Shown here in pieces: positions 1 through 64,000 of a stretch of DNA of 64,000 nt. Every line of letters begins with the position of its first letter. The first letter of the stretch is position 1. Source of the DNA: Zancudomyces culisetae HAW-14-8 (taxonomy: Eukaryota; Fungi; Kickxellomycota); the NCBI GenBank assembly GCA_052426225.1, contig JBNJNM010000012.1, positions 2,170,001-2,234,000 of the forward strand, given 5' to 3'. Below the pieces are notes generated by a model. That model was not told the origin of the DNA and made no database searches. It was given only the letters and a program-made list of their open reading frames with translations. The position numbers and the translations under genes are program-made.

Positions 1-283
1 AGTAGAACAACCACAGTACCAAACACAGGATCCAGTGACAGACCAACCACAGTACCAAACACAGGATCCAGTGCAGGACCAACCGCAGTACCAAACACAG
101 GATCCAGTGACAGAACAACCACAGTACCAAACACAGGATCCAGTGCAGGACCAACCACAGTACCAAACACAGGATCCAGTGACAGACCAACCACAGTACC
201 AAACACAGGATCCAGTGATAGAACAACCACAGTATCAAACACAGGATCAACCACAGTACCAAACACAGGATCAACCACAGTAT
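1..283 (+). repeat. 36-bp coding tandem repeat (about 7 units plus two 24-bp truncated units)
   Basis: Recurring caaccacagtaccaaacacaggatccagtg core. Confidence 0.95.
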
Positions 284-286
284 TAA
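2..286 (+). CDS. 3' end of a Gln/Tyr/Pro-rich tandem-repeat protein (QPQYQTQDPVTD units); gene starts before the window
   Basis: Frame open from position 2 to TAA 284-286. Most differences between repeat units fall at codon position 3 in this frame (CCA/CCG, TAC/TAT, GAC/GAA). Frame 1 (1-453) is also open, so the frame is not certain. Confidence 0.6.
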   Translation, partial: VEQPQYQTQDPVTDQPQYQTQDPVQDQPQYQTQDPVTEQPQYQTQDPVQDQPQYQTQDPVTDQPQYQTQDPVIEQPQYQTQDQPQYQTQDQPQY

Positions 287-750
287 ACTCCAGACGCGGA
301 GTAGATCGTCAACCCTCTCAACCACCCTCTTACGCATACTTGGTAATCATGATACAGTCAGCTCGTGTGTATTTAATCCGTGCCCTGGGTAATACCATCC
401 AAAGAGTTCAGCATGGGTTCAGCAATGGTTTTCTTTTCTTTTCTTTTTTCTAGTTTTTCCACCCCTCGTATATGTGTTTCTCTCGACTAAGCGCTTTAAA
501 TGCTTTGCGGGCTATTCATATAAAATACATTCAACTAAATAAAAGTTATAGATAGAAAAAAGGGGCCAATAAGTGTGTATCAAGGTGCTATATCTGAAAT
601 TGCGCTAAACAACAATGTTATTCCCAAGTTAGTCTAGTGGAAAACCAAGAAGACCGCAAAGTGTAGAAAGACAAATGTTACTACAAAAAGAAAGCAGCTA
701 AAGTAATTGCATGGCAGCCCAACCATGTTGACAAATAAACAAAGAAGAAC

Positions 751-3700
751 TTAGAAATGTAGAGGGCATGCTGGGTTTCTTTTAAACCACGATTTAATAC
801 AGTGCTCATGAAAGGTACAAAAACAGCCAAGCCTGGTAACAGCATTTCCAGACTCGAAATCCTCAAAGCATATAGAGCACTCAGTACCCAACATTGGCGT
901 ATCCTCATTCAGTGTGTATGTTATGTACCTGGTTGAGTTTAGCATAAAGTTGGGTTTCTGAAGATTGCTACCATTACCGATGTTCATGTTGCTATTGTTA
1001 TTGCTATAAGTGGTAATACTGAAGGGCGTATTTTGGGAAAGGCGGTTGTCAATGTTGCTATTACCAGAGCCAGCAGCAGATCGTACGATACTAGCACTGT
1101 TACTGGAAATAGAATAGGTATTCGTTCCATCACTTCCGGTGCTAGAGTTGAAGGTAGCCGAACCAGGTGCGATAGTAGCAGGCGATGGTAGCGAGCTGGA
1201 AGTGCGAGCTTTTGCATCAGATGACGAAGACTCCGAGTTTATTACAATATTTGCATTTTCAGGGAGCCTAAAACTACTTGTACCACCCGTTTGCGATTGA
1301 CTAGTACCGCTTCCCAGTGTGATATCACTCTCTGTATTTACCTGTGTGCCATCTTGAGCACTGGTAGAGGGTAGATTGATAGAAATTGGCCTTCCGCCAC
1401 TAGTTTGGAGACGAGTATCGAGTATAGTACCCGACCCCCGTACAGGAGAAGAGTATTGGCCAGCATGGCGAGTGCCTCCCGAAGCAGAACTCTGATTACG
1501 ACTAGAACCTCTAGCAATTGGTGTGGTATTGGTGTCAGTGTTGGTATTGGAATTAGGATTGGTGCAGTTGCCATTTTGGGCAAAGCCAGAACTGAAAAAA
1601 TTCAAAGATCGACCCAGCAAAGAGGTTGGTTGCAAAGTTGGTTGAATATTTAAATTTTCTTCGGAATTGATTTGGGTGTATGTACTAGGGCGGCCAGTGC
1701 AAATTTGCGTTTCCATACTACTCAAACAATCCCTGACATGACGTTCCTGAGCCTCTATAAAACCTTCACCCGGAATCCTTGAAGTGAGAAAGGACCATAT
1801 ACTTATCCAAGATTTAAAGCATACTGGACACTCCGTCGAGCCTACGGTCAGTGTTGATAAAATATGTCGATGGGACAGGCTTGCAGGTGGAAGATATGGT
1901 AAAAAGTTTAAAATGGAGTCAACACCGAAAGCCAGCAGAGAAAGCAGCAACACAGTTAGTGAGCGGATGCCGCTATTCTCTAGGGCAAATGGATATAGGG
2001 TTTCAATTTGTTCAAGATGATCGGAGATATAGGAAGTGCCACTGGTACCATTGAGCTGTATTAATGGAGCCAGAGACTTGTTTGCAAACACAGCGTTGGT
2101 GTATACCGCCAACCTAGCCAAGGCCTCGGTTGTCCACTGCCGCTCGGCCAACACATATTTAAAAGTGGCAGGAAGTGTATTGGAGACCAGCATCAGAGAG
2201 GCATCTTCGGAATGCACCAAGGGCACTTCAATAGCCACACCATCGACGGGAAACACTCCGCCATATATCTGATCTTCACCCTTACGACCGAGCAAAGTGG
2301 ATGCACAACTCGAAACCCTCAGCGCTCCTTCTTGTGCCTCGGTGTTTTCTGAAGAGTATATAGAAATAAGATCAATTATTGCAAGTAGCCCAGGTGGCAT
2401 TTGGTAAGCTTCAGGACTCAGCACTTCAGCACATGTTAAACAGACACGATGGGGTTGTAATAGGTATATTCCACGGGGCTCGTTTGTTTCAGCTGCCCGC
2501 ATAACAAGCTGTAAAAGCCTTTCGCTGTCAACCTGGTCCCCTGAGTTCAAAACGTATCTAACCCGCTCGTCCAAAGTCGTCGTCGAATTATTCCCACATC
2601 CGTCCATAGCCATACCAACTTCATCCCTGCTATATTTAATCAAAAGTTTTGACATGATATTTATGTATGCTAGTACAGCCAATGAGTTGTAACCAACGAC
2701 CGGTAGATCTTCATTGGATTCATCAAGCGAATGTATTCTGCTTGATAGCCACAGTCTTTCTCTTGAGCAATTATCACAGAATACCAGTCCACATCTTCTA
2801 CAGTGGTGCCTACGAAAAAATAGTTTAAATTTCCTACCACACAAACAACAACTAGGGGCATGAACATCGGGAAGCCATGCTTGTTCAGGTAAATACTGGC
2901 GCGACGCTACGGCCTGCGAAAACTGCCGTAACAGATTCCGCAACTCTTCCTTCGTATGCCCCAATAACTCTACCTCATTCACGACGTTAGCTCCATCTGT
3001 ACCATCTTCTTGTAGAATTTCCATCCCTTCAACGCCATTTTTCATCAATATATCGGTATTATCTCGCTCTTCCGATGCATCAGCCTTAGTTTGACTGGAT
3101 GTAGGCACACCATCGTTGTTCTGCACCACCTGGTGATCAGAAGAGGGTAGTGTATTGCGATGTATACTTTCGACCTCTTGTGGGTCATTTCCTACCGCAT
3201 TTTCGGTAATTATATCTTCATTCTCGCTATCCCCGCTATTCTCGTCATTCCCACCTCGACCTCGACCCTGACCCTGACCCTGACCCTGACCTTCACTCAA
3301 ATTTTCGATTTCGTCTTCTTCCCTCATACCATCACTCAAAATCATAGCTTGCTGTACCTTCTTCACTGTACGTGTCTTTCGTTTATCAGTGTTCAAATCC
3401 TCGTCAGCACCCTTTTCGTACTCATCACTTGTACTAAAATCGGTATTGTCATGTATCATACAGGTACTCATATTCCTCATCCTTATAACTATCTGTTCCA
3501 ATTCTTCGTTCACTTTTTTTCCGTTACTTTCCAAAATACTTTCAGCCATTTCCAGTATATCTGCAACCTTTTTCCCAGCCTTCTTTCTTTCATCTATTTC
3601 TACAGCATCTCCATTACCATTATCATCTTTTCCGATGATAAGTGCTAACTCTGCTTCAAGTGCAATCAGTTTTTTTAACTTTTTCTCCTCGCAATCATCA

Positions 3701-5568
3701 TCACCATCATCACCATCATTACCATCATTACCATCATCATGTGCGGATCCATCATTGATATTTGGATTGCTTTGGTGATAGTCTGCAAAATTTATCTGCC
3801 GCTTCATTACACGAACCCATCTTCGTCTCCTCACATGATTACTTGGGGCTCCAATTTCTTCAGCTGTTTCTTCGGGAGTCGAGTGCCATATTCCATTTAC
3901 ACTATTAAACCCACTTTTGCTGTACATCCAGCCCTCTTCGTCTGTATACGTAGTGTTTCCCGAGTATTGATGCTGCCCGCCTTCCACATTCACCAGTAGT
4001 GTCCAATCGGTGAGCCAAAACCAATTCCCCATCCCTCCGTCTGTTGTAACTTGTTGTGGTAGCCCCATTTCTTCAGGCACAACCGTCATAAAGTTGGAAT
4101 CACACCATCTACTCGGATCTAAATTTTTCTTTAAATAATATGGCGAAAATCTATTTGGGACTTCCATCTCTCGAGACTTTTCTCTAAAGCCCTTTCCCCC
4201 CTCACCATTGTTCCGTAACAAGTATGAAAATGGAAAATAAAATGTGTTTGAGATTGGGGATTGCTGTTCGCCCACAAACGCACCGGTTTCCGTTTTAGTT
4301 TTTCTTTCTGTTCCCCAGCTACGTTCGTTTTCATAAATCATCACCAAATGCGATACATGATTCGAGAAAAAATCCCATGTCCTATCATTGAGGTCTCCTA
4401 TATTGTATTTAAATTTCTTGTTTTTGAATGACTTGAAACTACACCAAAATATCAACTCCACAGAGTTATTAAAAATATAGCCTTCAACACTTGCATGTAC
4501 CATTATATTAGTATATTTACCTGTAGCCTGTCTTTTAATCCACTCTAATTTTTCAGCTTCTTCCAATAACCTACATACATCTGCGTGCATTCCTACTGCC
4601 GCAACATCGTACGCATTTTCTCCAAATCTATTCTTTAAAGCTATTCCTGCCTTTCCTGTAGATAAAAGATGCTCTACAATATTCACTCTACCAGTAGATG
4701 CTGCATTCATTAATGGTGTGTGTCCTTGTTTACTTTGTGCTGATATTATTACATCATCTTCATCGGTAAGCACTTTTACTATTTCCAAATGTCCTCTACC
4801 AGCTGCATTATGCAATGCTGTCCATCCATCCTTATCTGCTATTCTACAATCTGCCCCATACCTAATAAGCAGCTTCACCAGTCTAGCGTATCCACCGTAT
4901 GCTGCCTTCAGCAACGCTGTCTCACCTTCTTTGTCTTTCATATCTACTTTTGCTCCCACTTCCAATAACTCTACTGCTATTTCGTAATGCCCGCGCGATG
5001 CCGCATACATAAGTGGGGTTATTTCATTCGTTTCTAAACCCTTGTTCACCAAGCTCACAACACTACCCTCGTCATTCCATTTATGTAAAATTCTCCTTAC
5101 CACACTTAAACTTCCAACCTCTGCTGCTACTAAAAACTTTCTTTGCAGCTCTTGCTCTTCAGATTGCTCTTCAAAAATTCTCATACTTTTGGTACTCTCG
5201 TCTTGCACTTTCGTTGTTTTTAATTTTTGTACCATCCTCTCAATGTTAATCTTTGGGCTTTCGAATTTAACCTGAAGCTCTTTTACTTCAGTTTCATCTA
5301 AATATGGATCAATCCAATCGTCACGCCGAGTAACATCCCCATAAAATGGATGCACTGAACCTGGAGCCATTGCTTTTACAAACGTTGGGAGTGTTTCAAG
5401 TATCTTTTTCTCTTCCTTTCCTACTCCTTTGTCAGATATAAGTTCTTCCAACTCCAATTTCGTTAGAAATCCCTTTTTGCTGACGCTTCGTTTCGTTAGC
5501 TTTGTATTTCCTATCCATTTTTCTTTGTCATTGCTTTTCTTTCTCACGAGGAATTTTTTATTGCTCAT
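751..5568 (-). CDS. Ankyrin-repeat / dysferlin-like (DysF) / FYVE / RING-H2 protein, Pib1-like E3 ligase; probable in-frame intron 4398-4520
   Basis: Ankyrin repeats (TPLMYAA, TALLKAA, TALHNAA, TPLMNAA). DysF motifs YENER, WFWLTDW, DEEGWMY, VRRRRWVR. FYVE WLPD...RRHHCRRCG...RVC. C-terminal RING-H2 CSIC...CFCTFHEHCIKSW...CPLH. Confidence 0.9.
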   Translation of the reverse strand: MSNKKFLVRKKSNDKEKWIGNTKLTKRSVSKKGFLTKLELEELISDKGVGKEEKKILETLPTFVKAMAPGSVHPFYGDVTRRDDWIDPYLDETEVKELQVKFESPKINIERMVQKLKTTKVQDESTKSMRIFEEQSEEQELQRKFLVAAEVGSLSVVRRILHKWNDEGSVVSLVNKGLETNEITPLMYAASRGHYEIAVELLEVGAKVDMKDKEGETALLKAAYGGYARLVKLLIRYGADCRIADKDGWTALHNAAGRGHLEIVKVLTDEDDVIISAQSKQGHTPLMNAASTGRVNIVEHLLSTGKAGIALKNRFGENAYDVAAVGMHADVCRLLEEAEKLEWIKRQATGKYTNIMVHASVEGYIFNNSVELIFWCSFKSFKNKKFKYNIGDLNDRTWDFFSNHVSHLVMIYENERSWGTERKTKTETGAFVGEQQSPISNTFYFPFSYLLRNNGEGGKGFREKSREMEVPNRFSPYYLKKNLDPSRWCDSNFMTVVPEEMGLPQQVTTDGGMGNWFWLTDWTLLVNVEGGQHQYSGNTTYTDEEGWMYSKSGFNSVNGIWHSTPEETAEEIGAPSNHVRRRRWVRVMKRQINFADYHQSNPNINDGSAHDDGNDGNDGDDGDDDCEEKKLKKLIALEAELALIIGKDDNGNGDAVEIDERKKAGKKVADILEMAESILESNGKKVNEELEQIVIRMRNMSTCMIHDNTDFSTSDEYEKGADEDLNTDKRKTRTVKKVQQAMILSDGMREEDEIENLSEGQGQGQGQGRGRGGNDENSGDSENEDIITENAVGNDPQEVESIHRNTLPSSDHQVVQNNDGVPTSSQTKADASEERDNTDILMKNGVEGMEILQEDGTDGANVVNEVELLGHTKEELRNLLRQFSQAVASRQYLPEQAWLPDVHAPSCCLCGRKFKLFFRRHHCRRCGLVFCDNCSRERLWLSSRIHSLDESNEDLPVVGYNSLAVLAYINIMSKLLIKYSRDEVGMAMDGCGNNSTTTLDERVRYVLNSGDQVDSERLLQLVMRAAETNEPRGIYLLQPHRVCLTCAEVLSPEAYQMPPGLLAIIDLISIYSSENTEAQEGALRVSSCASTLLGRKGEDQIYGGVFPVDGVAIEVPLVHSEDASLMLVSNTLPATFKYVLAERQWTTEALARLAVYTNAVFANKSLAPLIQLNGTSGTSYISDHLEQIETLYPFALENSGIRSLTVLLLSLLAFGVDSILNFLPYLPPASLSHRHILSTLTVGSTECPVCFKSWISIWSFLTSRIPGEGFIEAQERHVRDCLSSMETQICTGRPSTYTQINSEENLNIQPTLQPTSLLGRSLNFFSSGFAQNGNCTNPNSNTNTDTNTTPIARGSSRNQSSASGGTRHAGQYSSPVRGSGTILDTRLQTSGGRPISINLPSTSAQDGTQVNTESDITLGSGTSQSQTGGTSSFRLPENANIVINSESSSSDAKARTSSSLPSPATIAPGSATFNSSTGSDGTNTYSISSNSASIVRSAAGSGNSNIDNRLSQNTPFSITTYSNNNSNMNIGNGSNLQKPNFMLNSTRYITYTLNEDTPMLGTECSICFEDFESGNAVTRLGCFCTFHEHCIKSWFKRNPACPLHF

Positions 5569-8500
5569 CTTTGGTACTTATGCCTTTACCTCGCCTCTAT
5601 CCCTGTCTTTATTGATTTTTATCTATAGAACTAATATTTACTTTATCTTCTATTGTGTATACTTATGCCCTCTCCTCTTCTAATTTCCCAGTCTACTTGT
5701 TTTGTATTTTATATACCCTAAAAATAGCTTTTAATGGCAGAATTGCTCGTAACTCTTCCACACGATTCGTGATTTGAATAATTAAAATTGTGCTGTTATT
5801 AAAGAAATCCGATATTCGTTGTCTGCTTCTATTGTCAAATCCTGAACCTTAATCGACCTGAGTTCACTTTTTTTAAATTTATAAACTACAATTCCCCTTA
5901 TTTACCAAGGCACTATATTTTGTTTGTTCGTGAGTTATCCAAGAACATATGCTGCACTCTATTTCCATTCAGCTGCCATATATTTCGAGTCATCATGGGT
6001 ATTTTATTCAAGCTGAAGTTATGTAATTTGTGAACAAAAAAATGATTGGCTTCGTTATCAATTGGGAGGGGAGGAGAGCGAGTATTGCTTAAACTCAGCA
6101 AGTTTCTTGGTCTTGGTTTGCCCAAAAAATGTCTGCGTTCCACCTATTACAAACGTTTCCGCAATTTTGCTTGATTTTACTTTATTTTTATTTTTTTTGC
6201 AAAGCTGGTCTACCTTCGCCTTTGGCTTGGAACTTTTGAGTGGAATGAGAAAAAGAGCATTGCTAGCTGGCAAACTTGCCACTCTACCAATAAGTGTTTT
6301 CCCAACCTACATTCCATGCTTTTTGCGCCCTTTATTTTTCCTGTTCAAATATACAAACATGCTCTTTTTGGTTCTTACAATATCCTAGACCAAAGCTTGC
6401 ATAACTTGTTTTGTCAATCTTTTTTTTTTGCCATTTAATGGTTAAAACGCAACTTTTGTCTTTCTAAAAACTCGTATGTTTTCAATAGATAAGTGCTCTA
6501 TAAAGTGTATAATACAACAGTTTGAGCAAGTTCAGCAGAGCAGTGCTGAAATCGCACATGCTATCTGCCCAGATATAGTTTGTGATCTTTTTTATTCTGT
6601 GCGCTGGAAGTATAATTAAATATTGATACCTCACATGGACCTGGGCGTACTTTTTTTTGTTAAGAATAGTGCACTCAACGACTATCTGAGTTTATATGCG
6701 ACAGCTATATTTCAATTTACGTTGTTCTTGTAGCTCATCAAAAAAAAAACTATTTTCTACAAAAAATGAATATAAAAAACACACATGATAGCAATGGGAC
6801 ATGATAAAGTACTTGTACAATCTCGTCTGTATCCCTTTGTTTGATTTGCTATTGTTACACTTTTTTTTAGATTAGTAGGGAAACGCACTCTTGTGATTGC
6901 TATAATCTCATCATTATCACACGAGCTATCTTGTTCAAGTATTTTGTCATCCGCGTATGGTTATCATACCTTGGGACGTATGCGTATATGCACATACATT
7001 TGAGTGAGCCTTTTTGCAAGAATTTACTAGTAAGTCTAGCGATGCTATCTAAACAGAACAAAACCAGTAAAAAATAAAACCGACTATAACCCAGTATACA
7101 TATTAGTAAGATTTATGAGTTTTTTGGTCCATTGGTGTATGTGTGTATACATGCAGTTTGTTTACCCAAGCTCAAGTTTACCCAGTGCTCTTACAATATT
7201 TTTTTAAATTTTTTTCACCAGTAACTAAAAGGAAGGACGACGGCTTTATATTAAAAATTGGTGGTTTTACGCCCCATCAATCTTGAATCTTATTTTCCTA
7301 CTTTTACCGGTGAAGCCTGTGTATAAATATGTTCTTGTCGAACAACTTTTGGCACCAGAAACATAAGAATTGTCTGCATAATCGATTCTATACTTCCTAT
7401 CATCCATCACCTCTCTATCTTTTTTTTCAGTCTTATTTTTTTGTTTCTTGAGCCTGGATATAAGCGGGTTGTTGTGCTTTCTACTTTATGTAGTTATGAT
7501 ACTAACATCTCGTCCCAATGCTTGACAAGTGCTGTTTATGACTGAAATATGGTGAGAGGTGTCTAGATTTATTACATCTGAACCAACATCCAGTGTATAT
7601 AAAACCAATTTAGGGTCTTAGGATGAGTTATTAGGTGAGTTATCTAAATGGGTCGGTTAAGTAGATATTATGTAGGATTCTTTTCCTTGGGGCTTATAAA
7701 ATACTCATATAGCAAGTTAACCTTGTAAAAATATACAAGGTTTCATTGGACAGGATGGTATATTGAAATATACCCCCCACACTCTGAACATTTAATATGT
7801 TCCGCATTTCACCATATGGTATAAATTAATTAAAAATAGAATTAAAAATATAGCCAAAAGAGCTTTCCATCCCTGCTATTTACACTGCCCTACTTTCTGT
7901 GACCTAGCTGCAGCAGATGATGCCCATATACTGCCTATTTACGTTAATATTTATAATATCTTTGCCATTTTATTAGTAACTTAAAGTTCGTAGGCAATCT
8001 CTCAACTCGGACTCCTCACAAAACAAACTTAGCAACCCACACACACAGATAGAAAAGAGAAGATATAATGCGGGTTAGCACTTGAAGCCACGTGTCGTGT
8101 GATATATACATATTATTTTGGAAAGGATAATTAGCCCGGCGTACCGGGGCAGCATTAATTTTTTTGTTGGCTTCCTGACATTTCTTTTTCTCCCCAATTT
8201 TTGTTGTTAAAATTAATATAGCTAGATATTAAGTTCATTAGCCATAAAATATAACTATTCGATACAGGATTAGAGTCCAATGCACGGCTTTCGATATTAA
8301 GGCTTGTAATTTACAGAATATACCGTTGCGTTTAATTTGGTGGTATCACTACCGACCAGCCCTCCTTTTCTTTCTATTTGACGACATATCCGATAAAGAT
8401 GTGATGATGTGATGATGTGTTGTATACAAACCGAGACGTCTGAGTATCTGGCATTATCGTTGGCCATGTTCTAATACAAATTTAGCCTTTCAATGGAAGT

Positions 8501-9012
8501 AGAAGATATTAACGCTATCAATTTAGATGGAAATGCTGGGGACTACAACCAGTTAAAAAAGTCATTTAACAACAAGAAATATGCAAAATGAGGACTAGGG
8601 ATTATATATAATGGTACTTTTGAGTATAAAACTTTATTTAGTGATCCCACATAACTGGATACTGCATTGCAAAACGAAGAAAGCATTTATATAGTTGATA
8701 AATAAGTTTCAAATAGTTTAAATACCTTTTCCCTCTCCTTCTAAAGATCAATATAGGACAATTTTGTCGGGGGTTAGTGACTACAGAAAAAACATACAAA
8801 TACAAATACAAAACAGTATATCTTTAGCCTAACCAATATAGGAACTTTTAGAGCACAAACAGAGGAAATAATAGTCAATACTTGAAGTTTTGCATCCTCA
8901 ACCATTTGTATTTAACCATTTAACATTATTGCATAACCAACTTAGTTGATGACTACATCGCATACAGTTACTTTACCGGAAAAAAAAGAACCTAAAGACA
9001 TAGAAAACCATA

Positions 9013-10005
9013 ATGAGAATAAGATTTAGCTTGATAAGTGGATTATCACAAATAGCTGTGGTATTGAAATTGGGTACACAAGTGCATGCTCTTGGTCCAA
9101 AAATGGTTACTCAAACTCCAAGAATTGAAAAGGTAATCAATGGAACACCAGCAAGTATTTCTGATTTTCCATACGCAGCATTTATATATATAAATCTTCG
9201 AAATTCTGGAGAAGCGTGTGCAGGAGCGCTGATATCGCCAAACTATGTATTAACAGCTGCTCATTGTCTTTTTAACTCGGATAACAGCCAATTCAATCCA
9301 AGTGATGTATACATCGGACTGGGGAGTCAATATAATATCGAGCAAAACAATCAAATTTATCAAGCTAGTCAGCTAATTCCCAACGAAAAGTTTAATCCTG
9401 TTCAGGTGACAGATGATATTGGATTGATAAAACTCAGTAGAAGTGTTCCAGCGTCGGTTGCAGTGCCTGGAAAAATCTATAATCAGGAAATAGTAGACAA
9501 TATGCCTGCCTCTGCAGCCGGGTGGGGGATCACCTCAAACGATGCGAACGCCACTATCTCATCAATTTTGCTTGAGGTACCACTGGTCATAAGTTCTTCA
9601 TCTCAATGTCAAACGCTAAATCCGAACTGGAATGGGAATAACAAACGGACTGTTTGTACACTGAATCAAAACAATCAGGATACCTGCTATGGCGATTCTG
9701 GTGGACCGCTATCATATACTGGGGATAATAGCAGACCAGTGATTGGAGTAACCAGTATTGGTAATGCCCCAGGAAACCCAGAGCGTCCAGACTGCGGATT
9801 ACCAGGAGGCGGTGCATTTTACACACACGCCTTTTACTATATAGACTGGATATCCAAAAATACAGGGATTAGTAAATCTAACTTGGTGTTCGACCCCAAC
9901 TCCAAATATTCGAGCGCAATAAACGTACAGCCAGGTTTTCTTTATATTTGTGCACTTTCTGCATTTTCTGCATATATTCTTTTAAGCAATAACATGTTCC
10001 TTTAA
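9013..10005 (+). CDS. Secreted trypsin-like serine protease (S1A) with hydrophobic C-terminal tail (possible GPI signal)
   Basis: Signal peptide, K-VINGT activation site, LTAAHC, DDIGLIKL, DTCYGDSGGPL (Asp in the S1 pocket), hydrophobic C-terminus. Confidence 0.93.
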   Translation: MRIRFSLISGLSQIAVVLKLGTQVHALGPKMVTQTPRIEKVINGTPASISDFPYAAFIYINLRNSGEACAGALISPNYVLTAAHCLFNSDNSQFNPSDVYIGLGSQYNIEQNNQIYQASQLIPNEKFNPVQVTDDIGLIKLSRSVPASVAVPGKIYNQEIVDNMPASAAGWGITSNDANATISSILLEVPLVISSSSQCQTLNPNWNGNNKRTVCTLNQNNQDTCYGDSGGPLSYTGDNSRPVIGVTSIGNAPGNPERPDCGLPGGGAFYTHAFYYIDWISKNTGISKSNLVFDPNSKYSSAINVQPGFLYICALSAFSAYILLSNNMFL

Positions 10006-10070
10006 TAACAGCACCGCATTCATGTGGTTAAACTTTTATAAATATGTTATGTGAAATGAGTCTCGCTAGA

Positions 10071-10103
10071 GTTTAGTTTTAGTTTTAGCTTTAGTTTTAG
10101 TTT
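10071..10103. repeat. (TTTTAG)n microsatellite
   Basis: gtttagttttagttttagctttagttttagttt. Confidence 0.7.
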
Positions 10104-10356
10104 CCCTTTGAAAAAAGTAGATTCCAGACTCTATTTCATCATCCGGACGCATTGTGACATATAACCACATATTTTTTTAGATTGCTATAATTTTATCACG
10201 CAAACTATCTTAAATATACATAAAATTGATCCAAACGCAGTTTATTGAAAAGACTTTACAAAAAAAAAAAGCCTAATAGCACGGCGATCATTACAGAAGC
10301 AAAATCGGATGCTTTGCTGTGTAAAGTACTGAGTCAAATTAAATTAAAAAAATAGT

Positions 10357-12010
10357 CTATGAGCTAGGCTTGATACTTTTGGGGGCAATTTTTAAAAGCT
10401 TTTCAGTCTCAGAATCAAGCTTCTTATCTGTGATAACGAGCTTGGGATTCCATGTAGGACCTTGAGTCAGGCGGTCAAGACCATTCTCCGTAACCAGAAC
10501 AGTAAATGAAACCTGGGCTACACTGCTTCCATCTTTTTCTTCAACCACCTCGTATGCGTCTAACACCTTTGACTTGACACATTCAATCACACCCATCCGG
10601 GCTTTACGTTCATCCCCACAGGATCTCAGAGTAAAAGGGAACGCCCCAAAGTTTGTAGTAACTTCGGAATAAAAGGCCCTTGCTATTTTCATTTTTAACT
10701 GGTAGTTTGTGGTTGATTTCTTGAAGAATGTTGTTCTAGTCTCTGAAGGCTTGGTTTTTGCTGATCCACCAGACACAAACAAATCAATCATGTAAACGTC
10801 ACCAACCTCAATTCGGTTAGCAACTACTTTTTTTCTCTGATCCTCATTTGGGTTTAAAGCTATGTACTTGTCACCATCGATAATATTTTGCATTTGGTTA
10901 TTGCAAAGTGATCCTTCCAACGGCTTGCATCCAAATGTTTCGGTAATGCGTTGGGCAACGGCTGAAATTTCAGTAGACTAAAAAAGCAGTAATGGAAGTT
11001 AGCCCTAATTCACTCTAACTACAAACAGACAAAGTTGAAAAAGTGTTGGTTACCAAATTTCCTGGCTTTAGCATACGAAGGATTCCTTCAGAAGCATAAT
11101 ATGCTGCAGCTAGCAGATCGGCTTTTGCTCCTGTAACTGGGTTTGCCTAGTGGTTGATAAGTTGTTCATTTGTTTGATTCTCCATTTTATTTTATTTTCA
11201 CTTTTATAGTTTTGTAGAGGTAGAAATATATACAGGTATTCCGTGGATGGATGTATGAAAATGCGCAACACTAAGCGGTTTATTCTTTTTTTAAAGAAAA
11301 CAAAATAGAAATTTCTTACCTCACTAGCACCAACTACAACTGTATGGCCAAGAACAGCAGCGTATCCATCAAAATGTGCTCCCAGTTGCCTATTTTAATT
11401 GATATTTTAGTACATGTACATCTTTCTTGATTGTATAAACTTACACTTTAACAACATCTCCGCCTGCAAGCGGTTTTAACAATTCTGCTTCACTCTCCAG
11501 GGGTGAAAAATGACAAACAATATTGTTGACGGCTATACTTGTCGGATATGATATGCCTACGTTTTTTCAATAATGGTTTACAGCAATTAGAGGCGACCTT
11601 GTGCTAGAAATTGATACTCCACACCCCCCCTCCTATTATCTACTATTGGCTTTAGTTGAAATTACACGTGCTAGTATATTTAGTACATTACCTTTGAGAA
11701 ATTTAGCCTTTCCATACTCTTTTTTCGTCATTTCGACTATGGTCTCATCCCCCAGTTTACACAAATCCAGAATGCTTGCTCCCTCTTTGACGGCATCAAT
11801 GACCTTTTTGACGGCAGCTATATTACACCAATATTATGTTTACAAACAAATCATCAGTTTTTTTATGCTATCAGAAATAAAGATGAGAAAATTACCGTTG
11901 GCAACTCTGGCAGCAGTCTTATATTTATCTCTCACAACACTGTCATTCAATGAATTAGGGTTGTCTGACTTTTTTGCAGCAGATTGGTTGGAGACTGTTG
12001 GCTTCGTCAT
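10357..12010 (-). CDS. PA2G4: PA2G4/Ebp1/Cdb4 curved-DNA-binding protein (M24 fold), 6 exons, about 378 aa
   Basis: Exons 12010-11896, 11817-11692, 11556-11445, 11389-11320, 11146-11054, 10977-10357 join in frame at GT-AG introns. Motifs [50 protein letters not shown]. Confidence 0.92.
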
Positions 12011-14328
12011 TTTTTTCAGTGTCTGAAGTAAGTTACTTTGAAAGTGTGCTATTATTCTTTTTATTTTTTTAAAAAAAATCTCGATGTTAAATCTGAGTTT
12101 AGAACTGAAAAAGCGAGTATTGTAATGCTAAAGAACAAACTATCATAATAAAAGTAAACAGGAAAATTCATTTTCATTTTCATTTTATTTCGGCGTTTAG
12201 TTAATTCGTTCGATTAACCAATGGATCCTACAACACATTGAATATAAGAAAATATTGGTTGTTAACTTGCTCATAAATTTGTTGATTTATTGCGCGGAGG
12301 TTTTTACCCGCTTTATTTGGGCAAAACTTGCAGCATAGTATTATAAATTGCGCACAAGGTGTGGGATTGAATAGGGTGCTGCCAAGGCTGTATTACCCTA
12401 TCCCCGCAATCCTTGCTTTTGACATTTAGCAAACTACTTGACAGAGAACAAAAAAAGTATGTGCTAAATGGATGTATAAATTTTAGTGGTTTGATAGGGA
12501 GCGAAAGATGAAGTAAGGGGGTGGGGTAAAATAAGGTAGGGTTATGGCATTTTCAGATCCTAGTACAGCTCGCTTATACAAAAAAAAGATGAACATACCT
12601 AGAAAGTCAGTTTCTAGTGTAAAGTCAATAGAGTCCATCTTAGCATTTTTTTTTCTGGGCAGACAGCGTTAAACAAGACACTCATATAAGTACAAATATC
12701 AATCAAATAGTATGTATTTAGAAATGGGGGAGCGGGTCCCAGACTTTGGCATTATGAGGATGGCATTTGTTTTGTTTTTTTTTCTGTGTTATTGATTCTT
12801 CTTTAAAAGTTTTCAAGATAAAGTGCATAACAATAATACAAATATGTATGTGATATTTGTCTGGCTCGTAGTACGTTATTTGGTCCCGAAAAAAGTTTAA
12901 ACGCCTCTTTCAACCTGGACAAACAGGATACAAATCTTTAGTCGTTGATGCTGATGTTTCACAAAATATGGCCAATGATAATATTGGTAATAATGGAGAC
13001 AGTATCATTAGGGCAATATGTTTTACAAATAGATGTATGCCGAAGCTAAAGCAAATACTATACAGTGTAGTTTGTGCAAGCCCTGTGTGTACCCCTGTCT
13101 AGTGTAGAGTAAAATTCAACGAATACTTGTGCTTTCAACAGATATGAGACGATACTTGTGGAAAATGCTCTAAAACTTGATGGTTAAAATTAGAAGCATT
13201 GACTTTTCCAGATCTGCAAGGCGCAATTTCCTATTGACCTCAGCAATAATTTTACTGGGTTTAGAGAAACCGTAAACTAGAGGGGTAGTTTTCAAAAATA
13301 AAATAAAATGAAAAGATACAACGTCAATGTAAAAGATATGGTCGATTTAGGTATCCCAATGTTGGGGGGATGGCTACAACAACTATCTGGCTTTTTTTTT
13401 TGAATTATTAGCAAAAGTATGACCTATTATTACCTGAATAGAAGGCCAGTTAGTAGTGGTATCTTAGTTTACTACTAGCTCTGCTTTCATTGTTACTGCT
13501 GTTTATATTTTTAATTTTTTTTGAGCTTTTAAATTCTGCGAGACGTTTTCGTGGAAAAAAAGCCAGCTATACCTGACAATTTTCGTGCATTTTGAACTAT
13601 AAATCAAAATACATTTGTTTTTAACACCATCATTGCTTGTTCGGAAAAAAAAGTTGGAATGTGGAGGTAGTTTTACCTTTCCATAGTTAACAAGGAAAAC
13701 ATTATATTAGACAATATATAGTGCGAAAAATAAAAAGTTACAATTTGGGGAATGGAAACAATGAATGAGGCTATTTTGAGTTGTCCTATTTTAAAATCCT
13801 GAATATCATTGATTATGATCAACTCTAGTCTAGGAAAAAGTTTATGTTTTGGGAAATAGGTGATATTTTAATGATAAAAATAAATACACTATCTGTCCTA
13901 ATGCTTTAAAGTGTTGATATCATTGAATGGGCTAATAAAACTCGGAAGGCTGAGATAATGAACACAAGACTTGTATAACGGAAATGTCCTACTTACGCTT
14001 TTTAAATGCTATTTTCCCAACTACTAGATCCGTTTTTATTAAATCGCAAACGATGTATACCGTTTCGTTACCGTTCAGAGCCAGTGGAACTAATTTTTGG
14101 ATTTTTCATGCGTAGTTGCCTAACTAAACTTATTTTGGGTTAGTGATAGTGTTGGTGATAGTGGTAGTGGTAGCGTATGTCATAAATACAGAGAATTTAA
14201 ATTTATATATCACCCCGAGGCCATCGCATGATACACACTTTCTTTATAAAAAAACAGAAGATCAAATCCTGTACATACAATAATCTAAAACCTTCCAAAG
14301 GTACAGGTAGAAAGCATACAAAAATAAA

Positions 14329-16470
14329 ATGGCAAGACTAATGCGGATTCTATGCACAACCTTAGCGCTTAACAGTTTGTATTTATTAGGCGTTTCGGTT
14401 TCTCAAGATACTTACGCGGTGGAAGCAAGTAGAGACAGTTGCGGAAAGTCAGTAGAAAGCGATATAGATACAAAGATAAAATATGTAGATCATGAATGTA
14501 CTTGTGATCACACAAAAAGATACACAGGAAAAAATGCCGCTCAGAAGCGGGATATAGCGCCCGGAGGTGATGTTACGACAGTTGTTGTTACTGTTACAAC
14601 ATATTTAACCACATACATAGCCAATACCGAAGAGAATGCAAGCCAATCATACAGTTATTATCTAGAGTCAGAAGTGTTAGTCTCAGAGACACCATATACA
14701 TATTCTGGTATAAACTATACTCCTACAGACAAGTATGAGCAAACTGTAACTAGAACTGAACAAAGCTTTGAGCAAGCATATAGTGAGAGCGTAGAGTACA
14801 CAAGCGTTGCTGCGTCATCATACCAACTTTTATACACATCTACAGATATAAAAGACGCATACCAAAGTAAAGAGGAGCGTGTCTTGGAAGAATCAGGCAG
14901 TTATATGGAGGATACCTACGAAAAGGCAACCAATGCGGTTTCAAGCTACTACGAGAATGAGAGTGCTACGATAGCAACTATGCCCGTTTCAACAGAATAT
15001 CTATATACACAAGCATTGACCTATCCAGAAAATACCCATTCTACTGCAAGGTATAAAAACATGCTATCCTCAATGGGTTCAGCTTTAAATGCATACATCA
15101 GCACAGCACCAGTGCGTTTGTTGAACTCAGCAGCAAAGAATTATGTATATACGAAGGTAGCCGGGAGCACAGCAGAGGCATATAGGTCAATCGAATACCA
15201 CTCATCTCAAGTTGATTCATCTGAGCAAACATATGAACCCGCTGAAAGTTACGCATCATCTGAAGAGTATACACCAACCCAAACATACGCACCAGTCACA
15301 AGTTATACCCCAGTCACAAGTTATACACCAGCTACAAGTTACGCATCAGCTACAAGTTACGCACCAGTCACAAGTTATACCCCAGCTACAAGTTACGCAT
15401 CAGCTACAAGTTACGCACCTGCTACAACTTACACACTGGCTACAAGTTACGCATCAGCTACAAGTTACGCACCAGTCAGAAGTTACGCACCAGTCACAAG
15501 TTATACCCCAGCTACAAGTTACGCACCAACCCAAAATTATGCATCAGAAATAAGCTACACAATTGAATCTGCACAGAAAATGTCAACTGTGTACACACAG
15601 TCGTCCCAAAGTGCCACTTCATTCAGTGCATATGAGTATTCCAGCTTTCCAGATTCAACTAGGATGTATACGGTTTCATATTCAGCACAAGAAACTTCCG
15701 AGTATATATCTAGCAATAACCAGAGAGCTGTTTCGATAAAGCTGAGTACTTACAGTGACATTAATCTAAGCATGGATACGAGTTCACCCTCACCAGTATA
15801 CTCAGAGAACTATTACTCCACAACACAGACTACAGGCTCAGATGAAAAACCATACTCAAAAACAAGCATGTCAGAAAACTCCACAGAGGTTCTATTGACA
15901 ACAAGTGACACCACTATGGAACTCAGCGGTTATGATATCACAGCTATAGAGAGTAGCTCAGGTTACTCTACGGGAGTCGTGTCAAGCACGTCTGCTGATG
16001 AAATCACTGTTTCAAGCGAAAGTTATTATATCCCCCTTCCCTCAAAAAAGTCTATGACAAGTGATAAGTCCAGTGACGATAACATTCTTTTAAGCGAAAG
16101 TGACTATATCTCTCTCCCCTCAAAAGAATCTACAACAGATAGCAAATCTAGTGATGATACTACTCTTTCAAGTGAGGATGATTATATCTCCCTTCCCTCA
16201 AAAAAGTCTATGACAAGTGATAAGTCCAGTGACAATAGCACTCTTTTAAGCGGAAGTGATTCTATCTCCCTTTCCTCAAAAAAGTCTATGACAGGTGATG
16301 CTATGGATAAGAATAAGCGGTTAACTGGTTTCAAGTCAGCAACAGGAAGCTTGCAAAAGGACAAGTCCAGTTCTGAATCGGAATCATCGGCAGGTGTCAT
16401 TAAAAGACATTCGACTGTAGCTCTAACTATCACCTCATTTTTATCTATATTTATATTTAGTTTGGTTTAA
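14329..16470 (+). CDS. Secreted Ser/Thr/Tyr-rich repetitive cell-surface protein, probably GPI-anchored (adhesin/mucin-like)
   Basis: Signal peptide, short Cys-containing N-terminal domain, KR dibasic site, two internal repeat arrays, hydrophobic C-terminal tail. Confidence 0.85.
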   Translation: MARLMRILCTTLALNSLYLLGVSVSQDTYAVEASRDSCGKSVESDIDTKIKYVDHECTCDHTKRYTGKNAAQKRDIAPGGDVTTVVVTVTTYLTTYIANTEENASQSYSYYLESEVLVSETPYTYSGINYTPTDKYEQTVTRTEQSFEQAYSESVEYTSVAASSYQLLYTSTDIKDAYQSKEERVLEESGSYMEDTYEKATNAVSSYYENESATIATMPVSTEYLYTQALTYPENTHSTARYKNMLSSMGSALNAYISTAPVRLLNSAAKNYVYTKVAGSTAEAYRSIEYHSSQVDSSEQTYEPAESYASSEEYTPTQTYAPVTSYTPVTSYTPATSYASATSYAPVTSYTPATSYASATSYAPATTYTLATSYASATSYAPVRSYAPVTSYTPATSYAPTQNYASEISYTIESAQKMSTVYTQSSQSATSFSAYEYSSFPDSTRMYTVSYSAQETSEYISSNNQRAVSIKLSTYSDINLSMDTSSPSPVYSENYYSTTQTTGSDEKPYSKTSMSENSTEVLLTTSDTTMELSGYDITAIESSSGYSTGVVSSTSADEITVSSESYYIPLPSKKSMTSDKSSDDNILLSESDYISLPSKESTTDSKSSDDTTLSSEDDYISLPSKKSMTSDKSSDNSTLLSGSDSISLSSKKSMTGDAMDKNKRLTGFKSATGSLQKDKSSSESESSAGVIKRHSTVALTITSFLSIFIFSLV
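15268..15545 (+). repeat. 18-bp coding tandem repeat (YAPVTS / YTPATS / YASATS)
   Basis: About 15 units built on acaagttacgcaccag/atcag. Confidence 0.92.
16012..16299 (+). repeat. 78-bp (26-aa) coding repeat, about 3.7 copies (YISLPSKKSMTSDKSSDD...)
   Basis: cttccctcaaaaaagtctatgacaagtgataagtccagtgac recurs identically in units 1 and 3. Confidence 0.9.
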
Positions 16471-17257
16471 TTTATTCGCTCTGTTTTATTAATAATAATT
16501 GTATAAACAAAAAAGAACTACAACTGAAAAGACAAGTCAGGGATGTTAATACAAGTGATGGCAAATTATGATAGCCCGTGTGTAGGCTGATAGGCAAGTT
16601 TGATGCCATATAGTGGATTCGGAAACAGTAAGTAGAAAAGGCCGGCCTCTTGCACAAAAGCTCGGATTTACTGGTTGTTATTCTTCATTTTTTTTGTAAA
16701 AAAAAAGTTTATTCAGTTACAGCACCTTGCTTTTCTTTGACGAGGTGTAAGAAAAAAAAGTCTAATTGATATTTTAATCATTTTAGTTGAGATTTTGAAT
16801 GTGGCTATTTCGCTAGGTTATCGAGACTGCTGATAAAAAAAATTTTTTTTTGGCCAAATCATGAGTAAAATCAGAAAAAAGAGAGAAAAGGAGAGAAAAA
16901 GAAAGAAAGAAAAAGAAAGAAAAAAAAACTGCAAATCGATTCGCTTGGCGGCTAACATATATAAGGAAGCTTTTGAAATAAGAGTTTAATATTTAAGCGC
17001 CTTTTTTTTACCCTTGAAATATGAAATCGAGTCAACAAGTTTGTAAATAAATCTGGACTAGAACGAAAGTAACGGTTTCTTAAAGCACCAAATTTCTGCT
17101 ATAAAAAAACAAGGGCAATATTACGTTTTTCAACATCAAGCACCAAATATTCGATTCGAAGATTAAAGATCAACCAAAAATTGGTGCATTTTACACTCAT
17201 TTAAGATTTTAAAAGGCAGATACCACAAAACTTGGGTTGAAATTTTATAATACCACT

Positions 17258-19316
17258 ATGCTTACAAGAAATAAAGTGTTAGCCAAAGCAGTGAGCTGCA
17301 AAAGCTTAATAAACCATAGTGCAACCGACATTGGCACAGCCGCGAGACAATTTCACGTTTTTAGAGCGAGTTTTAGTTGCCTTCATAGTAAGAATGTCGG
17401 AAAACCAGGTAAGTATTCATATTGTTTTAAATCAACAATTATCTATCCTATACTTCAGAAACGACAATACGAAAAGAGCCACTATTCTCAAAAGCACAAC
17501 TAAAAAGCAAGTATTATAACACTAACTAGCAGGTGCATTTGGGGCAAGAGCATTCCATAATAGCGCCCCCAGATTGGCACAAGACTATTACGAGATATTG
17601 GGTGTAGGGAAAGATGCCAAACTCTCAGATATAAAAAAGAAGTACTATGAGGTAAGGGCGATTGAATACTGGTATCTGTGGTCAAACGCATAAGCTGGGC
17701 CTTACTTTTGTGAAATAAAATAATAGGAAAATGCTAATAGTAGTGATAGTTGTGGTATATTTTGAACAACTTTACAAAACTAACAGAATAAAAAATAATA
17801 TAAATAGTTGGCAAAGAAATACCATCCTGATGTAAACAAGGAAGCAGGATCGAAGGAAAAGTTTCATAAAATTCAGGAAGCTTATGATGTAAGAATGCTA
17901 TATTAGTCTATATATATGTTGATATAAGTAATAACAAATATGGATACATAAAAATTCCCATTTAGACATTATCCGATCAAGATAAACGATCAAACTATGA
18001 CCAGTTCGGTACGGCAGATCCTTCACGTGAGTATTATTATCTCTTATTCTTTTTTTGTTTCTATCACAACTTTTATTATTTTGTAATAAAAGGAAAAGTC
18101 TATGTGTAGAACATTTACTTAATTGGGTTAAAAAAAATCTAATTATCATAGAAGGATTCCCAGGTGGTGGTGGTGGATTCGGAGGCGGTTTTCCAGGCGG
18201 GTTTCCGGGTGGGGGATTTCAGGGCGGCTTTAGCGGAGGCTTTCCATCAATGGACGAAATATTTTCGCAAATATTCGGAAATCAGGCTGGAGGAAGGACA
18301 AGAAGAACCAGAAGCGGAGGACCACAGACACGTGGTAGTTTTTCCGATATAGGAGAGGACATCCAGCAAAGCATAAGAATAACATTTAACGAAGCAGTAA
18401 ATGGCGCAAAAAAGACCATAAGTACAACACCAGTGACAGAGTGTACTACATGTCATGGAAACGGTGTCAAGGCAGGTGCAAAGTCAGTTGTTTGTCCGGG
18501 ATGTAAAGGAACTGGCCACCAGGTATATTCATTGGGTGGATTCCATGTACAGCAGACTTGCGAAAAATGCCACGGAAGTGGCGAAGCTATTGATAAAAGG
18601 GACGTGTGTGGTAGCTGTGATGGTGCTGGGGTGGTACGGGGACGCGAAAGCGTACAAGTTGAGATCCCAGCGGGTTGCGAAGATGGAATGATCCTTGAGG
18701 TACGAAATAAAGGGGATGCGCCAATTGAGGGCAAAGGTCCGCGCGGCAAGCTTTTGGTTTTGATCAGAGTGACACCAAGTCCTATCTTTGTGCGTAAAGG
18801 TAGTGATGTGTATTACACCGCGGATATCCCACTAACCACCGCGCTATTGGGTGGCGAAATCACGATGCCTACGGTTTCAGGCAATGTGGATGTGAAAATA
18901 AAATCAGGCGCCCAGCCAGGAGACGAGCTCAGGCTTAGAGGAAAGGGAACCAAAAAAGTGAGAGGTACCGGGCATGGTGATTTCTATGTAAAGCTGAAAA
19001 TCAATATTCCCACAAAACTCACTCCAGAGCAACAAGACTTGGTCAGAAAGCTCGATGATAGCTTGAATAACAGATCAAGTTCGTCAGAATCGTCATGTTC
19101 AAGCTCCCACCGGTCTGGCTCAGGTTAGTTATTTTTATATTTCGTAATCAAGATACTTTTACCCCATCTCATGCCACCAATATCACGCATACTTACTTAT
19201 GACTTTACGTATTAGATAAATCTGCTCCGGAGTCAACAAAAGATACCAAGCATGAAGGTTTCTTTTCCAGATTGAGGCACAATTTAAATCCCTTTGACCG
19301 TAGCAAAAAGAAATAG
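17258..19316 (+). CDS. MDJ1: Mitochondrial type I DnaJ (Mdj1-like), 6 exons, about 494 aa
   Basis: Exons 17258-17408, 17533-17651, 17808-17888, 17966-18026, 18152-19123, 19216-19316. Basic presequence, DYYEILGV...YHPD J-domain, G/F-rich region, four CxxCxGxG repeats, DnaJ C-terminal domain. Confidence 0.92.
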
Positions 19317-19646
19317 TTTTGGGGTTTTTCTTGTGTTTTCCCTGCTTCTATTACTATTTTTCTAGATTTTTTCTTTCTTTACGTGTTCCATCTTCAACTG
19401 CGAACTTTCTCCTTTTTATTTTGTATATTCTCGTAGGGTAATAATTCTTGAAGATATACAAGATATATAAAATAAAATAAACGTCTTTATTAGAGCCATT
19501 TCATCTGGATATAACAACAAGAAAGGTGTATATGTAAACTACTGAAAAAATCACTCCACACACTGGCTTGTTCGCTCACCTACGAGAAAAATAAGGTGAT
19601 GGTGCTGGTGCTGGTAGGTTTGCAAGGTCAATTACATGTGACTGGT

Positions 19647-20711
19647 TCAAGGTCCAAAGAGCCTGTTTCCACAATCACCGATTCCAGGCTCAATGGATCC
19701 ATTCGAGCTTAGTGTTTCATCTATGGCTGCCGTATAGTATTCTACATCTGGATGCGAATGCCTCAGCTTATCAAGGCCAGCTTTCGATGCACAAACAGTG
19801 ATGAATTTGACTTTTTTATCGCTCTTACCAAAGCCATCAGCATTTTTGCACCAACTTTTGACAATTGAAATTGCAGCATCGGCTGTACTTCCGGTGTCTA
19901 TTACAGGGTCCAATATTATGCATTCATCTACATTACACTCTGTTGGCAGCTTGCTGTAGTATTCGACTGGATGATCCGAGTACTATTAAATGTTTTTTAC
20001 TTTTTATGTTTAGTCCATGTATATCAGTGATGTTTATTGATAACCGGGTATTCAAAATATTGTATAAAAACCAACCTTTTCGTAAAAAATACCGATATGG
20101 TGAACCTGCGCCTCTGGTAACACATTTAGTGCAGCTAATTTGTGGTAATTATACGTTTGTATACATCCCTTTACTGAATATTGTGCTGGTGCTTGTTTAC
20201 CGTTTAGCACATAAAAAAAAAGAAGCATAAAAAAACATATTTTATGAAAACTGTGGCGGGCTTACGTTCAAGCATAGCGGTTCCTGATCGAAGTATAGGC
20301 AACAGGGCAGCCTTTGTTTTAATATACTTTCCATAGAAACTGCTCGCTGGACTATATACCTATACGTATGTTTACACATATGGTTATAACTATGACCATC
20401 AATCCTAAAATGCGTTGATTGTTAAATATATATTACTCAGAATGATACTCCATCCCCCGCTCTCTTCTACCCTAACCCAGAATAGGGCTAATGTTTTTAA
20501 CTAAAATAAAGCTTGTGTCAATCGATAAAAGCGTGTGTTTATTTACTTTTTCGTCAGAGGTAAAAAGGTTCATATCTCTGCTGGCTTCGTAGACTAGTAA
20601 GGCAGATATTTCTGCAAGTAATAGTCTATATTCACGGCTCCGCGTTTCTTTATTCCTCAGGACACTTAGTTTGTGCTGTACAACTGGATGCTCAATTAGT
20701 TTAAGACTCAT
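19647..20711 (-). CDS. Uracil phosphoribosyltransferase (Upp-like, divergent), 4 exons, about 217 aa
   Basis: Exons 20711-20547, 20359-20266, 20134-20076, 19982-19647 join in frame. HPVVQHKLSVLR, LPILRSG, HHIG...PVEYYSKLP, LDPVIDTGST, IEPGIGDCGNRLFG. Confidence 0.9.
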
Positions 20712-21350
20712 TTTTATTCTTCTTTGCTGTTTGGCGCTGTTATTGAGGGAAAAAAACAATTAAGGCTTTTATCAGTACCTAGCAACTAACTACAGGTATA
20801 TAAATAAAACGGCTATGTTGTTATAAAATATATTATAACCGTGCTTAGGAAAGTAGAGTGAGTTTTGGTAATATGATACTGTTTCTATTAAACCAAGCTG
20901 AAGTTTTGCAAGAATATAAAAGTATGTTTTAAAAAATGGTATATTAAAAAGGGGTATTCTCTAGTTTGGAGGTATTTTAAACTAGATTCTCTAGCAGCCT
21001 ACTAACGAACATATCAAACAAACCAGTTTTCCCCTCCAATATTCACAGCCAAAATTGGTGGATGTTGATAAAAACGAACTCTTTGGGACCTCGGCTAGGC
21101 AAATAAAACGTGGGGTCAGGTGGTCTAAATTCTATAACACAAAATGACTCTTATTCGTTATTTGCAGTCATCCAGCCAGCCTAGGATAACTGCTATGATT
21201 ACTTGGAAACGCTAAAAGATGGCTTAGTTTCATTCTTTGGCGAGTTTAGTAATTTCCTTTTTTTTTATAGCTATACATTTTTATTGGTAAGGAAAAACAC
21301 ATACCTAAAAATACCCTTATATACAACCTTCATCCTAAAAAAAAAGAAAA

Positions 21351-21632
21351 ACGACAGCAAGCACTGGCTAAACGGAGAGTGTTCCAAAAGAACAACATAG
21401 ACTCCTGCAACTTTGCGGGAACGGTAATGTTTTAGAAGCATGACTGTAGAATTCAAAATGTTTCCACCCGCATTTGCAGAGCGGAACATAGGAGCACATA
21501 ATACTTGGTATATTTGATATCGAGTATTGTGCACTTAGCCTTTTGATGAGTGGTAATTGTCGTGTAGTGAAAATGCTTAACGTCCTATTTGGTAACTTTC
21601 GCTACCAAGTACTACACGGGACGAGTCAATTT
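21351..21632 (+). ncRNA. Putative structured non-coding RNA, family unidentified
   Basis: At least six abutting hairpins with G-U pairs that favour the + strand, locally higher GC, and no credible ORF. See findings. Confidence 0.45.
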
Positions 21633-22152
21633 CAATAATATAAATTTGCTATACTATTATTTATCTGCGGAAAAGTACAATTTATTAATATATTCACAAT
21701 AAACATATTTAATCTAATTCTATAAAATACATCTATTAAGCTAGCCACTAAAATTGGGATAACTTTAAGTATAGTTTACTATACAACACAATATTTAATT
21801 TTTCGTTTAAAAAGCCGCCTGGTGTATCAACACATTAAATTGCTAGAATTTAATTTTGCGAATTTCTGTTGGCTAAAGGTTCCGACTAAAAGTCGTCAGT
21901 TTGGGTGGTGGGGGGATGGGGATTGGGAAGAGAGAAGGTGGTAAAAAGTTTTTGGAAAAGGAAGAAACGAATTTTGCGCAGTTTTTTTTTTGTTTAGATA
22001 TTTTTAATGATAATTGTAATAGCTGGTTGGCAGCATTTCTACAGATCAATATAATTAGATCCAACATATGTATCTTGGTTGTTGAAGCAGCACACAAACC
22101 AAGGATATAATAAATTGAAATAGAGGAGAGTAGGAAGGAGCATATACACAGA

Positions 22153-25100
22153 ATGGTTAATAGATTTAATCTCGGTGAGCAAGAGCTATTCGTGAGAGAA
22201 GAAGAGGATTTTGAAATCGAAAATGGAGCTGGAGAAAATTTTCTGGTGGGTAGCTTTATAAATCTGGAAAGTGGACTCCGAGTGGTTGTTTGTAAAACTA
22301 CAGGACTTTTGAGTCAGCTAAGTATAGTTGTACCAACGGTTTCGTACAATGAAAAGGGATTACCACACACTTTAGAGCATCTAATATTCTGCGGTTCCAA
22401 AAAATACCCATTTAAGGGGTACATAGATGTGCTTGCGTGTAAAAATTTGTCATATGGGACTAATGCATACACCGCACCTGATCATACGAGCTATACATAC
22501 GAGACCGTTGGATTGGAGGGCATAAGTAAGGTGGCAGCAAAGTTCTTGGAGGCAGTGGTAGATCCAGCGTTAGAAGATAATCATTTTGTGACTGAGGTTT
22601 ACCATTTTGATGGAGACGGGAAGCAAAAGGGTGTAGTGTATAGCGAAATGAAATCTGTGGAGGATACCGAATACGAAAAGCTTGATCAGGAAGTTAGAAG
22701 AATCATGTATGGAGAAAACTCGATCTACTACTACGGAACTGGTGGCCTAACAAAAGATATAGCACAGGCAAGCAATAAAGAGATAATTGAATATCATTTT
22801 CAGGAATACCAGAGAGCCAAAACTACAGTTTTAGTTGTTGGTGGGGTCGGAGAAGATCTTGGAGAGTTTTTTGAAGAGCTGCGTGAGTTTGAATATTTAT
22901 TTAAGAAGAGGGAGGAGCGTGTTGTTGAAAAGAAGAGGAACGATGTGGCAGTGCTGCAAGAAAAGGTGCAATATAGAAAAGTGAAATTCAGCTCGGAGAA
23001 TGAAGAAATAGGATCAGTTAGTTGTAATTGGATTGGCCCAGAGATAATCGACATAGAAACAAAGACAGCACTGAATATAATGAGCATGTATATGGTGGAA
23101 AACGGGGAGTCTGTATTGAACAAGAGGTTTGTGGAAACGGAAGAACCACTAGCCAACCATATTGCTGTGGAAGTAAGTGAGTACGTACCCACATGGCTAT
23201 CAATACATTTTGAAGGAGTTGAATTGGGTGAAAACCGGGATATGGGTAAGGAGTATTATGAGATGCTTATTGAGGAGCTGGAGACAACAATCAGGGAAAA
23301 GATAAGCATCGACGAAATGAGAAGGTTGATTGAGAGATTTAAGCGGAACTATTATGTGCTGCTTGAAGGATCGGAGGTGGATGTAATGAATGGGCAAATA
23401 ATAAACGCTATACTAGAGCAAAACTATGGGGGAAATAGCAGAAAAGGTAATAGTAGCTTGGCGAGTTTGATCAAAGAGTCAACCAAGATAATTGAAACAA
23501 TAGACAAACTATACCACAGTGAGATTGACTATTGGAAGGAACTGGTTAAGAAATGGTTTATTGATAATAAATGTGTAGTGGTTGTGATGGAACCAGATCA
23601 GGAACTGACTGACAAGATACGAAAAGAGGGAGAGGAATATGAAACTGAATTGCGAAAAAAGTGTTCACCTGAATATGAAAAAAACCTGCGCGAGGTAATT
23701 GAAAAGGTTAACAACAGTAAATTGCCTGAGAATATTGTGCAGGAGATAATAAACAGTAAACAAAAGAGAGAAATCCCATTGCCATTTAATAGCAACTATG
23801 GGAGCGGAGACTGTAAATATATTGAGATACTATCACACCAGTTTTATACGATAAGTGTGTACATCCCAATGGAGCGGTCAGAGTTTAATCTATACATTCC
23901 GCTACTTGAGGCGTTAGTTTTCAATTCGGATATAATAGTCAAAGATAAAATAATCAAGTACGAAGATCTAGTCAAAAGGCTTAGTGAGATAAGCGTCAGT
24001 TACAGTAGCAGTATGGGATCGCTGATTTCAGGTAGATCGGATATATTCCAAACGCACTATCCAACAAATGTGGTTCAATTGGGGATTACAACAACGAAGG
24101 AGCATCTAGACGAATGTGCAGAGATTCTACAAAACTGCTTAAACATCAGCTTTGACAAAACCAGGATCAAAACCGTCGCCAAACAGATAAAAACGAGTAT
24201 ACTTGAAAGCAAAAACAATGGTGGGTATATTCTGGATTGTATAGTAAGTACAACCTTGAATAAAGAGAAAGGTGGAATTTCAAAAGACATTTTTGATCAA
24301 GAAAGAGTAATTGGGCAGATTATTCGGTTGCTTGAGAAAGAAGATGGAGAGGAGGGTGACCAGGCACACGAGAAAGATGGGGAAAATACAGAGTATTATG
24401 ACGATACCAGCGAGGCTGATGTTGAACTTGGAGCTGAGGGCGAGTGTGAAGGTGAGGGTGAGGGTGAGGATGGTACAGCCGAAAAGAACGATATTCTAGA
24501 TGTTTGTTGTATGGACCAGGTAATCAATAATCTTAACCTGCTTAAAGCAGAGATTTTGAGGTCATTGGAAGAATCTGGCTATTACCAGTATGGATATCCA
24601 AAGTCAAAAACATCTAGTGGGGGCGAAGAAAATAGCAGTAGCAATAGTAATAAAAAGCTGATGGAAGATATTGATTCAAAGTACAATAAGGCCAAACGAG
24701 AAAAAATATTTGACCTTGACAAAACTAAGTTCGCAGTTAAGGGCAAGCAGGAGATAAACTTTACATTGAAAAACATCAACACAACATGTGCAAGCTTTAT
24801 CATACAAGTAACACAAAACGATGTGTCAAATCATATTGAGGAAATGATGGGTCTGAAAATCCTGACATATATTCTGGGTGGTAGGGTAGATGGGGTTCTG
24901 TACAACTTGGTAAGGGGAAATGGGTATGGGTATGGAGTCCATTCGTACTACAACATCGTAACAGGGTTGCTGACGATTAAATACACCGAAATCACATCCT
25001 CACAGTACAAAAATTGTGTGGATCAAGTCCACCAGTTAATATCAAAGCTTATTGATAGTGAGGAGTATTTCTACTCAGTAGTGAATGAGCTGGAGCTTCA

Positions 25101-25446
25101 GCTTGCCAAGTCAAATATTATATACTCTTCATGTTACCTCTCGACGCTAAATAGTTCTAGTGGAAGTAGTGGTGGTATTGGTGGAGGAAGTAGTGCGATT
25201 AGCGGCAACAATCTTCTAGCATTGCTTTTGGAAATCCAGTGTTTCTGGTCGTCGTACATCAACACATCTACGACCTCGGCTACAACAGGTATCGATTTGA
25301 ATGTCTTTTTGACCTGGTTTAAACAGCAGTTAAACTCTATTGATTTGCAAACTTTACGGGCATGCTTTGTACGGCATTACTCTCATTTCTTAAGTGCAAA
25401 TTACTTGAATGTGGTTGTCTCTCCACCAGCCTTGTCATCATCTTGA
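22153..25446 (+). CDS. M16 (insulinase family) zinc metallopeptidase, presequence-protease-related
   Basis: GLPHTLEHLIFCGSKKYPFKG (HXXEH), GTNAYT, EVYH...GVVYSEM, LYNLVRGNGYGYG. Intronless, 1097 aa. Confidence 0.9.
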   Translation: MVNRFNLGEQELFVREEEDFEIENGAGENFLVGSFINLESGLRVVVCKTTGLLSQLSIVVPTVSYNEKGLPHTLEHLIFCGSKKYPFKGYIDVLACKNLSYGTNAYTAPDHTSYTYETVGLEGISKVAAKFLEAVVDPALEDNHFVTEVYHFDGDGKQKGVVYSEMKSVEDTEYEKLDQEVRRIMYGENSIYYYGTGGLTKDIAQASNKEIIEYHFQEYQRAKTTVLVVGGVGEDLGEFFEELREFEYLFKKREERVVEKKRNDVAVLQEKVQYRKVKFSSENEEIGSVSCNWIGPEIIDIETKTALNIMSMYMVENGESVLNKRFVETEEPLANHIAVEVSEYVPTWLSIHFEGVELGENRDMGKEYYEMLIEELETTIREKISIDEMRRLIERFKRNYYVLLEGSEVDVMNGQIINAILEQNYGGNSRKGNSSLASLIKESTKIIETIDKLYHSEIDYWKELVKKWFIDNKCVVVVMEPDQELTDKIRKEGEEYETELRKKCSPEYEKNLREVIEKVNNSKLPENIVQEIINSKQKREIPLPFNSNYGSGDCKYIEILSHQFYTISVYIPMERSEFNLYIPLLEALVFNSDIIVKDKIIKYEDLVKRLSEISVSYSSSMGSLISGRSDIFQTHYPTNVVQLGITTTKEHLDECAEILQNCLNISFDKTRIKTVAKQIKTSILESKNNGGYILDCIVSTTLNKEKGGISKDIFDQERVIGQIIRLLEKEDGEEGDQAHEKDGENTEYYDDTSEADVELGAEGECEGEGEGEDGTAEKNDILDVCCMDQVINNLNLLKAEILRSLEESGYYQYGYPKSKTSSGGEENSSSNSNKKLMEDIDSKYNKAKREKIFDLDKTKFAVKGKQEINFTLKNINTTCASFIIQVTQNDVSNHIEEMMGLKILTYILGGRVDGVLYNLVRGNGYGYGVHSYYNIVTGLLTIKYTEITSSQYKNCVDQVHQLISKLIDSEEYFYSVVNELELQLAKSNIIYSSCYLSTLNSSSGSSGGIGGGSSAISGNNLLALLLEIQCFWSSYINTSTTSATTGIDLNVFLTWFKQQLNSIDLQTLRACFVRHYSHFLSANYLNVVVSPPALSSS

Positions 25447-25742
25447 TTTTTTTTTTTACATATATTTATTTTTATTTTTATTTTTGGGGGAGGGAGGGGA
25501 AAGAAGAAAGGAGAAAGGGAGACATTTTTATAGTGAAAACATCAAATTTTACTAGTACAAAACTGCATCAAACAATAACCTGACATTAACTACTTTCTTC
25601 TACCAAATTAAAACTATAAACATTAACGATATTAAACATAACTTGAACAACTAACGTTTGAATAATAAACTAAAAATAATAAACATGATGAAACTTGAAA
25701 TTGATTAAATTATAGAGGTTAGAATAGGCTGACCATTATCAT

Positions 25743-28172
25743 TTACATTTCTGTCTCCACGCCTAGCCGATTCCCTCGTTCGACTTTATTTTGATTGTAA
25801 CTGCTTTTTAAAAGAGATTTTGGTGTAGTTTCAATTGATCTTTCACCACCAACATTATCCTTGAAATCAGTTAGGGACTTTCTTTTGGATTTATACACGC
25901 CATTGCTTTTTGTATTGCTATTATCTCCATCACTGAAACCTGAAACACCAGCAATGTTTTGATTATGCAGGGTAAAGTTGTTCATTTTACCAACTCTGTC
26001 ATCACTATTATTAGGATCATCATAATCATCACCATCACCATCACCATCACCATCATAACTCTTACTACTATTGCAACTACTGTTATTACTGCTAGCTGCA
26101 TTGATATTGGTATTGGTAATTTCAGTATCACTAATCTTATTTTCGTTTTGAGTCTGGGTTTGGGTCTGGGTCTGGGTCTGGTTTTGAATCTGGTTTTCGC
26201 TTGCATTTTCGCCTTGGATACCGTCATATTTGTTTATGTTGTGGATACTTTTATCTTGACCATCAGTCCCATCATGCAAAGCGCCATCCGAATCAATCGG
26301 TTTGGGATTTCTATCACCATTGTCATCTATAGCAAACAAATACTCATAATTCAACATCATAAATGTTAATACAAGAACCGGAATTCGCAAACTAGGTGAT
26401 ATCACTATAGATATATTTCTGACATTCATTTTGGTTTGTTTTTTGTTGATTGCAATCCGGATCAAATTGGCTAGCAGCGCCCTCAGTAATGTATAATTCT
26501 CTATTGGCAAAGCAGAAACCAATTCGTTCATCTTAACTACTTTTAATCCTCGTGTCGTCGCCTGCGAATTAACAATTTCATAAAATACTGGCTCCAGCTC
26601 AGCTGTTAGCAGGTTTGTAGGGAGGCAACGTAAATACAGCTTTAAAAGACCAGCTACCGCATGGATATCAATGTACCCACTGCTTTTATGAAGTATATTA
26701 TAGTCCTTGTGCGTCTCAAACTTATTCTTTAACTCCTCCATGGTTGCCGAACTCCCACTAATCCGATAAATTCCTTCCTCCATGTATGCCGACTTATGAT
26801 CCAGGTACTCTATACATCGATACACAATCGCCGGTAAGTAATAATTTGTTCGAACCATCGTTTCCCTGACCGCTTGTGCCAACTCCTTTCCAAAAATCCC
26901 TTTAAACTCTGCTCTGCTCCGTGTCAGTTTATTAAAACTCTTTAGTACTTTATCAATACCCGAACTTTTTACCACCACTTCCTTTTTTTTAACTCTCCCA
27001 GAACATCCCAAATCATCAGTCGTAACAAGTGGTGCGTATTGATACAATTCCGGTTCTTCTTCCGTCTCTCGCATGATTCTACCAACTTTGTCTCTGTAAA
27101 ATCCTTGTTTCAGTGTCTGATTCTCCAATTCTTTGTTTTCGCCTATCTCTACCTTATCATCCATTACCCTTTGAACCTTTCCATTACTCACCCCCTCCCC
27201 CTTCCCCTTTCCTTCATTCTTTTTTTCACCCTCCCGATCACCTCGTATCGCCACATTTTCTATATCTTTTTCCCTTTGAGCATCATTTTTACCCTTTAAT
27301 ATCTCCTGTAACATAGTATGTTGCTCTGGGTTTATTTCGCTATACTTATGTGACGTCTGTATATAACTCCCACTTTTTCTATATCGTTCTTCTGGGGTGA
27401 TTGGACCTTGCTCTAGATTTTCTCGACACTTCATTTTATGGCTATCCTGCTCGCTACCTATTCTTCTAATGACTATCGAATCCCTACTATTTGCCAATCT
27501 ATTTTGACCCATTAAATCCCTTCCCTTTTCAACTTGGCTCGGTAGATAGTTTTTGTCCAGCCACAAATCCATAAGTTTCCTCTGATCAGTACCCTTTAAT
27601 GTATTCATTCTTTTCCCTTCTTCTATTTCAACCTTGTCTTCATTCCCGTTCTGTACATTAGGCCTTTCGCATATATATTCTACAAATATTCTTTGATTAC
27701 CCGACGCACACGCGTGGTATGTCTCAATTAAATTTTTTTCCGCAATCAACATAAGCTCGGTAATACTTGCCGCAGAATCCTTGCCAGCAACTTTTTTCAT
27801 CTCCTTTATTTTTTCCTCCAATTGCTCTTGCTTTCCTTTCGGTAATACTTCTTTAACTCTATCATTAAGCTTTTCAAATTCTACAAATTTTCGGCGCGTA
27901 TTCCATTCCGGTCCCGACCCGATCTTGACTCGCATTTCAACTGATTTGATTTCTTTATCTGCTTTTTCTATACTTGTAATCTCTAGCTCTATCTGATCAT
28001 ATTTCTTTATAACCTCCTTTATCCTTAATTCCCATCTCTCTACTTCGTAGTGCTCTTCAAGTGGTTTTCGCTTTTCCGCTTGTTCCCTATATCCAAACAT
28101 TTGTAGGCTAGTTATATATATTCCGCTGTTAAGATTTTCGATAGAAACTTTTATTCTTTCTGTCAAAGTTCC
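25743..28172 (-). CDS. RhoGAP protein (Bem3-like, with degenerate PX-like N-terminal region); 5' end unresolved
   Basis: GIFGKEL, LPAIVYRCIEYL, EEGIYRISG (arginine finger), DIHAVAGLLKLYLR, KMNVRNISIVISPSL. A possible splice acceptor at 28173 suggests an upstream exon. Confidence 0.88.
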   Translation of the reverse strand, partial: GTLTERIKVSIENLNSGIYITSLQMFGYREQAEKRKPLEEHYEVERWELRIKEVIKKYDQIELEITSIEKADKEIKSVEMRVKIGSGPEWNTRRKFVEFEKLNDRVKEVLPKGKQEQLEEKIKEMKKVAGKDSAASITELMLIAEKNLIETYHACASGNQRIFVEYICERPNVQNGNEDKVEIEEGKRMNTLKGTDQRKLMDLWLDKNYLPSQVEKGRDLMGQNRLANSRDSIVIRRIGSEQDSHKMKCRENLEQGPITPEERYRKSGSYIQTSHKYSEINPEQHTMLQEILKGKNDAQREKDIENVAIRGDREGEKKNEGKGKGEGVSNGKVQRVMDDKVEIGENKELENQTLKQGFYRDKVGRIMRETEEEPELYQYAPLVTTDDLGCSGRVKKKEVVVKSSGIDKVLKSFNKLTRSRAEFKGIFGKELAQAVRETMVRTNYYLPAIVYRCIEYLDHKSAYMEEGIYRISGSSATMEELKNKFETHKDYNILHKSSGYIDIHAVAGLLKLYLRCLPTNLLTAELEPVFYEIVNSQATTRGLKVVKMNELVSALPIENYTLLRALLANLIRIAINKKQTKMNVRNISIVISPSLRIPVLVLTFMMLNYEYLFAIDDNGDRNPKPIDSDGALHDGTDGQDKSIHNINKYDGIQGENASENQIQNQTQTQTQTQTQNENKISDTEITNTNINAASSNNSSCNSSKSYDGDGDGDGDDYDDPNNSDDRVGKMNNFTLHNQNIAGVSGFSDGDNSNTKSNGVYKSKRKSLTDFKDNVGGERSIETTPKSLLKSSYNQNKVERGNRLGVETEM

Positions 28173-29549
28173 CTATCCACAATACCACAACGACAAAATT
28201 CTATAAATTTTTTGTCGAGTCAAACAGAAAAAAAAGAAACATATCACCAAAATACGAACAGCCAATCGTTGATTCCAACTTTCGATTAAATAAAAGGATG
28301 CATAGCTCTGGCGTCCACACCTCGTATAAACATCTCCATTATATCCTCAAAAAGAAAAATAATCTGTTAAATATACCCTTGTACTCACCTTTCTTGGCCC
28401 CTACGATTTGCTTGTTCTTCCCCCATTGTATCTCAGTGCGTACCCAGATTTTTACTACTACGATGATCGTGTTTATGGCTATTAGTTCCTATTTTCTTGA
28501 CTAGATATTATAATATCGCTGAATCTCCTATTACTAGAAAAATTGCCTTCTTGTTGAATACGACAACTTGAATTACAATGTCTTTTCGGAATATTGAAAC
28601 AAAAAATTAAAGCTTGTATAAAAACAAAGGAGCTCGCTTATATTCAATATTTAGCCATTACCAAATTTCCCGCTTAATTACTATGGACTAAATCCCTATT
28701 CATTCCACTAAAATCTTTGTTTTCTGTTAATTATAATTGAATTTCCGCATTTTTTGAATCCAAAGCTATTTCAGATTTCTTTTTATTTAATTTTAATCGC
28801 AGCGATAGGTTAATGTAAAGTAAAAATCTACGCCAATTTACAAAATAATAAATCTGGTGAAGTTATTTGAAAAATAAAGCTAATATAAAACAAAAACAAA
28901 ACAAAAAAAAGCTTTCGCGTTGGTAAATAAAACCACCTGAATCCAGCCTCTTATTTTATTTGCCTCCTCCCCCCCAAAACATTCTCTGCGCCTTGACAAA
29001 ACATTCTTAATTTTATCCGCTGACTCGAAGTATGTGCGCGCTTTATTCATAATAATCAAGAAAGAAAGGAAAAAACGGGTAGAATCTACATACATTCTCT
29101 TTGTATAAAGAGTCCTCTAGTTGTGTCTACAGACTCTGGGACTGGTCAAAATTATTTTAGCTCTTTTCTAAGCTTATAAAAACGTTTTTGCTTAGAATTG
29201 CAAAATGATAGACACTATCTTGGAAAATGAAGCTGATGAAGACAGTAGAGCACATTATTAATATCAGGGAAATGTACACCTTTTCCTAGCCAATGGTATT
29301 GGTGCTGTTGTACTTTTTATTTTACAGTTATTTCCATTGTTTTTGTTTTCTATCATAAATAGAAATCATGTCCAGAGAAAATAGAGCCAAGAAAAAATTA
29401 GAAAAATCTGCCTGTTATTTTTGGATTTTCGGTAATTAATTATTTTAAGTCTGATTCTTGCCAAAAAAAAATCGCATTATCAAGACAAAATACCCTAGAT
29501 TGAGGAATAAATGGAAATATCATAAGCAGAAGCGATAATACTACGAACG

Positions 29550-31421
29550 ATGAGTTTTTCAATAAACGCTTTAAAGTCGTATGTAAGAAATCGGGCATTA
29601 GCTCGTTCAGTTGTAGCTCGGAGCGAGCTGGTGCGTTTGGCCTCAAAAGTTGATCAAATCAAAACCATTACCACAACCCAAAGTAGAAGAATCAATCATT
29701 CCCAGAAAAATGCACTTTCGACAGTAAATCGGACTCGAGAAAATGAAAGAAATCAAAAAAATGGATCTAAACTCAGAGACGCGTTTATCTTTTTCGGATT
29801 TTCGATCATTGCTGGAAATCTAGCCATTCTTTGCAATCAAAAACTAGAAAACAGGGGCGCTGAAGAAAAAAAGAAAGCGAACGTAAGAGAATTGTGCTTT
29901 GTGGTTTTAAACAACGACGTAAAAGCTCTGAAAGAACTACTGAAAAGGTATCCACAAACAGACTTGAACGAAAAGCACCCGCTGGGATGGACAGCCCTAC
30001 TTGTAGCCACAGCAAACGGTAATATCGAGATGGTTCGGGAACTGCTTAAGCGTGGAGCAGATCCGAAAAGTGTTGACGATTTTAGTGTTTCTTTGGAACG
30101 AGGAAATATTAGAGATGTTCAAGAACAGTACATTCAGCGTGAAAGGGAGTTCAGCTCATTGATTTATCCCAGTGCACCGACACTTGGGTTTTCGCCCTTG
30201 CACTATGCCTGTGTTAGCGAAAACATCGACATGATAAAACTACTGATTGAGTATGGCGCCGACCCTAGAGTACTAGATAAACAGGGAAACCATCCTGGAA
30301 GATACGTCGAAACTGATAGTGAAAATTACACGCAGATTATATCGCTCTTGGAAGAGGCTAGTGTTAAAGCTGAGCAGGAAGAAGCAAGAAGAAACAAGGA
30401 AAATCGACGTATATTTCCACTAGAGAAAAGGCTAGAGACCGTGATAGTTGGACAAAAAGCACCTATTGAAGCTGTTGCATCGGCAATAAGGAGAAAAGAA
30501 AATGGCTGGAACGAGGAAGAAAGACCTCTTGTATTTCTTTTTTTGGGGTCTTCAGGAGTCGGAAAGACAGAATTAGCAAAACAGGTAGCAAAATATCTAC
30601 ACTCAAACGAAGACTCGTTTATACGAATAGATATGTCAGAGTTCCAAACCAAACACGAAGTATCCAAGTTTATTGGCTCGCCTCCTGGATATGTCGGTCA
30701 CGATGAGGGTGGTCAATTGACAGAAAAACTTCGAAAAACTCCTAACGCCGTTGTTTTGCTTGACGAAGTCGAAAAGGCACATCCAGATGTATTGAATGTT
30801 ATGCTTCAGGTTTTTGATGAAGGTAGACTGACTGATGGAAAGGGAAAAACCATATTGTGTAAAGATGCGATATTTATAATGACATCAAATCTAGCTCAGC
30901 GAGAAATTGCTGAACAATCCCAAATACTAAGGGAGGAAGCCGAAAAGAATGAATTTACAAATCCATTGAAGGATGACTACAACTCACCTCAAAAAAAATT
31001 CATTAATCAAGTTATATATCCCATACTACGGAGTCACTTTAGAAGAGACGAGTTTTTAGGAAGAATAACCGAGATACTCTATTTTTTACCTTTTAACAGC
31101 CAAGAACTGCATATGATTGCTGAGAAGGAAATGGTAAAATGGGCGGAAAAGGCTTCCCAGCGACACCAAGTCAAATTAACCTGGTCAAACGATCTAATCG
31201 AACTTATCGTCAAGCTCGGATACAATGTTCATTATGGTGCTAGATCCATAAAACACGAAATTGATAAGCGCGTGATAAATCTGATTGCCAAAGCGCATGA
31301 GTATGATGAGTTTGAAAATGGTGCATCCATTCACGTTTATGTGGAGAATGGGAAAGTCAATCTTAATATTGATAAGACCAAAGGCGATAAGAAAAAGGCC
31401 ACTGGCTTTTTAGGTTTTTAG
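29550..31421 (+). CDS. CLPB: Skd3/CLPB-type mitochondrial ankyrin-repeat AAA+ disaggregase
   Basis: Arg/Ser-rich presequence, hydrophobic stretch, ankyrin repeats (HPLGWTALL, GFSPLHYA). Single ClpB NBD2-type AAA+ domain: GSSGVGKT, SPPGYVG, DEVEKAHPDV, DEGRLTDGKG, RDEFLGRI, YGARSI. Confidence 0.93.
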   Translation: MSFSINALKSYVRNRALARSVVARSELVRLASKVDQIKTITTTQSRRINHSQKNALSTVNRTRENERNQKNGSKLRDAFIFFGFSIIAGNLAILCNQKLENRGAEEKKKANVRELCFVVLNNDVKALKELLKRYPQTDLNEKHPLGWTALLVATANGNIEMVRELLKRGADPKSVDDFSVSLERGNIRDVQEQYIQREREFSSLIYPSAPTLGFSPLHYACVSENIDMIKLLIEYGADPRVLDKQGNHPGRYVETDSENYTQIISLLEEASVKAEQEEARRNKENRRIFPLEKRLETVIVGQKAPIEAVASAIRRKENGWNEEERPLVFLFLGSSGVGKTELAKQVAKYLHSNEDSFIRIDMSEFQTKHEVSKFIGSPPGYVGHDEGGQLTEKLRKTPNAVVLLDEVEKAHPDVLNVMLQVFDEGRLTDGKGKTILCKDAIFIMTSNLAQREIAEQSQILREEAEKNEFTNPLKDDYNSPQKKFINQVIYPILRSHFRRDEFLGRITEILYFLPFNSQELHMIAEKEMVKWAEKASQRHQVKLTWSNDLIELIVKLGYNVHYGARSIKHEIDKRVINLIAKAHEYDEFENGASIHVYVENGKVNLNIDKTKGDKKKATGFLGF

Positions 31422-31461
31422 GTTTTTAGGTTTTTATTTTCTGGAGTTTTTAGATTTTTAG
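31408..31461. repeat. (TTTTTAGG/A)n short tandem repeat spanning the CLPB stop codon
   Basis: ttttaggtttttaggtttttagg...tttttagatttttaga. Confidence 0.7.
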
Positions 31462-32054
31462 ACTAACTATAACTCGAAGTTGTTCATATATGCCATTGAA
31501 AATGTAGCTATTATTTTTATTACAGGCAGTTATTTGTATTTTTTTTTTCTAAAGATGGTAAGTACTGAACGCTAAACTCGTTAGGAAGCATTTTTTTTTA
31601 CTGATAGAATGATATGGACGTGTCGCTTTTAGTTATCTCACAGATTATTTTTTGAAATATCTGATGGTGTGTTTGGTAGTGGAAGTACCAGTAGTAGATT
31701 GTAAGAGTTAAAAGGTAGTGCTTTAAAATTTTTGCAACTTTGGAATATGGTATTATAGATATATACACGCACATATATACAGATACCATCTACCACGCTT
31801 TGGGTTTCCATTTTGATGTATGTAGTGAATTCCAATCTGGCAAGGGAAAAAATCACATGTACCACTTTTTTTTTTAGTGCTAGGACAAGCATTTTGTTTT
31901 TAGCCTTTCTAAGGTGTAATGAATTTAATCATCAGGTATCAGTATGACAAATAACGGTACAATAGCCCCAGGTTGGGGTGAGATTTCCATCTTAAACTAT
32001 TTAGTATAGTAGGAGGCGAATAGTAATAATCATGATAATTATATTGAGAAGGAG

Positions 32055-32096
32055 GGGAAAGGGAAAGGGAAAGGGAAAGGGAGAGGGAGAGGGAAA
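32055..32096. repeat. (GGGAAA/GGGAGA)n purine microsatellite
   Basis: gggaaagggaaagggaaagggaaagggagagggagagggaaa. Confidence 0.8.
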
Positions 32097-33092
32097 TGAG
32101 AGTATATACATTTATTCAAACTATTTTGTGGAGATAGCTCTTATACTTAGCCTCACCTTGTAACAAAATAAAATAATACTCGTTGAAGCAAACGAGTACC
32201 CAAGCTGCGGGCCATATTAATAACTAGCGTTTTATACGCATTACATCATATTGCAAAATCCTAACCTTCAACCTTGGGCAATTTGTACAAAGTGTTCTCG
32301 TTGTGCGTGAACAATCTGGTGGAAAAATGGAGCGACCACCAAATTAAGTAGTGTGTGCTCTTGAAAATCTAGACTATGGGTGCTCATTTTTTTCATAAAT
32401 ATAGCTATTGTTGGTTGGTTTATTAGCCCATGCAATAGCTCCAAAAATAATTGGATGCTTGTAGTGCATATTCTATTGCTCATGCACAAGAAAGCCGGAA
32501 ATGTATGTATATAATTACTCTTTTCGGCACGTAGTTGCAATTACAGAAGCCGAAAGGCGTTTAGCAAACACAAATTTGGGGAGGAGGAAGGATATTTATT
32601 TACGATATCCATTTAATTTGCTATTTTTACACACATTTGTAAAATATCATCATTTTTGGAAATATGCGAGAATATAATATTCTGGTATGAGGGGTTTGGC
32701 ATAAATAGGTTCTAAAACGGAAAAAAAAACCAACTTAGTCGAAATAACATAGAGGAGCCCAAGAGACAGAATCGAATGGAAATATTAATGCAGGGGAATT
32801 AAGCTTTTCTAATAATGTATACCTTTGTAATCACGCTATAAACTATAAAGGAAAAAATAAAGAGTATAAATTTTCATTCCAGCTCAGCCTTCAGGCTTTA
32901 TTTGTAATTTAAAACAGGTACTATTAAAAGGATCACGTATTATATATTCCGAACAATATTCGAGAGAAGACAAGAAAAGAAAAGGCACACCGGTTTTTTT
33001 TACAAGATATCAAGGTGCAGAACTAAAAACATCGACGGAATTGAAAAGCGAATAGAATAAATAATCTTCTTATAAGCTGTGTAGTAAAATAA

Positions 33093-34565
33093 ATGGATAG
33101 CAAAACTAAATCGACAACAAAAAAAAAGTCGGAAAGCGAAAACATACTGCTAGAGCGAATCGAACGAAGCAACGGTGGCGAAGACGGCGTCCATTCTCAA
33201 AGTAATAATGTGGGATCCAGCCAAAAAATGAAAAATTCTGGTGGAATGGGCCAGGATCAACCAAATGATAGCGTAGGTATTGAAATTGGAACACTAGATT
33301 CCACTTTGCACCAAAAAACTGAAAACTCCGCCGAACAAGACACGAGCGAGGCCCGAAATGCAGACATACGAGAGGATATACCAGTAGATAGCGTTATTAA
33401 CCTCCCTACCCCTTGTAGTGAAGCTAACACTAGTACTTCTACTCCTACTTCCGAACCTGGACCGTTTCCCTCGCTTTTTTCGCAGTTTAGATATATAATT
33501 GCCAATTTTTCAAATAGATTCTCCGATATTCCAAGACGAAGCAAGATACTCATGTATGTGGGAAGAAGTTACACCCTTCTGAAAATCGTTACATGTGTGC
33601 TAATACTCTGTTTAACTATGAACCAATCCTGTGATCAACCCCTACGACTTTTTCTGATTTTTACTGCTTCTCTTGCTTTTGCAAGTGGAATTACGGATGT
33701 AACTAATAGAGTTTATAGAACAGATCCCGAGAGACACTCAAACGCATTTCTGAAACTTTCCTCTCAGTTAGCCGAGCTATGGGTGATATTGAGCATCATT
33801 TTGTTTTTTTTTGGAAATATGTGGCTATTTACATCAAAATCGTGCTCCACAACATCCAAACCCGTGTTTTATTTATCGGTAACACTGATAGTGCTAAACT
33901 ATATGATGTTTTTCATACCAGTAATACTGCTGCTCTCTTTGGTATTTTGTTTCCCCCTTGTGCTGCTATTTATAAGTCCATTTGTGGATGTCCAGGCGCC
34001 AATTTTGGGTGCAACACAGAGCGAAATAGATTCCATAAAGGTAGCCAGGTTCAAACCTAAGGAAAATGTGACGGAAACAGCAGCCAACGCGCTCTCTGCG
34101 AGCTTGGGAACCCAAAAACCGATTCTTCCTCTTCACACCCAGGCTGATGGTTTACCTGATACCACAGAAGTGATTACACTTTCTAATGAACAAACAGGGT
34201 CTCAATCTCGATCCACACTAACCTCATATCTGATCCGACCATTAATATTTTTTTCTAGGCCACGTCGAAATTTATTTTCGAGAAAAAAAGGGTCTTCTGC
34301 GTCACCACAGGTTGGATCTCCACTCTCAGCCAGTGTACCAATATTGAATATAGAAGATACTCGGGATGCGGTTTGTGCGATATGCTTGGCAGAGTACACT
34401 GATGATGATATGCTAAGAATACTTAAATGTGATCATCATTTTCATCAATCCTGCATCGACCAATGGCTCAAAATAAATAGACTTTGCCCGTTTTGCAAAA
34501 AAGACTGTATTACGGCACAGGCTGATACCTCTCAGCAGTGTCCACCTTCCTCTTCAAACGAATAA
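33093..34565 (+). CDS. Multi-pass transmembrane RING-H2 E3 ubiquitin ligase
   Basis: Four to five hydrophobic segments, CDQPLRLFL, GNMWLF, GATQSEID, CAICLAEY...CDHHFHQSCIDQWL...CPFC. Confidence 0.9.
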   Translation: MDSKTKSTTKKKSESENILLERIERSNGGEDGVHSQSNNVGSSQKMKNSGGMGQDQPNDSVGIEIGTLDSTLHQKTENSAEQDTSEARNADIREDIPVDSVINLPTPCSEANTSTSTPTSEPGPFPSLFSQFRYIIANFSNRFSDIPRRSKILMYVGRSYTLLKIVTCVLILCLTMNQSCDQPLRLFLIFTASLAFASGITDVTNRVYRTDPERHSNAFLKLSSQLAELWVILSIILFFFGNMWLFTSKSCSTTSKPVFYLSVTLIVLNYMMFFIPVILLLSLVFCFPLVLLFISPFVDVQAPILGATQSEIDSIKVARFKPKENVTETAANALSASLGTQKPILPLHTQADGLPDTTEVITLSNEQTGSQSRSTLTSYLIRPLIFFSRPRRNLFSRKKGSSASPQVGSPLSASVPILNIEDTRDAVCAICLAEYTDDDMLRILKCDHHFHQSCIDQWLKINRLCPFCKKDCITAQADTSQQCPPSSSNE

Positions 34566-35120
34566 ACCTGGATTCATTGCTCAGAACACATACCTTCTGT
34601 ATTTGTGTGTTCGTTAAATGATAGCCGTCTCGACCTAGCATGATAATTATTTAACTTATTTATTTTTATTAATACTTATATTCAATTTTTTAGTATTTAG
34701 TGTCTTGGACTTGGGTTTCTAGCTAGAAGGTATCCTTTTACAGATGCCTAAGATAGGCTATTTTTTTTTAGACATAGTACTATCTTTTATTAATGTATTT
34801 TATACCAGCAATTCCTTCTGCTAATAAAGTATGCTATCCGCCAACCCCTTGGTCAAGCCCAGATAGAGTCAATAACACCCAATGCTTGCAGCACTTAATT
34901 GAGAGTTGAGCCCGGGTTTGGCTACTACGTTTATGGTGAAGGTTTCAGGTTTTGGCTTCTCCCTAATAACATTTTGGCACTGTTCTCTTTCCAAATCGAA
35001 TTCCTAATTTCATTGGAAAAAATTTTTTTTTTTATATTTCATAGGTGATCGATTTAATTGAAAATACAGCTTTCTCAATAATATATCAAATACAACCGAA
35101 TAGAAAGAGCACTCTTGAAA

Positions 35121-35814
35121 ATGCACCCAAACAAACAGGCATTCGTAGAAGGTGTAGACCATGTCTTTACAAAGTGGACTGCACTGGCACTTGCAGTAAA
35201 ACAGGAATGGGGAGGACCTGATTCCGTGGCTAAACGAGACTGGATGGTTGATGCAGTAGTTCAAGAATTCGACACAAGTAAGTTTTTGGTGTCTAATCTT
35301 TATTGCTCACTAATTATAATTTGTATTTTGCTTTTTTTTTTTGCAACTTGGGTGTTTTTTAATGACGATTTCGTGACCTCATTTAATATTAGAACAGTTG
35401 CTATTCTAAGGATTGCAATTTACACTTCTCAAATTTTTAAATTCTTACAGATTTGCTATTAATATTGGATAAAAAATAGAGGGAGCAAAAATTGATCAGG
35501 AATACATTGAGGATCTGCTACTCCAGATAATGGAGGATGAATTTGAATGTAATATAGAAGACGGAAGCGAGCGAGACGTGTCTGCACTTATACTGCAGAT
35601 ATACAAGCAGTGTATAAGAGGAGACTTTACCTTGGTGGATAAACTTAGAAGTGAAATAGACTCCAGTTCTACACCGGGGCAAGCTGAAAGCAATGCTGTC
35701 AATATGTCAAAGGGCCAGGAAAGCACGGTACAACCTGAAAACGACGAAGAAAGTGAAGGTGAGGATTGTGAAGAGGGTTCCAATGACGATGCCGAGTCAA
35801 TGGATCAGGATTGA
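35121..35814 (+). CDS. TSR2: Pre-rRNA-processing protein Tsr2, 2 exons, about 163 aa
   Basis: Exons 35121-35277 and 35480-35814. WTALALAV...WGGPDS...KRDW, MEDEFECNIEDGS, acidic tail. Confidence 0.92.
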
Positions 35815-36603
35815 TTTTTGGTCATTTAGACACCTTGTACAGCCCTAACCACAACAAAGGGAAGATTTTTGCTTTTATATCCGCTTTTTTGTTTCCTAAA
35901 CACATTTATCGTCACAAGATTCGTGGGAGCGAGGGAAATTTGAATATTCTTGTAGGCGTATAAAACCTGCTAATGATGTAGTTTCACAGAGCTATAAACA
36001 TAGAAACCTGTTTTTCCTTAGACATCAGTAACTTTTATTAACCAAAATAAAAACACCAGCGCTGCTCTATTTGCATTAAAAATGCGTATATTTTGAGTTA
36101 GACGTCCCAATGTAATACCATTTGATGTAGGTGTATCTACAAATGTTCTTTTTTCTTACTGGGAAACGAGTGCTAGTATCATACTATTCTCGCATTTTTA
36201 TATCTTTTTTTATAGAACATCTACACTGAACATTAAGGGAAACCCAAAAGAAACCAAAGGGAATTTTTGATTGGAATAATATTGACGAATAACATTTATT
36301 AAGGACAAGAATGATGACTTGTTTGCAAATTCGTAAATAAACAATTTCTTGAATATCTTTGTTGTATTCAGGTCAAAAAAATCAGAATTCATCTTGCATT
36401 ACTTTACAATAAATACTTACCAGCCGAGAGAAATTCAAACATTCCTGGTGCAAAGGTCATTTTATACTATGTCTCTTATGAATCTTTATTCGGTACACAT
36501 ATATAAAAACATTTATGTATATCAATTCAAACTCCAAAATAATCGTTTTGAATTTAATATTATAGACGGCTGAAAAAATTGGGGATAAAAACAAAATAAA
36601 ACG

Positions 36604-39061
36604 ATGGAGAAAAGAAAGGACATGTTTTCGGAGAATGCCTTAGGGCAAGAAAAACAAAATAGTTGGGAGCAGATTTTAAAAGCTGCAAGTATAAACAAGA
36701 CTGTGCAAACCAAAAACTTGATAATTATGGGAGATGGAAATAGTGGGAAATCCGTCGCAATAGCACAACTAATCAAGTGGACACAGACACCGGGTGTGGG
36801 GAATGGTTTGGAATTAAATGATGCGGCTGGAAATATCAACAAACAAGTAAAAGCAGAAGAAAATAATGAAGAGAATGACCTCCAAATACTAATGGCCGCT
36901 GGAAAGAACGAACTGGGGCTGACATATATTTCATTGGATATACATGATGAAGAATATGAAAGTGAGAACTTTTTTTTTTTTGAATAATGAATTTTGAGCT
37001 TACTCAATGTGGTTTTATATGGAACCCTATGTACTTTTTTTTATTGGTTTTAAATTGAAATTTATGATGCCGGATTTGAACTACATTACTAAAAAGAGTA
37101 AATAACAAATAATTGTATAGAAACGATCATGAGGCTTGGTATATACCAGCTATCATCACAACATGCAGCAGACAAGGGAATCTTGAAACACGCGATTAAC
37201 AAAGATAACTTTTTGGACACAGCAGTAGTGATAATGCTGGATTGGACACAGCCTTGGAACTTTATAAGGTCGCTGCTGCGCTGGATTCATGTTTTGCGAG
37301 AGGCAGTGTACGAAATAGAGAAAGAGAAAGGAGGCAAACATGTGGTTCAGCTGGGTAAAGACGAGTTGGAGCTGTTTTTACAGCGATATTCGGAACCAAC
37401 AGAAATGACAATCGAAGAGAGCGTGATGGACATTGAGCAACAGGAATCAAGGCTTAGCAAAGAGGAGCTAAATGTTTTACTTCCGCTAGAGAAGGGTGTA
37501 CTTGATAGCAATATGGGTATCCCAATTGTGATTGTCTGCGCGAAGGTAAGTTTATTCTCTGTTTTTTTTTATACTTTAGAGACATCTTGGCCTTTTGTTT
37601 TAACAGTTCTCTATTATTTATTTGTGTTGCCCACAATGACATGTGTCCAAAATATGTATACTATTTAGTCAGACGCAATGGTGAAACTGGAAACAGAAAG
37701 AGGGTTAAAGGAGGAGGATTTTGATTATATACAGCAAACTCTTCGCACTATTTGCTTAAATTGTAAGTAGTTTTATCTTTACTTTCACTCCGTTCATTTA
37801 GTTTGTATATATTATCTACTTCTTTCCATAATTAATAGTAATTCATGAATACCATTTTTGGTGGTATGCAGCGCTCAGAAATAGGGTTCTTCGGATTTAA
37901 ACTCACATATAAATGCTTATAATTGTAGATGGTGCATCCCTCTTTTATACATCACTGGCTAAACCCATGTCTTACGCAGAGCTTAGGCACTACATTGTAC
38001 ATAGGCTGTTGAATCGAAAAGATGTTGCACATCACCTCGAGAATTCTAGAGAGGAAAAGTCGATGTCCGACAATATGGTTGTAGACCTGTCCCACGAAGC
38101 CTCGGTATTACCCTTCAAAAATGTAGGCTCTGATTTATCGAAATCAGCAAACTCGTATCCTTTTAGACTGAGGGCACAGGTTATTGACCGCGATGTTGTT
38201 CGAGTTCCTTCAGGCTGGGACTCTAAGGCCAAAATCCAATTCCTGAGGGAGGGATTCAAGCAGGAGGAATGTATCAATACCTGGAAGAGCGATCTTGGCA
38301 GGTTCGAATTATACGTGCAAAAGCTGGAGGAAATGCTCTCTGATCCTTCCGCAAATCCAAAATTCAATTTGGCCAAGCTCATAGCAAAATCTCAAAAGGA
38401 CGCGGATGAAATATGTATGCATGATCAATCTGGTTTGCTACATCTTTATTCTCAGGTTATACACCCGCCATCTTACAATATTCCTGGTCCAAATAATACT
38501 ACAATATCCACTCATATCAGCCCAGAGCTGGTCGATTATGGAGCCACCGCAGCAAGCCTTTATTCCAATCTTGCTACCTTTGAAGGAAATCAAAACTTCT
38601 TACAGAAACTATACCAAGACCAACAATCCCGCTCTGAATCCAGTGAAGACCTTTATTCGGTCGCCGATTCCAGGCCAAGGAGCCACAAACATTCCATTTC
38701 ATCCACCACCTTGGCCAACAAAAACCCAAGCCTTCTTCCAACTTGGAATGCGACGCAGTCACGGTACAATAACAGCGAAAGCTTGTTATCAACTGCAATA
38801 CCTCCTCTAGCTAATCAACCCACTTCTATCTCCCCTCCTCCGGTTACCAACGCCACCACTTCCGACAAGACTTCATCTGTACTATCTTCAGCGTCAAAAA
38901 AGGCTTCGAGCTCTTCTCCAAAGCCACAAAGCTCAGGGTTCACCCCCACCCCAATTTCTACCTCTACATCTACATCCACTACTTCTGGAAAACCCTCTGA
39001 AGTTCTCAGCAGCTTTTTTCAAAATTTGCTTGATAAAAAGACCACTTCGCAGCAAAAATGA
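36604..39061 (+). CDS. Cytoplasmic dynein light intermediate chain, 4 exons, about 669 aa
   Basis: Exons 36604-36961, 37121-37545, 37669-37762, 37929-39061. GDGNSGKS, LGLTY, LDWTQPW, MGIPIVIVCAKSD, FDYIQQTLRTICLNYGASLFYTS, VPSGWDS, EVLSSFFQNLL. Confidence 0.92.
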
Positions 39062-39408
39062 GTCCAAGCTATCTACTTTGACCACATCTTCTTATGTGTA
39101 CCATTTGGCTTTAGTTTGTTACCAGTTTTGCTCTCACACTTTTGATTTTACTTGATAGATTGTTCTTGAATTGAAAACTCGACATTCCTGCTAATTTTGC
39201 GGGTTTTCGGGTTTTCGGTTTGCTAATAATCACCGCCCCTATATATAATAATAGGCTCATTTATCTACTATTAGCCCACCATTTTTTTTAGACTTGTAAA
39301 TTCGGCTTTATATAGATAATAATACAAAAAAAAATCAAACTAAATGCAAAATTTTAAATATGATATGGCTACGAGCTATTCAAAACCCATGTATTCTATG
39401 CAATTTAC

Positions 39409-40959
39409 TCAAATTCTATAAGTACCCGTTTTATTTCTGATGCTCGAAAGAAATTCGATGGCATCGGTACCTCCTGTTCCCACTACAGCCTTCCCTTCTT
39501 CTACAGCCTGGGCAAGCCCGTTTACAACTGCCTTGGGTGTAACAGTTACAATTTTTTCAGTTATGATGGGTGAGTTGACTCTTGTTCTGTCACCTACTGG
39601 GCTGGCATCTCTGCTGTTCACAGCTGAGCTTCCGGCTGTGCGACCAGACCTTGCTTGCTCAACCACATATTTCTTGACAATAAATATATGGCTACTCCTA
39701 AATGCCTTTAGTGCGGAAATGCAGTTGTTGTATGCCTTTATCAAGCCAATCTTTTGAGCCTTACTTGGCTGTGCGGATTCAGTTGTTTCACCATCGGAAA
39801 GGTTCTCATTAATCTCAATTTGTGGTGTAAATTCTGTCGTGCTAGGCTTGGAGATCCCACGTGTGTTTTCAAGCACATATCGTCTGATACCTGGCGCTCC
39901 AGCTAAATCCTCTAAAAACAATTTATGGAGGGATGGCATGTGATCTCTCATTCTTAGCAAGTAGTGGTTTTGAGGTGGTCTGACTTCTGGCACTCTGCTG
40001 CTAGGCTGGGGACTGTCTGGCCGTGCATTTTCCGCGCTAGCACTAGTTGGATAGTAAGCTATCCCGAGTGCTACATCTATTGCCTGTAAAACTGAACTTT
40101 GTGCTGCGCTACCTCCAGGATATTTCTTGTACAAACTGCTTTCTGTGTCACTGCCATCAGTTAAGTATGTATCGTCTACTTTCTCTGCACCCTCATACAT
40201 TACGCCATGCTCCAACCCAGCATCCTTCATATTTTCCCATCCTGCCAAGTATTGTCTTATTTTCCAGTAAAACATATATGGATCGTTTTTTTCATACATT
40301 CTGTTTAAGATTTTGGTTATCAATACAATGCTTTTTGCTAGACTTAGCAATGCATTTGTAACCCCATCCATGTTATTTGCACCTACATTGGAAATGGCCT
40401 TTCCAATATCGCGCAGTATTTCTCCACCCTTGGCTTCAATCGCCACTGAAACAAGATAAAACCAAGCTTCGTCAGGAGACCCAGTAAAGGTTATTAGTGA
40501 TGCCAAGTTATCCAATTCCATTCTCTCTCTATTCGTGTCCAAAACTTCCCAGTTCCAGAGCACAACAGACGCGTTGGTCACAACTGGTTTGATTCCTAGA
40601 TATCGTGACACCTGCCACAGTGGAACTGCTATACACTCTGGTATGACATCTTCTGCCTTCTGGTGAAGTCCCCAGACATAAGAGTGCGCCAAGAATGTCA
40701 GCACTACGTATGCCCGTTGGTATTCTCTTCTGCATGTAAGCCTGTCTATGGAGAGCAGTGGGAGTTGCAACACTCTTTCCCTGAAGCGACCGGCTAGAAG
40801 ATGGTCGGTGAGCCTGGAAACTAAATCTTCCCATGGACTGTAATACTCATCTGGTAGTCTAGAAAGGGGAGTTTGTTCAGGAGTAAATCCATTAACTAGA
40901 TTTACGTCATATTCCTCCAGACTTCTGGGCATAAAACTCCAGTTTTCTGTTGTTTGCAT
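39409..40959 (-). CDS. BNA2: Indoleamine 2,3-dioxygenase (Bna2-like)
   Basis: NGFTP...LP...Y.PWE, AYVVLTFLAHSYVW, FTGSPDEAWFYLVS, IRQYLAGW, GGSAAQSS, FRSSH (proximal heme His), GTGGT. First ATG at 40959. Confidence 0.93.
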   Translation of the reverse strand: MQTTENWSFMPRSLEEYDVNLVNGFTPEQTPLSRLPDEYYSPWEDLVSRLTDHLLAGRFRERVLQLPLLSIDRLTCRREYQRAYVVLTFLAHSYVWGLHQKAEDVIPECIAVPLWQVSRYLGIKPVVTNASVVLWNWEVLDTNRERMELDNLASLITFTGSPDEAWFYLVSVAIEAKGGEILRDIGKAISNVGANNMDGVTNALLSLAKSIVLITKILNRMYEKNDPYMFYWKIRQYLAGWENMKDAGLEHGVMYEGAEKVDDTYLTDGSDTESSLYKKYPGGSAAQSSVLQAIDVALGIAYYPTSASAENARPDSPQPSSRVPEVRPPQNHYLLRMRDHMPSLHKLFLEDLAGAPGIRRYVLENTRGISKPSTTEFTPQIEINENLSDGETTESAQPSKAQKIGLIKAYNNCISALKAFRSSHIFIVKKYVVEQARSGRTAGSSAVNSRDASPVGDRTRVNSPIITEKIVTVTPKAVVNGLAQAVEEGKAVVGTGGTDAIEFLSSIRNKTGTYRI

Positions 40960-43360
40960 GTTTGTATTACGCAATTTCTTTTTTAATAATCTTGAAGTAT
41001 AAGCAAAACTAGTTTTTCTCCAGTTTTATATATTTTATTTTCTAATAACTCGAAATAAGCGTTTTATTTTCTACTTTATCTGCTTCAGGAAGTTTGCTAC
41101 TTAAAAAGCCTGAATATCACTATCAATGCGTTATCGATTTAAAGAAGGTGAAGGAGTTGTCGTTGGAGGTCTTTTTATAGCTTTCAATTAGTACTGACAA
41201 TACTTTGAATTTGTAACATACCTTAAGCTACTCGCTAATGCGTAATCTAAAGGGTACTTTTTCTTTTCTTTTTTTTTGCTATACCATTTTTTTCCCTAAT
41301 TACTCTTTATTTTTTAATCCAATTATGACAGTTTAGATTTTTGGGTCATTTTCAATTCACCAATTTCATTCAAGGAGCATTGAACTTTCCCACCTTCTTT
41401 CCTAATTCTGCACTTTTTGCTTTTTTTGCTTTTTTTGCTTTTTTTTCTTTGGTACTTTTCAACCTCCTCTCAAAGCTAATAAACTAAGGCGACTGATTAA
41501 ATTTGTCATTAATACTGCTGATTGGCTTAGCTACTATTTTGATTTTATAAAATTTTTGCGTTTTGACTTTTCTAAATTTAGGGGAACATCAATAAAAACT
41601 TGTTTCAAAAATGCTTTATGACTAAAAAGGCAATGACTAATGAACGTGGGAAGCTAGAGTTTAAGAACAAATAAAATACAGATGACTCAATTAACCGGAG
41701 CATCCTGGTGTTAAAGGTATTATTGTCCTGTGGAAAAAAATAAACACATCACCAATATCCACCAATTTTGTATTTCTTAAGCATTTATTGGTCAACAATA
41801 ATTCCCTTTAAAGCAACATCCCTGATGAATTATCACCTAGGATTTAACTTTTCTGTGCTATCACATTTTTTGTTTGCTTGTGGAGATGACAGTTTTATCA
41901 ACGATACAAAATACTTTTCTGAGGAATCACGAACAATAGTATGAAAAAGAAGAAAAAATATAGGTGTTGTTAAAAAGCTGATACGGAGAACAGCCAAACT
42001 GGTGCAGAGTTTGTTGGATCTTTGCGGTTAATGGGGCAAGAACACTTTAATTACGTAAATATGTACAATACAATTACCCCTGTTGTGCTTTAAAAAATCA
42101 CTATTTCTGAACTGTTGGTATGATGAAACACTTTAAACATTTTAGGCACAATTTATCTTGAGATTCAATTTATTCAAAGTACAACCATCCACCGATTTTT
42201 GTATTGTGTGCGTTTCTATAGGTTCTGGCGAGAATGAGTGTGGGAATATTGTTTTGCAATCAATTTATTCTTGCAAATATCATATTGGTAGCCTCATCAA
42301 ACTTCTTATTTTTGAGTATGATCTGGATAAGATCAAGGTTCGACAGATAACAAATTTAAACATCCTTTGTAAATTGTGCTTAAAAGATTCAACAGATAAA
42401 GACGTATTCACAGCTATCAAAGCAGAAAGTGGTAGAGTGCTGTTTGGTAGGATGAAACCACTTCTGCCAAAAGTACGTCTCCCCTAAAAGTCATTTTCTT
42501 TCGCCAAGCGATTCCATTGATTATTTTATTTTTTTGGTGGAATGATGGGCAGTATCGATTATTATTGAAAATATTACTATTAAAAAATTTAATATTTAAA
42601 ACTGTTGTTTTTGAATACCTCATACAATTTGTAATGCAGCCAATAAACACTGGGTAAATTTGGTGTGCCGAAACCATCTTTATGTTGTTTTTATTTATAT
42701 TTCATGTGTGCAGACTTTTAGTCTAAGATTATACGAGCTTTGAAGAATTAGTCTGCTAATTACTCAATTGCGTATACAAAGGCGAATTCCATGATATGAC
42801 CCACAATAAAAAAATACATACAGATTTGGCTCGATTTTATGACAGAATAGAAATTGTGATACTTTATTATGGAATCTGCAAAATAGGCGAATTGGAGCAC
42901 AGAAAATCATTCAAAGTTAATGAATCACAATGGTAGTCATAATCACAATCCCGCAATTTTATTTCCCAGCCCCGCCTTTTTCCAACTATTTTTTCTTGTT
43001 TGCTTGCACTAAATGGTAAATAAGCACGCCTCTAAACTACACTAGTAGGTTATGTATACAGTTTTTAAGGATCTGTGATTTAGTTTATATTATTTTAATA
43101 TGAATATTCTCAGCTTTAATGATTTTCTTCACGAGATTCAAAGAGAAAAAATAATCATCCGTTATTGCATTGGTATTTCTAACTGGAAGGATTGAGTAGC
43201 TTTTTGCTAGAAATCAAAAGTAGTTTTACCTGCATCAAATACCACATTTTCTTCCAAAAACAAAAACTAATCACAAACTACGAGCAATTGTATTCTAATT
43301 GCCATTCCATGGCTTTTTTTCTTTCATGTATTTATACACACTTCAGAAGTATTTGGTATA

Positions 43361-43390
43361 TTGTATTTGTATTTGTATTTGTATTTGTTT
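43361..43390. repeat. (TTTGTA)n microsatellite
   Basis: ttgtatttgtatttgtatttgtatttgttt. Confidence 0.75.
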
Positions 43391-45097
43391 TTTTTACTGA
43401 AAATATCCCTGTTCTACTAACCCAGCAAGAGGTTTCCGCTATGGATCCATTCATTTTGTTCTATCATCCACGTAAAAAGAGCACAGTATCAGTTTGACCA
43501 TGAGTTGTGGTTTGTCATCCACATTTCCGGTCAAACTGGGCTAGAGTGACATTATCATTTTTGATCAAGCGAGGATCTCTGTAGATACACTTCTACACTA
43601 GAAGTATATTCTAACTGTGCATTTGTTTCCTTAAAAAAATCCACACAAATGGTAGATATAAGACACGCGTACATTTTTATTGGATTTCTTGCAAATGAGG
43701 AAAAAGGAAAACCGGAGAAAGCAGTCGCAAACATAACACGTGACCTCTACCATTCATTCATTCATGGCTCGCCTTATTTTTTTTGAGTCAATCTTCTTTA
43801 TATGTACTATGTTAGCGAATGTTTTTTTCAAACGCCGATATTCAAACGGTCTACTTGTGTTGTCTGCTAACCGTGGTTTGCGTATTTTAAGGTGTTTGAT
43901 ATACACCTGATTCATACAGTTCCACACTTCTCATCTGGAATAGATAGTCAAACTTTAAACTATACTCTGTTTGTATAAATAATAATGTTTTACAGAGGTA
44001 TTTAAGACATAAGATTTAATTATATGCTATAGAGAATCCCAAAAATAAGTGTTATAAGCTCGGAAAAAATGAGGTACTTTGTTCAATGCTTAAGCTCCAG
44101 GCTCGTTTAGTTGGTGTTTTTTCTACTAACTTTGCAAAAGACAAGGAAAAAGTAAAAAACGTGGAAACAAAGTTTTTAGGGTTGGTTTAGAGGATGCTAG
44201 CAAAGAGCAGCAATATGATAAATCATTAGATATGTATACCGAAAATTTAGAGCTGAAAGGGAAGATACACTATATAATACAGGTTGCTTCATTGGTTAGG
44301 CGTGATCTTGTATTCTTATAGGAATTACCCTCTCATGCACTGCTAACAGCTTGATCTATAGACAGCTGTATTTTATTTTCCTCATGGTATTAGTGCACTG
44401 TCTACAACTATTTGTTGTTATTTGAGCCCTCCGAGCGAGAAAACATGACTTTATTTGGAGCCAATTTCTTTTCTGCATCACCATTTCGTTTTTAAGAGGA
44501 ACCAATTATAGAGCGTTAGTGGCATGCTTAAGTTGCCTTTCATACGGTCTACAGGTCATTGATTTTAATTTTACTTCCATTCTCTCCTCCTTTTTCTTTT
44601 CCTCTTCGTCCCCACATTTTTCTCATAATCAACGAACCTATATTGACATTGATATTGGTATATCTGTTGAATATTAAAAAGAAAGTATCAGAGCCAATAA
44701 AAAAGCTAACCCTAGTAGCACCAATACAGTTCTGTTTGGACAGAAAATTGATCTCGGGCTTTGGTATCAGCACCTATTAATACAAATTTGCATTTGGCAC
44801 TAGAGTATTGCTGCCTTAATTTGCTGTTTGTATAAGTATGGAATAATGTAGTATATGGAAATTAAAACCATCTAATATTTTGTTGTGGGTGGAAAATTTC
44901 TTGCATCCTGCGGATTATTTTAATTCTACTTTTTTACAGTAAATGGGTCATACTGCCTTTTCCTCCTCTAAAACGGTATATTTTACATCGCACAACTAAA
45001 TAATACTTTCAATAGTCTCTGTTAAGTATATATATAAAACACAATAATAGATAGTCAATATCTGCTAAATACTGTAAGCCAACTTTAATTAAAAAAC

Positions 45098-46505
45098 ATG
45101 TAAGTTTCAAAAGTATATTAGTATGCTGAGTTTATGTTTAAATCACATATTCTTCATTCAAATGGTAGAGAGGATGTGATAAGACATAACGAGCATTTAG
45201 CAGATATAAAATAAAACAAAGTATAATACAGATTAAAAGATAAGACTCAAATATGTCCGGCTTAAATAATCGTTAGGGATAACACCAACCTGGGCCCAAG
45301 CAACAGTAGTGGTTCCGGGGATAGTAGGGTATACATAATACTAGCTGTGTTTTCTGCAATATTTGTACTTTCAGGTAATTTCCTTTCTATTTAGATATGG
45401 TGGCCTGTCCAAACCTATAATATTTTTTTCAAATAACGGTCATCTAACTAAGCACTCCATTGTATATTTCATTCATTAATAGCAATAATTGGTAAGTGAC
45501 GGTTATAATTACCATTTCATATACAGCACATTACAATTCATACAACCTATTTACATGTACAAAAACAAAAAAAAATTCCGAATACAATTTGTTGTATTCT
45601 AACACTGTTCTTATAATGGATATATGTTGGTAGTATTTTTCAGGTACACAGATAACCGTTTCCAGTCAAGGCTCTTAGAATATGAGCCGACAGAAACAAT
45701 GCGGAATGCGGGAAATGTTTTAACAGAAAAAGATCTTAGTAAACTACCCACGTTTATTGTAAACCCTTCAGAAACAGAATCACTTCCAGACCTTGATTTG
45801 CTAAAAGAAAAATCGGCAAAGTTAAAGCCAAGCAAGTATAATTCAAGCTTTATTAACGTGGATGGCAGTCAATACATACTGGAAGCCAAACACAACCCAA
45901 ATATTGAAACAAGAAGCTTGAATGAATATAATCTATGTACCTTACCTCCAATAAACACTAGTCCAAGTGAAAAATATAAAGCACCTTCATATGTTGAAAT
46001 TAACGAAAGAATCAAAAATATGCAAAATAGCAACTTTCTTCAAGTAACAATGCATCCTTATAATAGAGAACCCACAAAGCTCTCCAGCGTTTCTTTACCC
46101 GAAAGAGGCTTGGAGGCAAGAGAAGGTAAAGGCTCATCTATAGAGAAAATGTGCGCAATATGTTTGGAAGAGTACTGCGTTGGCGAAAAAATCCGATCAC
46201 TGCCTTGTGGTCATCGATATCACGTGGATTGTATCGACGACTGGCTGCTAAAAAAATCCGCACTATGCCCATACTGCAAATTTAACTTGAAGAACATGGA
46301 CGAGAATGTAATTCTCGGGGAAGTAAACGAAACTTCAAGAGCAGAATACCCAGAGATCGTTGTTATAGATGCTACCTCTTTACGCGAGCCGAACCAAGAG
46401 GAGACGAGAGTTGAGGGGCAACATAACAATGTCGGACCAATGCATCAATATTTTTTGGGATTTAAAAGGGTTTTTGATGGATTGAAGTTATCTATGGTTC
46501 ATTGA
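45098..46505 (+). CDS. Single-TM RING-H2 E3 ligase (ATL-like architecture), 4 exons, about 326 aa
   Basis: Proposed exons 45098-45099 (AT), 45277-45374, 45483-45491, 45634-46505 give MDNTN...VYIILAVFSAIFVLSAIIVFFRY... and CAICLEEY...CGHRYHVDCIDDWL...CPYC. The RING exon is secure; the 5' exons are inferred. Confidence 0.8.
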
Positions 46506-47147
46506 GGCTAGAGCCGGCTTTTTCTTATATTCATTGTATTATAAAACAATATTCCCCCTACACGTCACCATTTTCGCCGCTATTAATATTTAGCATTTTG
46601 TTTGCTCTTTAAAAAACGACAGTTGCAAAATAATTCTAATAAAATGCTAAAACATAAAGACGTCAGTGGATAGCTAATAGTATTCAAAGCAAGGTTTCGG
46701 ATACTATGTGGACTTTTGCCATGTCAGAAAAACGTTTTAAATAGAGTATAAATGGGAGTTTTTAGCATTCATATAGCAGGGGCTTTCGATATTTGCTCCC
46801 CTCCCATCCCCTGGATCCAGGTAAATAGAATGAAAAAGGAATAGAGATAACCAACATAATACCAGTCTCCTACACTAATGTTTCTGGAAACCTAACAAAC
46901 TCATTAATGAAAATTGTAGTAAAAAAATCATGGTTGAATTATTTGATAGCCTACTTTTCTCGACCAGGATTTAAGTATATAGCGATTTTGTATTACTGTG
47001 CTAATATACCCAATTATATATGGAGAAAATTTTTTTTTAGTGTATAGAAATAAATACTGGTAGCTTACCAATATAAAGTTAATAATCCGAAAAGTTAAAA
47101 CTTGGAATTATTTAGTAGCGATACGAAATAAAGTATAGCAGGATAGA

Positions 47148-48550
47148 ATGAGAAAGTCTCTAAGAGGAGAACCAACTATAAAGGAGATTGCCAACGAGTC
47201 TGAAATGCATATCGAATCGGAGCTACACCTGGAAAATGGGGAAACTCTCGAAAAAATAAAGTCTGAAGAAAGCTTGCTCTACAACACAGAAGAAACAACG
47301 CTAGAAAATCTTGTAGTTTTGGGAGAAAAACCATTAAATCAAATGGAAGAAGAATTAATGGAAAGTTTTATTGACAGCGAAAAGATGGAAGTTGAATCCA
47401 CAGAGGACAAACGCAAAAATGATACCGAACAAACCGAGCAGGCTGAACAAACTGAGCAAACCGAACAAGCTGCAAGTGAATTTTCTGAGGAGGATGATCC
47501 AGTTTTGGCAAAATATCCTTTATTTATTAGCGAAAAGTTGAAAGACTACTTACATCTATTCCAATACCCACTCAAAGCAACTCAATGGACGGAGGATCAG
47601 GATCAACGACCAAGCATTGCCAGAGTAAAACCAAACGCACAAGTTGTGGAGGTAGAAATACCAATAAACACTGCGCACTCAATGTACAGCAAAGAACAGG
47701 GTAAAAAGTTTGCCGTTGGATTAGCAGGTAGTGGCGAGTTGCTTCAGGCCCCTCCTGGAAAGTTTTTTGATATGCAGACATGGACCTCAACTCCTGTACC
47801 ATTTTCATCAAGATTCATGGTAGCTGCCTTCCAAGATGGTATGTTCTCTAAGTTTAGTATGCTACAATATGTTCTTTATAAAGTCATTTTATGTACAGGA
47901 CCAACGGCGTCTGTCAATATATATATTTTTTTACCACAGGATGATAAAAAAAAGAGCCAATCTTCAGCCGTATTTTTCCATGTATTGTATAATATATACT
48001 ATATGATTTCTTATATAATAATCATACTGACAGGACATTTTAACTTGGCCTATAGGTGAACTTCATTTGACACCATTGAACAAAATCTCCCAGCTGCGCT
48101 ACAACTTGGCATACATAGATAGAATAAACGAAAAGATCAAAAACTCTCAAAAAAAGGCGAGTGAAAAGTCTGAAGCTCCAGAAAAGACCACTGAGACTCA
48201 AGGTGTAAAAACAGTTCAAGTAAGGAAACACGTTTATTCATATACTCGTATGCGCAAAAGGATTTTAATCTAGAAATCGCTGAACAATATTTTTTTTACT
48301 GTAAATACAGGTAAGGGTGAGATCTTCGCAGACAGAAGAAGTTTTGAAGCGGCAGGAAAATTCCATCACTAAAATTAGGCAGAGAATTGCAGAAGAACCC
48401 TGGTCGAGATTGGATTATTACGATGCCGAGAGCGAGGAATGTGCTGCAGTACACTCGCAGCTATTTGCTGCACAAAAATCACCCCTTTACGAGTCAAACA
48501 AAGCAGAATATTTGAGTGATATGAACTTGTTTAATCTTACCAGCAGCTAG
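47148..48550 (+). CDS. RPC5: RNA polymerase III subunit Rpc5/Rpc37 (Sin-like), 3 exons, about 364 aa
   Basis: Exons 47148-47838, 48056-48219, 48311-48550. EEDDPVLAKYPLFIS, LHLFQYP, ARVKP...VEVEIPIN, GELHLTPL...QLR, EEPWSRL. Confidence 0.88.
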
Positions 48551-49016
48551 ATGCGAAATGGAGTGTTTTTAGGTATACGAGCTGTTATTCCAGCTGTTTG
48601 CGTAGGAGAATTAAAATGTTTTAACCAAATATTCGCTCTTTTTATAGAGTGTGGGAGAGGAGTAGGGGCAGGGGCAAGAGGGGAAATTCTCGAACTTTTT
48701 TTTTTAGACAAAAGTTAATCATTTCTGGATCACAGTTGTTTTATCTAAAAGGCACCAAAGGACAAGGCAAATGTTTAGTGTTTGGTAAAACGTTCTAATT
48801 TTTTTTAATGAAGTTTTAAAATGTAAATAGAAAATATAAAGTAAGGTGGAACAAAATATTTAAAGGCTTAAAGCGAATTTTTAACGCAAGTATACTCACG
48901 AGGCCAGTAGAAAGGGGGTTTAGAGGTAATGCAACGACTACCGTTATTTTTGGTAATATTAATAGTGAAATTAGGATTTTTGGGATTGTTGGGATTGTTG
49001 TTATGAGCTCAATTCT

Positions 49017-52000
49017 CTATAGCTGCCCACTTAGGATCAAATCCACAACATCACTGATAAAATCCTTTTTGGGAGTCATATCGATTCCAAACTCCATACT
49101 TAACCGCTCCCTGATGCTTTTCTTTGAAACAAAATTCAAATCTGAAACCATTAGAATCTTCTTGATTGACTCAACAATTAGCTCGTCTGGAGGGAACATT
49201 GATTGAACTTGCTGCATTTGTGGTTGGGTATACATACCACCATTCATCACATCAGAGGCAAGCCCTCTTTGTGAAATGTTTGAGTTATAACCGCTGTCGC
49301 TCAACTCGTTGGTAAACATCATTGGGGCTTGCTGTAGAGGAACACCCATGTCATGAGGGTACCCGTTGGCTGGTACGATCGAAGATGGTACAAAACCCAC
49401 AGAGGAAGCCGGTCGTAGTGCAACTGGGGCTGGAGGTATCATAATACTACTTGTGTTTCCGACAGAGTTATTGTACATGTTAGAAACGGGTACCATCTGT
49501 GTGGGGTAGGCGCCAGGACCCATACCAGATAAGGGATCTATAGACTGATTATTTCCAAACGGCCCTGGGGTTCCTATTCTGGTTCCGGGGCGTGATGAAA
49601 TAGGTGCTGGTGTTTCTCCCCTTCCCATGTTTGGGTTCATGTTTGGAGCTGGCATGTTGAGTTGGCCTAAGCTGATTAGTTGGGCCTCATATTCAGACCA
49701 TAGCATCTGCGGCACCATAGAGGGGTGGAATTTGAAGTCATTCTCTGTTATTATTTTTTTCTTTCCATCACCCAAGACTGTACGCGTGTTTCCCCATGAA
49801 AAGTCGTCAAAATTCCAGAACGAGTATACTGGTAGAACAAATGACCACAATGGGAAGCAAAGTAGGTATATCACCATCCACCCAACATGCTGCCATTCGC
49901 GACGTAGTGTGAAAATAATTGCTTGTAATCCGTACACTGCACCAATAATGATTAGCGAAACAAAACCTACATCTGCGAACCCGGTTACTGAAATAAAGAC
50001 CAGATAAAGCATGTAGATTAAGACCGTGGGAATTGTAAGAGTACCAAAGAGATCGAGCATAACCACAAATCTCATCGAAAAGCAACAGAATCCACACAAG
50101 TCTTCTATCAGTACCAGCTCAAAAAGGTTGTGGACGGTTGAGTTGATCCATCTTCTACGCTGTGAAACAAGTACACTCCATTTTTCAGGAGCGACGGTGT
50201 CACATTTGGCATCACGAATAAATTTCAAGTGATAGTTGGGAAAGTGTTTTAACATAAGAGTTGTTAAGTATCGATCTTCTCCTAATGAAAATAGATTCTT
50301 CTTGTGTAGTGTATCCACATGTCTCTCCGAGTATGCATCTACTATATTAGATGCTATTAAGACTGGCTTCCCGGTTTTCGATACCAGTCTATACATGCAG
50401 AAACAACCGGGCAAACATGTCACTGCTCCAAATAAAGATTCGAAGGCCTTAGCCATATGATGCGAAATAAAGTATTCATAGACCTGCATCATAGTGATCC
50501 AGCTTTGCTGTTCATTTGCCAATCTTGTTTCTCCACATATACCAGCTATTCTTGCGTCGGAGGCACATGCGGCTACAAGACGCATGAGTGAATCTGGGGC
50601 AACCACAGTATCGGCATCAACCTGCAACAAATACTCGAATAGCTCTACTGGAATACCAATAATATGCCGAATCTGATGATAGATTTCCAATTCCAAAGGT
50701 GTCATTGGTAAGTTGAGCAATGCCTTGTTTAAAAATGACATCAAGAGTATCTGGGAGTCTCTCTTTCCTCTGTTTCCAGGTTTACTAGACTCGTGTGGAT
50801 TCCCCACCTTCACGACAACTATGAATGGTACCACGTGTCCCTCATATTCGTACAAACCTGAATACACCTTACCCCGATTGTATTGTAGCGACCCTTCAGC
50901 AATTGCTAATGCATCTCTCGCAGGTGGGTCATATTCAGGATCAACACCCAAGACATCTAGCACAATTCGTGGGGTAGACCGGTCATTTCCTCCACCAACA
51001 ATGTTTCCATCACAAATAATAAAGAGAAGCTTGCTCTTATCTGGGTATTCTAGCCCTGCAAGCGAGTTAACCGTTCTTTCCACACTATCTTCACCCTCAG
51101 TATAACAAGGAACTTGACAGATTACAAATTTGGATAGGGGTAGGGGTTTTTTCTTGGATCCAAATTGGAGAGCAGCTAAAAATTTCATCAGTACCACAAA
51201 TACGAGAATGCAAGCAAATCCTAAGAGCATGTAATTTGTAAACAAACAAAGCAGAGACCGTCTGGTATCTACCTTTCCAACATAGAAAAGCTGCTTCATA
51301 CAACTGTAAACTGCTTTTTTCTGACCCGGTGGCATTTTCATTCTTGTCCAATATTCTGAAATGTCAGTACTTCTTGCTCCTCCGTCATCAAATATTTGTT
51401 CTATTTCATCTCCCAAAAACTTCCACTTTTTATATGGAAGATTCTGCGGAAGCCTCATTGTGTAAAAATATGTATCCAAGTTAAACACCTCACCATTAAT
51501 CACCCTCCAGTACCCACCTTGCTCTTTGTGTGCAGTGTCTAGCTTTTTGTAGTCCCATACCAAATCGCCTTTTCTCAGCGACTTCATCCTTGGCAGCACA
51601 TACTTCCAGTAGAATTCTGGATCCATCATCTCGCTGGAGTTGGGAAGCGAGCCTACTTTGTGTGAGTAAAAATTGAGTGCATCTTCATCTATAACCTCTG
51701 ATTGCAGATACATTAACAAATCTGGATCATCCTGCCTGGACACCAAATCTGGACATGCTGATCGCACCGCCAATGGAAAACTTGCATTTATTTCATGTCC
51801 TGCAAACATCAACATTGCGTCTTTGCTAGCTCCATTCATGCTCATTCCGTGGTTTTGGTTGACAAAGTGCGTTATATCATATACCACACCTCTAAGCGAG
51901 ACATATGCACCCAATGCATCTTCGTGAACCGCAACATCTTCTGGTGTATACACTTGTTGCTTGGGACAAACAATCAGCCCAATACCAATAATCATAAACA

Positions 52001-52382
52001 GCAATATCGCCCAAGTAAGCACTATAAGCATGCACAATGTAATCTTCTCCCTCCATGCCATCCTCACTTCTGCTCTTTTCATTCCACATGCACTCAGAAG
52101 AGGGCTAGGAATAAGAAAAGTACACATATACGTCAACATTACCCATAATTTCCTCGTTTTTGTGATTTCACCTTCCTCCTCGTTATCCACAAGCTTTTCG
52201 CTTTTATCCTCCTCTCCTTTACCGCCGTCCTGTTTTTCAAGATTATTCCAACCTGAGGCATTTTTTTCGTACAATGTATCCCTGTTTACCATTGCAAACA
52301 TGGAATTATTGTTTAGTCCGTTAAACTCTGCCTGGTTATGACCAAAGTCACCCATGTTTTTATTTTTTTCGTCCCAATACAT
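49017..52382 (-). CDS. Chitin synthase, division 2 (class V/VII-like: cytochrome-b5-like domain, Chitin_synth_2, DEK_C), without myosin motor domain
   Basis: MAWREK, QVPCYTEG, ICDG, GNRGKRDSQ, QVDADT, CLPGCF, LGEDRYLT, QRRRW, DDFSWG, C-terminal DEK_C. Start at ATG 52382 or 52355. Confidence 0.95.
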   Translation of the reverse strand: MYWDEKNKNMGDFGHNQAEFNGLNNNSMFAMVNRDTLYEKNASGWNNLEKQDGGKGEEDKSEKLVDNEEEGEITKTRKLWVMLTYMCTFLIPSPLLSACGMKRAEVRMAWREKITLCMLIVLTWAILLFMIIGIGLIVCPKQQVYTPEDVAVHEDALGAYVSLRGVVYDITHFVNQNHGMSMNGASKDAMLMFAGHEINASFPLAVRSACPDLVSRQDDPDLLMYLQSEVIDEDALNFYSHKVGSLPNSSEMMDPEFYWKYVLPRMKSLRKGDLVWDYKKLDTAHKEQGGYWRVINGEVFNLDTYFYTMRLPQNLPYKKWKFLGDEIEQIFDDGGARSTDISEYWTRMKMPPGQKKAVYSCMKQLFYVGKVDTRRSLLCLFTNYMLLGFACILVFVVLMKFLAALQFGSKKKPLPLSKFVICQVPCYTEGEDSVERTVNSLAGLEYPDKSKLLFIICDGNIVGGGNDRSTPRIVLDVLGVDPEYDPPARDALAIAEGSLQYNRGKVYSGLYEYEGHVVPFIVVVKVGNPHESSKPGNRGKRDSQILLMSFLNKALLNLPMTPLELEIYHQIRHIIGIPVELFEYLLQVDADTVVAPDSLMRLVAACASDARIAGICGETRLANEQQSWITMMQVYEYFISHHMAKAFESLFGAVTCLPGCFCMYRLVSKTGKPVLIASNIVDAYSERHVDTLHKKNLFSLGEDRYLTTLMLKHFPNYHLKFIRDAKCDTVAPEKWSVLVSQRRRWINSTVHNLFELVLIEDLCGFCCFSMRFVVMLDLFGTLTIPTVLIYMLYLVFISVTGFADVGFVSLIIIGAVYGLQAIIFTLRREWQHVGWMVIYLLCFPLWSFVLPVYSFWNFDDFSWGNTRTVLGDGKKKIITENDFKFHPSMVPQMLWSEYEAQLISLGQLNMPAPNMNPNMGRGETPAPISSRPGTRIGTPGPFGNNQSIDPLSGMGPGAYPTQMVPVSNMYNNSVGNTSSIMIPPAPVALRPASSVGFVPSSIVPANGYPHDMGVPLQQAPMMFTNELSDSGYNSNISQRGLASDVMNGGMYTQPQMQQVQSMFPPDELIVESIKKILMVSDLNFVSKKSIRERLSMEFGIDMTPKKDFISDVVDLILSGQL

Positions 52383-54457
52383 ACTTTCTTCTAATGTATA
52401 CACGGGATTTACAAGTAACTTCCTCTTTTTTTCGTCTACCTTGATCTGGTATATGTTGATACTTCCTTTTTTTTATAATCGATACTGGACTTCCGCACAA
52501 ATTAGCGACACAGCGTAAAAAAAAATGGTATCGCTACTAAGACAAATGATATTTGTCTTTCTATACTAATTTTTCCTTTTAAAATATTAAGCCTTGCCGT
52601 ACCAATGTCTTATTATAGGGCTAACTACTTTAATAATCTCTAACTAAGAGTATAGCAAATTTGTAAAAAGTAGAAATAAAAATAAAAAGTATTCATAACA
52701 ATCAAACGCGCAAAAATAATAAATAAAGATAAAAGTGTCCTTTTTAACTACTTTTTAAGTAGCAGAGATGGAAGACGTTTAATCTTTAAATGCTAAGCTT
52801 CATAATAAAAAAAGTTATGGAAACAGTAAAACGTACAATGTATTGCCTACCATTAATACCATAGATAGCAAGGCAGCAAGAGGATAATAGAATTATTTTT
52901 TATTGAAGCACAATAAGGTTGCTCACTGTTTGTAAAACCCACAGCTTTAGCTTTTCGATTCGACATTTTAAATGAATAACGTTAGCAGGATCCAAAAGAA
53001 GGAGCTTGGTACTGACAAGAGAAGAACCAAAGATGACAGACATTCCTGATACCTGAAATATAAGTTATTTAGACAAATCCATGCCTGGTAACCGTATTTT
53101 GGAGTTCATTCTCAGTCAAAAAATCCGCTTGACATTCGACGCCATATTATTATTTAAGTTGCATTTTTATGTTTTGTGCTTTTGTTTGTTTTTTTCGCCA
53201 TTTGCTTGTTTTTGGATTAGGTATTATAATTTTTATCTTTCAACTAGCTCAGAATTGTTTGGTGATTCAAGGTAAGGTTGTGCATACAAACGACTCCGCT
53301 AACTAACACACTATGTGCATTGGGGTTTGATGAGATTTTTTTTAATACTAACCATAAATGCCTATTTAATAGAACAATTAATTTGATTGTTTTAGCAAAG
53401 GTAGAAGTTGCAAAAAAAAAAAAGGGAGGCAGATATTCAAATAGTGGGGAGTGAAGAGATGCGGCTTATTATTCACACAATGTAAAACTACTTGATACAT
53501 TGATGTTATTTTATAGAGCATAGTTGCTTATTGTTGTAGATGCAAGTAAAAAACAAGCTGTTGTTCAATAGCAACATCAAAAATAGGATATTTTGCATCC
53601 AGAACAATTAAACCTTGTAAAACCCTAATGCCGCCAATTCATGATTTTTTTTTGTACTATAATGAAGGGGTTATTATGGATATAGTTATGAATATCCAAA
53701 AAAAAAAATAATAATAATAAAAAGGAGCCCGATAAAGCTACATCTTCCAGCACAAAGAATGTAATGTTATTACTTGTGGAGCACACGCTGACTAGAATTA
53801 AGCGTGAGTATGAATTCAGCTGGGTTTGAAAAAATGTTTCCATTAGCTACCTCTTAGCAATAAGCTGAGCATATTGGATAGCGGAGGGGGTATGTCATAA
53901 AAAACACAATTCATACAGGAGCATCGCTATGTGCTGTACTCATTTAGTTTTCCATTTATGTGTTCCACTCTGAACCTGCCCTCGAGACCTTAAAATAAAT
54001 ACAATGACACATACATACACAATAAATCTCACCACAATGGTAGTAGATAGCCCCAAGCGCTACAAACAGAGATGGTTAAACAATTGGGGCGAGATACCCT
54101 CCTGTACCCAGTATACTTTGTTTAGTTTATTAACAAAAGAACATCTGAAACGGTAGTCAAAACTAAACAAAATCAAGACTGATTTCTTCTTCGTGGTACA
54201 AACCACAAGATCAAGGAGACTGAAACCAAAAGTCATTCGTTTCCCGGTCAGATAAGATGATAGTAAAAGGAGTATTTTACCTTGATCCACTCCAAACCCC
54301 GAAACAAAAGAGGATGCGCGTAATGGACATGAATAAAACTTTAACCTATGACCTGTTTGCCCGTCATCTAGCGAGTTACAAGATATGTTTTTAGATATTT
54401 AAAGTAAATGTACAAATAATAGTGAAAAAATAAAACAAACTCTAAAAAAAATGCAGA

Positions 54458-55264
54458 TTAGCGATGTTTAACGCGTTCTGTATATTGTGTCATGCCCCTA
54501 CCACTACCTATGACACCAACTCTACCATCGATTGTCTCTGGGCTCTTAAAAATACTGTTTTTGTTCACGGGCGCGACCTTAAAACGCTTTGATTTCTTTT
54601 TTGTAAAATCTTGCCACGCTTTCTGTTCCACTGAAGCAGTAGAACCCAGATTAGGGCCCTTTAGATTTTTTCCAGGCTTTCCTGCCTTAGGGGCGCTTAA
54701 ATCGCTAGAAGGGGATTCATCTCGACCGAATCGACGTTTATTCGTGTTTTTCGCGGGTTCGGTGTTAGCTGAAGGTGATGCTGACGATTTCGATGGCGGG
54801 TTTGTTGATTTCGATAATGTTGTGGATTTTGCATTATTTAATCTGTCAAGTTGCTGCTGAGAAATAGTAATCGGATGCAGTAAACTGGAAGAGACGCTTT
54901 CGGAGTTTCCATACCCAACAAAGGTTACTTTGAATCTGTTTCCAGGTAAAGCATCAACAATTTTAGCCGCATAGTACTTACCATCTTCAGAATACTTTGA
55001 ATAGCAGTCATCGCCTATTTTCCAATTAACGCTATTAGTTAATTCGCTATTCGTTTTATACGAAGAATCAGTAGCTGCTACATTGTAATTAACATTGGTC
55101 TGTGAATTGTTGCTATCCTTGCTTTCAAGCAGACAGGATAATTCCAACAAATCTTGGATTTCATTTTTTAATTTTACTAGTCCTTCATTTTCCGGATCGG
55201 CTTCTAAAGCTATTTCAATCTCTTTGATTTGATTCTTATAAAGAATTACCTCCTCTTTGTCCAT
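54458..55264 (-). CDS. SPF30: Splicing factor Spf30/SMNDC1 (Tudor domain)
   Basis: N-terminal coiled coil ALEADPEN, Tudor WKIGDDCYSKYSEDGKYYAAKI...VTFVGYGNSE, C-terminal WQDF...SIFKSP...GRVGVIGSGRGMT. Confidence 0.92.
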   Translation of the reverse strand: MDKEEVILYKNQIKEIEIALEADPENEGLVKLKNEIQDLLELSCLLESKDSNNSQTNVNYNVAATDSSYKTNSELTNSVNWKIGDDCYSKYSEDGKYYAAKIVDALPGNRFKVTFVGYGNSESVSSSLLHPITISQQQLDRLNNAKSTTLSKSTNPPSKSSASPSANTEPAKNTNKRRFGRDESPSSDLSAPKAGKPGKNLKGPNLGSTASVEQKAWQDFTKKKSKRFKVAPVNKNSIFKSPETIDGRVGVIGSGRGMTQYTERVKHR

Positions 55265-55856
55265 TTTGCTGACTCTTTTTTCTTAAAGTATATATTTGTG
55301 TTTTTGTATATTTGCCTAATTTAAGGAGAGAAAATTTTTTTCGTTTTCACGGGTACTTTTTATTTGTGGTACAAACTAGGTAAAGTTGGTTTAAAAACCT
55401 GGGAAAAAATGATTTTGTAAAGACAAAACCACATGCCAGTAACAGAAATTCCGTGCAACAAAAAAACATAAATTTTATTTGACTGCTTTTTTTTTTTGTT
55501 AGTTTATGAGTCTAGTTATGCTGCAATTATATTGGAAGTAGTTCTATTTTAACTCGACCGTTTTTTCCACAACAGAAATTTTGACTGTAGTATTGGCTGT
55601 AATAAATAATTCCAGTTTCCAAACAGTTGAATGAAAAAGGGTACAAAAATAAGAATCGCCAAACATGACCTGCTAGGGAGAGAGAGAGAAGAAGAAAGAC
55701 AAATAGGCAAAATCGATGGGTATTTGGTAGAAGTCACAAACGAGATACTCTCCTTTGAATAAACAGTAAGACTGGTTTTATTAACAAAAGACTTCCCTAG
55801 CAATGGTAGGAAAATAAGAGAAAGGTGGTTTCCCAAGCAACAAAGATAACAAAGAA

Positions 55857-58587
55857 TTAACGCTTTAAGAACCCCTTTTGGATCAGTTGTTCTACCTCTA
55901 GCTTGTACTTCTGGGCATCCTCAAGGTCAACGTAAATTGTAGGAAAATGGTATCTAAATTATATATGTGCATATAATTGTTAAGTATGACTAGTTTAACA
56001 AACTACGCTAAACTCCCAAAAACACAACAATGATAGATGTAGTAATAGGAACCAAAAGCTTACCCTAGCCACAGATACAACAAGACAGATTTATGTAAGG
56101 ATTCATACATTGCGAGGTGTTCCTTAGATTTGGGCGGATTTCTGGGGATATCGAAAACATCTGAAATTGGGCATGGTTTATTTCGTGCCAGATATTGGGC
56201 AAGCTAATAAAGTCGGTTATATCGAACATTCTCTGAGTTAGTACACTGATAGATAGTAAAATATAAATACCCTAAAAGGGCTGAGAATGAATACAATAGA
56301 AATAGAAAAATGGCATTAATAAAGAATTCTCACCAGTTTTGCAACATCGATAATATACGGATCTCTAACTTGTATCGGAGCATAAAGCAACTGAAACAGT
56401 ATTTTTACCGGTAGATCAATACCCGAAAACAGAACAGCTAGCTTTTTCATTGTGCTTATATCTGCTATGAAATAATCGTCCGGAACAATCGTGGTGTCAT
56501 AAATCATATCCTAGAAAGCGTTTAGTTGGCAATAGAATAAATGAACTGAGCTTTTACAAATTTAAAGATATTTTTGCTATAACATTGGTTCCTATATACT
56601 AGGATGTTACTTGCGTCATTTATCATAAATCCAAAAATAATACAAGAAAAAAACTTCCCCTAATTACGTAGGCTTAATCAACTTACCAGTAATTCCAACG
56701 TGCTCTTCTCGGGAAACTCATAAAAAAATGCTTCAGAAACATCAGTGCTGGGGAAAAAGCCAGCTTTAGGGATTGGTTCGGGAGTAGCAAACATGAATTT
56801 TTTGACGGATGATAGATCCTTCGAATATAAACTAGTAACCTGCCCCACGCTATCCCCACTCGCAAAACTGAACCTACCTGCTCTACCACCTATCTGTTTG
56901 AGCTGAGAAATCGAAAGATGTCTTGTAACAATACCATCATATTTAGTTACATTTTCAAATATAACCCGCTGAATCTTAAGGTTTAATCCCATCCCAATTG
57001 CATCACTAGCAACCAAAACCTTGTACTCTGAGTTCGGGTCGTTAAATAATTGGGCCTGAAGTGCCCGATTTTCCGGAGGCAAACTGCCATATATGAGTGC
57101 GCACTTCCTTCTGGTAACTGATTGGATTTGTCGCTGAAGTTCAAAGATGCGTTTACGTGAAAATGCTACAATGCAATCACCATCCCTGATACCTTCCAGT
57201 GTCCCGTTTAAGCTGGAATCGCTAACCTCCAATCCACTTAATCGCTCATATTTTATAACTGTTACTTCCTCTCCACAACTTTCAAAAATTCTCTTTACCA
57301 ATGGTACAGCCGTCTCTTCACCACACAGATGAATCTCCATCGCTTTTAAACCAAGAAGCGCTGAAGTCCACCCCTGACCTCTCCTTGCATCTTGAAGCAT
57401 TTGTATTTCGTCGATAACTGCCACCTGGTAGTATGAGCTCAGGTTTACCATCTCTATCGTGGATGATACCAACGGCACTATTTGTTCCCCATCTTTATCA
57501 AAGCATTCTTCCACTTCTACTCCATCAATCACCGGATTTCTCTTACTCTCCCCTGTCAGGAGCATACATGGTCTTCCTAACCCATTCATCTTGTCATATA
57601 TTTCATGGGCTAATAACCTTAATGGTGAACAATACAATCCCGTTTCCGCTTTCTCGAGTTTCTTCAATGCTCTATACGTTTTTCCCGAATTCGTGGGACC
57701 CACATGCATAATGATTTTCCTAAAAACCAGAATTTAATCCCAATTATAAGCATGCAATAAAGACACAAGTTAAATCTCAAATATCATTATCAATTAAATA
57801 TAAAGTACACCATTCTTCCTATCCATATCACCAGAAGCTAGTTTGAAAAGGTTTTATTCCTACCTCTTAAGCATTCTTGTCTTGGGATATAAATCTTGGA
57901 TATTTCTGAAATCTACAAACGATCTTATTCTTAACAGCACTGGAACTTTTTCGGGCACCGTTTCCGCCAAGTAATTAAGGTAAGACCTTAGTAGTATTTG
58001 AGAAATTCCATCTATGCATATTCAGATTTGTTTTCAGTCACGTTTGTTCGGCTTTTTATCTTTTAAAAAAATATGAATCCTCTCTCATATATATATATAT
58101 TGAATATTGAATATAGATTACATTGTCCATCTCTGCATATTGCTTCCTTGCATTCTTTAACACTCAGCGTTTTCACTTTTTCATTCGAAACCTCATTTAG
58201 AAAAGTTTTTAAATGTTCATTGTAAATCTTTGTTGATACACCTGCATTATTGGCTCTGGCTATTAATTCAGGTGTGTTGAATTGCTTGAATAAACCTTCC
58301 CGCACCCGAGAGATAAATTTATCTGTCATTTCATTTTCCAAGGGCCAAGTCGCTTGAGAAGCAAAGTCCTTGTTGGACTGGGCTGAATCTTTAAATGCAC
58401 CCCAACCATCATTCTGGTAACCTTGTCTCTCCTCTCTTTCGATTAGATCTCTTTTCTTATTTTTGCCTTTGAGCTTACCACGATTATAGTAAACAGAGCA
58501 ATGGAATGCTCTTTTTAAAAAGTACGTGCCACATAGACCATTACTCAGACTTAGACCTCTGAAAACAATACGATTGCTTATATACAT
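55857..58587 (-). CDS. SUV3: Mitochondrial ATP-dependent RNA helicase Suv3, 6 exons, about 686 aa
   Basis: Exons 58587-58122, 58011-57864, 57719-56687, 56510-56334, 56203-56064, 55953-55857 join in frame. HVGPTNSGKT, PLRLLA, DEIQM, YGSLPPE, ASDAIGMGLNL, QIGGRAGR, LYLWLGYHFP. Confidence 0.94.
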
Positions 58588-59155
58588 TTTGTCGCGCCAA
58601 TCGTATCAAACAAGCATGCGAGTACCAATTCCTTCAAATTCTACCCTTTACGGCTCTAATATATATATATCCGAGTCCGTGTCTATGGTTGTGTTTACTG
58701 TATAAAGATTTCTTTATGTTGCTGATGCGCCAAGCTTGATTAACCTGCAATTATGCCAACTAATCTCTACACAAACGAATTAGTTTCAAGAAAAAAAAAT
58801 TTTTTTTTCGATTGGATGCGCGTTTTGATCAAATCAAAGTGCAGAAACCCGCCTTCCAATAAGCCGGACGGTTCAATTTAAATGGTGATTCAATAACGCT
58901 TTTGTTTCAATTTCATTTCTGAAGTATTTGTTATTTTTTACTATACACACATAAAATAAAAAAAGCAAAATTAGTCAAATAATCAAAGCGAACAAATCTA
59001 GCAAAGCGAACAAAGAAACAAAAGGCCAAGATGAGCACTCATAGCACAATAAAAACTTTTTCTGGTACTTTACCTTAACCTTATGATTCTACCAAGTTTA
59101 TATTAATTCCAGAATAAAAAAATTGCGAAATCTGACAATTAATAATCAATATAAT

Positions 59156-60732
59156 ATGGGGAAAAAAATAATAGAAATAATCGGTAATACACCTGTATTG
59201 AACATCACAGGCTTGGTTGTGCAAGGTAAATTTTTTAAAGACAATCTTGTGTACTTGATTTTCAACATTCGCACAATCGATTCATTTTTAAATTTCTTTA
59301 ACTCCACTTTAGATGCGACAAACAACAGGACTATGTTGGCTAAGCTTGAAAATATGAACCCGTTTGGAACAATTTACGATAGGATCGCTAAAGCCATTTA
59401 TAACGGTACATTCTTTAAAAAAAATACAAAAACTCTAATCTATCCGCGCCCGCATGGCACATTTTTTTTAAAAAATAAAAATAAAATGTAAAATCCAATA
59501 TAGTTAATGGTTTACATAATGGGAAGAGACAGCTTATCACCAAAACAAAGGAAATAGCCATTTGTTTGAATTCTCTCATAAAGCAAAGTGCGCTAAGCAA
59601 GGGCGAGTTCATAGATTCGGATGTAGTCACCCTCTTTGTAGAACCGGATTCAAGAAGCAACTGCGCCGAGGAGGCTTTAAAATGCGGAGTTCAGGTAGTG
59701 AGCAGAATTGAGGAGCTTTCTACCGAACGAGAAAGTATCTGGATCGATTTAGTAAGTATACGCATATGTACACAGAACTGCTTAAGTGTTTGGAAAGAAG
59801 GTTGGCATAAATACGATTTTTCGAAATATTTATCAAAAGAGAAACTAAAACCATTTATAAAATTGATCAAATAGAAAAGTGGTCAAATCGATATTGGCAG
59901 TTGCATTGAGGAACTAGCAGAGGAAATAACTCAGCAATGTGGAGGGGAGCTAAATACTGTTGTGATTCCAGTTGAGACCGAACAAGAGCAATACATAGCC
60001 CAATACTTGGCGAGTGCTCTAAGAAAAAACAAAGTAAATTTAATAGGAATTAAGATTGGGGGGAAGCAGAGTGATGTGGGTGGTCTTTCAATCAGATGTG
60101 TGGACCATGGTAATGCTTTGGAGACATTATCCAAACTTGAGAAGGTTGGTGTTAGCTGTAGCATCGGATCAGCAGCAGCAGTATATGCAGCGGCCACCAA
60201 GACAGAGCTTGTGCAAGCTGAGGTGAGAGGAACAGTAGTTGCAATATTGACTTCCAAGTTTGGGGCAGATTCACAAAGAAAAATTAGACCAGATGAGATC
60301 GACACCATTATAGAAACTACCAAAGAAAAGTTCCGCTCAGCCACCATTGAAGACATGCAGCTTAACTTTGCAGTTTCGGTATCTACCGAAACAACGCTCC
60401 AACAAGCACACGAAATAATGGTTATAAACGAGTTTTCACATCTCCCCGTCACCAACGCACAACGCGCGCTTATTGGCTACATTTCCTACACCAGTGTGTC
60501 GAAATATCTTTCGCTTGATGAAAATCACCGTCTATCCCCCGTATCTGAAATCATGTACAAGTTCAATACGAATAGCCCGCAGTACAGCTTGATCACCATA
60601 GATACCACATTGGTCGATTTGGCTTTATTTTTCAAGGCAAATAGAAATAGTGTTGCATTTGTGACAGATGATAACGCAAAATTCTGTTTAGGCGTAGTAT
60701 GCCCCTCCGATTTAGTTGATTTTATCTCTTAA
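59156..60732 (+). CDS. Degenerate cystathionine beta-synthase-like protein (eroded PLP fold-II domain plus CBS-domain pair), 4 exons, about 422 aa
   Basis: Exons 59156-59225, 59313-59405, 59504-59751, 59875-60732. IGNTPV, LAKLENMNPFGTIYDR, LAEEITQQCGG, IGSAAAVYAA, TVVAIL, CBS repeats (MVINEFSHLPV, LGVVCPSDLVDF). Confidence 0.8.
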
Positions 60733-61928
60733 AACCCGAATTCGGGATTAAAGTCGTTGTATACTCTTTTCTTTGATCTCCTACTCTCTTCTTCGTCGTC
60801 TGAAAATTCCTTTTCATTATCTGCCACTTCTTCGTCATTTAAATTACTTGCATCGCTTCCCTTGTCCTTTTTCAGTTTTTGCGTATCCAAAAATTTCCCC
60901 TTTTGCTCAACTAAATACACCTTTTGTCCAATCTTTAGGTCGAGCCCCTTTACTTTTTCCTGGCCGTTAAACAGTATCAGATAGAATGGTGTTGACAATG
61001 GCCCAAATGTTTCAAAGACCTATAAAATAAGGATAGTTTTCAAAGTGAGGATTTAAGCACAGGACTATTCTACAGATATAAATAGTATTGGACACATATC
61101 ATGGTATCATTTTTCCAACACACTTATTTCTTTACAAATCACACTTACCAATCCCAAAACCCTATAATCTTCCAACACCAATAAACTGCCATAATCCATC
61201 ACTCGGTATTCTCCTGAGATGTTTCCCTTTACAACAACTGTATTATCCACAACCGTATGGATTGTACCCACATACACAACTTTCGTATCTTTGGGTATTT
61301 CTGTAAAATCAACTTCTGGTGCTTTTGGTTGTGTAATTTCGTTTTTAGTTGCAGGAATCCATCCTTCCGCCATCTCCTCGTCATTATCATCGTCCCATTG
61401 CCCTGCCCCAACATCCCCTGCTGCACCTTTACCTCTTCCTATCTTTCTATTAAGTGAATCCCCTGTTGTACTTTTGTTTTGTACGTCTTCATCTTCACTC
61501 ATCCTATATGAATTATATTTTTCAATCGTTTAAAAAGTGAGCAAGTATTCATGTAAATGTTTAAACTTTTTTAGCCTATACCTACCCTTCACTTTCGGAA
61601 CTGCTATCTAACCAGTCGCTACTCTCATCCTCTGAGCTTTTGGCAACCCCCTCAGCTTTGATTCCTTCACTGTTTATTTGTATTTATAAATTATCTTATT
61701 AATATATTTGGCTCCTTTATACTATTGCTATTATTATTGTTGCTGAGTAGAAGCAAATCCCCCCCCCCCCTCCCTCGTGAAAAGAAGCTTGACTTACCAT
61801 TGGATCTCGGTATCCATTTCCTCAGTTTTCATTTCCATTTTCACTTCATTATTTCCTCCCTCAATGACATTTATCTCATTTGTGTTGGAAAAAACACGCT
61901 GCTCGTCGTTCATATTGTCGATTTCCAT
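60729..61928 (-). CDS. NAF1: H/ACA RNP assembly factor Naf1 (Gar1/Naf1 domain), 4 exons, about 286 aa
   Basis: Exons 61928-61798, 61669-61586, 61503-61149, 61019-60729. TKNEI, VGTIHTVVDNTVVV, VMDYGSLL, VFETFGP...PFY, KGSDASNLNDEEV...EFSDDEEE. Confidence 0.92.
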
Positions 61929-62132
61929 TATTATTTATGTAAAGGTGAGCTCGTATTGATCTTTGTACACGTACACGTTAAATTTATTCCAAAGCGCCAG
62001 GCGAATTCTCGTTTAGGATTGATCTTGAGCTTAGTAGTTTCAAAAGTGGAATAGGATCGATTTTATTTTTGTGGCGAAATTCTTTTTCTGTGCCCAAAAG
62101 CTGTCGGTTTGCTCGCAAAATATAATAGGACA

Positions 62133-62144
62133 TGAAAATTTTTT
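62133..62144. promoter_or_regulatory. RRPE-like element (TGAAAATTTTTT) upstream of NAF1
   Basis: Resembles the yeast RRPE consensus, about 205 bp before the ATG. Similar elements precede other RNA-processing genes in this window. Confidence 0.4.
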
Positions 62145-64000
62145 AGCTTTGTTTGCACTTGAACTTATTTAAAATGGTGCAGGATTAAATTTTTTATACC
62201 ATGCATTTTTGTTTGCTATTTTCTGATCACCAATGAGCATTACTTGTATGAACGATTCTGCACGATTATATGTGCAAGGATAATTGCATTAGTACACACA
62301 ACCTAAAGTCACAATCGTATAATATATGTATTTTTAAGGCATCAGTGTACTATTATGAACTGCCCAGGTACAAATAGTCATGTTTCATTCTGTACTCAAG
62401 AGTCCCTTTAGCGGTACATGGTTACAACTATTCTTGTGCTTTTGGTTCCGATGTAGCATTTTTTTTTTTGGTATCTTTCTTTTCATTATTAAAAATCAAC
62501 TCAAAAGTGGTTCGAGTTAAACCCAGCACTGCGCGACTGGGCTTAATGTATGAGCGAATAAAGCAGCAGTCATGTCTGCGTATCTTTGATCTATACCATT
62601 ATGAATCATAGCAAAAATAAGCACTTGTCTCTAATCTACTGTATACATTATTTAACTTTAAAACCAGCTTTCAATTAGGAAAAGTATAGCCATAGTATTG
62701 GATCTGCAAACACATAAACACGTATATCTATATACAGTTACACAACTATCTTATTTCAGAAATTTGAAAACCTCTAATATCAAGCATCTGTTAAATAGGC
62801 GAAACTTAGCGCTTAAGTGCAATAAAAAATATGAGAGAAAAAAAATTAGTCTTTAATGAATCACCACGAAATCAACATATACTGCAGCTTCATTTTGCGT
62901 TATTGGTAGTTTTTTCTTTTGCAATTACATCTTATTCCCGGATAAAGTGCCATGTGCTCACGTATACAACCCAAAATTTCTCTTTCTGGCTACTTAGCTA
63001 AGCTAAAACATTAGAATCATCTAGCAGCCATATATCATCAACTGATTTTTATTTTTTTCATGTGAATAGGCGTACGTATTTTCTATGATACTAGAGAATT
63101 ACAAAGAATGGACCAACATCAATTAAAATTACCATGTATTGAGACGAGGTGTATTTTTTCGTTTGTTTGTACACAATCGGACTGATTTAAATACTAAAGA
63201 AGCACTTTAGACAAAAACCAACATGGTAGTATGTTCTTAAACCGTCACACTATCATTTTTACATACCCACAACTTGATTAGATAAAATAGTAGCTTTCTG
63301 CTATAGACCCAGATTTTGTTCTGGAATTTTTTGTTTCAGTACCAATAGCTGATTTTTCATTCAACCACTTAAAAAAGTCACCCTACCATTACACACTAGC
63401 CCAACTGCCTTAACAGAAAAGGTAACAATTTTGATTAGCTGTGAATTTTCGCATTTTTTGTTAGTAGCCAATAAGCGATTCAGTTTTTTGTTCTAATTGA
63501 TGTAAAATACTTTCATGTGAGTAGCATCAAACTCTTTTTTTTTCCTTCGCTTTCTTTGCCTCCATAAATTTGAACCTGTGCAATGTTGTGGGGAGGTGGG
63601 TGGGGGAAGGGCAGAGAAAGAAGGTGAGCAAATGGGGTTTTTTGTGCTAGATTTGTTCCTCGAAACGCTTTGCCTTTGCAAATTGCTAAAAATTAAGATT
63701 TCGATATATTTTTTATTAAAATAGTGCGCACTTGTGATATATTTATATATCTAAATCAAATCCTTCCTCAATCAGCAGTACCCAAAATTATATATACCTT
63801 TGAAAAAAATGAGTACATGGTAAGCGTTAACGATATTTTATACTCATTGATATCCAAAACTATGGTACACTAATCATTATTACAATTCTTTTTAAACCTT
63901 TAGGGAAAACTTGAAGAAAAATGTCAGTAGGACAGGAAACTCGGTAACTTTTTCAACTAACCTGTATGATAATGCACGTGTATCTAATTTTGCAACTACT

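Follow-up and report, generated by a model that had tools for sequence, protein, structure and literature searches.

The window, a 64,000-nucleotide stretch of the genome of the Harpellales fungus Zancudomyces culisetae HAW-14-8, contains a gene whose product is, judged by its sequence, a true orthologue of Skd3/CLPB. We are confident that this gene was inherited vertically, that the ankyrin (ANK)-NBD2 fusion had formed by the time of the fungal-animal ancestor, and that many non-Dikarya fungi have retained it alongside Hsp78 and Hsp104, with an intermembrane space (IMS) mechanism modelled on that of human Skd3. Judged by its relatives, the locus is ordinary among early-diverging fungi and not peculiar to Z. 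culisetae.

On the + strand an unbroken reading frame opens with the ATG at 29550, closes with the stop at 31421 and encodes 623 aa. This single uninterrupted frame bears out an earlier note, made from the window alone, that had described the gene as intronless. Skd3/CLPB is a single copy gene in the Z. culisetae genome. The same frame is present in the older assembly GCA_001969505.1, with 1 substitution within the first 193 residues, and the two assemblies are 99.2% identical across 21 kb. The NCBI model for the older assembly has 463 aa and begins at an internal Met although the frame upstream is open. That truncated model lacks both the presequence and the hydrophobic stretch as well as the first ankyrin repeats. 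The gene and its features, in window positions, are as follows.

29550..31421, + strand: Skd3/CLPB orthologue, 623 aa, intronless (ORF, Pfam, PDB matches, copy count)
29550..29783, + strand: basic Ser/Thr-rich N-terminal region (residues 1-78), predicted mitochondrial presequence, low pLDDT (composition, AlphaFold)
29784..29834, + strand: hydrophobic sorting and putative auto-inhibitory stretch (residues 79-95), ending in Cys95 (hydropathy)
29853..29864, + strand: R-G-A|E, residues 102-105, candidate maturation site after Ala104 (motif position)
29883..30413, + strand: ankyrin domain, two repeat pairs with a linker between, plus a long helix into the NBD (residues 112-288; Pfam, PDB alignment, AlphaFold)
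30414..31373, + strand: single HCLR/NBD2-type AAA+ module with D2-small subdomain (residues 289-608; Pfam, NBD tree, AlphaFold)
30546..30569, + strand: Walker A (Lys339, human K387; alignment to human Skd3)
30687..30698, + strand: primary pore loop G-Y-V-G (Tyr381/Val382, human Y430/V431; alignment)
30756..30767, + strand: Walker B (Glu406, human E455; alignment)
30921..30998, + strand: Skd3-type NBD insertion (residues 458-483, human L507-I534 region; alignment)
31062..31064, + strand: arginine finger Arg505 (human R561; alignment)
31374..31418, + strand: short basic C-terminal tail with a terminal Gly/aromatic motif (comparison with homologues)

The neighbouring genes encode a RhoGAP, a RING-H2 protein, an M16 peptidase, IDO and a chitin synthase with cyt-b5 and DEK_C domains, and the contig is fungal. 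The GC3 of the Skd3 gene is 0.354, compared with 0.33-0.43 for its neighbours, and its GC likewise matches theirs. Host contamination as the source of the gene was ruled out by the neighbours, GC and GC3. The M16 family peptidase (1097 aa, 22153-25446, + strand) lies 4 kb upstream of Skd3 and is possibly of the mitochondrial presequence protease type. M16-Skd3 synteny was not seen elsewhere, and the surroundings of Skd3 showed no synteny with the Mycoemilia, Dispira or Mucor loci.

Pfam identified Ank_2 at residues 115-241 (E 3e-21), AAA_2 at 328-509 (E 1e-54) and ClpB_D2-small at 517-596, and neither a second AAA+ domain (NBD1) nor a middle domain was found in the Skd3 protein. The best PDB sequence matches were four Skd3/CLPB chains, with scores of 488-510 bits and alignments spanning residues 120-600. 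ClpB and Hsp104 structures scored about 207-218 bits (ClpB 218) over the NBD region only. The AlphaFold model has a mean pLDDT of 78.8 with a disordered N-terminus, and Skd3 structures were the first retrieved with it (E 1e-47). The ANK linker and the connecting helix can be aligned with Skd3 over their full length, and Tyr219 in the ankyrin domain corresponds to human Tyr272. Pfam, composition with hydropathy, and the PDB alignments thus agree with the Skd3 layout claimed in the earlier note, namely a presequence, a hydrophobic stretch, ankyrin repeats and one NBD2-type AAA+ domain, and all of the Skd3-type motifs it quoted were located in the protein.

By alignment, all catalytic residues are intact. 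Human residue numbers were taken from PMC9584538. Sensor-1 (Asn447, human N496) and sensor-2 (Arg565, human R620) are both preserved, and K339, Y381, V382, E406, N447, R505 and R565 are conserved. The human disease positions R408, R475 and A591 correspond to R359, R426 and A535 and are also conserved. The secondary pore loop is T-K-H here and E-R-H in human; the Lys is a conservative change common to invertebrate Skd3. R417A reduces the activity of human Skd3 (PMC9584538). The NBD insertion has a Skd3-type sequence and is 7 residues shorter than the animal version. The helical insert had been proposed as a mark of Skd3, which holds for its type of sequence but not for its length alone, since the loop from sensor-1 spans 50 residues in the window protein and a similar 49 in the Hsp104-like protein of the same genome.

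The C-terminal tail comprises 24 residues here compared with 29-54 in animals, and the extended acidic/basic C-terminal domain (CTD, human 660-707) is absent from the window protein. The human CTD is dispensable in vitro (PMC9584538). It was not counted as family-defining because it is an animal-specific accessory whose deletion leaves activity intact. A loose pattern for the Gly/aromatic tail matched 39/41 fungal rows, including the window protein, and 1/30 animal rows. On this comparison, animals have swapped the Gly/aromatic tail for a longer acidic/basic CTD. A G-W-F-type tail ends the non-animal Skd3 proteins of fungi, ichthyosporeans and rhizarians.

The best matches are zoopagomycotan fungi with 55-60% identity, above animals. 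The list is headed by Mycoemilia (60%), Dispira, Tieghemiomyces, Dimargaris and Gonapodya. Next come Paraphelidium, Hyaloraphidium, Neoconidiobolus, Entomophthora, Massospora and Rozella, intermixed with ichthyosporeans, a filasterean, choanoflagellates and animals. About 29 further proteins, from Mucoromycota (Mucorales and Umbelopsis), came from a profile search, and some of them carry the NCBI name 'caseinolytic peptidase B'. Orthologues were also found in monoblepharids, an aphelid, Rozella, unicellular holozoans, five euglenozoans and three rhizarian species. A search seeded with a euglenid match returned Euglena, Ploeotia, Diplonema, Namystynia, Astrolonche and Rhodelphis. The Diplonema gene is on a 107-kb contig, where it adjoins a SNF2 helicase gene. 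A Euglena mitoproteome table has an entry 'caseinolytic peptidase b protein partial' that is enriched in mitochondria; the transcript id of the sequence used here is not in the table, and the entry is only a lead. Smittium, Coemansia, Mortierella, Glomeromycota, core chytrids and Dikarya were not among the matches listed, in lists of up to 120 entries, which suggests loss in these groups. Because the listed distribution is patchy, a vertical model needs many losses.

Several of these sequences have peculiarities of their own. Of the two unlike copies in Nonionella stella, one alone groups with Reticulomyxa, and Rhodelphis marinus groups with Corallochytrium on a long branch. Both placements could be due to transcriptome contamination or transfer. 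Three public models seem to join Skd3 to a neighbour, adding metacaspase, MscL-like or UbiA domains; they are probably annotation fusions. In Gonapodya a caspase-family gene is directly upstream of Skd3.

The genome also encodes separate Hsp78-like and Hsp104-like proteins beside Skd3. Co-occurrence of Hsp78 was a check proposed in the earlier note, and the gene is there. The NBD2 of Skd3 is about 39% identical to that of the Hsp78-like and Hsp104-like proteins. A divergent Hsp104 paralogue (contig C11, about 3.98 Mb) is 29% identical to the canonical copy and sits on a very long branch; its NBD1 Walker A/B motifs are degenerate while those of NBD2 are kept.

The origin of the gene was examined with trees, topology tests and intron positions. 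In a mixture-model ML tree the window protein joined Mycoemilia (99/96), then Dimargaritales (99/97), then Entomophthorales (100/96), and a second, wider tree gave the same result. This branching order is the known order of Zoopagomycota. Of the two origins that had been suggested for the gene, ancient vertical descent is therefore the one that the gene tree favours, and transfer from an animal host did not survive the AU test, which rejected grouping of the window protein with insects (p 1e-58), of the window protein with Metazoa (0.005) and of Zoopagomycota with Metazoa (0.0003). Transfer from an insect host had some appeal, since Z. culisetae is a gut symbiont, a mosquito-derived polyubiquitin gene has been published for it (PMC5026252), and the Skd3 gene lacks introns. 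Beyond the AU result, however, the insects in the trees, with no dipteran among them, form their own fully supported clade, and the window protein has a fungal-type C-tail and shares with Mycoemilia a one-residue insertion near residue 558 that occurs only in these two among 21 rows. The sister gene, that of Mycoemilia, bears introns and the Dispira gene is intronless too. By this comparison the intronless state is a secondary loss, as in Dispira, and no sign of transfer. We consider an insect source for the gene extremely improbable.

Equally hard to credit is an independent fungal fusion of ankyrin repeats to the NBD2 of Hsp78 or ClpB, even though ankyrin repeats are promiscuous and fungi possess Hsp78. 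The earlier note had called for a tree of the AAA+ domain, and in an NBD-only tree 34/34 Skd3 rows, fungal and animal, fell on one branch with a support of 100 and a stem of 2.5, apart from the Hsp78-like and Hsp104-like genes of this genome and bacterial ClpB. With a single branch at 100 on so long a stem, a separate fungal fusion is for practical purposes excluded, and the end to end alignment of the ANK linker and connecting helix likewise speaks against it. Prokaryotic sequences were examined as well. Among the best 80 of 600 sampled prokaryotic loci no ankyrin-fused ClpB was found; these 80 match the NBD only (residues about 284-600) with at most 44% identity. In a quick tree the NBD of a Chlamydiales MAG (43%, the best prokaryotic match listed) was sister to Skd3 (SH-aLRT 96) across the 2.5-long stem. 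It is a possible, but not reliable, lead to a bacterial source of the NBD.

A third account has Skd3 arising a single time, whether in a holozoan or in some other eukaryote, and spreading to early fungi, Rhizaria and Euglenozoa by ancient transfers. Its patchy presence would fit, and so would the rhizarian rows beside Mucoromycota (93/82) and Rhodelphis beside Corallochytrium (95/92). In the wider tree, however, Holozoa (97/91, with the long Rhodelphis row within) and the fungal side (94/96) are separate, each near species-tree order within. Euglenozoa form one clade there (100/97); Rhizaria fall inside the fungal side, and the deep fungal branching order is left unsettled. Fungal monophyly was not rejected by the AU test (0.25). 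Intron positions, computed by script from proteins and loci, also bear on this point. A phase-1 intron at window residue 289 is common to Rozella, Gonapodya and Mycoemilia, and one at residue 383 to Mucor and Mycoemilia. The sponge Oscarella has two positions in common with a fungus, one of which falls where the alignment is good; taken alone, this is weak evidence. One of the two, at residue 535, is shared with Rozella. The Rozella gene has five introns of only 27-28 nt each. Taken together, we regard spread by ancient transfers as unlikely and retain vertical descent.

The age of the family follows a similar gradation. That Skd3 is at least as old as the opisthokont ancestor is well supported by these trees. 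Besides fungi and holozoans, Skd3 forms coherent clades in Euglenozoa and Rhizaria, and an origin in LECA is plausible from the sequences, although indistinguishable here from old transfers. As a tentative proposal, which we put at somewhat below an even chance, an ANK-AAA+ disaggregase of the IMS existed in or near LECA and was lost repeatedly, yeasts included; the ancestral form was probably matured by the inner-membrane peptidase (IMP) and had a Gly/aromatic tail, and activation by PARL and the long CTD would have been added in animals.

The N-terminus was examined for maturation signals. Mitochondrial targeting was predicted from composition and hydropathy alone: the first 30 residues carry charges of +6/-1, and the region ahead of the hydrophobic stretch +17/-5. 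The most hydrophobic 15-residue segment is residues 80-94 (mean Kyte-Doolittle 2.17). The stretch ends in I-L-Cys95, which resembles the x-x-Cys that closes the hydrophobic stretch in animals. Almost every full-length homologue retains a presequence and hydrophobic stretch. Ala104 precedes the first ankyrin helix by 10 residues, where fungi have the conserved V/I/A-x-A and animals the x-x-C, and its -3 residue is an Arg, off the fungal consensus. Motifs were surveyed in 87 sequences anchored on the first ankyrin helix. V/I/A/L-x-Ala was found 8-12 residues before this helix in 35/40 fungi, always with Ala, 29 of the 40 rows being related Mucoromycota. Neighbouring intervals have the same motif in only 7-14/40 fungal homologues. 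Among animals the motif occurs at that distance in 23/30, with Cys in 22, and there it directly closes the hydrophobic stretch, whereas the fungal motif sits several polar residues beyond and outside the hydrophobic segment.

Human Skd3 is cleaved by PARL at residue 127 (PMC7343390). The Z. culisetae genome encodes a PARL/Pcp1-like rhomboid with a presequence-like start, along with two S26-family peptidase fragments. Two near-equal rhomboid matches, C6:2214268 and C12:637629, have the same length and the same interruption on different contigs, possibly reflecting duplication or assembly redundancy. The fungal motif fits IMP equally well, and the "rhomboid-processed" system of the earlier note is only an inference. 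Enzymes of the signal-peptidase type have small residues at -1/-3, and a motif separated from the membrane segment by a few polar residues is the geometry expected of IMP. Maturation of this orthologue by IMP (Imp1/Imp2) rather than by a rhomboid, with PARL activation as an animal change, would account for the position of the 35/40 fungal motifs. IMP is also known to strip hydrophobic sorting signals (PMC8847149), and the two S26-family fragments would suit it. Against this stand the preponderance of Mucoromycota in the sample, the Arg at -3 of Ala104, the animal-like I-L-Cys95 and the rhomboid in the genome. Rhomboids, too, favour a small P1 residue, which counts against IMP. We therefore treat IMP maturation as a serious possibility that we do not quite favour. 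It is a variant of the mechanism and compatible with vertical descent.

Architecture, intact catalytic residues, orthology and descent are established here; the mechanism is borrowed from human Skd3 (PMC7343390, PMC9584538). By this analogy, the presequence would enter TIM23 and be cut by MPP, and the hydrophobic stretch (79-95) would arrest the chain in the inner membrane. A further cleavage, after either Cys95 or Ala104, would release the mature protein into the IMS, where it may assemble as hexamers or ANK-to-ANK dodecamers. Aggregated proteins of the IMS and inner membrane would then be threaded through the Tyr381 pore by ATP hydrolysis with no need for Hsp70, and Hsp78 would meanwhile serve the matrix.

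These results differ from accounts published between 2015 and 2026. Skd3 has been described as originating, under the name ANKCLP, in stem holozoans by Erives and Fassler (PMC4339202), as first appearing in choanoflagellates by Cupo and Shorter (PMC7343390), as absent from microbes by Lee et al. (PMC10090083), and as a metazoan acquisition in a 2026 preprint (PMC13232346). One of these four papers presents it as an answer to the growing complexity of the animal inner membrane. Our literature search, which most subscription papers lay beyond, found no report of a fungal or protist Skd3, and the supplements of PMC10406608 have no CLPB entry. Sequence databases openly contain fungal copies. The novelty of the gene had been said to vanish if orthologues were already well described across early-diverging fungi; they are indeed widespread there, but in the literature searched they go undescribed and the opposite is stated. 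That Skd3 occurs alongside Hsp78 in fungi, and also in euglenozoans and rhizarians, tells against the account of an animal innovation. Skd3 would have been a machine of a separate compartment long before animals, and no replacement for Hsp78. The published age of a human disease chaperone needs correcting, and the value of the finding is at the level of the family, not of the locus. Microbial models become available for the human disease gene CLPB (MGCA7, congenital neutropenia), whose product has HAX1 as its activator in human. Mucorales carry Skd3 and are genetically tractable, so that questions can be asked about its ancestral clients and protease.

The window protein was compared with three known systems. 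With the orthologues of Mycoemilia, Dimargaritales, Entomophthorales, Mucorales, monoblepharids, Paraphelidium and Rozella it shares architecture and clade, and it differs from other fungal orthologues in its long branch (0.57), its lack of introns and its lack of the consensus -3 residue. With Hsp78, Hsp104 and ClpB it shares a homologous NBD2, but these proteins lack ankyrins, combine two AAA+ rings with a coiled-coil middle domain and are Hsp70-dependent. The best structural match is human/vertebrate Skd3 (CLPB, 'ANKCLP'; PDB 7XBK, 7TTR/7TTS, 8ZR0). The two have the same domain order (MTS, hydrophobic stretch, split ANK, single NBD2), the same catalytic motifs and primary pore loop, an NBD insertion, and about 50% identity in the core. 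Unlike human Skd3, the window protein has an ANK linker of the short (isoform-2) type, a longer polar spacer after the hydrophobic stretch, 7 fewer residues in the NBD insertion, T-K-H in the secondary pore loop and a short Gly/aromatic C-tail in place of the long CTD, and it lives alongside Hsp78 and Hsp104.
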